Of a stretch of DNA of 64,000 nt, positions 1-64,000 are shown in pieces. The position numbers and the translations under genes are program-made. Origin of the DNA: Vezdaea acicularis (lineage: Eukaryota); assembly GCA_026025075.1 (NCBI GenBank), contig JAPEUI010000039.1, positions 1-64,000 on the forward strand, given 5' to 3'. The stretch's first letter is position 1. Each line of letters opens with the position of its first letter. The notes beneath the pieces are model-generated. The model did no database searches and had not been told where the DNA came from. It saw only the letters and a program-made list of their open reading frames with translations.

Positions 1-303
1 GTTGTGTACCTTCGAGTGTGAAGCATCTAGCCATGGGGGAACCCCCGTTTCATGCGCCATCAATTTTGTCCAGGACCGTTGTGTACCTTCGAGTGTGAAG
101 CATCTAGCCATGGGGGAACCCCCGTTTCATGCGCCATCAATTTTGTCCAGGACCGTTGTGTACCTTCGAGTGTGAAGCATCTAGCCATGGGGGAACCCCC
201 GTTTAATGCGCCATCAATTTTGTCCAGGACCGTTGTGTGCCTTCGAGTGTGAAGCATTTAGCTATGGGGGAATCCCCGTTTCATGCGCCATCAATTTTGT
301 CCA
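1..303. repeat. Tandem repeat, 77-bp unit, about 4 copies visible (cut by window start)
   Basis: Unit GTTGTGTACCTTCGAG...GTCCAGGACC restarts at 1, 78, 155 and 232; the last copy has several C>T changes; each unit contains GGGGGAACCCCC. Confidence 0.95.
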
Positions 304-338
304 CAGCTTCGAGTAGATTTTAGATCTCTAGATAGATG

Positions 339-1317
339 TCAGGGGCTGGCGCCCTCAATATTATTGACAAGCTCCACCACCACCCCTTCGAATATAGGGG
401 CTAGAGCACAGCTCTTATATTTGCTTCGAAGTTCCCCTTTCTCTTTTGATCCATTCTGCCCATTCTCCTCAGCACCCAAGAACTTCGTCCCAGCCACTAT
501 GGTTCCTGCAGGATACACCGGTATCCTGCCTTCCTCTACCAACCTCCCCCACTGAGGATCGATAGGGACCGTTCCCAAAAAGGGGACCCCCGTCTCGTCC
601 GCCATCACCTTCCCTCCTCCTCCCCCAAAAATATTTGTACACTCACTACAATTCGGGCACACGAACCCGGTCATGTTTTCCAAGACGCCCAGAACATGGA
701 TCCCCGTCTTCACGCAGAAGTTGAGCTCCTTCCTCACATCCGCCGTCGCCACTGCCTGGGGCGTCGTCACCACTACCGCCCCCGCCAGCTGGCCTGGGCT
801 GCACGAAGTAAGCAGCGTCTCCGCCAGCGCAATATGCTCGTCACTAGTCCCCGGCGGCGTATCCACGATCAGATAATCCGTCTCGCCCCATAGCACATCC
901 GTCATGAACTGGCGTACCATCGCAGTTTTCTTCGGGCCACGCCACACCACTGCATCGCTCCTATCTCTGAGTAAAAACCCCAGGCTCATGCATCGCAGAC
1001 TGCCTATGCCATTCGAGGGGTCGGATTGATGTACAGAGATCGGTTGCCACCCGCCGGACGCTTGTGTCACTTTTGCGGATTCAAGACCTGTCAAGCGCGG
1101 AATGGAAGGGCCGGTGAGGTCGATATCCAGGATGCCGACAGAGTAGCCGGTCAGGGAGAGGGAGAGCGCTAGTTGGAGGGAGACGGAGGATTTGCCCACG
1201 CCACCTTTGCCTGAGAGGACCTGGTGGGGAATGAGTGGGACTCTGAGCGTTACCAAGGGCATATGACTTATCGATAGGACTTACTAGCACAATATGCTTT
1301 ACCTGGGAGAGAGACAT
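339..1317 (-). CDS. CFD1: Cytosolic Fe-S cluster assembly P-loop NTPase Cfd1 (Mrp/NBP35 family)
   Basis: Exon 1 [11 protein letters not shown] (1317-1285), GT-AG intron 1284-1221, exon 2 with SGKGGVGKS Walker [11 protein letters not shown] and CPNC; lacks the Nbp35 N-terminal Cys extension. Confidence 0.92.
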
Positions 1318-1738
1318 CGTCGTGAAAGTGGAGCCTTGGCTCTGGCATCAATACTGCTGATACCGCTGTGCATAAGTAACATGGTGCCTCTGCGCGGTAT
1401 ACGAAAAGATTGTTTTATGGGAGATTATCAATCAGTCACTTTTCTTCAGACATTAGTTAAGCGAGGAGTATCTTTCCATGGTTGTGACGACGACAAAGCC
1501 GCAATCGCATATTGACTGAGAAACTGGTCGAGGTCTAGAATTATTCTAATTAAAAAACCCATCACTTGTTCTATCATTTATATACATGTTATCATTAGCG
1601 CCTCGGCGAGCGTTTTTGACTTGCTCCGCATCATCCATCAAGATGTAGACGCCAAATGCATTTATCCTTCATAATATCCCGAAAGGCACCATTCCCTGCA
1701 CGGCAAGAATAATGGTTGGAAGGACTACTTCAAGGACC

Positions 1739-3106
1739 CTAAGTCCATTTCTGAACCACTTGGCCCCCTTTCCTGAGCTCCGCCAAATCTCCAAGTGCAG
1801 TATCTTTGTCGGAAAGCTCTTTACTTGGAAATGTCGTCATAAGAACCCAAGGTCTCTGCAAGCTAGCTGGACTTGAGGCATTTACGAAATTGTAGACATC
1901 TCCAATTGTATGTGAGGCGTTGAATCGACTAACCAGCCTTGTACCGTCACCCAGGCGGACCTGTATGGAGATGGTTGGCTGACTAGAATCAATGTCTACC
2001 ACCGTCGTCGGTGCAGCAGTCATTGAAGGCGCATCAGTAGATGGCGGGGAAGCTTGAGTCCGCGCTGGTTCCTCGTGTGTACCTGGTCCTGGTGTTGGGC
2101 TTCCTAGCCGCTGGCCACTGCCTTGAAAGGGTTTAAATTTCTTGGGTTGCGGCTTAAAGTCCTCGTCGTGTTTCTCAAGACTAACGTCCACTTGTTGATC
2201 TCGGTCAACATTCATGATGTGTAAAGGTGCACGCCCTTTGCTGATCATCTCTATTATTGCCTTGTTGTGTGGATCGTCAAAGGAGTATAGATCGCCGTCA
2301 TCAACCGAGAAACCGTTATTCCAGAGGTGAAGTGTTCGCTTTGCAGGAGGTTTCGGGCGGCGAACCCCAGCCTGCGGGTCGGGAACTACCTGACTTGGAG
2401 TATCTTCTCCACCTAGTGTTTGCCCGGAACCGGTGAAACGTGTAGTCGGCTCAACAGGATCGTCGCCCCCCGGCCTTGCTGCATTCCTAACTCCAAGTAA
2501 GCATTACGCCAAGAGCATTGCGCAAACAGGAAGGAACACCTTTTCGCCCGCGTGATAATCTTCTTGATATGGTCCTGTGGATTTCCCGGGTTCTTCACAG
2601 CCAATCCCGACTTCTCCCCACCAGCAAAAAGGTCTTGGTCCTCTTTGTCGTCATAATCCTCTTCGTTATCATCGCCACTACCATTTCCATGATCGTGTCC
2701 GCTATGCGTGTCGCGTTGGCTCAGATCACCCAAGGTCGCAAACTTCTTAGCCGGCTTGTTAAGGGCAGTAGCTGATGACGGCGGTGGAATACTGGAGGTC
2801 GTGGGAATGGCGGATGGAGGTGCAGGCCCACCGCCGAGAGTCCTTCCAGGCCGTGGCAACTCGTTACTTTCCTCTGCCTCGGGTCCCTGAGATCCCTCAT
2901 CTTGTGAGGCGTAATATGAAGCTACGGCGAGATCCAAATTCCATTCTGTTGCATCCAGGTGAGCTTGAGCCTGTGATCATTAGCAGTCTGTTTTGGTGGA
3001 CTTCGGTGCAGGGTTCATGCTGTCAGCTCACTTCCTGTGGGGCTGCTCCAGTGAAGTTACAAAACTGAGATATCAAAGCGTCTTGGCTGACAGCTGGGTT
3101 ATCCAT
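1739..3106 (-). CDS. SHP1: UBX/SEP domain Cdc48 cofactor (p47/Shp1)
   Basis: ATG 3106 MDNPAVSQDALISQFCNFTGA (UBA-like), FAGGEKSGLAV, LHLWNNGFSVDDG (SEP), C-terminal UBX with IQVRLGDG and TTFPSK; multi-exon. Confidence 0.9.
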
Positions 3107-4383
3107 CCCTTCCGAGCTACAGCTTGGCTTCCTTCACTAGATTTAGTTATGGGCTTTCTAAAAGAATAAAGCTCTGGTACTCTGCAAGGGTTGAAGAATG
3201 AAGCTGCAAGAAAAGGTCTTCGCGCCTTTAGCTAAGAAGTGGTGTGCCGGCCCCGAAATTCCGATGGATATGACGAAAAGAAAGCTGCGGCCTAGCGAGC
3301 AAGGGCCCTGTGGAGCTCTAGTAAGGGTCGCTAAGGTTGGGGGAGTTACACAATGTTTGAAAACTTTCCAAACAGTACGAGCTAGCCTGAAGGTGCCAGG
3401 ATTGCTTAGACTACTTGCACAGAAGCTGTCAACTAACAAAAGAGCTCAATAAGCACTGCGGGTTACGCTGGCGCTACTCTAGACAAGGTAGCTGATATAT
3501 CATATGAAGGGAGGAAGGAGGGAAATATTATACATGTAGAGGACCATGCTTCAGAAGCAGATCTAGTATAACATAATCACAATATTCCTCCTTGTCCTTC
3601 ATTGTTATCGCTTGCATCTTTTTGATTGTTGGATATATCGATTATTTGATAATTAATAATTAATATTTTAGTATTTTAATAATTTAAATACAAGATATTC
3701 AAATTGAAGATATTAAAAATAAATTTAAAAGCTTTAAAGTATCTTTCATGAGAAGAATTGCCAAAGAAAAATGTCGAAGGTAAAAAATAAGACGTCATAT
3801 CTTGGACTTTTCCAATTAAATCAAAAATACATATATTTAATTGATCCAATCTACCCAGTTTTGACAATTGTCTTTCGTTGACTTTATAGGTTTTGCTACG
3901 GCACATGGACCCTCAAATTAAGGCAATTCTCATCACATGCAAATAGCCAAAACAAGGTTGCCCTGCTCAGAATGTTCCTCTCTATGAGGGAATCAATGGG
4001 GAAAGAACCAAAAGAACTCAAGTTGTTTATTTAAGAAGCATAGAACGCATCGAAGTGTACTCACAGTCTACGGGAGGAGAGTTCCGGGAATCCAGGTCAA
4101 TTTTGGTAAGTGACAAGCACCTTTTCTGCGTGAAGCGAGACTTGTCGACTACAGCTTCAGTTTTATCACTCAACTGTAACAATACAAATCGTTGGTGAAA
4201 CGGCTCGGCAATATCAAAGTCTTTTGTACTCTATGACAATAAAATCTTGGGTCCAATCCTGTCGCGCCATTGCCTGTTCTGGTCGGCACATCTGCCATTC
4301 CACCGATTAACGAAAGCTGGGCAGACCAATTTCCTGGTTCGCATTGAACGCGCTTTTTCTACATCCTCTTAGGCCTCTCTACA

Positions 4384-4872
4384 ATGACAGATCGGACTCG
4401 CAGCGCACGTAATAATCTATCCGACTCTGCAGTCACTATCCCCTCAGACAGCGAGTCATATTCAGCGCATCATGACTTGTCCCCATCGCCGCCACCGTCA
4501 ACTTCGAGCTCGCCTTTGATTCTCTACTCTCCGCCAACGCCATGGGGCTTACTCCGTGGTGCTGCAATCAATCTCTTACTTCCTTTCATTAATGGCTTGA
4601 TGCTCGGCTTTGGAGAACTGTTTGCACATGAGGCAGCGTTTAGGCTGGGATGGGGTGGTACAAAAGTCAGTAAAAATTATCACACCGTGCGGATTATATC
4701 TGTTGTGATCATCTGTAGGAGGGTTCTGTTCGAGGCTAACGATCCATTGCAGGTTTTTCCGAATCATCGAACTGCTAGATCTGCTGGACCGGGAGTTGAA
4801 ATTCGAGGGAACATATCGGAGAGGAGGCGGCAGACTGAAACCAACTTGGATGATCTGACTAGTCTTGAGTAA
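4384..4872 (+). CDS. MIM1: Mitochondrial outer membrane import protein Mim1/Tom13
   Basis: AAINLLLPFINGLMLGFGELFAHE motif; 87-nt intron 4666-4752 (GTCAGT...GCTAAC...CAG). Confidence 0.9.
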   Translation: MTDRTRSARNNLSDSAVTIPSDSESYSAHHDLSPSPPPSTSSSPLILYSPPTPWGLLRGAAINLLLPFINGLMLGFGELFAHEAAFRLGWGGTKVSKNYHTVRIISVVIICRRVLFEANDPLQVFPNHRTARSAGPGVEIRGNISERRRQTETNLDDLTSLE

Positions 4873-5310
4873 CGGCGCAAAACTTGAGAGTTGCACGTGT
4901 GACCAACTGGCTCCAATGAGCCCTAATATTAACATAAGCTGGCAGATGTTCGCATGAGCCTCCCGTGAAATTCAGCGCAGACAATTTTGTGTTTTCTGTG
5001 ACTAGGAATGGGGTTTAAGCTGCTCGGAACTTGTTTTACTACCATTCCGTACAGTTATCTAATCTCTCAGACAGCTAGGATATACATTGCTCTTGATTGT
5101 ACGGTGCCAAGTCCTAGCCCTTACATAGAATCCCAGCTCCAAGGGTGTCTTTAATTACTTACACTACTGAGCTCAGAGCATAGCGAGGTCATTGAAACTT
5201 TGATGCGGAGGTCTTGCGCGTCTATCATAAGCGCTAGAAGCGCCTAAGGTTTACGGGGACCTGCTCGCTTTCGGAATTTGGACGTAACCTCTCTTGAAAC
5301 CCACTCCGTA

Positions 5311-6685
5311 ATGATCGTCAGCAAAGGGCCCTTGGTTGCGCAGCACTTATTTCGCCCACCTAGAAATGAGCTTTTAGGTCGAAGGCTTGGCTTAGCTAAG
5401 GTTAGGAGCGCTCCGTATTCCTCAACTGTGCGATGTGGCTATACTAACGGCTTCGGCAAAAGTTCTCAACCTCGAGGGTCCCAATAAATGCCCCTAAATT
5501 CCGCTCTCACCATCGGACAGGATGTTTAGTACAACCGATTTGCTGGCGGCCACAGACACCTGCTTCAGTCGATCTCCAGCTACGTTACAGTTCTTCTATC
5601 TCAAATACTGCAACCTCCCCAACCGTCATATCAGACAACTTCGCGACAACTCCTTTTGAAGACGCTGCAACCCTTACTGCAGCCGACATTACCTCTTTGC
5701 CCGAGCGAATTGGGTACTTGAAAGAGCTCGGACTAGACTATGGCTGGGGACCGACCTCGATGATACAATGGCTCCTAGAGCATGTGCATATCTGGACTGG
5801 CATGCCCTGGTGGGCGTCTATCCTTGTTACGGTTACTCTTCTTCGAGCTGGAACTTTTAAGTTCACCATCGATGCGGCAGACAATGGCTCGCGGGTCCAA
5901 GCCTTGAAACATGTGATACAGCCAATCCGAGAGCGAATGTCGGCAGCTTCGAAGTCCGGCGACAGAGATGTAGCTATGCAGGCTCGGGCTGAGCTTCAGA
6001 ACATTCATACACGAGCCGGAATATCAACGTGGAAGTCTTTTCTTCCTCTAATAAACGTTCCGATTGGTTTTGGTTGTTTTCGTCTAATGCGAGGAATGGC
6101 CACTCTACCTGTGCCAGGCCTAGAGACTGGAGGCTTTCTCTGGGTCACCGACCTGACTTATGGGGACCCAACATACATTCTACCGGTAGTAAATGGCTTA
6201 CTACTATTTGTCACAAGCAAGGTATGTTTCGGATCAAAAGCTTCTTGACCAGATTGTCAATATGCCTAAACATGACTAACACTCCAGTCTCGTAGGTGGC
6301 CTTCAGCCAGGCTGGGGGAAACATACACCCTTCTCTCGAGAAATTCATGGTTTACGGCCTTCCAGGAGTGACGACGCTGATCAGCCTACAGTGGGCAGCT
6401 TGTTTACAATTATCTATGATTGCGCTTGCATTTTGGACATCCTTGTTCAGTGGTCTTCTGCGCTCGAATCGCTTCAGAAAGTGGGTCGGGATCGTGCCAG
6501 CTGTGATGCCAGAGCACACAGCTGGAAAGAATAAGGGATGGGTTGACCAAATGAAAGACGGTTATCAGGTCGCAAAAAACAAAGCCAAAGCGAGCCAAAA
6601 TTCTCGCGGAAAACAGGCGGAACTTTACGAAGAGAGGCGGAGGAGAGAGATCGAGGCTGAGTTTGAAAGAAAGCGAAGACGGTGA
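5311..6685 (+). CDS. OXA1: Mitochondrial inner membrane insertase Oxa1 (YidC/Oxa1 family)
   Basis: IGYLKELGLDYGWGPTSMIQWLLEHVHIWTGMPWWASI and GGFLWVTDLTYGDP; introns 5401-5462 and 6222-6295; basic C-terminal tail. Confidence 0.88.
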
Positions 6686-7230
6686 GATCAGGGATGCCAG
6701 GCATTTTCGTGTAGAGACAAAGAATCCTGGCTCAGCATATGAAGCCGGTAATGTTGATAGTCATAGTTGGTGTTCTAGAACTAATTGGACGTCGGCTGTT
6801 GAGATCAAATCAAATTGACAAAAGTGATGAGACGTGGGGCGTGAGGAAACATTTCGGTTTGCTTATGCGAACAGTAAACTCCCGTTCTTGGTCGGTACCA
6901 ATAAATCTTCAAGCGGCTACTATAGACGCTGATCGGCGGTCCATCTGTCTAGTTGATCTTTGACCCGGCACTTTGGCCGAACTCGCGAAACCGCATTGAC
7001 GCCTCGCCTCGTCCGGGCCACTCTAACCAAGACGAAGCCGGTCAACATCGTTCGAACATACAGCCACTTCTTAGAAGCACCGACATTTTTGATTCCAGCG
7101 CCACTAAGCGCGGTTTCCTATTTACTGTGACGACTTGCAAATCTTGATCAAATCTATGTCCCAATCTTAGTGCAGAATCTATCAGCTCAGCTTGTGCAAT
7201 CCGTCGGTTCAAGAATCTCCCCTCTCGGTC

Positions 7231-8213
7231 ATGTCTTCCCCCCCAAATCTTGCAACCTCACCAACCTACCCCTCACCCGCCAACCTCCCAAACAAGAAGC
7301 GCCCCTCCACAACTTCGAACCCTACACCGCAAAAGCGCCGCAAAGCTTCAACCGCCACAAGCGCATCAGGCCTGCACCCTCTCCGCCAAACTTCCTTTCC
7401 CCCCGAAGAGTTCCCCCGGAACCCTCAGCGATCTCCCAGCGTGGAGAGCTCGGTTGGCGGTGGCAATTCTGTGCGTGAGCGGGGTAGACGCTCTGATGGG
7501 CGAAGCGTGCTGAGTGGAAGCATAAGGGCTGGGAGGGGCGGGGCTGGTGGACAATCAAAGAGTTTTCCAGGGCACGGTAATCCGGAAGAGGAGGAGGAGG
7601 ATGATGATGATGCAGACGAAGACATGGGACTGCTAGCGGCAGGGCAGGGGCCGGACGGAGAGGCAGAGAAAGAGAGGGAGAGGTATGAGAGATATCTGAT
7701 GAGGTGCAAGAGCCACTTTGGGGATATAAGCTAATGAGTCCAATGGCAGGATTCTTTTGAACCACTTTTCGGAAGAGCAGAACGCGCGGTACGAGATGTT
7801 CATGCGGGCGAAGCCACAGCCTTCGAAGGTCAAAACAGTACGCCGCTTCTTCTTCCGCGCTGCTTGCTCTCCCATACATCCCTACTTACTCTCTATAGAT
7901 CGCAAACAAGGTCCTGAACCAATCTGTTCCCAACAGCGTCATGACGACCATCACTGGTATCACAAAATCATATGCAGGCAGTATCATCGAAAAAGCGCGA
8001 GAAGTTCAGCTGGAGTGGCTTAGGGCTGCCGCACCTGAGGATCGCATCGGCCATGAAGATAATCCAGGTCCATTATTGCCCGACCACCTGCGAGAAGCAG
8101 CAAGGCGGCACAGGAAAGATGGTGAGGGAGGTACTTCCACGGTCAAAGGCATGGGGAGAGTCGGGGTTGAGCCACTAGTATCAAGAAGTGGGCAGAAGAG
8201 ACTTTTCAGATGA
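7231..8213 (+). CDS. TAF11: TFIID subunit 11 (TAFII28 histone fold)
   Basis: HPLRQTSFPP motif, acidic run, FSEEQNARYEMF, IIEKAREVQ and GPLLPDHLREA; multi-exon. Confidence 0.85.
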
Positions 8214-8678
8214 TTGTGGGAAATGAGGCACAGCGTAGAAATCGATGAGATAGCTTTGTTAGTATATGGTCGTGAGAACGAGGTCGTGAATTAAACAACT
8301 ATGGGTGGTAGGCTTCTGTATTAATCAAGGAGCTCAAAGACTCCGATGATCGAAGGTCATTGTGTATGAAGAGGAGCGCATCCGAGCCTTTTAGGCTTGA
8401 ACTCAAAGAGTTCTTATATCAAAGCCATCTCCACAGGCAAGACATGGCTGGCATACACATACAAAGGAAGCTATGAAAAATATTGCCAAACCCCAGCGAA
8501 TTATCGTCCAAGGAATACAAATCATGGCTCAGTGATTCAATCGTTCTATACTTGGGGAAAGCTTCAGAGGCAATCTAGCACCAAAAACTAAAGCATAAGA
8601 AATACTGGGTCTTAATGAGTGTTCTCTGGAAAGCTAACGGCATTTCGATTCAAAAGCACCAAACGCGAATCTGTTTGA

Positions 8679-10369
8679 TCAGATATAGTGCTCTCCAAGG
8701 CGCGGAGCCCCCCCTTTCCAATCGTTGCGTTCATAATAGCGGAAAACAAGGTCATATCCATCAAGATCGTGCACAATGCGGTCGATTCGGCGATATCCAG
8801 CTAGGTGCTCCATGCGTGCGCTCCGCTTTGCAGCACTTAATTGTAAGGTTTGCTCTTTTTTCTGCCAGCTACTGCTGGGTTTCGCTTGTCCGTTGGTTGC
8901 CTGAATACCTTTCGCTTCAAAGAGAGTAACACTGAATCTTCCTGGCCGAAAGATCTTCACAACCTGCTCAACCACTTCAGCAGTCTCTGTTCCACTCTGA
9001 CGGCCCGGGACGTTCGTTTCAAAGGAAGCGAACGAGCAGTGGGGCTCAGGGGTGACGTGTACAGTGAAGTAGTGCGTGGGGCTGGTTTCTTTAGTACCAG
9101 GGGGAGCCGGGATGACGCCGTTGGCAGAAAACCCGCATGGCGTAAAAAGATACGCATCCACACGGGCGTCAGGGTAACGGGACTTCGGATACACGTCAGA
9201 AAGGCCGCAAGAATCTGACACAACGGTCCCTAAGCCATGACCCTCCGTAGAAAATTCCTTAGGCAGATACTCCTCGTCATCCGAAGAACCAAGCTCGCTG
9301 TTTTCGGAAGAAGTGTTGCTGAATACATCGATCTCTCCTTTGTAGTTGCCACACACACCTTTCTTGCCATTTGCCTTAAGTGTTAGGCCATCAATTCCTC
9401 CTTCTCTCATGGTTAGTAGTCCACCAGGGTACACAAAGCGAGCTGGACGACTCTTTTCGGCAAACCAACCCTCCGCGACCGCACTCGCGTTCTCCAGATA
9501 GAACTGTTTTGCATTCTCTGGATCAAGGTCGGTCATCAAAATTTCAAGCGTCTCGTCTTGGGCATCGTCAATCCCTAGCTCCGTAGCCACAGTGTTATTC
9601 ATGATGGGAACTTCAAGCAGCTTTGTCCGTGTCTCAAGTTCTTCGCTTTTGTCAAGTACAGGAGAAGCCGGTGGGGTGAGCGCAGTCCCTGGACCAGTCA
9701 AATACAAATACCAATGTTCCCCATTCATCTTTCCAACCATGTAAGCACTCCCACCAATGAAGTGCCTGTCCAAGTATCTGACTTCATCCCTCCAACTACG
9801 GTGCGGGCCATGTTGCTTCTCCGGATGCAGAAAGTTTTTCCTGCTATAGAAAACTCTATAGGGAATTGCTGCAGTTGCCGTTCCTTTCAGTGGATCGCCT
9901 TTACGATGTGGGAACCCTGCCGAAAGTGCTGCGATTTCTAGCATCCGAGGCACTCCAGACAGAAGCGTCGTAGTGCCACAAGTCTTCAAGATTAGCTTAT
10001 GCGGGAAGACAAACATGCTTGATTCGGAGAGCAAATAAGCGTCGACATGGTCAGACTCGACCACAGACAACACTCTGCAATTGACTATATCCAGCATCTC
10101 CTTCCAAACGCCAGCTGGCACAACCTTCAGCCCTAGTGGAGCCACAGAGCTATCAAGGCTTTTGGGGGAAGCATTGAACCATATTTCAAGAAGCTTCTCA
10201 GGACCTTGAATAATGTGAGTCGAGAGCTTAGAGGACCTAAACTATATGACATACCTTCAAAGGCATTGCTAGAGTCAAGGTCAATCAAAGCCTCACGATT
10301 GATCGTCAGATGAGGGGTTCCGTCGGATGGCGAAAAAGTATAATTCCTTGGAATGTCGATATTGACCAT
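8679..10369 (-). CDS. SPE2: S-adenosylmethionine decarboxylase proenzyme
   Basis: AFEG|PEKLLEIWF across intron 10254-10205; YLLSESSMFV self-cleavage site, LKTCGTT, PCGFSAN, HVTPE. Confidence 0.95.
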
Positions 10370-11137
10370 CTCCGTGCTCTGGTCTGAGGTTGATGACAGG
10401 TTGATTGATGTATGGCTTTTGGTGAATCCTCGCGACGTTTCAATTTCCTTGGGAGGGGCGCTGAGACTCAATCTGCCACCCAGACGAACGGTGCGGTGTT
10501 CGCCTGAGAAGAGATGGCCCACAGCTAGGGCGGAGAGTTGGTTTGCTAGGAACACCAGCAGTGACTGTGATATGAGCTATTTGCCTCACTGGGCGTTAAG
10601 GAGGTCGAGCGGATGAAAGGATGAAAATGATCTTTTCTAGAGCAATGATGGTCTTTTTAAGTCCTCGAACTGGAAGATACCGATACCTTAGCAAAGTACC
10701 GGGTCTAGCAGACGAGGATATCTGCTCCTATAGAGAGTGGGTTCAGCTGTGTGTGGGAGTAGAGGGTGTTATCTAGGTCTTCAGAGGAGCCCAGTCAGCC
10801 TTTCATCATGTGGAATGGTAACAGAAACTTTAAGAGCTTCGAGACAGCTTGTTATGCAAGTTGTAAAAAACGTAGTGTGTCATGTCGTTGAAAGGGCATA
10901 AGCCCCAACTCGACAACTGCATTGTAAAAGAAGCAAGCAAACACGAGGCTACGCACTTTGCAGGCTTAGAGAGGAATCGTAGTAGGTCCTTGCGGCTCAT
11001 GAAGACCAGAGTTGGGGTCCTGTGTATTCAAGAAGCGGCCAGCTGGGACCTTTTAAATTTTGGGTAGGTAGGAGACGGCTTAGACAACAGCCAGTTGGGC
11101 GTTCTGTAAAGGAGCCGACAAGCTGTAGGCCCGGGTA

Positions 11138-11422
11138 CTAGGATGGTGCTCTTTGGTTGCTGAAGGCCTCAAAAAGTAATAACTCTCTCCAGTGTTGAGC
11201 GTCGGTGGCAACTGGGTCGTGTTCAAAATGCGGTGGATCAGCAAGGCGCCCGTCGCTGGTAGCGAGACTTGGACACGGCCTGGCGGGCTGCAGTCGATGT
11301 TGAGATGCTCGTGAAAATACGGCTGAACCCTCCAGGAAAGTAATTGAAAGCTCTGGCAGGGTGTAAGTGTTATGTCGTGGGAAGTTATACGAAGACTGGT
11401 GACGATCGTCAAACAAGCACAC
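11138..11422 (-). promoter_or_regulatory. Candidate non-AUG upstream ORF (94 codons, ends ...NQRAPS*) in the putative SPE2 5' leader
   Basis: Open frame on the SPE2 strand, GTG/CTG/ATT near-cognate starts only, Pro-Ser-stop end; no ATG on this strand from 11491 to 11001. Confidence 0.55.
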
Positions 11423-11896
11423 GGCCAGCCAGGTTCTTCAGGAAAAATTTGCGACTTTTTTTCTACGAGGGCTTCGGCTCTGGCCGGGGCGCATGGTGGT
11501 GAGGCCAAAGCGCAAAGCTGCTTCATTGCACGCTTATGCGAAAACAGCTCATCAACTCAATCTGGAACCCTACTTGCTCATCCACAGAGCATAGTGTATG
11601 GGTCGGCTGCACAGAGACGTAAGACAAGAATTAATATCTCTACCTCTCTTGCGACTGCAGGTACCGTACCCTCCAGGGTTCTCTCGTTGCAGCTTCCAAT
11701 GCTATATCCATGCTCAATCGCCTCAAGACCCCCCCCCCCCTTCTTCTTAGCTTTTTAAAGAGAGGTAGAGGCAGATGTCCCTGGGCTCAGCATAATGCTC
11801 AATTGAGAATACCGTCAGAGAAAACAATGTCCACTTCCTCTACGCAGAGCTTGTTCTGATCTCATGGCGAACTATCGATTGATGACTAAAATTATT

Positions 11897-13759
11897 TCAA
11901 GTCTTCGCGTTACTTAATACGTGCGACCATGTTTCAACCCCGTCAATGAAAAGTCGAAACCTTAATTCACTTTGCCTATCGGGCGAAGGCGCTGCAATTT
12001 CTATGGCTCCAAATTTGCTGTTTCCGTCGGGCAAATACCTAGAGAATATTACTGCTATATCAATGCGCAGAACCAGGGGACAAACTTGATCGCCACATCT
12101 TCTTCGTCCATCTGAGCGTATGTACGGACGGGTAGGTAGAATTGACTAAGCGGACTTGTTGAAAACTCGTGGACGGTGGCTGACCTAGGCCATTTGCCTC
12201 CCTTGGGTGGTGGAAAGGCCGTGGCTGCGAACTCATGACGATCTCCAGACAGAACGACTATTTGGATTTCACCACTGGACCCAACATCCCACATGGATTT
12301 TAGGATTACTTGCCGTTCCGCAAGATACCCGCCCCAAGTGTCCTGAGTACCTACCTGCCAGTTCTTGGTGAAAGGGACGGAAGAAACTATGATCTTCCAT
12401 CGAATGCCAGAAGGAACCGGTTTGTAAAGCCAAGCAAGGAGGTCTTCAAGTTGCTGAGCGCCAAGCATAGTTTTTGAGCTTGAATTGGAAGGTGCGGCGA
12501 ATTCTGAGGATCTATAACGACGGGTGTCGAGCAGGAAGAAGGCCGCTGGACCATGTACGAAGGAGAAATAAGAAGCCTCGGGTCTTACCTTGGGAGGGTT
12601 CACTGAGACATGATAGTTGATCCAAGGATCTGCCGCCGCAACATATAGACCAGTCGTATTTTTGTCCCAATCATTCGCAATCTCATGGTCATCTAGGACA
12701 TGGATCCATGGCAGGTTCTCGGAAACAGAAGGCCAATCAGGAGAGTTGTATACCATGCGATATTCTTGTCGATAAGTCTCGATATCAGCACCAAACCGTC
12801 GTGGAACGTCGATGTATATAAAGTCCCCAAGAAAGAGCATGAATTGAGGATGTAGCCTCGAGATCCAAGGGCTCAGATGTCGAAATCCTGGAATTACAAG
12901 AGGGTGATGGAGTGGATTATACGGAAAGTGCGGCTTGATACAGCTCGAGGTGAAGAAAGTGAAGAGGTCATCGGTTTTCGTTGATGTTCGACCGGGTTCA
13001 TGGGCGGTCTTGAAAAATCCCGTGTGATTGTTAGAAGTCTTATATTGATAATAAGTATCCGGTCTCAGACGAGAAATTGTTAGTGGCATAGTAAAGTCCG
13101 TATCCTTAGATAGCGCCGAAACCGTGGCGCCTATATTCCAAGGCCCTGCGTGATCAACATTTGCCGACGACTTTACTATGCGATGTGAGAGAACAATAGG
13201 TAAATTAGACAGCACCGGCTCCCGAACCAATACTCTTGCGCTATGATCAGAAACAAACCCGACCCGAGAGAACGCGAGGTCGTGACTGGAATACAGAAGG
13301 TGTCCTCGAAACACCACGTCAATAACTGCTAAAGTAAGGAAGATATTGATCGCGGCAACTGTACAGCTCAGGATCTTGGAGCTGCAGATAGGCAGTCCGA
13401 GAAATATAGCCTTTAGGAACGATCGAATTGTATTTGATCGTCCGTTCGGTCTCTCTTTAGGTTCCCCGTTCCTCAGAGTCCGATGAGGAGTAGCAAAATA
13501 AATTACAATGAATGATGATAGATAGATTGCCAGTAAAGAATATATTGTAGGGGGGAAATGCTGTTGGACATCAGCCACAGACAGTCAATCTTGCCGACAA
13601 CTACTGACATGACCAGGTATCTGGAAAATTTCATTAGATCCTGGATATCCAGATGCTGTCACGTTTACGGAGGTTTTTACAGACCCATCGGAAAAACACG
13701 TACGCTGCTAGGCGTAAAGACGTGGAGCTTATACCAGCCAAGAGTGATAAGAGAGACAT
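11897..13759 (-). CDS. PhoD-like alkaline phosphatase family membrane protein
   Basis: FLGDFIYID, LDDHEIANDW, LDTRRYRS, LSGDRHE metallophosphatase motifs; exon 1 13759-13685, 12-nt microexon 13620-13609, last exon YLPDGNSKFGA ending 11897. Confidence 0.88.
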
Positions 13760-14796
13760 AATAAGAAGTTCAGTCTCCCAAATGTCCGAGCCTTCAGAGA
13801 GTGCGGGAGGCTATGCTGTTGATTGGGATAGCCTGCTTGAATCACATGGTTACAGGAGAAGTAAGTGTTTTGAAAGATGGTATTGAGGCCGATGTCATTA
13901 GTCTCGCACACGCAGAATGTTCTATCGCTTGCAAACCCTTTTGAAGCACTGAATCTGCCTGAATACTCCATATCTTTCACGTCATAGACTGTAACTGCTC
14001 TGCAATGTGATTCTTGATTTACAAAAATATCTGAGTCTATCTGGTGCCATCGGACTCTCCTCAAGATGGCCCGGTTTTTGGGGAGAGTGACCTCGCTTCG
14101 CTTTGTTTGCGTGTGCAAGTTGAGGGATCTCTTGAGAGCCATGGCGAGCAGATAAGTTTGAGAATGAGTAAACCTGTAACTGAGACGATAGAATACTATG
14201 GACTTGTTGTATGGCGCTTCCCCGCTTCCTCGTATAGCGATGGCTACGTGATGCTCGGGTTTACCGCAGCTTGGGTAGAGTTCGACTCCTATCCGACCGA
14301 GGCTAACCAGATGCTCGTCTATCGCGTCTGGTCGCTACTGTAGCAAAGAGCGTGGCTCTCACGCTGATCTGTTGATTATCAAACGCCCACGGCACCAGTG
14401 TCTCATTTTCCGCTTTGAGTGATCCGTGCTCCTGGCGTCGTGTACAGCGGAATCGTATCGCGGCAGTCACAAGCTGATATGGACTGTCCGATCAAAGGTG
14501 CGATCAAGAGCTTCACGGACTGTCCTTCACTCCTCAACTCAATCGCATCGACGTCAAGCGATCCAATCACGGCCGACGTCCTCATGGTTCGAGCACAGTG
14601 CGCCAGTCTTTCCTGCGCTTCGCCTTGCATTCTGGACAGGCTTCACGACTTGCCAACGCATCTCCCGTCAAGTGCTCTGTTCAACATGCAAAGATATCGC
14701 TGGCTTTGCATTTCCGCCGTTGATTGCCACACGCGCTCCTGTAAAGCATGCCCCAGCTAATTTCCACCCTCGCTCTCATTCGATAATTGTCCGTGG

Positions 14797-16302
14797 ATGA
14801 TTGGGAGAATGTCCGAAGCGGTGCGGCCTGCATTCACCGGCGACGATGCGGACCATTCTAACTCTCATTGCGAGGAGCGACCAAGCAGAATCCCAGCTGG
14901 TATTCGCCCATCTTCCCGTGGGGCTTCCATCGTCGATTCTCTCGAGTCCGCTCGCGATCCAAGAAGACATTCTGTACCGGCATTGAACTTCCTCTTACCC
15001 CAGCATTGGAGTCGGAACGCATCGATCGCATCGCTGGTTGAGTCGGAGCAGCCGGCCATTGCGAGGCTGAGTCGTGTTGACGCGAGTATTGCGGATCAAA
15101 GCGATGCAGCACTGAGAAGCCTTGACGGGATTTCGAGAAGGAGAACTCGCCATGTGCGATCTATCGTGACGGGCAGCCCAGGCTTCGTCCAGCCAGTCGT
15201 CGTTCGCACCTACCAACAAGCCACAAGAGCGAGATCGCAGTCGAGACAGAGGGTAGCGCCAAGATACGAGAGTAACAACATGGATCCAAGCCGTCTACCA
15301 TCCATCACCGATTTCACTTTTGAATCTATTATGAGGACCATTGAACCCGAGGTTTCTGGTACCATCGATGCTATTGCCGATATCTGCGCCAACAGTCGGT
15401 ACAGTCTTGCAAATCAGTACGAGGTCCATATCCCCCCCCATAGCCGCATGGAGGGAACTGTGCGAGCTATGGAACATTCGTTGGTGCCAGTGTCTGAGGC
15501 TACCTCAGAGGGTGACAGTGCCAGTCCAACTCACTCACGCAAAGGTGGAGATACGGAACTAATCGATGTTGAGACACAAAAGGCTCTTGACGAAGCTGCG
15601 AAGGAAAGGTTGACTACGAGTACATTGTCAGTGGGAGAAGGGCTTCGCAGCTCTGAGAAGGTCAAGCTAAACGGAGGTTTGGGGAGCGTATCGGCTCTAA
15701 CTAGTCATCAGGAGTGCGGAGACGAACAATTTCAGTCGATACCCTCTGCTAAGGTTGCCGCAACGGGTCGGCCAGCGGGGCCTAGAACATGGCATGAGGG
15801 AGATCATAGCCCTCCCCTTGTGGAATCAGCATTGGGCTCGAGCGATCCAAATGAAGTTGACACTTCTCATAGTTGCCACCTCACTGATCGTATCTCCCTA
15901 CGACCTTTTGCGCGCATGTCTGGCTTGGAATCCTATTTGGCACCGACTCAAAATACGATTAGATCTTCAGGCTCCCCTTCAGTTCTGGAGAACTTGATCG
16001 CCCAACCAGCCCCTCAGGTCATGACTGAAATTCAGACTGCGGTCGTGTCCGGCTCCGGATCTACAATATACGACGCTGCCTCCAGTAGACATGATTTGGA
16101 GGTATCTGGTGCAATGCAGGCGGTCTCAATTGTCCACAAAGAGAATGCTCGACGGGCCTCACTTTTTACCTCCATCTCCTCTTGGTTCCTAGCACCCAAT
16201 AGTGAGGGGAGGCATGGCGAAAATCGGGCAACACTACAAAGCGCCGAACTCGGCGCGGAGGGTACCTTGCGGACCCTCCTCAAATGTCGTGCAGAAGTCT
16301 AG
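14797..16302 (+). CDS. Hypothetical protein (501 aa, mostly low complexity)
   Basis: Long uninterrupted ATG ORF; ordered-looking core LPSITDFTFESIMRTIEPEVSGTIDAIADICANSRYSLANQY. Confidence 0.7.
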   Translation: MIGRMSEAVRPAFTGDDADHSNSHCEERPSRIPAGIRPSSRGASIVDSLESARDPRRHSVPALNFLLPQHWSRNASIASLVESEQPAIARLSRVDASIADQSDAALRSLDGISRRRTRHVRSIVTGSPGFVQPVVVRTYQQATRARSQSRQRVAPRYESNNMDPSRLPSITDFTFESIMRTIEPEVSGTIDAIADICANSRYSLANQYEVHIPPHSRMEGTVRAMEHSLVPVSEATSEGDSASPTHSRKGGDTELIDVETQKALDEAAKERLTTSTLSVGEGLRSSEKVKLNGGLGSVSALTSHQECGDEQFQSIPSAKVAATGRPAGPRTWHEGDHSPPLVESALGSSDPNEVDTSHSCHLTDRISLRPFARMSGLESYLAPTQNTIRSSGSPSVLENLIAQPAPQVMTEIQTAVVSGSGSTIYDAASSRHDLEVSGAMQAVSIVHKENARRASLFTSISSWFLAPNSEGRHGENRATLQSAELGAEGTLRTLLKCRAEV

Positions 16303-16377
16303 AGCAACACCAGGGATGCTATTTCAAACGATCGAATTACTATAGCGCATCAGATGCCTATCAAAGGTGTTAAAGGC

Positions 16378-19330
16378 TCACTTATCCTGTGTAGGCCCTC
16401 TAAGCTTTAGGTTCGTGACCCTGTTTACCAGGTTTGAGCCGACTGCATCAACCATACCACGAGGTTGCATCAGACTAGGGCCTTCTTTGCCAACTTCTTG
16501 GACACGAAACAACCGGGTTACAGTTCCGTTCCAGACTCCAACAGTGCCTTGTGTCGAAACATCCATTTCTGCGGTGAATATTAAACTCCATAATAGAGAC
16601 TCGTACCATCCTAGAGATAGCGGCGACCATTCGAAAAGGTGTACGTAAATAGGAGATGCTTCGAGATTCGAAGGTTGTGCAGAATCTAGTATGGAGCTGA
16701 CAGCCGTTGGGGTGTACGAAGAGTCTAGCTGTGGTGTAAGTTCCGACACAAGGGTAAGGAGTGTATGTAAGGGAAGAAGTGGAAGCCAATTTTTAAGCTT
16801 CGGATTCATTAGCCGGATGCCGGAGGTCGGGTCTAAGAGCTTACCCATTCTGCAGTTGGTACGAAACCGATCGATGGTGAAGAGGCCCCTGCGGAGTGGG
16901 AATCAATGCTAGTGGTGCTATGCTGACGAGAGAATGTGGTCGCACCCGCAGGCATTTTCCCACGCGCTTTCTCAGACATGCCACGGACTTGCGAGGGCAC
17001 AGCCTCATCGATGGATGACGAGAAGGAAGGCGTCTGTGAAGTTCGCCGAGGTGGAGAGGATGGCGTTGTCAATGGATGAATCTCGTGTCCGTCGTCCGAC
17101 TCCTCATCATCACCTATGGCAAAGGCATCGTCGTTCTCCGGAACATTTTGGAGTGTGTATGTCCGAGCACAAACGCTAGCCGGGCTCCGAACACTTTCCA
17201 TTGAGCTCTTTTGCGTGCTTGTGTCCAAATCTAATTCTAGCGAATCACTTTTCCCGAGCCTTCCAATACGGTCGGCCTGATGTTGCCCAGTCTCTAGACT
17301 GAACATACGCAAAGCTTCTATCTTTTTTCTTGAACGCAGAACGGCGTAGGCAAAATTTGGATTCTCTGATTTTGATCAGAACACAAGCAATTCAAAGATT
17401 GATAGTCTAGTAGCTTACTCGTATATTGATGTTCCACAATCGCGTTCATCGATTCCAGTAGAGACTCTAGTAAATTATGGTTTGATTCATTGGCGAGGAG
17501 AAACCCTGGCGAAGACATCAATCCGAAGAGCTGTAAAAGCTTCCCACTCGATGCTGCATTGAGATTTTCTAGATAGGCGGCAACATTATTGATGATTGCT
17601 AGAAGGGCTGGATACAATGTACTCAGAGCACCTTTACTAGTCATAATGAGCGAGTGGATCGACTACCACCAATTAGCTTGAATATTACGTTAAATGGTGC
17701 ACTCCCTTACGTGCGACTTACAATAATCAAGAAATCCGCATATGTTCCGAAAAAATTAGGAATTCTCATGCTCTGCGGCAAAGATTCTTGTCCCTCAAAT
17801 TTCTTATTTAGCCCCACTCCAAAGCTTGGTTCCGCACTCAGTGTCTGCAACACAAAGGCACACATCCTTACTACCCCATTTCTAGAGGGGTCTAGCTTGT
17901 ACTCCATTGCATGGAAGAGGAGCACAACTACAAAGTCATGGGAACGGTTTGTGTCAATTATGAATGATCGAAAGCGTTTGTTTGACTGCAGAGCTTCCCA
18001 GAATAGCATAATCATTTCAGGTGCCCATTTTAAAGACTTCTGGCTTCCCGGAAGATAGGATGAATTTGCGTTCATCTGACAGGTATAGGCTTAGCTAGCA
18101 TTTGTTCAGATTTCATCGAGGACGTACCGGTTGCTGCAAGATCCTAGTCATGCCACTAACGAGGAATTGAAAGTCCTGAGGTCGGTGTAGGCGGCCTAGG
18201 AAATGACGATAGTAGTTCTTGGACGCAGAGAGTTCCGCAACTTCTGGTATTGGGTAGATTATTAGGACGAGAAGAAGCTGTAGTGAATATGTAACAAGGG
18301 TCTGTCTCGGATCTTTGAAAACAACGTGGTCATACGGTATGCTCCAACTGACAGGGTTGAATTTAAGAGTCTGTAATCAATCAGCTACGCTAATGAAGAA
18401 GAGGGCGTGTTACTCGCCGTATTCAATAATGAACAAAGGACGGAGAGAACTAGCTGCTTATTAGTGGATGAAGCAAGGTAAGTGATGGCTTCAACTCCGG
18501 TGACCGGTAATGAGCCTTCAATCATCAGTTTATCAGAAGCAACGCGTAGGCTTACTGGACCTACTTGCTGGCATGTACATCGCTTTACTCGTGAGCGTAA
18601 GGAGCAATCGTAAGACTTCCGACCTGTTGCTCTCAAACTCTTTACTTGACCCTACAGCATTGTTGCAGCCAACTCCGCTCTGCCATATTGAGTAGGTGAC
18701 CTTGCCATTGCCCGTATGAGGTCTTGGTAGGGTAAACTCAGCAAAGAATAGAAAGTCTACGAGCACGTCCAGCAACTCATGTCCAAGAGGCTTTAACTCT
18801 TTACACTCCTCCTCCGATGGATTGATGGGCGTTTCATCTTCTGGCTTTGCATTGTCAAAAAGAACTTCTGTGCGGCCATCACTGTGTCTTTGGGCACATT
18901 GCTCCCGAAGCTTCCAAAAGAATTCGTCTTCCCATTGCTCCAAATGATCTGCCTCATAGATAAAGGGCAAGAGTCGGGTCAGAATTCTAATACAGTTAAG
19001 AGCATCTTTCTCAGGCAGTGTCTCGGTATCGGGAAATGAAGGGTTCTGCCTCAGCCAAAGCAATCGCGATATAACTTTTGAGATTAGCGTCTTGAAGTTT
19101 GCTGGCGATTTGTCTCTCGTTCGTCGAATATCAGTCGTTGAGAATAGCGTAAAGACATCTTCTGGACGTTCAGGTAGCTCCCAAAACTGCAAAAGTAGTC
19201 AGTACAGCCGACCATATCATCCAGACACACTCACAGAGTTCCAGAAAGGGTCATCCATGGGAATATGCTGCTCTTCTGACAACCGGAAAATGCCCTTTTT
19301 GAAGACCAGTTTGGAGTCCGAAGCACCCAT
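16378..19330 (-). CDS. HID1/Ecm30 family protein
   Basis: MGASDSKLVFKKGIFRL N-terminus, FWELPE, IWQSGVGC, FEWSPLSLGWYESLLW; many GT-AG introns. Confidence 0.85.
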
Positions 19331-19870
19331 TATGACGAGCGACAAGCAACATTAGATAGTCGCGGCTATCTACGAGCTTACTCAAGTTGAGTCTCTGGCA
19401 CTACCTGCTCGTCATTGTAAGGTGACCATAAGTACTGCACGAAATGTGGAAAGCATGTTTCCATGTTTCGGCTCACTGGCTTTAAATAAGTAGGGCACTG
19501 CTTCATAACTTAAATATCGTCTAACTAGCTGCAAGTTGTCTACTTGACCTTGTTGGTCTTAGGTTGCGCTTGCAAGTGTCTCGTATTCAAAAGTAGCTCA
19601 TGTTTACACTGTAGTGGTGTATAGATCCAAAAATCACGTGCCCGTAGTTCCTTCGTTACCTGAAGGTCTTTCTATTATCCCTAGGCCTCTACATTCAATG
19701 AAGAGAAAAGGACAAGTCTTGCTCCCGTTACTATTAAGTTTTCAAGCTCTATATCAAATGAGAGCGCACATCCTATACATTTGCCGACAATGCACAAGCT
19801 ATGGCTTCGTCAGACCCTAGAAAATATTGATTCCCGTTCGAAGATCAGATACCAGTAGACTGCACCACTA

Positions 19871-21723
19871 CTATATGTATTTATATGGATTCATGATTCC
19901 ATTCTGTAGCGTTATCAGATGGTTGATTGACACTTTTTAATGGAGAAGTACTTACAGGGTCGTAGGTTTTTTTGAGGTCCTTCATAAGCCTTACCATTGT
20001 CTCACTCCGGCTATACGATATGTATGGTTTCTTTGCAACTCCCAGTCCATGCTCAGCACTAATACTACCTCCATGTTTCTGGATCCATTCATAAACGAAT
20101 GGCTCCAGCTCTTGCTCGACAGCCTTATCGTATCTTCTCGTGGCCACGTTAAGGTGCAGATTAGAATCTCCCATATGGCCATATCCTACAACATCAACGA
20201 CCGGATGTGTTCCGTCCTCCCCAATTAACCCTGCTGATAGCAGTTTCTCCTTTGTATCCCCTACGAGATCGTATAGTTGAGAAAGAGGTATCGAGACGTC
20301 GTACTTGTAGACCCCGCCCCAGTGGCCAAGGCATTCTGGAACCCTTTCGCGCCACGACCAAAGTGACCTGACCTGCGTCTCATCTTGTGCTACAACTCCA
20401 TCGGAAACTATTCCTTCGTTGAGGACGTACTCCAAATATTTTTCTAATTTCTTTGATACCGTCAATTCATTTTAAAGAATACATACTTAGCAGTGCACGT
20501 ACCTCATCATCGTGTTCCTTGTTCGAACCACTAGTTTCAATGAGACAATAAAATGGGAATTCATGTTCCAAGGGTGGCTTGTTTCCCGTCACTTGGTAAA
20601 CTAAATTTTGACTTGGACTATCCATCAATTCAAAAGCCGAAAGAATTTCGGAAAGCTGACTCTTTGCTTCTCTGAAAGCCCTTTGAACTTTTTCAAAGCT
20701 CTCTAGGCCGAAGAAAGCTACGTTTATTGCCTTGGGTCTTTGAGGACACAGTATGGAAACAGCTGTTATGATGCCTATTGTACCTTCTGATCCAATGAAG
20801 AGCTGCTTCAAATCGTAACCAGTATTATTCTTCCTTAATTTGGAAAGATCATCGACAATGGTCCCGTCGGGCAGAACAGCCTCGATCCCAAGGACGTTTC
20901 CATGAAGACTTCCGTAACGCAGTAATCGAAGCCCTCCAGCATTAGTAGCAACATTCCCTCCAATGTGGCACGAACCCTTTGCTCCGAGGTCTAGAGGGAA
21001 GATATGGCTCCTTTCGGCCAGGTAGTTATCAACAACTTCCAGAACACAACCGGCATCTACGACAAGGGCTCCAGAAGTTTCATCGAAAGACCTGATTCTA
21101 TTCATTCGACCGGTGCTAATGACGATCTCATCAAATATAGGGACAGATCCTCCAACTAACCCTGAATTTCCACCTTGAGGTACAACCGCAAGTGAGTTGT
21201 CATTGCAGTATTTTAATATCTTGCTGACCTCTTCCGGATTTTCGGGCTTCAAAACCAATTTCGATTGGCCACGATATTTGCGCATCCAATCGGTATTGAA
21301 CGCTTCCAGATCTTCAGTAGCATCTGCGGAAACACCATCGATAATGGCCGAACCGGAACCGACGACAGCCCTGAAATATTCAACGTTTTTCGTAGAAAGC
21401 TATTAAACGAGCATAAGCTAGCATACCTGGTCGTTGTGAGCTAATAGCATACCTTAGCAAAGTTGGCGGAGCGCTGGATATCTGGATATCTGGCACGTAA
21501 CTCAGACAGAAGATCGTGTGAAAGCAAGAATCAATACCTACGATTCAGATGTAAGCTTAACGCCATTCGTCGCACTCGCTATGCCTCTAGCATTCACAAA
21601 TGAGATTTGTTCTGGCACATTCCGGCATCCAGTGTTCGCTTGACGAGCTGTCATAAGAGGATACAACAAGGGTAAACATTGCGCTCTTCCTATGAGGTTT
21701 TTCCCTCGCACACTAAGAGCCAT
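19871..21723 (-). CDS. DLD2: FAD-linked D-2-hydroxyglutarate/D-lactate dehydrogenase, mitochondrial
   Basis: [51 protein letters not shown], spliced end [13 protein letters not shown]. Confidence 0.9.
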
Positions 21724-22033
21724 AGCATTAACCCAGAGCAGTTCTGCCGCGCGATTGGTCGAGATTAGGGCTTACGCAGCGTAGAAGCCCGAAGGCACAG
21801 GAAACATCGATGCCTCGTTGGAGAAAATGTGATTGGTGATGATGTCAAAGTACGCTTAGTCATCCAAGGGAGTTTCACTAAATGCGCGCTAGCAAAGCGA
21901 AGCTATCATAAACTCATGCAGGCAGAAACGGAACGCGACTCGTTTATATATTGCCCAATAAACCCGCTGTTCAAGCATACAGTCAAAGCTCAAATCAATC
22001 AAAATACAAACCAATTTAGTAATCCCCATAATA

Positions 22034-23079
22034 ATGAGCTCAGGTTATGATCGAGCATTGTCAGGTTTGTATATGGATTCCCTTGCTTAGCTTACCTCTG
22101 GCATTGTCAATTTACTAATGTCATGACATGCAGTCTTCAGGTATTAAACCCTTAACCAGCGTAATCAGATGTCTCCCTAACACCACCGTTCAACAAGCCC
22201 GGATGGCCATGTCTTCCAGGTTGAATATGCTCTTGAAGCTGTCAAAAGAGGTCTGTCCCTCATGCCCCGCACTGGAACTTTGCAGATCCCCTCTCATGCC
22301 CCTAAAGGAACATGTGCTGTAGGAATCAAAGGCAAGGATATTGCAGTACTCGGGTGCGAAAAGCGGTCCGCGATGAAACTACAAGATACCCGTATTACTC
22401 CATCAAAGATCGGTCTCGTTGATACGCATGTTTGCTTGGCTTTTGCTGGATTAAATGCAGATGCCAGAATCTTGATCGACAAAGCTCGCCTAGAGGCTCA
22501 ATCACATCGCCTGACTGTAGAGGACCCAGTTACCATCGAGTACATAACAAAATATATTGCTGGGGTACAGCAACGATATACCCAAAGTGGAGGTGTTCGT
22601 CCATTTGGCATAAGTACTTTAATTGTTGGCTTCGATAAGGGCGATAAAACCCCTCGACTCTACCAAACCGAGCCTTCTGGTATTTACTCTGCTTGGTAGG
22701 GCATTTTAAACCCGTTCTATGATTGAGAGATGTCCTGATAAGTCTTAGGAAAGCAAATGCCATTGGTCGGTCCAGCAAAACAGTACGAGAGTTTCTAGAG
22801 CGTAACCATAAAGATGACATGGATCGGGAGGAAACAATAAAGCTTACAGTCAAATCGCTTCTTGAGGTCGTTCAAACAGGCGCCAAGAACATCGAGATTG
22901 CGATCATGGCCCCCGGAAAAGTGATAGAGATGTTACCAGTGGACGATATCGAGACCTATGTCAAAAACATTGAGGCTGAAAAGCAAGAGGAGGCCGCGAA
23001 GAAGAAAACAGGGCGGACACCAGGGACGGGATCGGCTGCGATACTCACTCGTCAAGGTGGCGAAGGCAGCGACACCTGA
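22034..23079 (+). CDS. PRE6: 20S proteasome subunit alpha-4
   Basis: Spliced [31 protein letters not shown] (7-nt microexon 22134-22140), [14 protein letters not shown]. Confidence 0.95.
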
Positions 23080-23305
23080 AGGAGATCGAACTGTATGGGT
23101 GCTGCATTTAGCTAGACGGTGACTACGGAGCGTTACATTAGATTATGAGTAATACTTCAATGTATTCTCTAGTACAAACGGCATGCAGCACTGTGAACAG
23201 TGCTAATCTTCAACAAACTCCGGATCTTTCCTTGCAGTGATGGCTACCCAAAGCAGATATGTTTTAGCACCCTCAAGATTTCCCTCCACTTGTACTTTAC
23301 ATGTA

Positions 23306-23971
23306 CTAGCCCAAGCGGTTGGCATCATCTCTCGAAGTGAAAATTGAACGCTCTTGTTCCCCACGTATGCGATCATCTTTTAACATTCTGCCGTTCCACA
23401 GTTAGCAAGAAACCTCTGCTCATTATTATTTGCACAAACCTAGAATCAATTCGCACGTCTTCGCCTTCAACCTTGAGGGTTGGCTTTGGCGTAATGGCTT
23501 CAATCACAAAATGATTATCGCAGTGTGGACAGTACTCATCGCTGGCCTCAAAGGTTAGCATTGCCATATTCAGCATACTACCCCTGAGCACTTACCTCTC
23601 ATCAAACTCCTGAGCGTCCTTTCGAAAACATTTTTTGCATTTCTTACATGCAAATGTCTACAGGAGAATTTCAGTACCAACCAAGAACACAGTAACGTCT
23701 TTACAGACCATATCGAGTTTTTGTTGCAGAGGGTGGTCTTCTTGTTCAAGGTGACATTCAGCACAATCAAACCACTTGCGGCCTATAGGAAGTGTGAATT
23801 TAGTATGTAAATCTCGTGATAAGCTACAGCTAAGTCGTTGCCACGCACAACAAGGTGATCTGATAGACACCTGCGTATTCAAAATGTGCTTGCTAGATAT
23901 AATGAAAGGTATGAGCCTGGATGTTTCCGTCGTGATTGCAATCTACGAGAACAATAGATGACTTACCACAT
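23306..23971 (-). CDS. CHY zinc-finger protein
   Basis: Spliced MCKHILNTQVSIRSPCCRKWFDCAECH...FACKKCKKCFRKD...YCPHCDNHF; several short exons. Confidence 0.85.
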
Positions 23972-24736
23972 CGTGGCAATCTCCTCGAGCTCTATTCTAT
24001 CAAACTCTCGTTCTATAATTTAACTTTCTTGATGTTCCGAGGAAGGTAGCAACACGAAAGTGATCACATATTCGATTCTCATGGTGAGACGTTCATGCAG
24101 CAAGCCCACATGCGAAAGCCTCACGCTAGACAAGGGGACGCGCCCCCGCGTTGACTCTTAGGCTGATTGCCGGGAAAATATTATGCCACGCTCCGTTAAA
24201 CCACTAAACTTCCACCTGTTCATCCCCCTCTCGATGACTTGGCTATTTAGACTGGATTATGCAAGAAAATTTTTCCTCGGTCAGAGAAGATAGCTACAAC
24301 TAAACGGGAGGAGCTCTATAGCTATATTTTTGCTTCGAAGTACGAAAGATCTATACCAAGCTTACTAAGGTCTAACGTTTTTTCGGGCAGCTCTAGAGCT
24401 ATCGACTCTCCCTATATTCCTAATCAACGCCCAAAGGGGTGCAGTTCAGCCCAATACACCAAAATTTGTCTGAATGATTCACCTGAATCTGTAACCTGTT
24501 GGAGTGCCTCAAATTCATTCTAGATCGTCCTTACACAGTTATCGCACACTTTGACCCGCCAATCAGGAACACTGGTGCGGCGGTGTGTCCACAGCAAATG
24601 GGAGCCCTTTCTTGCATTGCTGGGATTGTTTCCACCGTCAATTCTGATTGACAGTGCCCTTATATGTGTTCTTTGAATGGTTCGTACCATTTGCAAGTCA
24701 CGTTCTGCCAGTACCAGATGATTTATCATCGCAACT

Positions 24737-27700
24737 ATGGAAACCCAAGTGGCAGAGAGCACCGATGGATCGTCCATTGTAAGCCGCTTTAGCAGCAGTT
24801 CTTCATCCACCAATACTAAAATATCAGTTCAGAAGCCAGTTTCTTCTCTAAGATCTCACTTTGAAAACTTGACTACGTCAATACACCATAGAAGTACAAG
24901 TTCATCTCGAGACTCCTCGCCGAAGACGCGTCCACAGGTAGAAGAAAAGGGCAATGACCCTACATCTGTGGGGAGAGCTTCTCTTGATCTACCACGACCC
25001 GAAAAATATGGCGCATTCCCCGAGAGACTTGCCACAGGCACATCTCATACAGTATTCCTATCTTCTGCAACCCCGCTCAAATCTGTTCCATTGACTTCAC
25101 AAGGCTTGCAACAGAGGCCTTCGCCGGCAGATCCCCCTTTACCCAAACGACATATCTCTCCGTCGTTTCTAATAGGATCTCCTCCGGCTCAAGCGGACCA
25201 ATCTACAAATGCTCACCGGCTTATCCCACTACCCATTCAAGGGAGCTCTGCTCCCTTTAAAAGCTCACGAGATAGCCCTATTCAGGTCCCTCGTTCTGCC
25301 AATAAGTCCCCTGTCACACCGCTCAACGAAAGCCTATCTCCATTTCTTCATAAAACTGAATATAAGGCTCGCCCAGACGATTCTGCGGCTCAACCAGCAA
25401 AACAGAAAGAAGGTAGCATAAAGAGGCCTAACCTGCCACCGCTAGTGAACAGGTCTTACAAGCCAAGTACAACAACAAGATCCAAACAACAGGATACCCT
25501 TGCCCCTCATCAGTCCAAAGTGGTTGAAAAGGCGTCACCATTCAGTACACCCCCAAGCAGTGATGAGAGCCAAGCAGATACGTTCCAGCAAGATGACGAC
25601 CCCATTGACCAAAGTAGGAGCCAGCGTGTGAGGGCTCGGAATCCTCCTCCGCAATCATCACTGTCAATGAAGCGTGCACCACCAGCGCCACCTCCATACA
25701 AGATGCACAAGCCAGACCCTTCTCGCAATTCTTTGTACCCGGAAACTGGACCTAACGACCTTCCCGAGCTCCCACCTCGCCATAATCCGGGAAATGTATC
25801 TATACGCCAAAGTCGAAGCGCTTCGCCTTTGAGACGAACGCGGGACCCAGAAAGGTTGAAGTCGAACGGAAACACGACCAAAATACTGCCTCCGCCGAAA
25901 CATGAGCTACCTCATAACACTAAGGCTACCGATCCAAGTAATGCACTAGCTTTAGTGCCTGCATTGGACTCTCCAAGAACATTCAATGGCCTCGGTTCTG
26001 CAAATTACGGAGCAAATCCGCTGGCAACATCAACTCCACATGAGTCAGATCAACGGACAATCTCCGGACCACTTAACTATTCGGAGTATCCAGAATCGAC
26101 CCTTGCAAATAGGAGGAAACCATTGTATAAACGAAAGCCCCACCAATTAGGCACTGGATGCGAGACTAAGGTGCTCGCGGTAGGAGGTGAGCATGTTTGT
26201 ACTGCGGGTCACTTCACTAGAGTATGGAGCTGGAGAACAGGTGAGCTTGTCATGGAGCTAACGCCTGAAATGGGCCCGAGGTACACATCAGCAGCTTTCA
26301 AAGCTGTTGAAAAGCTCTCAGATGAGAGCTCGCTTTTATGGCTCGGAACAGTGTTTGGAGACATTCATGAGTTAGACTTGTCGGCGCAGAAAATCACCGC
26401 CAAGAAACCTGGGGCACACAAACAACGAGAGATTATCCGGCTCTATCGCTATAGTGGACAGATGTGGAGTTTAGATGATGACGGCAAGCTGCTGGTGTGG
26501 GCTGCATATGATGGTGACAATTCATATCTCAAGAGAGGGCCGGTCACGCATCGAATTCCTCGGGGTCATACCTTCTCCCTTATAGCAGGCGGCCAACTAT
26601 GGTATGCCACCGGGAAACTGATAAGCATTTTTGACCCTTCTTCCTCTTCAAACGCCTTTCAGGTATTGGAAAAGCCGATATCTTACCCAGATGCAGGCGA
26701 TGTGACTTCGGGCACTACCTTGGGATCTGATCCGCGCATCATATATTTTGGACACAGCGACGGGAAAGTGACAATCTACTCTAGAGATCAATACAAATGC
26801 ATCGGGGTGGTCAGCCTTAGCCTCTACATGATCAATGCGCTTGCAAGTGTTGGGGATCACCTCTGGGCCGGGTACAATACTGGGATGATATATGTTTACG
26901 ATACAAAACCGACCCCATGGATAGTGAGGAAGGATTGGCGTGCACATGAAAACCCCGTGACAAACATCGTCGTCGACACTCTGAGCATTTGGATGCTTGA
27001 TAGGCTCCAGGTTATATCACTGGGAAATGACGAGGTTCTAAGAGTTTGGGACGGTATACTTCAGGATGACTGGCTTGGTAAGGTGTTCTTCTTACTTCAG
27101 AAACGCAGAGGACTAAGGGCTTCACAGATATGGACATGCACAATCATGACTTTGACTATTGTAGCTTCCGAGAGGTTCAAGCTCTGGTCATGACCTGGAA
27201 CGCGGGCGCCTCTAGACCAAAGAGTCTGATGCAGAATGAAAATGATAGCGCTGCTTTCAGAGATATCCTACAGCGTCATGACCCGCCGGACCTACTTGTT
27301 TTTGGTTTTCAGGAGCTAGTGGACCTCGAGGACACGACTGCGACTGCTAGTAAGTTGGCCTTGACTTTTAGTGAGTTATAGACTGAAATTAGTAGAAAGC
27401 TTCTTTAAGAGTAAAAAAAAGGACTCAACAGAGCAAGATCAGATGAAGCGACAGTATCTAGAGTGGAGAGAATTCCTTACCCGTACAGTAGAAGAGTGCC
27501 TGCCGGCTGGCCAAGGATACGAAAACCTCCATACTGCAAGTTTAGTAGGCTTATTTACGTGCGTGTTTGTGAAAAGTTCAGAGCGAAGAAGAATTAATAA
27601 TCTCGCTGCTTCTGAAGTCAAACGAGGCATGGGGGGGCGGACAGGAAATAAAGTGAGCTAGTCCGTGTGTTTTTGGAATTCACTAATCATCTGAAGGGGG

Positions 27701-28487
27701 CTCTAATTCTAAGATTCGACTTTGATGATAGCTCCATTTGCTTAATCAACTGCCATCTCGCAGCTGGACAGAGGGAGACTGTTCACCGTAACAACGACAT
27801 TGCCGCAATCCTCGAAACGCCTGCATTCTCTGCTTCGCAAGGATCTGACTTCTTAGCCGACAGGTTTGTTGGTGGAGGGGACGGATCTATGGTGCTTGAC
27901 CATGAAATTTGTATCCTGAACGGAGATCTGAATTACCGTATTGATGCAATATCTCGAGAAAATGTCGTAAACGCCGTAAAGGCCAACAACCTCACGAAGC
28001 TGTTAGAGCGAGACCAGTTGCTCCTTGCCCGGAAAAGGAACCCCGGCTTTCGATTAAGAGCATTCAACGAACTCCCTATCACCTTTGCTCCGACATACAA
28101 GTATGACGTGGGGACAGACATATACGATTCCAGCGAGAAGCGTCGTTCTCCGGCGTGGTGCGACCGCTTGCTGTACCGTGGTCTTGGAAGAATACGGCAG
28201 CTTAGCTACGGTCGGCACGAGATACGTTTATCCGATCACAGACCAGTCACAGGAATATTCCTAATCCGAATTAAGACCGTCATACCCGAAAAACGTGAGA
28301 AAGCACGAGATGACTCGGAGATTCGGGCTGGACAAGAAATGAGGCGCGCGTTCGAAAATGCAAAGTAAGTCAGCCATCTCTGTTCTGTAGTTCGTGATCT
28401 GATTTCTGCAGGTATGCCTTCCTTATAAACACGCGGGGTCTTGAAGCGCGTAACGCAAGACAAGAGGCAGGTCAAGGAATTGAATAG
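24737..28487 (+). CDS. WD40-repeat inositol polyphosphate 5-phosphatase
   Basis: Pro/Ser-rich N-terminus, WD40-like middle, 5-phosphatase motifs TWNAGA, GFQELVDL, GDLNYRID, PTYKYD, PAWCDRLL, SDHRPV. Confidence 0.9.
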
Positions 28488-29448
28488 AAGGCTGTCGTCA
28501 ACCTTCGGTCAGTGGTGAGCTTAGCCTAAGAAGGCTGAGCTTAGATGCTCTTCTGCCAAATTCAAGTATAAATCACGGTTTCTAGAAGTACTGGATAGAT
28601 TTATCGATGTCGGGATTGCTCGCATCATTCTGCCTATTGCGAGACCTGCAAGCCCGAGCCCATCTTTCTCCGGAGCCCCCTTTGTCTAGCCCTGACTGTG
28701 ACGTTGTGGATCCTCATTTATCTTGCCTTTGTGTGCTATCTAAAATGTCGCTATCAGCTTCGGTAGGGGTAGGCATCAAAGAATGCCAAAGAAGGAATGG
28801 CATCCTTATTGATATGCTTCCAAGTCAAGGTGATGATCCTCCCGCCCGCCCTATTCTCATCACAAGGTGCGCGTCAACGATATCATCCAAGTGAAGTACG
28901 CTCCTAAGGTACGAATGAGATATCTCGTTCGCAATCCGCCGTGCCAGCGGCCCAAGCGGAGTCAGCATGAAGCCTTCCGATCTGCCAGCACAGGATGTAA
29001 GGCACATGACAGTCGGCTTCTAGTATTGTCATTGTCACGTGCATATCTTTATTAAGGGACGTGCGGTGGAACGGTAAAGTGGCCAAGTTGACACGCGTAA
29101 GGCATTGGCCTACAGTAATTTTGTGAGCTTAGAGTCAACTTTGAGTTTAGCACAAGAGCGGGGCACAGTAGGGCAAGGTTAATGGGCGCTAGTACAGTAC
29201 GCGGTCAGGGAAAGGTTCATGGAAAATGGAAGCCAGGCAGCGCCTGATTAGGGTTCCCCTTTTCAGGCCCCTCTCTAGTACAGCACCCTTTTGGTCAGGC
29301 GACTCCATCTCCTGGTGCTCTTTAGCATATATCAAGCTCATTTTAACTTTGCTAGACCGCTCCACAAGGTTTTGACTGGAGAGATGTGAGCGAGGTGGCA
29401 GCAAAGATTGTTTGGATTTTGGGAACAGGGTAGGGGAGTGGCTGGCGT

Positions 29449-29472
29449 GACATCATTTCCGGAAATGATGTC
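29449..29472. other. Perfect 24-bp palindrome GACATCATTTCCGGAAATGATGTC
   Basis: Self-complementary with no loop; ~80 bp past the FunK1 stop codon. Confidence 0.9.
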
Positions 29473-29992
29473 GCAGCAGTTCTAGGCAGAAATATATCCA
29501 AGCTCCTGACAACGTTACGTAGCAGACTAACATTGACTAGTATTTCCGATGTAATTAATAGTCCTGGCTAGATAAAACTTGCTTTGCACAATCCCGAGCA
29601 GCAGCGTCGAAGGCTTGGATTATTGGCTTGTACATAGGGGTAAAAGAAGTTTCGGAACGCTCGTTTCGCGCCATTGAAGTCGTCGACTTCAATTTGATAT
29701 TACAGCACCACCACACATTGCTATAGAATAGAATTAGACCTATGAATAATTTAGATGCCTATCCTGTTGCTACCAGCGAGTGTGACCTCCTTTTGCTTTT
29801 ATACAAGCCTGCATGCGCTGTGGCATGCTCTCAACTAGCCCTTTCAAACACGAGCAATCCAACCTATGCCACTCCTCTTGAATGATCCTTTGAAGGTCTG
29901 CCGCGTTTTTGGCAACCTCTGGCCGATTATTTATGGCATATTTAAGTTGTAGCCACAGATTTTCGATAGGATTTAGATCTGGTGAGCATGCT

Positions 29993-30336
29993 TGTCAGGA
30001 AACGGGGCGTCCTGGCATCGATACGTCAGGGCACGGGGCGTCCTGTCAGTAAACGGTGTTTATGAAGAAGTTGTTCCATTCATCTAGCTAGGGGATTCAT
30101 CTATATATATAAGGCAAAGGATATCCGGTCGTGGCTGCCTGGACAAGACAGCGCTGCTAGTCGCGGCAGGCGCTGTCCGTCCTAAGGCAGTCGCATGACG
30201 TACAAGCGCTGCTCCTATTAGTAGGCGCCATATGATCGCTCCTTATCCTTGCGTCCAGATGCCACTACCCTTTAGCCCCTATGTCCGGGCGATGCTTCCT
30301 CCTGCCCAGACGCCCCCTACCTCGTGTCCCATAACA
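29993..30336. mobile_element. Solo LTR (family B, 344 bp)
   Basis: TG...CA ends, 5-bp TSD ATGCT on both sides, internal TATA run; interrupts the WPAC codons of the transposase. Confidence 0.85.
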
Positions 30337-30764
30337 ATGCTGGCCAATTGAGCATCGGCACCCTATTCTTTTGAAGCCAGTCTTTCACAAGTTTAGACCT
30401 ATGGCATGGTGCTCCATCATGCATATAATAATATTTCTGATGTTCTTGAGTAAGTTGACGCAACTTAGGCTGTACTGCTGTCTTTAAAACATCTTGCATA
30501 TATTTCTCTCCCTTCATATGGCCCTTCAGCAATATCATAGATTCAAGTTCTTCTCCTCTTATATAGGCCCATATACCTACTGATGTCCGGCCACTTTTAA
30601 ATATTAGTGTTGAACATTCTGCAAGATATTTTTCTTCTGGCCGACGCCATATCCATATAACACTGTTGTCTAGTCCCAATTCAATATTACATTCATCAGT
30701 GAAGAGTACTTTTGCCCAATCTTCAATAGTCCATTGCTCATATGCTCTTGTAAATGCTAGACGT

Positions 30765-31150
30765 TGTAAGACGCCGCAGTAGCCTTCTCGGTGGCCCGCC
30801 AGCAGAGCTATGACGGGCTAAGCAAGATGAGCGCCGCTTAAGGCCTAGCTCAGGGGCAGCGCGGATTGAGCCCATTATCTATATATGCCGATGGCGCTAC
30901 CCCAATGGCTCGTCATCGAATAGTTTCCTACTATATGCTATAGCTAGATCCTACAAGACTTCATTATATCTATATGACCCCATTGTCCATATATTGCCCC
31001 ATTTAATTGGGCGGTTGCCATTATATCTGCAGCATATCATTATATCTAGCTACCATAGCTCGTGTACGCCCCCTTGCCGCAGGCAGAACGCAGACGTCGT
31101 ACGCCTGCCACGCTCTCAGAAAAGGGGCAGAGCTCGTGCCCACCCTTACA
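30765..31150. mobile_element. Solo LTR (family A, 386 bp)
   Basis: TGTAAG...CTTACA ends, perfect TSD GACGT; homologous to 42213-43016. Confidence 0.9.
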
Positions 31151-34100
31151 GACGTACAAGCTTATGTTCCAGTTTTAGAAATGGTTTTCTTCTAGCAATA
31201 CGACGATGATATCCAAATTCTTTTAATGCTGATTTTACAGTGGGTGCACTGCAGTCAAAAACGCGGCATAATTCTCTTATTGATATATGCCGGTCTTGAA
31301 CAGCAATACGGACTAGCCGGCGTCTATCTCTTATTAAAAGGCTTTTGGGCCGGCCACTTTGTGGCCTACGAGCGGTGGGATCATCGGGATTCTCTCTGGC
31401 TCGTGTCACTACTCTTGAAATTTGACCAAGAGAGACATGCTCCTTTTTCACAATAGTTCTATAGGAAACCTTATGTCTGACAAGCGCTAGGACTACCGAG
31501 GCCTTCCGTGGAGTCATATGTCGATAGGCTATCATTTTGTTATAGAATGGCGACTATCTAAAGCTTCAATTCATTCTATCGAAGCTGTTGAGTATACCCC
31601 GCTAACTCGCTACTTGGCCGCTCGCTAACATTTTACTAGTGTTCCGATACTTTTTTTCGCCAACTGTACAACTGTTCTGAATCTCTAAATGTGCCTGTAA
31701 ACAGATCCCCCTCCGAACTTGGAAAGAGTAAGTCTCGCAGCTTCTTGGCAACATCCCAAGCTTGCTCAAATTGAGGTGGAAACTCAGCCTCAAATTCCTG
31801 AAACCGCCTTTTGCCCATTTGCCCTACTTCCAAGTTGCAAGGTCCTACAGGTTCCACTATGCCATTTCTGCAGCAAAGTCGGAACTTCCTCCAGTTTTTG
31901 CCCAGACAGCGGCCACCCGTGAATCATGCAGACCCACAGAACACGTAGAAGGACTCGAGGTCGTGCCGATATGTATGAGGCATTCCTTCAAGCACCTCAA
32001 TGGCTATAAACTCCATCGTGCCAGTCCGGTGTCTGGCGCCACTCCGCTCACTGTCTAACTCTTTTGCAAGATCCAGATCGATCAACATGCCCTTGTAACC
32101 TGTCTTGTCCCGACTGTCGGTGATGATGATGTTATTCTCAGAGATGTCGCGATGGAGGATGTTTCCTTCGTCATAAAGAGACTTGTGCGCCTTGATGGCA
32201 TCGCGGAAAGCTTCCAAAAGTTCCTTCAAAGAGCGAAACTTACGGATCGCCCGGCCTGGCGGTGATATGACAAGGCAGCAGAAGATGCGGTTATCGAAGG
32301 TGTCGTTATTTGTTCCGTATAGGCTAGCTGTCCGTTTGTTGGCTGCACCTAGAGCGCTGATCATGTTTTTGTGGATGGACGCCTGGCTATTCGATCTCGA
32401 CTTTTTGGTGGCATCTCTTTCATCGTCGTTAGCATTCCGTTTCTGTGAAGAACTTGGAGTGCCCCTAAGACTATAGCAACTGTCGATCTTGATGGTTTAG
32501 GAACATCTCTTCCATTGTCGGCATTTCCTTTTTGTGAAGGACTTTGCATGCTCCCGATACTGTTCGATCTTAACCTTTTCGCTTCATCTCTTCTATAGCC
32601 GCTGGCTTTTTGCTTCTTCGTTGAAGAGTCTTGAGTGATCCCAAGCCATGACGATGATCGATTGATTGGCTGAGCATTCGGTTTAGTGATTGGTGAACTG
32701 ATCGTGACTGTGTGAAGGACGATAAGGCACTTCGTGCTTGAACTGTGTGCTTGTGTGGCTTGCCAAAGTGTAATCCGCTGCGCAGGTTGGCGATACTGGT
32801 AATTTGCTCGTGGGCAAAGATTTCAGCGACACCCTCCACTCCCCGCTTCTGGGCCAGCTTGAGCAGCTCTCCTTCTGCTGGTCGCTTGTCCGAGCGCCAT
32901 GACAGCTTGACGACATAATCCTATGTTTCAGCGCCAGCACTTTTGGCCCGGTAGCAGACCGTGCCTCGACAGACTATCGCTCGCTGGTATGCGATCGGCT
33001 CAGGGTCGAGTTGAAGTTTTCTTTCACCTCCACCACTACTCTCTTTAACGGTGATGAATTGGTCATTCTAACGATGCTCAACGAATGTGTCCAGTCCAAG
33101 CTCAACACCGGACATCATGAGATAGCCTGCGATCGCCTGGACGAACCTCTTGGGTTGCTGATGGATGTCAAACTCAGTTGAGCTGTATGGCCCAGACCGG
33201 TCGAACACCCAAAGTTGCATGCGCGTGACACAAATGGTAAAACCGTGAACGAAGCGTCGAGTTGGCTGGCTGGCGAATACTTCTCGCGCATAGCCAGCAA
33301 GCTGTATTAGCAAAGGCTTATTGTCAAAGGGACCTTCCTTAAGCTCCCCTATCACCCACACATCTTTCCAGTTATGTTTAGGCGTTGATGCCTCTGCATT
33401 TCGCTGCCTAACGAGCAAGTCGAGTCTGCCCTTCGCATCAGATCCAGCTAACGACCGATTATACGTTGTGTAGTAGACGCCGCGTTGATCTGGAAAAAAA
33501 TCGGATTGGAAGCGGAAGAGCCAGTCTAGGACGCGTGCTTGTCCTGGTGGGTTTGGAAAGTCGGTCCATTTGCCATCAACGTAGCGTGTCATTGTGGCCT
33601 GGAAGATCTTGTCAGCCTGATCCGCGTTATCTGCTTTATCGAAATATTTCTCAAAGAATCCGGTGACATTCCGATAAGTGCAGGAGACAATTTCTTCAAA
33701 TATGCGAGGGTCAACTAACGCATGTGTCTGCTCGTTCCCTTGCTGTGAGGCTGAAGAATGTTTTATTGGGGTGTCGTGGTAGCCTGAATCAATTCCCTGT
33801 GGAGGAGTTGACGGAGTTGGTGCGATCAAGTCGAAGACAGCCTTCCAGACAGCTTCATCAGAGGCTTTGTTGATGACCAATGTACACAGCGGAACAGTCC
33901 GATCTATATCGAATGCAGCTAATCTGATCTGAGTGAATATAAAAGCAAGGTCATCTGAAAGAGTGGCGTCTGAAAGCTTGGAAGGAAGTTCCATGGCTGC
34001 TTCTTGACCTTGCAGTAAGGCGATAAGTTGACGTGCCAAACCTCTGCCATCTATGTTGGTTAGTAAGAGATATCGATCAGAGCCATTGGGCTAGACAATA

Positions 34101-34322
34101 CCTTTGCTTGAGATAACGCTCTTCGTGCTCTCGGGAGAGTTGGTAAGGCCAAGTTTGTCGCAAGTCGAGCGAAATAACTGTCAAAATGGCTCGAGCGCTC
34201 CATCAACCGGATAGCTTGAGATGACTAGGATCTCTTGAGTAGAGAGTTCGCCCATGTTGGACCGTTCTCCGTGGTTGAATAGGTTGGTTTGAGTGTTATG
34301 GCGATTGAGTCGCGTAGCCTGC

Positions 34323-34452
34323 CACCCTCTAAGCAGCAAAGTTGGGACACCTCCATCGCATTTGTCTAGAAGCGAGGTACCCTCACACACAATTTTGCTG
34401 GGAAGATACCTCGCTAATTTTTTGGTGTCTCAACTATTTTGCTCCGAGGGTG
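34323..34452. mobile_element. MITE with CACCCTC...GAGGGTG ends (130 bp)
   Basis: Imperfect ~29-bp TIRs; interior homologous to MITE 35729-35912; flanks CCTGC / CCTGG. Confidence 0.75.
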
Positions 34453-34461
34453 CCTGGTACT

Positions 34462-35934
34462 CACGCGGTGGACAGAATACATGGCACACCAAAATAAGCG
34501 ATTTAATTTTCTAACTAATAACCGCACATTTTACCTCCCGATTCAATTACATCTCGAAGTCTAGTAGGCATAGTACTAACTCGGTCATTGATGAACGATT
34601 GCAAAACGTTGTTCTAGCACTCTAAAATTAGATCTCTTGTAGTTGTGTCGTCCCAATGCGGAAACTTTTGAAGGTGTTGCTTGGGTGGCAGCCAGCAATT
34701 CTCAATAGGAGACAGGTCAGGGCTTAAGCACAGTTGAAATAGTGCTCTAGACCATTCTGCTCCTTCCAATTCTTGACTATATTCCTACCCCTGTCTAGCC
34801 CATGGCCACTATCACCGTCTTCTTCGAGGACGAAATTGTGTTTTGCCTCGAGCCATGGTTTGACAACTGGCTCAAGTATCTGATCAATGTAAACCTACTG
34901 TGACATCTTACCATTCTGATTCGTAGTGAAATTGTAGAAATGTATATTCGATTTGAAATTGAAACCCACTGCTGCCCAGCAGTGGAACTGCTTCTCGTTC
35001 TTAGGCGCTGGAGTGGCTTTATGTTGAATGCAGTCAGGGCAATATCGCTGGCCCGGTTTTCGAATGATACGTAGCTTATGCTGGGGTGTTTAGCCAAAAT
35101 GTACCTCATCACTGAAACGGACTCGATACCAGCCCTCAGGTTCCAGATATCGCTCAAGCATAGACGTAGCCCATTCAACCCGTTTGGCTGCAGTGCTCCT
35201 ATTGACCCAACCCCGCTGGCATGCAATGCATTTCCGGTAATTCATTGAGCCTAAAACCCGTTTGATTGTCTTGCCTGATGCCTCACATCCTGCCTCGAAT
35301 CCAAGTTGTTGCCAGTCAATCCTCGCCCTTCGAGGCCCTCGTTCTCAAGGATTTGCTCCATTTCTCGTAATTAGTCCGGGGTCATCACCACTTTTCTGCC
35401 TCGATTCTCCGTTTCGTATGGCTTATGGTGATACTGCCGTGGGGATTCATCGTGCTGTAGGGCCCGCCATCCTGCTCGTCTACTCATATGGAAGTGCTGG
35501 AAGACGTCATTCTTATGGTATGGAATGCCTTTGGCGTCAAGGAAGCTGATTGTACCCTGAACATATGCTTTCGTAGGTGTCGGATAAGGCTTATGTGGCT
35601 CATGATGCTCTGCGACGGGCGTATTTGGTCTGGTACTCATAATTGCTAGCTATTGTGTAGTAAAATGGAGCTGCTCGGCGAAATGTTTTGGCTGTGATTT
35701 ATTGTTCGCTTATTTTGATGTGCCATGTCACGCGGTTAGCAAAAAAGTTGGGACACCAAATAATTAGCGAGGTATCTTCCCACCAAATAAGCGTGATAAG
35801 GTACTTTACCTCTTTCGCGTTTGTCTAGAAGCGAAGTACCCTCTCTCACAACTTTGCTTGTAAGATACTTCGCTAATATTTCTGGTGTCCCAACTTTTTT
35901 GCTAACCGCGTGCATGTATTCTGTCCATCGCGTG
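34462..35934 (-). mobile_element. Tc1/IS630-like DNA transposon with CACGCG...CGCGTG ends, decayed transposase (~DD38E)
   Basis: 40-bp TIRs (38/40 after removing the MITE); broken ORF 35640-34515 with NRGRK, VRFSDEVHFG, LEEDGDSGHG, PDLSPIENCW. Confidence 0.88.
35729..35912. mobile_element. MITE (184 bp) inserted in the TIR of the 34462-35934 element
   Basis: Perfect 30-bp TIR CACGCGGTTAGCAAAAAAGTTGGGACACCA; perfect 5-bp TSD CATGT (35724-35728, 35913-35917). Confidence 0.92.
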
Positions 35935-36047
35935 CTGCCCAAACGAATCCTTACACGAAGACTTATGACCCGGGACTCATGTATGTAACTACCTCCTATC
36001 AGACCCGCGCTCCATAGCCAAAATCAGGCTGGGACAGACTATGAGAT

Positions 36048-36071
36048 AATCAATCAATCAATCAATCAATC
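36048..36071. repeat. (AATC)6 microsatellite
   Basis: Direct reading. Confidence 0.9.
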
Positions 36072-36321
36072 TGGGTATTGATTATTGTTCACTGCACCCA
36101 TTTAACTCCTGGTCACTTGATTAAATGCTTCCGGCTCTGTCGCTCTACCTACTTATCGAAGACAAATACCTGATACGAGACATCGACAATAAATATATTC
36201 CAAACGATTTAAATCTCTAGGCTTTGCAAGTAAGGACAGGTTCCAGGTTTACTCAGTTGATTCTCAATGAGTAAACTCCAGATGAGCACAAGGCTGACTC
36301 TTCGATTCAAGCATTTCGATC

Positions 36322-38605
36322 ATGCTCCAACTGCAGTGGAATCTCGATCGGACGGTCGATCGCGGGATCAATCTTGCGTTGAATTTTGTCAAGATCGCAC
36401 ATCACGATAACATCCAACCGATCGCACTTATGGCTTGCGAACGATTTGGAGCCACGCTACCTATATGCCACCAGACCCGACGATTAGTCGAGAAAGAATG
36501 CTGTTTACAAATAGACAACGTAATAATCAACTCAATCAAAGCTCTCGTCATACAGGCTGGTGGGAATACACTGGAAAGCCTAGCTACCAATCTAGCAGGT
36601 CTGAATTTTTTGGCCCTTGCAACATCCCTAGTTTCAGTCACAACAATTACGGAATCGTCAGATGCAATCCAGAAAATGCTAGAGAATTCAGCGAGTGAGA
36701 GGCATCTCGTTCCTCCTGAGTTCCACATAAGACGTATTCTTGAAGTACTAGAGCCTCGGTTAAACCGCATTGGTTTTCTGGATCGTTGTTATGCGACTGA
36801 TTGTTGGCTCAAAGATGTTGTTGACGATTACAAAGGCAACAAATATACTATCCCTTCTGCCACTGGCGTTGGGTCCATTGTTGCTACTCTCAGACCTCTT
36901 TTCAGGCTAGGTGATGAGCAAGTCGACTATGTTACTATCACTCCCAACTCATGTCTGGCCTGGTTAATCACCTTTATTGAGTGGTGCCTTGGAACTCGTC
37001 CATCTATTTACTCTTCCGATGGCTCCCCAATTAATTTGGAACCCGAATCTAAAGTTAGGATTGTTCTTCCGCTTGTACCAAAACCAAGCCAAGGGATTGG
37101 AATTGAGACTTTTACAATCTCTAACACCTTATACGATGCTATTTGTATACATCATGCCGTGGATGATTATGGTGAGCCCCTCAGTTGGACCGGACTTGTG
37201 AGCATTCATACTCACGCAGAACAAATGTTACGATTGATGGATGCGGAGAAGGGCCTTGGACTACGTGCAGTCATGAATGGCCTTTCATATGCTATCACAG
37301 AGGTACTGGACCGAATTACATCCGCCGAAAATTTCATGTCTTCCCATCCGCCTAAAGTCTATCCGTCAATGGCTCGACTTTTCCCTGATACAGAATCAAT
37401 ACAAAGAACAATTGATACCTATTTCGGTCGGTACGCAAAGGATTTTCCAGGCCTACAAAAGTTGTCGCCTGGTTCACGTTGTATGCTAGGGTTGAAGTCT
37501 TTATGAATCAAAACCCCTCATTAACTGTTATCTAGTATCTGATGTCAAAATCATACGCCAGTGGGCAGAACCTTCGTATAATACAGGATTTGCGGCTTTG
37601 AAATCGAAATTAGATCTATACAACACCGGGAAGAGATCTTCAGACTCAACTTTGGAATCAACAATTCAAGTACCTGACTACACTTTGGATCTGCATATCG
37701 AAACACACGTTACTCGCAACATTGCTAAACTAATGAGCAATATTCTAGTTCTTTCACTGGTACATTCGGACCTTGAGATAGTTCGCCTTTGCCTCAAACC
37801 CAAATTTGGACCGACGGATCTTGACATAGTCCAGAAAATCTTCGAAGCGCTTTCATCTTCAGATCCTGTGACTTGTAAAGTCACCGAGGTTTTCACCTTT
37901 TTTTTGGCTCTTTTAGATCACGACGAAGCAAAATTTTCCGAACGGAACACCATTTCTATAGAAGATAACTGGCTAGCGACGTCAGCCCGTGGCCAGGTAC
38001 TTTTTCCCCGTCTTTTACTCGACATGAGTCTCGAGAAAACACCAATTATTCAGTTCATATGTTTGCCAGGTGTCCTATCAATGAAGGATCGACCAAAAGG
38101 GGAACAATTCAGATCGCTGATATCTGATGACCGTGGTTATGAGTCTAAAGATCCAGCAGTAATACCTAGCTCGCAGATCGGGAACCTTTCACGATTCAGT
38201 ACCTTAAGACATGAATGGCGATTCCGTATTGTCCCAGACTCAGTACCAGTACATTTGAGTCTGAAAGATTACGCTGGATATTCTACGAGAGTTGGTCCAG
38301 GCGACATACTCAGAGGATGCCCCAATGTTCTATTTGTACTATCCTGCAATCATGTACAGGATATGGTGATAGAGGAGCAGGTGGAAGACTACGTATTTGT
38401 GCACCCGGACGACTTTCTTCGCGGACTGGTCTATCGAGGGAAAATACTCATATATGCTGTTCGAGGAAACGACCCGCTTCGATTAATGATCATTGGTGTC
38501 ATTCATGGCTCTTCCCGCAATCTAGTTGCTTTTAGTAGGGATGCATGCCTTAAATGCTCATTACAGCTATGTCGAATAGAAGACGTGAAGTGTCTGATTT
38601 GCTGA
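36322..38605 (+). CDS. Hypothetical protein, 742 aa, two exons
   Basis: Exon 1 36322-37480, intron 37481-37535 (GTATGC...TAG), exon 2 37536-38605 joins in frame with no stops; Cys-rich C-terminus CLKCSLQLC. Confidence 0.82.
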
Positions 38606-39413
38606 TAAATTTCGTAGATTACAACGGTAGTGATTGCTACTCAGAGATAGAGATTAAAGATTCAGACCTTAGAGAGCGGGCGAGAGAGCATGAAAAGAGG
38701 GCCGGAGGACGGGCGTTTCTGATAGTGAATTTATTTCTTCGGGCGCTCTGGATTGCTCTGGCGATTTTAAGAAGATGATTTGCCTGTGGCCTGGCCCGAG
38801 GAGGCGGCGTTCGTGCAGTGTGTTAGGTGGATGTTACGAAATTATCCGTAAGGTGGTTAATTGGCGTGATAAATGAAGGTGAGAGATTACACGCGTTTGG
38901 AGCGAAGCCCCAAGCCGCTAAGCCGCTTTGGGCTCTCGAATATGGAATATTTCAACAGAATTCGCAGATCACGTGACGCCAGTCGAGAGTATATCACCTC
39001 GATTCCGCTGGTAGCTTTAGGCATCGTCTTTCTTAATACAAATAATACAATACAAAACTTCTATTAAGTCTTGTCAGCAGAGGGGAAGAAAGAAGAGAGG
39101 AACCATACTACCTAAGCTGACCGAAGGCATGTAGTGATACAAGCAAGTGATGAAAAAGATTGACACAACTTTTCAGTCACCGGGAAAAAGAATAATATTC
39201 AAGTAAGTCTCATGGCATGAGCTATAACAAACCATACTTGCTAAGCATTCATTTATCTCCGGCGGCAGTGTCAAGGCTTTTGGATTAAGACTATTCTATA
39301 AAGCTGAAAATAGTTAACACGTTAAGATTTTTTTCCTGAGACAAATGATTGGCAATGATGATAGGAGTTGTGTATTATATAAATGCATCAATAGTTCGGT
39401 AAGTTAAATTGTG

Positions 39414-39820
39414 TGTAATGACTGCACTAACCTCTAGCTTTTATCAAAATTTTTGGAATGAATAAAGGGTAAGAAAATTAGCTTCAGCTTTGCTTCAGCT
39501 TTGCTTAGCCTCCTAGCACCCAGCATAAGGCCAGGTAGTTTTTAGATCACCTGACATAGATAAACGCAGCTATTAGAGCTGCCGCTTTCCTTAAGATAAC
39601 TCCTCAGCAATCAACTCATCTATTCATCTGAATAACTAGTAGGAAAGCATCCTTGCTCTGCTTTATCTGATCTTTGCCTTATCTCATCTTGCCTTGTTTT
39701 GCCTTGCTCCAGCTATTATCACTGCACCTAATTTTTGCCTGCAAGTCCTTGAGTTCTTAGGAGTTAGCTTATACGCTCACAGACTCTTGCCCCCTGACAA
39801 AACACTGGCTTGTCCTTACA
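39414..39820. mobile_element. Solo LTR (family C), reverse orientation to 42477-42888
   Basis: TGTAAT...CTTACA ends; TSD TTGTG/TTATG; reverse-complement homology to 42477-42888. Confidence 0.85.
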
Positions 39821-40259
39821 TTATGCCTGCAAAGAGGCTGCCACAGTTCTAAAAAATTTAAGCAATAATATTGTTGTGATTGGACTGAAGCATTTCCCAT
39901 TAGAGCTCTTGTTTAACCCAATGTTAATAGGTGATTGTTGATCTGAGAATTATTAGTATTTTCTCCTTAGCCTTGCAGATGATAGTGTCTGAATGATTGA
40001 ATTCTCTGCTTTTGATTTCTGTTACAACAACTTTGTAAGCTATGTCGGATCAAACAGGGCCCTTAGAAAGCAAACTTGTGTACGGCATCAGAAACCAATT
40101 ACTATACTAGCAAACCTCCTCTTCTCGACTGGACCAGACGGCATTACAAGAAATTCTGTAAGCCACCATGCAGCTTTGACTCCATCACGTCAACCCTTTT
40201 TACGGTGAAATAATTAAATTATCAATTGTATTTTTTTGGAAATACTACCGCTAAAGTGA

Positions 40260-40638
40260 TGTAAAGGCGGGCACAATAACTGCCTCTGATTCTGAGAGCG
40301 TAATAGGCCAAATGCTATCTGCAGTATGCCTGCAATACTACTGCGTGTTAAATAGGCTATAAAAATAGGCGGGCCGCTGGCGATAGCTAACGATATCACT
40401 GGACTATATAGAAATAGCGATATAGCAATATAATGGATGAATTGCGATTATATGAATAGATTCCAAGAACTAGCTATGAGCCAAAACTATTTAATGCCAA
40501 ATTCATAGCGGGACCGATTTGATATATATGTCAGGGGCGCGCTGACTAAGCGCCCTCTAAGCGCCACTGGCGTCTAAGCAAAAGCAGCCGTCTAGGACGC
40601 GCCGGCGTGCCCTAAGCAGATGCCACCGCGTTTTTACA
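40260..40638. mobile_element. Solo LTR (family D), decayed
   Basis: TGTAAA...TTTACA ends; homologous to 41456, 43099 and 43490 copies; TSD poorly preserved. Confidence 0.82.
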
Positions 40639-40739
40639 AATATAGATCAATAATTTAAGTCTCCATGCGCTTGTAAAAGCAGAGGTTAAGCTTACTCTAG
40701 CATCTCTCTACGTCAAAAGACTACAATGATTAACCTTGC

Positions 40740-41210
40740 GTGCAATTATGCCTAACACCTATTTTACATGCAGTAAGCTATTGCGCATCCTTCAGGCCGC
40801 ACCCGCAGCTCTCAGGCCTCGTCTGCGCACTACTCCGGACATTTTTCTTAGGGAGTCAAGGGTGTTGTATAGGGGCTTCTGTCTTAGGTGGTGTCTGGGG
40901 TGGCATTCTTGGAAGACGTGATGTATTGTCTGTAAGTCCTGTCAGCGGTTGCAGAAGGGAGAGTGTATGTCTGGAGTTTTTTGTTTATGGAGGAAATCTA
41001 CAGGACCTATCTTTTTAGCCCGGAATTAGACGATGAGAAAGCTGATAGCTTTACAAGTAAGGTGCTGAGAAGATCGTCAAGCTTGTTGGTGATCTACCAT
41101 TTGCACTTGCTCATGCTAGATCCTTCATGCGAGCAACAACTACGAGTGTCAATGACTACATTAATTTTTGCAAGAAAGAATGGAAGACACTGTTTCAACC
41201 TGACTGTACG
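40740..41210 (-). mobile_element. Non-LTR retrotransposon (Tad1-like LINE) ORF2 3' remnant; boundaries approximate
   Basis: Minus-strand translation LIV*FRAKKIGPVDFLHKQKTPDIHSPFCNR*QDLQTIHHVFQEC resembles the C-terminal Cys/His knuckle region of fungal LINE ORF2. Confidence 0.55.
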
Positions 41211-41260
41211 TCACTGTAAGATTACTTTAACGGTAGCATATTGTCGACATAGAGTCTGTC

Positions 41261-41455
41261 TAGAAGGATGGACACGAGCTCTGCCCCTTTCCTGAGAGCG
41301 TGGCAGGCGTACGGCATCTGCGTCCTGCTTGCGGCAAGGGGGCATACACTCAGCTAGGTGTACGTGGGCTACGGTAGCTAGATATAATGATATGCTGCGG
41401 ATATAATGATAATCGCCCAATTAAATAAGGCGACATATAGACAATGGGATCATAT
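41261..41455. mobile_element. Truncated family A LTR, reverse orientation
   Basis: Reverse complement of the last ~195 bp of 30765-31150; cut at the family D copy. Confidence 0.8.
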
Positions 41456-41828
41456 TGTAAGGACGGGCACGATAGCTGCTCCTGATTCTGAGAGCGTGGT
41501 AGGCCGGCGCCGTCTGCGGTCCGCCTGCGGTGTCGCTGCGTGTTTAATAGGCTATAGGGGTAGGCGGGCAGCCGGCGATAGCTAGCAGTGTCACAGGGCT
41601 ATATAGATATAGCGATATAGCGATATAATGAATAGATTGCGATGAATAGATTCCAAGAACTAGCTATGAGTCAAGACTATTTGATGCCGCATCCCCAGCG
41701 GGACCGACTTGATATATATGTAAGGGGCGCGCTGACTAAGCGCCTCCTGAGCGCCGTCGGCGTTTAAGCAAGAGCAGCTGTCTAGAGCGCGCCGGCGCGC
41801 TCAAGACGGATGCCACCGCATTCTTACA
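41456..41828. mobile_element. Solo LTR (family D)
   Basis: TGTAAG...CTTACA; flanks CATAT/CCTAT; the interrupted family A sequence does not resume on the right. Confidence 0.85.
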
Positions 41829-42212
41829 CCTATGTCATGATCATCACAAATAAAATCAATCTACTTAAGAAATGATCATTGTGATGTTTGGGTCATTTGG
41901 ATTATAAAATAAATTGCCTATATAAACTACATAAAATTGCATATAAAATGAATAGATAATAATATACATGATCAAGCCTGTCCGCTACCCTTAAAAATGC
42001 GTAAATTGCAATAGTTCCTTGCGTCAGGGTTCCACCTTGGCTGCTGTAATCTAATTGCGTTATTGGTCTATCTCAGGCACTAATGCCACGTCCGTAACAT
42101 GAATGCGCGCATTTGAAAACCTCCACATTCAAAAATTGGATCATGATAGATCTTTAATTTATGACAGCAGCTAGCATCTCATTTTGATGGTCTATTCTTT
42201 ACTAAAAGTTTC

Positions 42213-43016
42213 TGTAAGACGCCACGGCGGCTTTCTTGGTGGCCCGCCAGTAGAGCTAGGCGGACTAAGCAAGATAAACGCCCCTTAGGGCCTAGTCCAG
42301 GGGCAGCGCTGATTGAGTCCCTTACCTATATATGCCGATGGCGCTACCCCAATGGCTCGTCATCAAATAGTTTTTTCTACTATATGCTATAGCTAGATCC
42401 TACGAGACTTCATTATATCTATATGACTCCATTGTCTATATATCGCCTCATTTAATCGGGCAATTATCATTATATCTGTAAGGACAGGCCAGTGCTTCGT
42501 CAGGAAGCGAGGATCTGTAAGCGTGTGAGCTAACTCCCAAAGACTCAAGAACTTGCAGACAAAGACTAGATGCAGTGGTAATAGCTGGAGCAAGGCAAGA
42601 TGAGGCAAGATAAGACAGAATGAAAGTCAGACGAAGCGAAGCGAGGATGCCTTCCTACTAGTTATTTAGATGAATAGATGAGTTGATTGCTGAAGAGCTA
42701 TCCTAAGAAAAACGGCAGCTCTAATAGCTACGCTTGTCTATGTCAGGTGATTTAAGGATCACCTAGCTTTATGTTAGATGCTAAGGGGCTAGGCGAAGCA
42801 GAAGCAAAGCTGAAGCAAAGTTAGCTCCCCTACTCTTTATTCATCCCAAAAGTTTTGATAAAAGCTAGAGGCTAATACAGTCATTACAATATCCGCAGCA
42901 TATCATTATATCTAGCTACCGTAGTCCACATACGCCTCCTTGCCGCAGGCAGGACGCAGACACTGTACGCCTGCCACGCTCTTAGGAAAGGAGCAGAGCT
43001 TGTGCTCACCCTTACA
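42213..43016. mobile_element. Solo LTR (family A) with nested family C LTR
   Basis: TGTAAG...CTTACA, TSD GTTTC/GTTTT; colinear with 30765-31150 once 42477-42893 is removed. Confidence 0.88.
42477..42888. mobile_element. Solo LTR (family C, 412 bp) nested in family A LTR
   Basis: TGTAAG...ATTACA; perfect TSD ATATC. Confidence 0.9.
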
Positions 43017-43098
43017 GTTTTCTTGTATTCTAAAACAAATTTTTGTACTACATGTAACTCTAGCCGCAAATCTGTCAAGGTTTTGCTCTTTTGTTTAT

Positions 43099-43476
43099 TG
43101 TAAGGACGGGTACGATAGCTGCTCCTGATTCTGAGAGCATAGTAAGCCGGCGCCGTCTGCAGCCCGCCTGTGATGTCACTGCGTGTTTAATAGGCTATAG
43201 GGGTAGGCGGGCCACCGGCGATAGCTAGCAACGTCACAGGGCTATATAGATATAGCGGTATAGTGATATAATGTATGGATTGCGGTTACATGAATAGATT
43301 CCAAGAATTAGCTATAGATCAAGACTATTCGATGCCGCACCCCTAGCGGACCTGACTCAATATATATATAAGAGACGCGCTGACTAAGCGCCCCCTGAGC
43401 GCCGCCGGCATCTAAGCAAGAACAGCTGTCTAGGGCGCGCTGGCGCGCTCTAGGCGGATGTCACCGTGTTCTTACA
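43099..43476. mobile_element. Solo LTR (family D)
   Basis: TGTAAG...CTTACA; TSD TTTAT/CTTAT. Confidence 0.88.
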
Positions 43477-43489
43477 CTTATACCTTACC

Positions 43490-43868
43490 TGTAAAGACAG
43501 GCATGATAGCTGCCCTTGATTCTGAGAGCGTAATAGGCTGGCGCCTTCTGCGGCTCGCCTGCGGTGTCGCTGCGTGTTTAATAGGCTATAGAAGTAGGCG
43601 GGCCGCCGGCAATAGCTACTAGTGTCACAGGACTATATAGATGTAGCGATATAGCGATATAATGAATGAACTGCGATTACATGAATAGATTCCAAGAACT
43701 AGCTATGAGTCAAAGACTATTCAATGCCGCGTCTCCAGCGGGACCGACTCAATATATATGTAAAAGGCGCGTTAACTAAGCGTCCCCTGAGCGCCGTCGA
43801 TGTCTAAGCGAGAGCAGCCGTCTAGGGCGCGCCGGCGCGCTCAAAACAAATGCTACCGCGTTCTTACA
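43490..43868. mobile_element. Solo LTR (family D)
   Basis: TGTAAA...CTTACA; TSD TTACC/TCACC. Confidence 0.88.
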
Positions 43869-44736
43869 TCACCCCTGCTTACGTCTGTTAAGTAAAAAAA
43901 GGGTGATTAAAGCAGCCTTACTCACTTTTTAGGATAAAAGAAGTAATTAGTAAATTAGTAATCTGTGTATGATATAAGGTTGTTATAATAAATGATATAA
44001 TATTATATAAAACCATTCTAATGATTGATTCATAATCTAAAATTATTTAATACTGAGGCTTTAGCAAATTTGATTAAATTTAAGCTTGAACAGACGTCTA
44101 AAGTGCAGTGACGCATCATAACAGCTGTTGCCACATTTTTACCCTTATAAACTTTTATTAAAAAATAAAATAGCTGATATCAGCTTTTAAAAGAATTTAT
44201 ATTGTGAGCTATTCACGTTCAAAATATTGAAATATCTCATGTTTCTATAGTTTATTTTATTATAATTGAACCAAAAAGTTAAAAACTCATTAGCAGTTAA
44301 TGCCGCAACATGCAATTTTCCAATTATTTGAATAATAACCTATAGATATACAACAATTAAAAGATTTTAAATTATATTATATCTAAAATGTATATAATTT
44401 ACATGCAATAAATTAACTAAAACTTGAAATATTTGAGATTTAATATAAGTTTAAATGAAAAAGTTTGTAGAATTTTTTTATTTGTTTGCCTGAAGCCCTT
44501 GCATGTTCTAAAAACAGCTAGCAAAAACTTTTAAATTTAGTATAAGTAAGAAAACTATTCAAAATGCTCTGAAACACAAGAGTTCATATCACATTTTTAG
44601 TTATGCAAAGGTTTTTGATAGCTGAAAAAATACATAAATTACAATTACTTTAAGCATTAAAATATTTCAATTGAAAATTATATTAATAATCCTATAAGAA
44701 CAAGCATGAACTTTGTTTTGTTTCTGAAAACATGAT

Positions 44737-45114
44737 TATAAAAAATAATCATAGTTTTTGTAGAGCTTGCTGGCAGAGCTATAGTAATTAAACAAAATAA
44801 GTTTTTGCTTAAAATTTAGCTCAAAAAATGCAATAATCAATCTTTATTATATGTATTGTTAATGGCACTAACTTGTGGGCTTGTCATTAAATAGTTTTCA
44901 ATACTATAAACAGTATATACGATGTCTTATAATTTATATCATTATATCTATCTATAATTATTATATATATTATATATTATTATATCTAGCTACCGCAGCT
45001 ATATAGTCTGCGTACATCTTGTTGAGCGTACGTCTCCTAGCTGCAAGCAAGACGCAAGCGTTGTGCATTTGTCAGATTTTCAGAAAAAAGATAAAGCTCA
45101 TACTTATTTTTATA
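44737..45114. mobile_element. Heavily mutated family A-like LTR; boundaries approximate
   Basis: Residual matches GCAGAGCTAT, TTATATCTAGCTACCGCAGCT, GCAAGACGCA in the same order as family A. Confidence 0.55.
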
Positions 45115-45362
45115 TAAGAATTCTGCTTGCAAAAAATGTTTTCTTTTAGCGATGCATTATTTTTATTGTTCTTTTTTGTGAAGTAAACACTTTTGACAGA
45201 AGCAAATTTTAGGCAATATTTGTCTGCCAAACTTTTGGAAAGAAAAAAAAAAAGTATACTTATTTTTGCAATTTATATAAATATAAGGTTTTATTATTTA
45301 AATACTTAAATATCTCAAAAATTAAATTTTAGATTAACTTTCACTTGCATGTTTGCAAAATA

Positions 45363-46662
45363 CATAGGGACAAAAGAAGTTACAGAATGCTCATGTTGCA
45401 ACAATTGAAATTGACGACTTCAATTGAATATTGTGGCACCACTATGCATTGCTACGGCTTATAGTTAGAAAAATGAATAATATAGATGTTTATTTGTTGT
45501 TACTAGCGCTATCAGCAAATGTGACCTCTTTTTGCTTTTATGCAAGCCCGCATGCGCTGTAGCATGCCTTCAGCTAATTTTTTTAAACACAAGCAATTCA
45601 ACCTATGTCATTCTTCTTAAATGATTCTTTTAAGGACTGCTGCATTTTTAGCAATCTCTGCTATTGTTAGTTGCTTGTTTAAGTTGTAGCCATAAATTTT
45701 TGATAGGATTAAGATTTGAAAAGCATGCTAGCCAATCTAACATTAGTATCCTATTCTTTTCAAGCCAATTTTTCATAAATTTTGACCTATGACGTGATGC
45801 TCCATCATGCATGTAATAATATTCCTAATGTTTCTATGTAAGCTGATGCAATTTGAGCTATACTGCAGCCTTTAAAGCATCTTGCATATATTTTTTTCTA
45901 TTTATTCTACTATCCAGCATAATTATAAACCCCGATTTTTTATCTCTTATATAAACCCAGATGCCAATAGATGTTTTGCCACTTCTAAATGATGATGTCA
46001 AACATTCAATAAGATATATTTCTTCTGATCTACGCCATATTCATATAACTCTGCTGATCAATTTTAGTTCTATATTGCATTTATCACTAAAAAATATTTT
46101 AGCCCAATCTTTACATGTTTAATGTTCATATGCATTAGCAAATATTAAATAGACGTTTTATGCCTTTGATTTAAAAATAATTTGTCTCTAACAATTCTAT
46201 AATGATATTCAAACTTATTTAGAGCTGTTTTAATTGTGGATGCATTGCAGTGAAAAATCCGGCATAACTCTGCTATTAAAATATGCCTATCTTGAACAAC
46301 TATTCTAACTAGCTTACATCTGTCTCTTATCAATAGACATTTAGGTTGACCGCTCTAAAACTAGCGGGCTGTGAAGTTGTTGGAGTTCATTTTGACGTGA
46401 GCTATTGCTTTTAAAATTTGGCCCAGCAAAACATGCTCATTTTTCATAATAATTCTATAAAAAATCTTGTACTTTACGAGCGTCAAAACAGCCAAAGCTT
46501 TTTGAAGAATCATATGTCAATGCGCTATCATTTTGCTACAAATTAAATGCTTCTACAACTATCTAAAACTTTAATCAAAGCTATCAAATACTTTTGCTAC
46601 CCTACAAATTGTTAATGACTTACATAATTTTAGAGCGTTCCAATATTTTTCTTTGCCGACTG
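45363..46662 (-). mobile_element. Tc1 (DD34E family) copy 2, decayed
   Basis: TA-flanked, 1300 bp, colinear with LTR-free copy 1 (same ends, HDGASRH, RIVVQDRHI); many stops, AT-enriched. Confidence 0.88.
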
Positions 46663-48095
46663 TATATCAAATTCACAGAAACATATTATAATATCTTTTG
46701 TCTCAAACATACTTATCCTATAATCTCAGCCTGCGCCAATTCTGCACTAAACTTACATTAGTGACGCATTGTAGATATGAATGCAGGAAAACATTGATGT
46801 TTTGCTTCCTTAGCATTAAATCTACATAGACTTGTTCATTGATTGCTACTACATATACTACTTCTTGATACTTCTGGTGATTCTCCTGAGTGAAGTTGCT
46901 CTATGCCGGATAGGGTTTAGTCTGCTCCCCACTCGGACGCCTACGCCTCACATCTTTCTGGCTATTTCTCTTTAGCATTGGCCTTATCGATTGCCGTCGT
47001 AGCTTGTACTAAAAGCCTTGCCTTGATATTAGCGACCGAACACTCCGGGTGATCGCCCTCTAGTGTCCCCAGCCTAAGCGGGGAATGACGTACACCCCAC
47101 ACCCAGACGTACCCTGTTTCTATACCATAATCAACACTTTCTATCTTCCTGCATTGACCATCTAGTATATACTATCCGATCTACAACTCTCGTAGAGTAA
47201 TCCTTTATGAGCCGCAGCGATGGGTTTTATCAGTGCACTGTTTTTGGTGCTCATTACCATCATCCGTGAGTACAGAGATTGGAACCGCGAGAGGCGCATG
47301 CTCACCTGCCTCAGTTCCACCAGTTGGAGTATTTGCCGTAGCAGGCTGCGGTGCTGATCTCTTGATTAACATCTGCTTGACTGTCTTGGGGTAAGACTGC
47401 CCATGCATCTCTCGTATGAGGAGTTTATGAAGGAAGCTTACGTGCCACAGTTATATACCGGGGCATATTCATGCATTTTACCTCGAGTACGTCTACTACG
47501 AACGACGTGAGGAAGCTCGTAGCGGCACGTTCGTTGCCCAGCGTGCCCCCGGCGTTTTCAGCGAGAATGTTCAGAGTGGGGGACGAAACTATGGTACGAT
47601 AGCGCAAACTGCCTGAGTCGGTTCAAACTATTCATCAAGGAATTACTATCGTTTCTGGCTCGCATTGAAGGACCCCGGAACTCAGGAAGGAATGATGAAT
47701 AGAGGCGACTATCAGATACCGCAAGCTCCTACGAGGTTAAGAGGTATTGGTGCTCAAGGTTTGAATTGATTGGCTTAATATCATCAATAACTTTTGAAAA
47801 TTGATATGCCCTATGAGGGCCTCTTGGACTGCATATGCTTCGTACTTGATTGGTGATGGGGATCGCTGGCTTCAATAACGTTTTTTACCATGTGACATGA
47901 AAGCAGAATCTTGAGATAGCAGTAAAGACAAAGGCATAAATTTGATATCCAGTGCTCAACTTTTTTCTTGCGTTTGAGGTGTGGTGCTCATTTGGCGTGT
48001 TCTCGTTTAAAGCTCGCGAGTTGATGACACGTTCGTGATCTGGAAGGTTTAGACTACCTCTCCTCCCGCACCACAACAACCGACGAAGATCGAGG

Positions 48096-48884
48096 ATGCA
48101 TTCAGCCATCGTGCGGGCGCAGAATGTCTTCGGGTTCTTTACAACAGTTGCATTCTCTGTAGCGGCTTTAGTTGCATTCTCTGTTCTGATCTTCCCGCAG
48201 CAGCCGTCCGCAGATATAACGTTGAAGAGCGTCCAGGTGTAAGTGAATGAATGTCACACGATGGAAAAGCTTCTGATGATCACCAGAGTCAAGGGAAGAC
48301 CACATTATTACCGCACGAAGAAGGAAGAATATGCAATAATCAGATTCAATTTGGACGCAGGTTAGTCAGGTAGTTCTAGTCTAGCTAGGAGTCTGTCCCT
48401 AACCTCTTCGCATCGTTTAGATCTTTCCTCTTTATTCAATTGGAATACTAAACAGATTTTTGTATGGGCAACTGCGAAATGGCCCGCGGACAAAGCCAAT
48501 GTCGCCCCAAATGAAGCTGTGATATGGGATCAGATCATTACAGCCGACCCAAGCCAGAACCCAAACCTACCTATGGATCGCCGGAAGTCAAAGAGCGCGC
48601 CACTACCAAAAAGTGAGCGGGGAGTGATTAAGCTGAGAAATCAAAAGGCAAAATACCAGATCACCGACATGATTGGAAACATTGCGCACAAGACTAATGC
48701 GACGCTTGAACTTTCTTGGAACGTGCAGCCATGGGTAGGGGCATTGACATGGACGACGCATAAACCATGGGGAAATTGGCACGCGCTAAGAGGGGGTAAG
48801 AGCAAGAAGTTTGACTTTCCCGACCTTAAGGTCAAGAAAGATGCGGGAGCTGGGAGCAGCAGCAACAAAGAAGCAAAAAGTTAA
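48096..48884 (+). CDS. SPC3: Signal peptidase complex subunit Spc3 (SPC22/23)
   Basis: MHSAIVRAQNVFGFFTTVAF, spliced FNLDADLSSLFNWNTKQIFVW, VIWDQII, LSWNVQPWVGAL. Confidence 0.9.
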
Positions 48885-49121
48885 AGCATTACAGATATGA
48901 CTGTGTTACAAAGAGACAGTTTCTTGCATTAGGTCAATTTCTTGTATTCGGAATTGATGCAATCAGCCGTAGCTTTTGAGAGATTGAGATGCTCTTGATA
49001 TTATAAAACCATTCTGTTGTCCATAACTGGTATACAGTGGCTTCACAACGGCAATCAATGTGGATTTCGAGGGGGCATTAATAAATTTCAAACCCCTTAG
49101 GTAAGGTTGGATAGAATGACT

Positions 49122-52100
49122 TCACTGTAGCTGTGCTTCCAGAACAGGACCACCCCGAGCGCGGTGTGAGCTTCTCCCCCGGAAATCGCTACCCGCATTA
49201 CCTCTCATTGCCCTTCCTCTCCCTCTTCCTCGCGAGTCCAATGATTGTGGCGGGGCCACAGTCGAGTACTGTTGAAGCTGGGAGGCCGGGTTGCGTGGTT
49301 CTGGGCCTCTGCTCAAGCCTCGATGAAGACTGCCTCTTTCCCTTCTTGTCATGCTCGTTTGGCTAAATCTGCCCCGGGAATCGCTGCCAAAATTGGCTCT
49401 TGCAGATCGCTGGCCATTATGACCGGAATTACGGTTGGTCGCCTGTTGGTGGGTAACAATATCGTCTTCCAGCCCATATGTGCGAGCGCCGTTCTGCTGA
49501 CTAGCGACGGCATTTCTGAAAGAACCACGAATAGGTGGAGGTACTCTAGCTTCTACTAGCTGACCCCGTCCACCGAGTCCTAGAGGCGTACCATAACCAT
49601 TTAAAGTCGATGGCTTTACGTTGGAGAAAGGACGATGGTCTGCAGCTGCCTTTGACCCAGATATTAGCTGTCGATTTGTAATGTTCAGGGCTGATGTAAA
49701 AGGCACAGTTGACCCTCGGAATGGACTGCAGCGATCACCTAGGGTGGTCCCACTCATGAAAGTGACGTCGAAAACAACATCTAACAAGGTCGTCCTGGGC
49801 GTTCTTGTCAAGCCAACTACCGTACCGCGAGTAGCAATCGGGACGCGGCCAGAGTCCTGAACGTACACAATACGATCGCCGATAGAGAATGACTGATTTC
49901 CGAGGCGGCTTTCAGCATCAGCAGGCTTTAGGAGGGCGCTCCTAGGCACGCCTTTAATCTTTTTACCCTCAACTGGAGGTCCATTTTGTACCTGCTTATC
50001 AGCGGCTTGCTCGATCAAATGTACTATATCGGAATCAAGCTGCTCTGCATCCAGGGGAACCTTTTCAAAAGCCTTTGACTCTACGGACCGCAGCCATGCT
50101 TGTATCTCTTTGATCTTCGTAGTAGCAGTATCTCCCGGATAAAAGTCCGTGGGTTGATATAGATCCCCTTTAGGATTCCTCTGTATTCCAGCAATGAACT
50201 CTGGAAATTTAATCATGTATTCCTGCAGTAGTTCAATTGCTTTCTGGCTGAACTCCCACCCAGATTGGCCGCGACGTGAGTACCCAAGGACTTTTAACTT
50301 CTTCGCCTCGAACTTGAGGTTTAAGCCGAGGTTGACCCGCGAACCATCGACTACTACGGAAAAGGCGGAAGTAATCTTACTTAATACCAAGCCATTCAGG
50401 TTTAGCATTCGGGCTACTGCATATGATGGTATGTACGGGATTGTGTTCTCAGCGGCAGTGACAATCTCGCGACCGAATTCTGGTTCCCGCCCTTTAACGA
50501 TAGATACCCATACTTCTGCCTTCTTTTCATAATGTCTGACGACCTCAAGCGGTCGACCATAGTTGAACTCACCGAGGAAGAATGCACGTGTACCCTCAGG
50601 AAACTCGACTTCGATGGGTTTTGCCACCTCTTCCAAGAATCTCTGATCTTCGCTCAACACCTCGTCGACCACTGTTTGAGAGGCATAATCTACTTCCATG
50701 CCCGGGATCTGTGCATAATCTTTGACGGTAGCTCCGTCATCAGTCTTTCTGAGGCCTTTCAACATGTCCACATGGACTAAACTCTCTACAGGACCAATTA
50801 AAAATCCAAGCCTTTTGCTATAGTTGTTTTCGATGCGGTTGGCTTTCTTCCTCCAAGCATCGATCTCCTGAGGGCTATGAGGAATAGAAACAACATCTCC
50901 AGGGCCAGATTCGGGGAGAATATGATTGAAGAGTTCGTCTGAGACTCGAACGACGAGCGCCTCCTGTAGGAATGGGTATCCGACGTGCACCTTGGCACCC
51001 AATTTTTTTCTTGCAGCAGTTACCTTAGACTTAGCCTCAGCGCCTGTAAGGGTGATGAGCATGCTCTCATTTCGACTATCTTGCTGAAATACGTTGACAC
51101 CATGAGAGCCCAGAGAGCCAACATATGGGAGCGTTTGTAAGCTCGGAAAACCAGCTAAAGCTGCCGACCCTAATTTAACACCTGGCATTAAACCATGATG
51201 AATTTTCAGCCCTTCTATTGTCGGAAGTTCAAAGGCGTTCACAATGCAATGGCAGTGAGGAAGATCCGGAAAAACTCCTACCATGGAAGAAGGGTATGTA
51301 AAGTCCATGTCAGGCGAATAACTGAACTTAAGAGACACTCCGAAATCGTTTCGAGCTCGCTCGGCTTCTGTAAGTAAATGATCTTTCGAAGCCATCGCTG
51401 CTAGCAGCCGCTTCTCATCAATGAAAGGTATCTTCACGACTGCTTCCCATTCCATCTTCTTGCCGTTCATGTCTAGTTGAAAGTCACGCGGATAGAAGTC
51501 GATGATAGGTGAATGTGGGTTGACCATCAGATCGTGATACGGCATTGGTACGATCTTTTTGCTTCGATCTGGCAGGACACCCATGAGCTGTTGATATGGT
51601 CTGAATGGCTGACCTAGCTCAAAGGAAAGGTCCGCGCCCAACCCTTTTTTGACATCTTTTACTCATTAGCAAACATTAATGCACAAGTGTCGTTTGAGTT
51701 CAAGTATATTAGGCTCACCTGAGATCATTGGAGAATAATGGTATTGGTAAAACCACGGCCAAGATGCGACGCCTTGGTAGTAGTAGAACAGAACCCATTG
51801 TAGGCCTTGAACGTAGTTTTCGGTAAGCTTCTTCATCTCACCTTCATCCTCAAGGCTCCAGCCGAACTTTTCTCGGTAGTAAGTATCTTTCCAATTGTGA
51901 AATTTTTCCTGGTATTTCCTCTCACTTTCCGCCTTCGCTTCTTGAGTAGTGACATCTACGACGTTTGCTTTTTCGTAGCGCTTTATTACTCTTAGGAGTG
52001 CCACCTGAGACTCTTCATTTCCTTGCTCATCTTCGTCGAGACTATCAGGTAGGTTCAAGCGTAGGTGTCGGTCTCCGTTATCGTTTTCTAGTGTCTTCCA

Positions 52101-53521
52101 AATCAACCGGAGTTTATCAGCAAGGTCTGTTGCAAACTTTCTGTCTTGCGCGGACAAAGTTGGCGGAAGATCAAGTTGCTTCTTCAGGCCATCCCGTTCT
52201 GATATCTGGTTACAGACAAAGGATCTTATCATCTGGAAAATAGCCCTTTGAGCGGTCGACATGTGAAAGCGTCCTTGTTCATTTTTTGAATCCATGATAT
52301 CGACCTTTGCCATTTGCTTGCCCTTAAACCAATTTGCGTCTGCATTCTCGGATTCAAAAAAGCGGTACTCAACATGCGATAGTTCATCTAGCAGGGTTGC
52401 CAGTCGATCGACACGTATGACGCCGTCCTCATTTATGTAGCCTCCAGCTGCTGGTAAAACCGATTTATAAACCTTAAACATAAGGGCCAAAGCTCCCTCA
52501 TTTATATGCAGGTTCGGGAGATTCGGTAGAAAGTCGTTCCCCACAAAAAATGCCATTAATATAAAATCATCAATGACGCGCTCCATATCAAAAGAGAATC
52601 TCAGGGCGCCAGGCTCTTTTAATCCCTGAAATTCCAGCTCTAGATATTCTCGTACAAGGCATAAATGCATAAGGTAAAAGTTCTGATGCTCTAGTTCCTT
52701 TGATTTCTTTTGGTTTTGACGACCAAAAGTGACTTCTTCTCGAAGAAGACAAAAATGAGGATCGTGACTCAAAAGGCCCAACATGATTAGATCAGCATCT
52801 AGCCCATAGAGACAGTGACGAGTATTCGGATCATAGAGCTCCTGTGCTTTTGCTAGGCGAATATACTCCATGATCTTGTGTTCACCCTCACCGGGGACTT
52901 CGTGACCTGACAATACTATCTCGACGCCTTGCCAATCGGCGTCTTCTGAGACCTTCTTACTGATAAAGTACTTCAATTGCTCTGTCAGTTTTGCCATGAA
53001 CTCCGTCCCTACATGTACATTAGTAATCGTCACTGTATTGAGAGAGTTTGAGCTAGATGACAAACCTGGAGTGATGCAGTTGCTATCAAAAGCGTCCTCT
53101 TTTGGCATCTCTACACCATCTCGTATGGCCTTTTCTTTGGCCTTCTCAGCATCCAAAGCTGTCCTAAACCTTCGAGCTCTTTGCTGGTTCATCTTCGCCC
53201 GAGGTGCTACGCCGTCGATTGCCATGAAGAAGAGTTGTTTTGGCTTTATCTTTCCAAACAAATGCTCGATATAGTTGAAGATAGCAATGAACATCTTGTC
53301 TTCCGTCATGCGAAAAGTCGGAGAGTCTGAGTCTTTGTGCGTGCAGTTGTGGATGATGCCGTTCATGTCAAGCTAAAAGTGCATCAGCCATGTGTCCAAG
53401 AATAAGGGCTATGGTTGCCCACGTATAAACAGTCGAATTCTGGAATTCTATTTTCGGCGATAAGCTGCGATATTGCTGGGTAGCGCTCACTCATCCACCG
53501 GAAGAATTTAGGGACACCCAT
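49122..53521 (-). CDS. XRN1: 5'-3' exoribonuclease 1
   Basis: MGVPKFFRWMSERYP, DMNGIIHNC, DGVAPRAKMNQQR, PGEGEHKIM, YGLDADLIML, long SH3-like C-terminal region. Confidence 0.96.
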
Positions 53522-54142
53522 GTCTGCGAATCGAGGTCACACGCCGCAAAAAGTAACATATAGAGTCTGTAACCTTTTAGAGAGGGCTTTGGACTTCTGG
53601 AAAGGACGATCTTGCGGAAAATATTACGGTCACCGCCCGGCGTTCAAGAAAACCGTCCTAGGGTGAAGCAATGTAGTCTTTGGAGGTTCAGGTCCAGCTC
53701 CGTCAGCTTTCCGTCGACCTTCCAAAATGTCGAAGATCCATCACAAGATGGTTTCCCTTTCAGCGCGACTTGAGGGATCTACTTGTTGCTATAAATGTCC
53801 GTAAACTGGAAGAGAGTAAGTTATGGACAGAGCCCCACCGCTTGTAGCGGAGTTTGGCGACTTTCACTAGCAGACACGGAGATGCTGGCGCTGAGATTAG
53901 CGAGCCAGGGCCCATTTGCAGGTTCGCACAGACCTGACACGGACTTTCTCAGATTAAGTCGCGTCTCGCGTCTGCTAATTTGCTACTTGCGTTGCTTGAG
54001 CAAATATACAACAGATGCCCATCTCCGACAAACAACGAAGAGTAAGATATATATGAGACAACCTACAGTCTCACCCGTTTTCGGCAAGAGCTACTAAGTC
54101 ATCAAAACCTCAGCTCTGAGTGCCCTCAAACTCGTCTGAAAT

Positions 54143-56038
<1,896 letters not shown>

Positions 56039-56430
56039 ATCTATAACAGGTCATCATAAAACTTAAGTAGACTGATTCTCCACACGAGAGCATTGCGAGT
56101 CAAAGTCCAATGAGGACCTTTATTGATGTTCGCGCGCCGATTCTGATATTTGACTGCTCTGAACAAGGCTCTTGTCTCTTGCGTGGTTCCATGCCTCTGT
56201 GTCATTAAGAATTGGCGTGCCCTTAATTGACGAAACAGCGTCATCGCTTCGGCTGGAGCCGGCTGATTTGAGTGGGACCCAAAACGAAAAAAAGTTGCTA
56301 GCATCGGGTTCATAATTCGCTGCTTAGCTCGTATGACTTCTAAGAGTCAGTTGCTTAACTAATAAATATTTTCAGCGTCCCTGTTTCCTAGAGCTAGTTT
56401 TGGTTCACTCAATTCAGGTCTTTCTGAGTG

Positions 56431-57485
56431 ATGACCCATTCACCCCCAGTAGGGCCTAAGCCGAAGTCTGCACTACCATCTTATTTGATCAATGGGAGCT
56501 CGCCGTTACATGCGCCAGCTCACAATGTGGAGCGCGAAAAGCTTTACGCATCGCTTTCGGCATCCACGAATCACAGGCAATCTGTAGATCTTAACGGTTC
56601 CGAGCTTATTCGCAATGGCAACAATATATCAAAGCGTGATTCTAGAGTACAGGTCGGCGATCCCCCACGAGATCCTAGAGATGAGATTTCTCCATCGACG
56701 CCACCCACTACGAGCCGCTCTGCTAGCCCATATACTCTGAATCCTCCAATAGACTTTGATGGGCTGAGTTGGCCAAGTCAGTCTACTCAGTACTCAGACT
56801 TGATGATAGCTGACATGGTACAGGCCTTGGGACGAGAGAGAGGCTTGAGGCCACAACAGAAGAGCAAGAGGTACGGTTAAAGAAGCTTTCAGAAGCAGTG
56901 AAAATGATCCTGGAATGTATCGGCGAGGATCCTGAGCGGGAGGGGCTACTGGGCACCCCCGAAAGATATGCCAAGGCCATGCTCTTCTTTACCAAAGGTT
57001 ATGAAGAGAACGTGCGCGACATTGTGAACGGAGCAGTGTTCCAGGAAGATCATGACGAGCTAGTCATAGTAAAGGACATAGAGGTATTTTCGCTGTGCGA
57101 GCATCACCTCGTTCCCTTCACTGGAAAGGTTCCTGCTCCGCGATCTACACAGCTAAAATAGTTGGCTGACCGGAGGAACCAGATGCATATTGGATACATC
57201 CCCAATCGTAGAGTTTTGGGCCTTTCAAAACTAGCAAGGATAGCAGAAATGTTCTCACGTCGCCTTCAAGTTCAGGAGCGGCTTACGAAACAAGTAGCTT
57301 TGGCATTATCAGAGGTTCTTCGACCTCAAGGAGTCGCCGTAGTAATGGAATCAAGTCATCTCTGTATGGTGATGAGAGGCGTACAAAAGACCGGAGCCAT
57401 GACCACCACAAGCTGCATGCTGGGATGCATGCGCTCCAGTGCTAAGACCAGAGAGGAATTCCTAAGTCTACTGAATCGTCGATAG
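56431..57485 (+). CDS. FOL2: GTP cyclohydrolase I
   Basis: [52 protein letters not shown]. Confidence 0.95.
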
Positions 57486-58027
57486 CCAGCAAGATGGGCG
57501 TCATCTGTTGCATGTACTTGCATCGATTTTGGTCTTTAGGGGGTTGCAGTGAACTATTCGAAGGTAGGCTCTACTTTCTATAGTTGCTCTTTCAACACTT
57601 AAAGCAATAAGCAGAGTTCAACACAAATCTTCAAATGGATAGTTCAGAAATTTGAGTCTTTTCTCTTGTCTAAGATATGCCTCTAGATTCTGACAAGTTA
57701 TTGCTTGTGGAGCGGGAAAATTCCTGTAGGGCTAAGTTGACTGTATCTTCATAATCACATTTTGCCGTCTTCGTCGTCTACGGTTTGCCGTTATTTCCTT
57801 CGCGACTACCCAAGACAGCAAAACACCACCCTTCACTGGGAACTTGCGCCTGTGTACAGGGCCTAAAATAGGGCACCAAGAGTGACAATCAAGGTTAGTC
57901 ATGTGCCATTTGAATAGCTGGGATTCTTCTTAGGGCTTAGTTCTGCGTCAAAATTGAACGGGGGAATGAAACCTGAGATAACCACCACCCGCCTTTGCTA
58001 CTCGTATTCAGACATAAAGACTAGCAT

Positions 58028-59308
58028 ATGCTGAAGTTTTTTCTTGATAGAAACCCTCTAATTTTATCATTGCAGGAAAGGTGCTGTTTTCATTCTGTGG
58101 CCCTGGAATCTCGAATGGCGGACCGAAAAAATACCTTCACCAGTACGTTGGGGGATTTCTTACGGTCAGACAGCAGCCTGCCATCAGAATCGGAAGAGCA
58201 GTCGCAATACAAACATCGGCAAACCATGTCATTACCCTATAGAAATGTCCCTAACTCGTCACAGCACGACAGGCCAGAGTCTCCAGCCATCGGCTCTTCA
58301 GAGAGACCCAAAGCCAAGATTCAAGAGGTGGCTGGTTGTTCTGATCACAGGGACAAAGACAGCCTAGTTGGATCATGCGAAAGCTTCAACGTCTTCACTG
58401 GTTTAATCAACTACCCCGAACTACTATTTGAAGTTGCTGGTCATCTGGATCTCGAGGACCTCATATCACTTTATGCAATCTCGAGGGACTTCCACAATGT
58501 GATGAACACTCGCTTCACTGCAATGATCATCTATCAGGCTCGTGTGCAGTCGCCGGAATCTTCGCGAGTCTTCTCATTTAGAGCTTACAGAACCCTCTGT
58601 CATGGCGATCCTTCTGGGCAACAGAACGAAGGTAAGGTAACGGATGTCCGTCTAGTGCCTACTTTCCGATGGCTCCGCATGGTTTATTTCCGCGACAAAG
58701 TCGTGCAAGATATCATCAGAAATCTCGCCGCTGCAGGCCATATGCTACCACCGAGAGCGAGCTTGGTACTTAAAAAAGTCTGGATGGCCTTGGATATCGG
58801 AACAAATGCGAAGAGAATCGGCCTGTTTCACAATCCAGCCCTCTGGTCAGACGAGGATCTCTACATTGCAACCATGTTCTTTATCAAGCTGGACATGAGG
58901 CTTTCTGACCCTGTTGATGGATGCGGTGAGAGCACCTTTAGGAAAATGATGATGGGGCAACGCAGCCTGTCAATATTATGCACGTGCTTAAATGCAGGAG
59001 GTAGACTCAGACAGCTGGATATATTATAGATGTATGTATGCTGGGCCTACAAGCCCAGCCCTGAGCACCAAAACCTCCGCATCCTTGGGGTTAGGGTCGA
59101 TGAAATTGGTAGAGGGTGCTTGGAAGGATGGGGAGCGGGGACCAGAGCCTTGTTGCGGCCGGATGAGCTGGTTATGCGAGAGGGACTAAGAAGGGGATTG
59201 AACATGCAGCATGAATACTTGGATATGATGCTTTGGGGCTACGTTGATTTGAGCCAATTTGACGATGGCAGGGTGCATCCACATGGGAACTCAAATGCTG
59301 ATTACTAG
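58028..59308 (+). pseudogene. F-box-like hypothetical gene with one in-frame TAG (59027-59029)
   Basis: YPELLFEVAGHLDLEDLISLYAISRDFH is F-box-like; ORFs 58028-59029 and 59030-59308 are contiguous in the same frame; start may be 58114. Confidence 0.6.
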
Positions 59309-61054
59309 GGACAGAGACACCTAGTGTGAAATTGGAGAGCAATTAAGCTCCTACCAGGGGCTACCACAGATCTAGCTACAGTTCAAGTTCCTTAGATCCC
59401 GAATCTTGTCCCTCTAGTCAGGGTCTCTTGCTGATGATAGCTCATCGCTTGCATTCGAATTTTGGTAGTCCCAATCAAGGAGAGTAGAACTGAAGGAAGG
59501 TGGCACTCATCAAGTGAACTTTTGGTGGCTCTGCTATGTGATGCAGGCTGTTGAGCACGATAGACATCAATACATAATAATAATTTCTAGATAATTGCTC
59601 ACTGGTCATAATCATTAGTTAAGCGAATTGGTGGAAGGAGCAGCTGACTTCCGCTTGTGTCCTAACTCAACATCATTCGTACCGACTCACAGATTCATCA
59701 CATCAAAAGGTTGCGAATTTCCTTAACTCTTCTCTTCGCATGACACTGGAACAAGCAGAGAACATTTTTACAATGCGGCTACGTACACATCGATTCCTAC
59801 TGCGAGGCTGCCCTTGACCGACTACACCAAGCGAAGGTCCGGCAATCCGCGCGCCAGCTTTCGCATCGATTCAGTCTGTGCAATATCCATCGTCACGCCT
59901 TGAAACCCTATTCACTTTCCTGCATGATCTTTTCAACCCGGATGAACTCCTTTATCAGTCTCGTCGTACTTATCGCCTCCTACTCGGGATAAATGATCAC
60001 ATGGGGCTGGTCACAACTAATAATACCAGAATCACTGACTGGTCGGAGTGTCGCGTCGATCCTACTCCTGACTAAAGTACGGGTATATCGAAAGGGCCTT
60101 GTAAGATCTTAGAAGGGACTTTATAGAGGGGTGGGCTGCTACGATCGAAAGGCCGACTGTCAAGAAATGTATTCCAGTGCGCTTCAATGTCGCACATATC
60201 AACTCAACGCTAGAAACAAACCGCGCTTGAAGCGGGCGGAGAGACCTTCTTTCCCAAGCAACATATCTCTGTCCATCGGAACAAGATAGCATTCATCTCC
60301 GGAGCTGAATGAGCTTAGAAGCCGCTGTTTGCAGCAGACGGACATGTCGCTTCGTTTCCATGCGGTCAGAGCAACGTACCCCAGTTGCTTCATCATTCTT
60401 GGTCATGGGACCCGTCCCAGGTAGGGCGTGCAGCAATGCTATTGCCTTCCTGTCACCTTTCCATAGGCGGATATCAAGGGTCTTGCTAGACCATGCAGTG
60501 TGCTTGAGGAGTCGGTCGTGATGGGTGGTCCGTCGGTTCCAGTCCGCCTGAGCTCGGTGAATCATCTCGCGAGTTATACAGCGATGTCATGCACTTTTCA
60601 TTTGTAACCCCTCAGCGTGTTGATCGTCGTAGATAGCTTGCCTGCTGAGACTTTGCAACTTGAGACCGCCGATAGCATCCGTTTGATACGGTCAAATGGG
60701 CTGGCGGCCTTGGTGCACTGCAGGATGACTGAAGGACCGCAACTCGTTGCATCAAGTCACGTGCCTCGAAGAACGAAACGAATTCAGGCTGCGGCAACTC
60801 TACGACTGGTGCTTGCCGTCAAAGTCGAACTTTCTTTGACATCACAACCTCTGAGCTGCAGCGGTGTGTCTAATTACCTGGATTGTAACTAACTCCCTGG
60901 CTGCTTCATGCATTCAAATTGTAAGCATAAAGACTTGCTAAACATAGCCAAGCTTGACTGCTAATAACGAACTGTTTAGCACCTTTCGAACTAACTTCGG
61001 TGAATAATCTCAACCTTCATCGAGTGACCTGGATTCAAATGACTTGACTGTAAC

Positions 61055-64000
61055 ATGTCTGCGGCTCGGACGAGCTATTTTGCAGGGGGTGACTCTTGGA
61101 GGAGCGAAGATGGATTTAGTGAACGCAGCAGAGCAGACTCAACACATCGTGAACGCAGACCCCGCTCTCCCACATCCACTTCAAGGCGTGGTTATACTGC
61201 AGACAGGGACTCAAGGGCTCACGGGGGAGATCTGAATGACAGCATATATGCGTCCACTTCCAAAAACCATCATCGAGATAGAAGTAAAGACGGGCGTCGT
61301 CCGGAAGCGTTCTCTTCACTGGATACATCTCACACGGCAACATCTCGACAGGAGGACGCTTCTCTCCGGTCCAGAATATCTGCAGACGATCGGGTATCCT
61401 ATCGAACGAGAAATCGGCGTGATTCACCACCTTCTGTGAAAAGACGCCGGAGCCGTAGTCCCTCAATCTCTAGAGGTCATCGCAAAAGCAGACGTACACA
61501 AAGCCGAAGCCCGCAACGGTCTGCAGGTCTCAAATCTAGTAATCCAGAAAGCTATAGCAAGCGGCGCGACAGATCAAGGTCTCTGAGGAGATCGCCTGAG
61601 GCGAAATCACGATCAAGATATCATACAATGAGCGATCGGCGGTCACCGGAAGCTCAGGCTTCCTCACGTCGACATCGTTCGCGGTCACCATCTTCGAGGA
61701 AAGGACTGGCAAATTCTGACTCCCGCCAGCGCTCGCCTGCAGAACGTAGGAAAGAACCACAAAGCCGTCGAAATATCTCTCCGAATCGCCCGTCCCCTGC
61801 TTGGAGATACTCGTCTAGTCGTCGGCCATCATCTCCAAGGCTTTCAGAGCGTCGCGTGGATGACGATCGTCACGTCTCAACCAGTACACGTTCTGCGAGG
61901 CATACTACTGAAGCAAAGCGGAGGTCTCCAAAATCAGATAGAGTTTCTTCACCTGCCCATACGCAAAAACCAGCTTCATCTACTGAGACACTTCGAGATT
62001 CCTCAACTGTCCCTCGACTAGTTCATGGCCACGGTAAACCGCAAGGCTCAACACCCCCACAATCGAGTCATTGGCAACAGTCAAGAGATGTGCCGGAAAC
62101 CACTTCAAATAGATCTCCTCTCCGCTCTTCAGAAGTAAACGATGGGGATTTCGACCAGGGGAGACCCGATGTTTTATCAACACTTACTCGGACTAATAGC
62201 ACACGAAAAGAAGATCGACCACCTCCTTCGCCGCCACGACCGATACCGAGCTTTACTGAGCCTGAGGAACAAGCCTCAATTACTGCTGACGCTCGTTTGC
62301 GAGAAGCTTTTCCCTTACATGGCATGAAGGGGGGCGAAATAGAGCAGGCAGGTCAACGAAACAAGACTCGGCCACAATTAGAGGCTCGGCAGCCTTTCTC
62401 GAATCCACCGCAGTATGCAGGGTCAAACCCAGCAACACTTGGCTCGCCCCAAGGACAGCCTTCGTACCATGGTGGGAGAAATTGGGCGGTTCAAAGCCAG
62501 CCGTACCACGGCCAGCATGGGTAAACAGCTTCCCATATGAGTATACTGAATTATACTGACAAAAACTAGTCAATCTGGGCAGCAATACTCCCCATCCCAG
62601 ACATTCCGACCCAACCCATATCCTGCCTCGAGCTCATCACAAACCCAGTATTTTGCTGCCCCAAACTCTCATCACCATGTCTATTCACCCCCCAGTGCAA
62701 TGCAGTCGAACTATCCGAATCAGCAATTCCGAGGCAATCACATCACCGCGAATCAAGAACGTCGCTTTCAGACATTTTCTCAGCCACAACGTGGGCGTGG
62801 TGGTCATTTCACGAACTTGCACTGGAATGCACCTAACAATGGAAGAGGTATAGCTCGTGGGCAATACGATCATCAAACGATTGGCCTGCAGCAGCAAACT
62901 TCAGCTACACCAGTGCACCAGAACGACGTTCAAGGAAGCGTTGCAAGCCCAGCACTCGAAGGTGGCGAGAATGAAATCCTCCAAATACCGAAAAGCCTAC
63001 AAAGAGGGGATGAGAGCGCGAGAGGAGATGTGGTCGATTCTGATGCTAGAAGCATGCCCCCTCCCACACGGGCGCTTCTGTTCATGCCACAAGAGAAGAG
63101 TGGCTCTAAAGTTAGCTTTACGCTAAAAGCTAAAGCCACAGCGGCCTCTACGCCGAAAGGAGATCTTTCTCAAAAGCTGAGAGAGCCTTCAGCTCGTCGT
63201 GATCCTTTCCCTCCAAATAATGGAAACAAAAATAGAGAGGATGCTAGACCCGCAACATCAGAGGACGGTTCTATGTCAATTGAGAAACCTCGCAGGGAAC
63301 CCCGAAAGGAAAAGAAGACCGAGCGACGAATGATATCAAGGCCAACTCTACAGCAGGAATTCGCAGCATCAAGCTCTGTGTATTTTAGGAAGCCTGGGAA
63401 TGAGTCGGTAGTTGGCTCAGGGACTTATGGCAAAGTTTTTAAAGCGATTCATGTCTATACCAAAAACATGGTGGCGTTAAAGAAAATTCGCATGGAAGGG
63501 GAGCGAGACGGCGTAAGTATTCCAATTATGATATGCTACCACGTCCCTGATACTGACTGTTTTTAGTTCCCAGTGACTGCAGTTCGTGAAATCAAACTTC
63601 TGCAATCCTTGAAACATCACAACGTCGTAAGTCTTCAAGAGGTTATGGTAGAAAAAAACGATTGCTTCATGGTTTTTGAATACCTCTCGCACGACTTGAC
63701 GGGACTCCTGAATCATCCGACCTTCAAGCTTGAGGAAGCCCATAAAAAGCATCTTGCAAAGCAGCTGTTCGAAGGCCTTGAATATTTGCACCGTCGAGGA
63801 GTTCTCCACCGGGACATTAAAGCTGCAAACATCCTGGTTAGCAATGAAGGTCAGCTGAAACTGGCGGACTTCGGACTTGCCCGTTTTTTCGCAAAGAGGA
63901 GGCAGCTTGACTATACCAACCGTGTTATCACCATCTGGTATCGGTCTCCGGAGCTTTTACTCGGCGAGACGCAATACGGTCCTGCGGTCGATATCTGGAG
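61055..64000 (+). CDS. CTK1: RNA polymerase II CTD kinase catalytic subunit (Ctk1/Lsk1/CDK12-like), 3'-truncated by window
   Basis: Long Arg/Ser-rich N-terminus; VGSGTYGKVFKA, spliced DGFPVTAVREIK, HRDIKAANIL, DFGLAR, DYTNRVITIWYR. Confidence 0.9.

Follow-up and report, generated by a model that had tools for sequence, protein, structure and literature searches.

Does the leader of the S-adenosylmethionine decarboxylase gene of Vezdaea acicularis encode a polyamine sensor that dispenses with an AUG start codon? The question was raised by an open frame in the window analysed here, a stretch of 64,000 nucleotides (contig JAPEUI010000039.1, positions 1 to 64,000); unless otherwise stated, the features discussed lie on the minus strand. 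The gene, SPE2, has its main ORF at 8679..10369 (Pfam PF01536, E 2.8e-111), divided into exon 1 (10369-10255) and exon 2 (10204-8679) by a predicted 50-nt intron whose limits were read from the sequence. Its AUG is in a strong context (GAG-AUG-G, with G at -3), and this start context and the N-terminus are common to the relatives. The next gene upstream, on the same strand, is PhoD-like according to Pfam. In the interval between the two genes, the original prediction had placed an AUG-less frame of about 95 codons, ending in Pro-Ser-stop, as a device for polyamine feedback on SPE2. We hold with considerable confidence to a different, joint reading: the frame arose by chance, and the real element in this leader is the known uORF of Pezizomycotina AdoMetDC genes.

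As a piece of sequence, the frame was described accurately. A stop-to-stop open frame of 99 codons runs from 11437 to 11138 and ends QHWRELLLFEAFSNQRAPS-UAG (...FEAFSNQRAPS-UAG), 768 nt from the SPE2 AUG at 10369. It holds no AUG, only eight in-frame near-cognate codons: CUG 11428, GUG 11422, UUG 11416, CUG 11359, AUU 11344, CUG 11335, CUG 11293 and AGG 11281. Among its CUG, GUG, UUG and AUU codons, a purine at -3 is found for just two, CUG 11359 (A) and GUG 11422 (G); CUG 11359, from which a product of 73 aa would be made, has the best context. The AUG-free stretch of some 490 nt (11491-11001) is likewise there: no minus-strand AUG occurs between 11494 and 11000, and this gap is the longest without an AUG on that strand of the window. 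The region from 10300 to 11700 is single-copy in its own genome. Just above the frame is an ORF of 18 codons (11494-11438), beginning with an AUG whose context (ACCACC-AUG) is strong. This ORF is in phase with the frame and parted from it by a single UGA; read-through of this UGA would give an AUG-started Pro-Ser-stop frame, only if transcription starts above 11494.

Known systems resemble the proposed frame in part. Polyamine-dependent pausing has been described on other uORFs in passages of PMC2811004 and, for HOL1 and AZIN1, of PMC10855120. The Pro-Ser-stop uORFs of plant AdoMetDC and yeast HOL1 have, as published in those passages, the same last two codons as the proposed frame, but they are AUG-started and conserved. 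The uCCs of ODC and antizyme-inhibitor mRNAs, according to the corresponding passages of PMC2811004, are conserved, have a conserved non-AUG start in good context and carry Pro-Pro near the C-terminus. The proposed frame is like a uCC in its length (about 100 codons in Pezizomycotina ODC), its near-cognate starts and its PS end. Unlike a uCC, it is unconserved, and no adjacent prolines lie near the C-terminus of 11437-11138: the sole Pro-Pro occupies residues 69-70 of 99, which leaves it 30 residues short of the end.

Is there any trace of the frame in other SPE2 leaders? The relatives used were metagenome contigs searched with SPE2, the best 80 of 151 being kept; they are distant, with best SPE2 segments 56-65% identical. 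TBLASTN with the 99-aa peptide found no match in the 79 upstream regions longer than 50 nt, and the best hit (E 0.22) was on the opposite strand, about 2.7 kb upstream. With nhmmer, neither the frame nor its last 90 nt was found in any of 67 regions of 900+ nt (0/67, E<0.01); two neighbouring blocks, serving as positive controls, were found in 51/67 and 50/67 of the same regions. A stop-anchored ungapped score for the last 25 residues reached 23 at best, while 30 shuffled queries spanned 6-29. A fixed Pro-Ser-stop in the relatives' leaders was not found either: in the matching 600 nt before the conserved uORF, 45 relatives have 900 stops in all, of which 6 are Pro-Ser-stops, and the positions of these are scattered. 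Neither Pfam nor a protein collection (proteins of 54-174 residues) gave a match to the 99-aa peptide. The original prediction had itself named a lack of peptide conservation in orthologous leaders as grounds for abandoning it, and such a lack was found in every comparison, all with distant relatives. Among these, 11437-11138 has no conserved C-terminal peptide of the uCC kind and no conserved near-cognate start in good context, there being no alignable sequence. Since all the relatives are distant, a young, lineage-restricted uORF would escape detection; a lineage-specific role for the frame is given a very slim chance. A conserved upstream coding region of any kind among the relatives was also considered and rejected, as matches occurred just between related sequences, in several frames and across stops.

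How much of the frame does chance account for? When the 1527-nt PhoD-SPE2 interval was dinucleotide-shuffled 2000 times, 55% of the shuffles had at least one frame of 99+ codons and 44% had at least one PS-stop. A PS-stop closed a frame of 60+ codons in 4% of the shuffles and one of 90+ codons in 1%, a 60+ codon frame with a penultimate proline was present in 28%, and an AUG-free gap of 494+ nt in 2%. In the six frames of the window, Pro-Ser precedes 31 of 6024 stops and ends 2 of the 130 frames of 90+ codons; another PS-stop is found 325 nt upstream of that of the proposed frame, within the same PhoD-SPE2 interval. The combination of 90+ codons with a PS-stop is uncommon at a single locus and is to be expected now and then in a scan. 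The relatives give a similar picture in the matching 600 nt: a frame of 90+ codons is present in 25 of 45, and one relative (L052) has a 123-codon frame ending in a PS-stop, unlike the proposed frame in sequence and position. The codon-usage score of the proposed frame is -0.18, compared with -0.16 and -0.17 for the other two frames, in a weak test that clearly separated 3 of 4 control genes. Overlapping the proposed frame is another open frame of 158 codons (11556-11080), with an AUG at 11526 (148 aa), from which it follows that long frames arise easily in this interval; Pfam gave no match for this 158-aa frame or for a 147-aa frame at 10576-10133. The proposed frame has most likely arisen by chance, in leader DNA that is rich in C and poor in AUG.

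Why is this DNA so poor in AUGs? Over the 400 nt that precede the uORF, 34 non-redundant relatives together have 91 AUGs where 147.7 are expected; the reverse-strand CAT count in the same 400 nt is 221 against 234.4, and the next 400 nt upstream have 281 AUGs against 277.5, with no depletion. Such strand-specific depletion suggests a long leader, and hence the mRNA may include the proposed frame, probably a part of it. The C skew of the relatives also rises from about -400, and one contig, L041, extends to 393 nt ahead of the uORF and, with both introns missing, has the look of a transcript. Most of the AUG-free stretch (11001-11491) probably belongs to a long SPE2 mRNA leader, as its 5' part, and the start of this leader would map from the relatives to near 11400. 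It is somewhat unlikely, in our estimate, that transcription starts downstream of the proposed frame, which would then be promoter DNA and never enter the mRNA. The occurrence of an AUG within 300 nt upstream of the uORF in 22/34 relatives favors a promoter, just 12/34 being AUG-free for 300+ nt, so that long AUG-free leaders are not universal; the strand-specific depletion, the C skew to about -400 and the reach of L041 to -393 argue against it. A promoter location would be compatible with the chance origin that we prefer. The AUG-free stretch is best read as the result of ordinary selection against upstream AUGs in a long leader, and no non-AUG gene is needed.

Two sets of short words were seen in this region. 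The window has two GAUGAG words (11582 and 11553) and a AAAUUUUU tract (about 11450) between 11582 and 11441, which we take to resemble the PAC and RRPE growth-promoter elements of yeast; in the relatives, GAUGAG/CUCAUC words peak 500-700 nt upstream (12 of 23 counted). Closer to the uORF, at 11094-11077, a short motif recurs at a similar position, some 90 nt ahead of its AUG. Here, [C/G]UGGC occurs in 16/34 relatives (shuffle mean 1.8, max 6) as well as in the window, and a GGCU...AGCC hairpin in 9/34 (shuffle mean 0.4, max 4) as well as in the window, an enrichment that is overstated for both, since the patterns were chosen after the sequences had been viewed.

What, then, is conserved in the leader? 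The relatives' sequence matches to it begin at the AUG at 11000, between the proposed frame and SPE2 and 137 nt downstream of the former. This AUG, which did not figure in the original prediction, opens a conserved, spliced uORF. Exon a (10957..11000) has its AUG in a weak context (GUCUUC-AUG-A) and contains codons 1-14 and two bases of codon 15. It is followed by an intron of 178 nt (10779..10956) with a GUGCGU donor, a GCUGAC branch near 10799 and an AAG acceptor, and by exon b (10769..10778), which completes Lys15 and adds Pro-Arg-UAA. The predicted spliced product (11000-10957 + 10778-10769) has 17 codons and reads MSRKDLLRFLSKPAKPR-stop; we infer from the sequence that it is spliced in this way in Vezdaea acicularis. 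Because a position-conserved intron splits the uORF, scanning genomic DNA for ORFs does not reveal it. This intron also contains each of the five other AUGs between 11000 and 10369, and the spliced leader would therefore have one upstream AUG, that at 11000, from 11491 to the SPE2 start.

Compared across the relatives by block profiles, the exon a block is present in 52 of 68 distinct relatives. Nine of the 16 that are missing it are contigs too short to reach it; the other seven (L025, L026, L028, L061, L062, L066 and L067) have enough upstream sequence and are without the block, which indicates that the uORF is dispensable or much changed in some lineages. The block follows the pattern M-x-x-x-D-L-L/V-R-F-L-S-K-P-A-K, and a GT donor cuts it after two bases of codon 15. 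K-P-R-stop was reconstructed in 50 of 53 block-bearing regions, window included, 49 of them with an AUG start, by a procedure that required Pro-Arg-stop; in a looser search for Pro-any-stop, Arg was the first candidate in every row resolved. The three rows outside the pattern are L049 and L069, which have a K-P-R-stop ending by eye, and L063, which looks degenerate. The position and phase of the intron are identical in all 47 reconstructed intron-bearing copies, each with a GT donor, and the uORF is joined, with no intron, in L041, L071 and L080. A profile of the branch/acceptor block did not extend beyond the window. Over codons 6-17, there are 269 synonymous and 18 non-synonymous codon differences among 40 distinct 54-nt sequences, in counts that take the window as the single reference and in which related sequences repeat events. 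Codon comparison thus shows the 17-residue peptide, with its invariant K-P-R-stop, to be under purifying selection. The base at -3 of the AUG is U in 49/49 AUG-started copies, window included, which points to leaky scanning as the regulated step.

A few copies depart from this arrangement. L063 (about 2846-2915) has the uORF block with a CUG at the start position and a degenerate peptide, and in L001 (about 1708-1765) the C-terminal part, the intron and the Pro-Arg-stop are intact and there is no in-frame AUG; decay, assembly error or non-AUG use are all possible for these AUG-less copies. L013 and L016 have in common an extra 13-codon AUG uORF, 64-66 nt before the uORF AUG and ending RDIVQF-stop, which may reflect simple relatedness. 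Two uORFs have been reported in the N. crassa leader, according to passages of PMC5640933.

The uORF matches an element already in print. Passages of Ivanov, Atkins and Michael (NAR 2010, PMC2811004) describe a uORF with a penultimate proline in Pezizomycotina AdoMetDC leaders. In their Suppl. Fig. 1A, exactly the peptide MSRKDLLRFLSKPAKPR is given for 5 of the 25 species, namely Coccidioides posadasii, C. immitis, Ajellomyces capsulatus, Uncinocarpus reesii and Trichophyton rubrum. The window's uORF agrees with the published consensus MSPKDLLRFLSKPAKPR at 15 of 17 residues, penultimate proline included, and both have a pyrimidine at -3. Further traits that mark the Pezizomycotina AdoMetDC uORF are also found here: an AUG (at 11000), a stop-to-AUG distance of 399 nt, PF01536 downstream and synonymous bias. 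That distance is 405 and 441 nt in the published cases. The sequence given in print is spliced RNA, and the passages concerned make no mention of the intron or of hairpins downstream. The proposed PS-stop frame is distinct from the uORF set out in these passages. The penultimate proline of the window's uORF is as in the plant AdoMetDC and HOL1 uORFs, in the published passages on these; the fungal AdoMetDC uORF ends in Pro-Arg-stop, whereas Pro-Ser-stop is what was tested in yeast.

Conservation continues downstream of the uORF. The spacer from the uORF stop to the main AUG, 399 nt in the window and 331-528 nt in the relatives, contains three conserved hairpins. The first, which is long and imperfect (10662..10718; fold z -3.0), lies 50 nt after the uORF stop. 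Its block was found in 44 of 69 regions at E<1e-3, and 95.1% of cells are paired in 26 sequences, but its covariation does not stand out clearly, since 19/500 and 82/500 shuffles scored as high. The second is a small 6-bp hairpin (10544..10560), in which 96% of cells are paired in 42 sequences and 2 of the 6 pairs have changes on both sides. The third (10471..10515) has an 11-bp upper stem, 10508-10498 with 10489-10479, and its block was found in 58 of 69 regions at E<1e-3. Taking the second and third together in the 42 sequences, 8 of 25 pairs change on both sides, compared with 3.9 +/- 1.1 in shuffles (0/500 as high), in a test that ignores relatedness and whose structure was defined manually, by eye and from the fold of the window, a choice that favors it over slid controls. 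RNAalifold alone, given the 42-sequence alignment, recovered the small hairpin and missed the 11-bp stem. The 11-bp hairpin block is kept in four relatives from which the uORF block is absent (L061, L062, L066 and L067), which shows that the two elements are separable. We rejected a second intron in the spacer, since L041 and L071, both probably transcripts, still have 411 and 432 nt there and the published distances agree.

One of these hairpins also appears to be known. The SDC RNA motif, as described in passages of Li and Breaker (BMC Genomics 2017, PMC5640933), is a hairpin found ahead of fungal SAM decarboxylase genes, with a stem of 11 bp and in a leader with uORFs and splice sites; disrupting the hairpin raised reporter output in N. 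crassa. The third spacer hairpin (10515-10471) has the 11-bp stem and the location upstream of SAM decarboxylase, and it is likely to be the SDC motif, as judged from the description in the published text; that text describes one hairpin, whereas the spacer here has three that are conserved. An Rfam scan of 8500-13000 gave no relevant match, the one hit being at chance level (E 0.62). It had been supposed that a previously reported SAM-decarboxylase leader motif might overlap the proposed frame. Such a motif has indeed been published, but the SDC-like hairpin is about 620 nt downstream of the frame, and no spacer hairpin overlaps 11138-11428.

How might this leader work? The idea of polyamine feedback through a uORF fits the conserved anatomy of the SPE2 leader; the non-AUG PS-stop frame as its device finds no support, being unconserved in every comparison. 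By analogy with the uORFs on which polyamines cause pausing, the Pro-Arg-stop uORF is probably polyamine-responsive. At low polyamine, most scanning ribosomes would leak past the weak uAUG, and SAM decarboxylase would be made. At high polyamine, ribosomes on the uORF would pause at the Pro-Arg-stop and block scanning, and queuing behind the pause would raise further initiation at the weak uAUG, so that enzyme output would fall. The spacer hairpins would presumably be an added brake on scanning.

It is also conceivable, although unlikely, that the uORF and hairpins are real repressors but not polyamine sensors, and that they set a low constitutive level or answer to something else, for example SAM, alternative splicing or the general stringency of start-codon choice. 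Passages of PMC5640933 provide several points for this: in N. crassa there is an alternative splice form without uORFs, the hairpin bound neither spermidine nor spermine in probing assays, and Li and Breaker left uORF-mediated regulation open. The literature covered, which included few subscription papers, contained no direct polyamine test of the uORF and no experiment on the polyamine response of a Pro-Arg-stop uORF. On the other hand, the penultimate proline is common to the AdoMetDC uORFs of other groups, including the polyamine-responsive plant ones. A splicing switch also finds little footing here, as a search for an N. crassa-like alternative donor upstream of the uAUG gave none that was strong in the window, and donor-like words, found in 16/34 relatives compared with 12.4 in shuffles (max 20), are not enriched. 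Repressors of this kind would be compatible with a chance origin of the proposed frame.

Highly improbable is the reading of the frame as a lineage-specific non-AUG uORF (CUG 11359, 73 aa) whose Pro-Ser-stop would act as a second polyamine- and eIF5A-sensitive stall in tandem with the AUG uORF: in its favor, polyamine-responsive uORFs elsewhere close with a PS-stop, the surrounding sequence probably belongs to the leader, the base at -3 of CUG 11359 is A and just 1% of shuffles produced a PS-stop in a frame of 90+ codons, but the frame is unconserved in every comparison, has no coding-like codon bias (in the weak test, with controls clear in 3/4), is accompanied by a second chance PS-stop 325 nt upstream in the same interval and would take a role already filled by the conserved uORF. 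If it were true, one mRNA would carry a non-AUG queuing sensor, a termination-stall sensor and a three-hairpin RNA-structure brake, and a newly born polyamine sensor would have been caught before spreading. In the literature covered, again with few subscription papers, no fungal SPE2 leader was reported to have a non-AUG PS-stop frame.

The conserved regulator of the SPE2 leader is thus one already known, its uORF having been in print since 2010 and its leader hairpin since 2017. What the present analysis adds is the position-conserved intron of the uORF, the U at -3 in 49/49 copies and the presence of three conserved spacer hairpins rather than one, all three being of use for annotation and for testing. 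If the proposed PS-stop frame were functional after all, it would represent a polyamine sensor with a non-AUG start that has evolved recently on top of an older one. On the preferred reading, in which that frame is due to chance, polyamine-linked control of SPE2 would plausibly be exerted through the AUG uORF ending in Pro-Arg.
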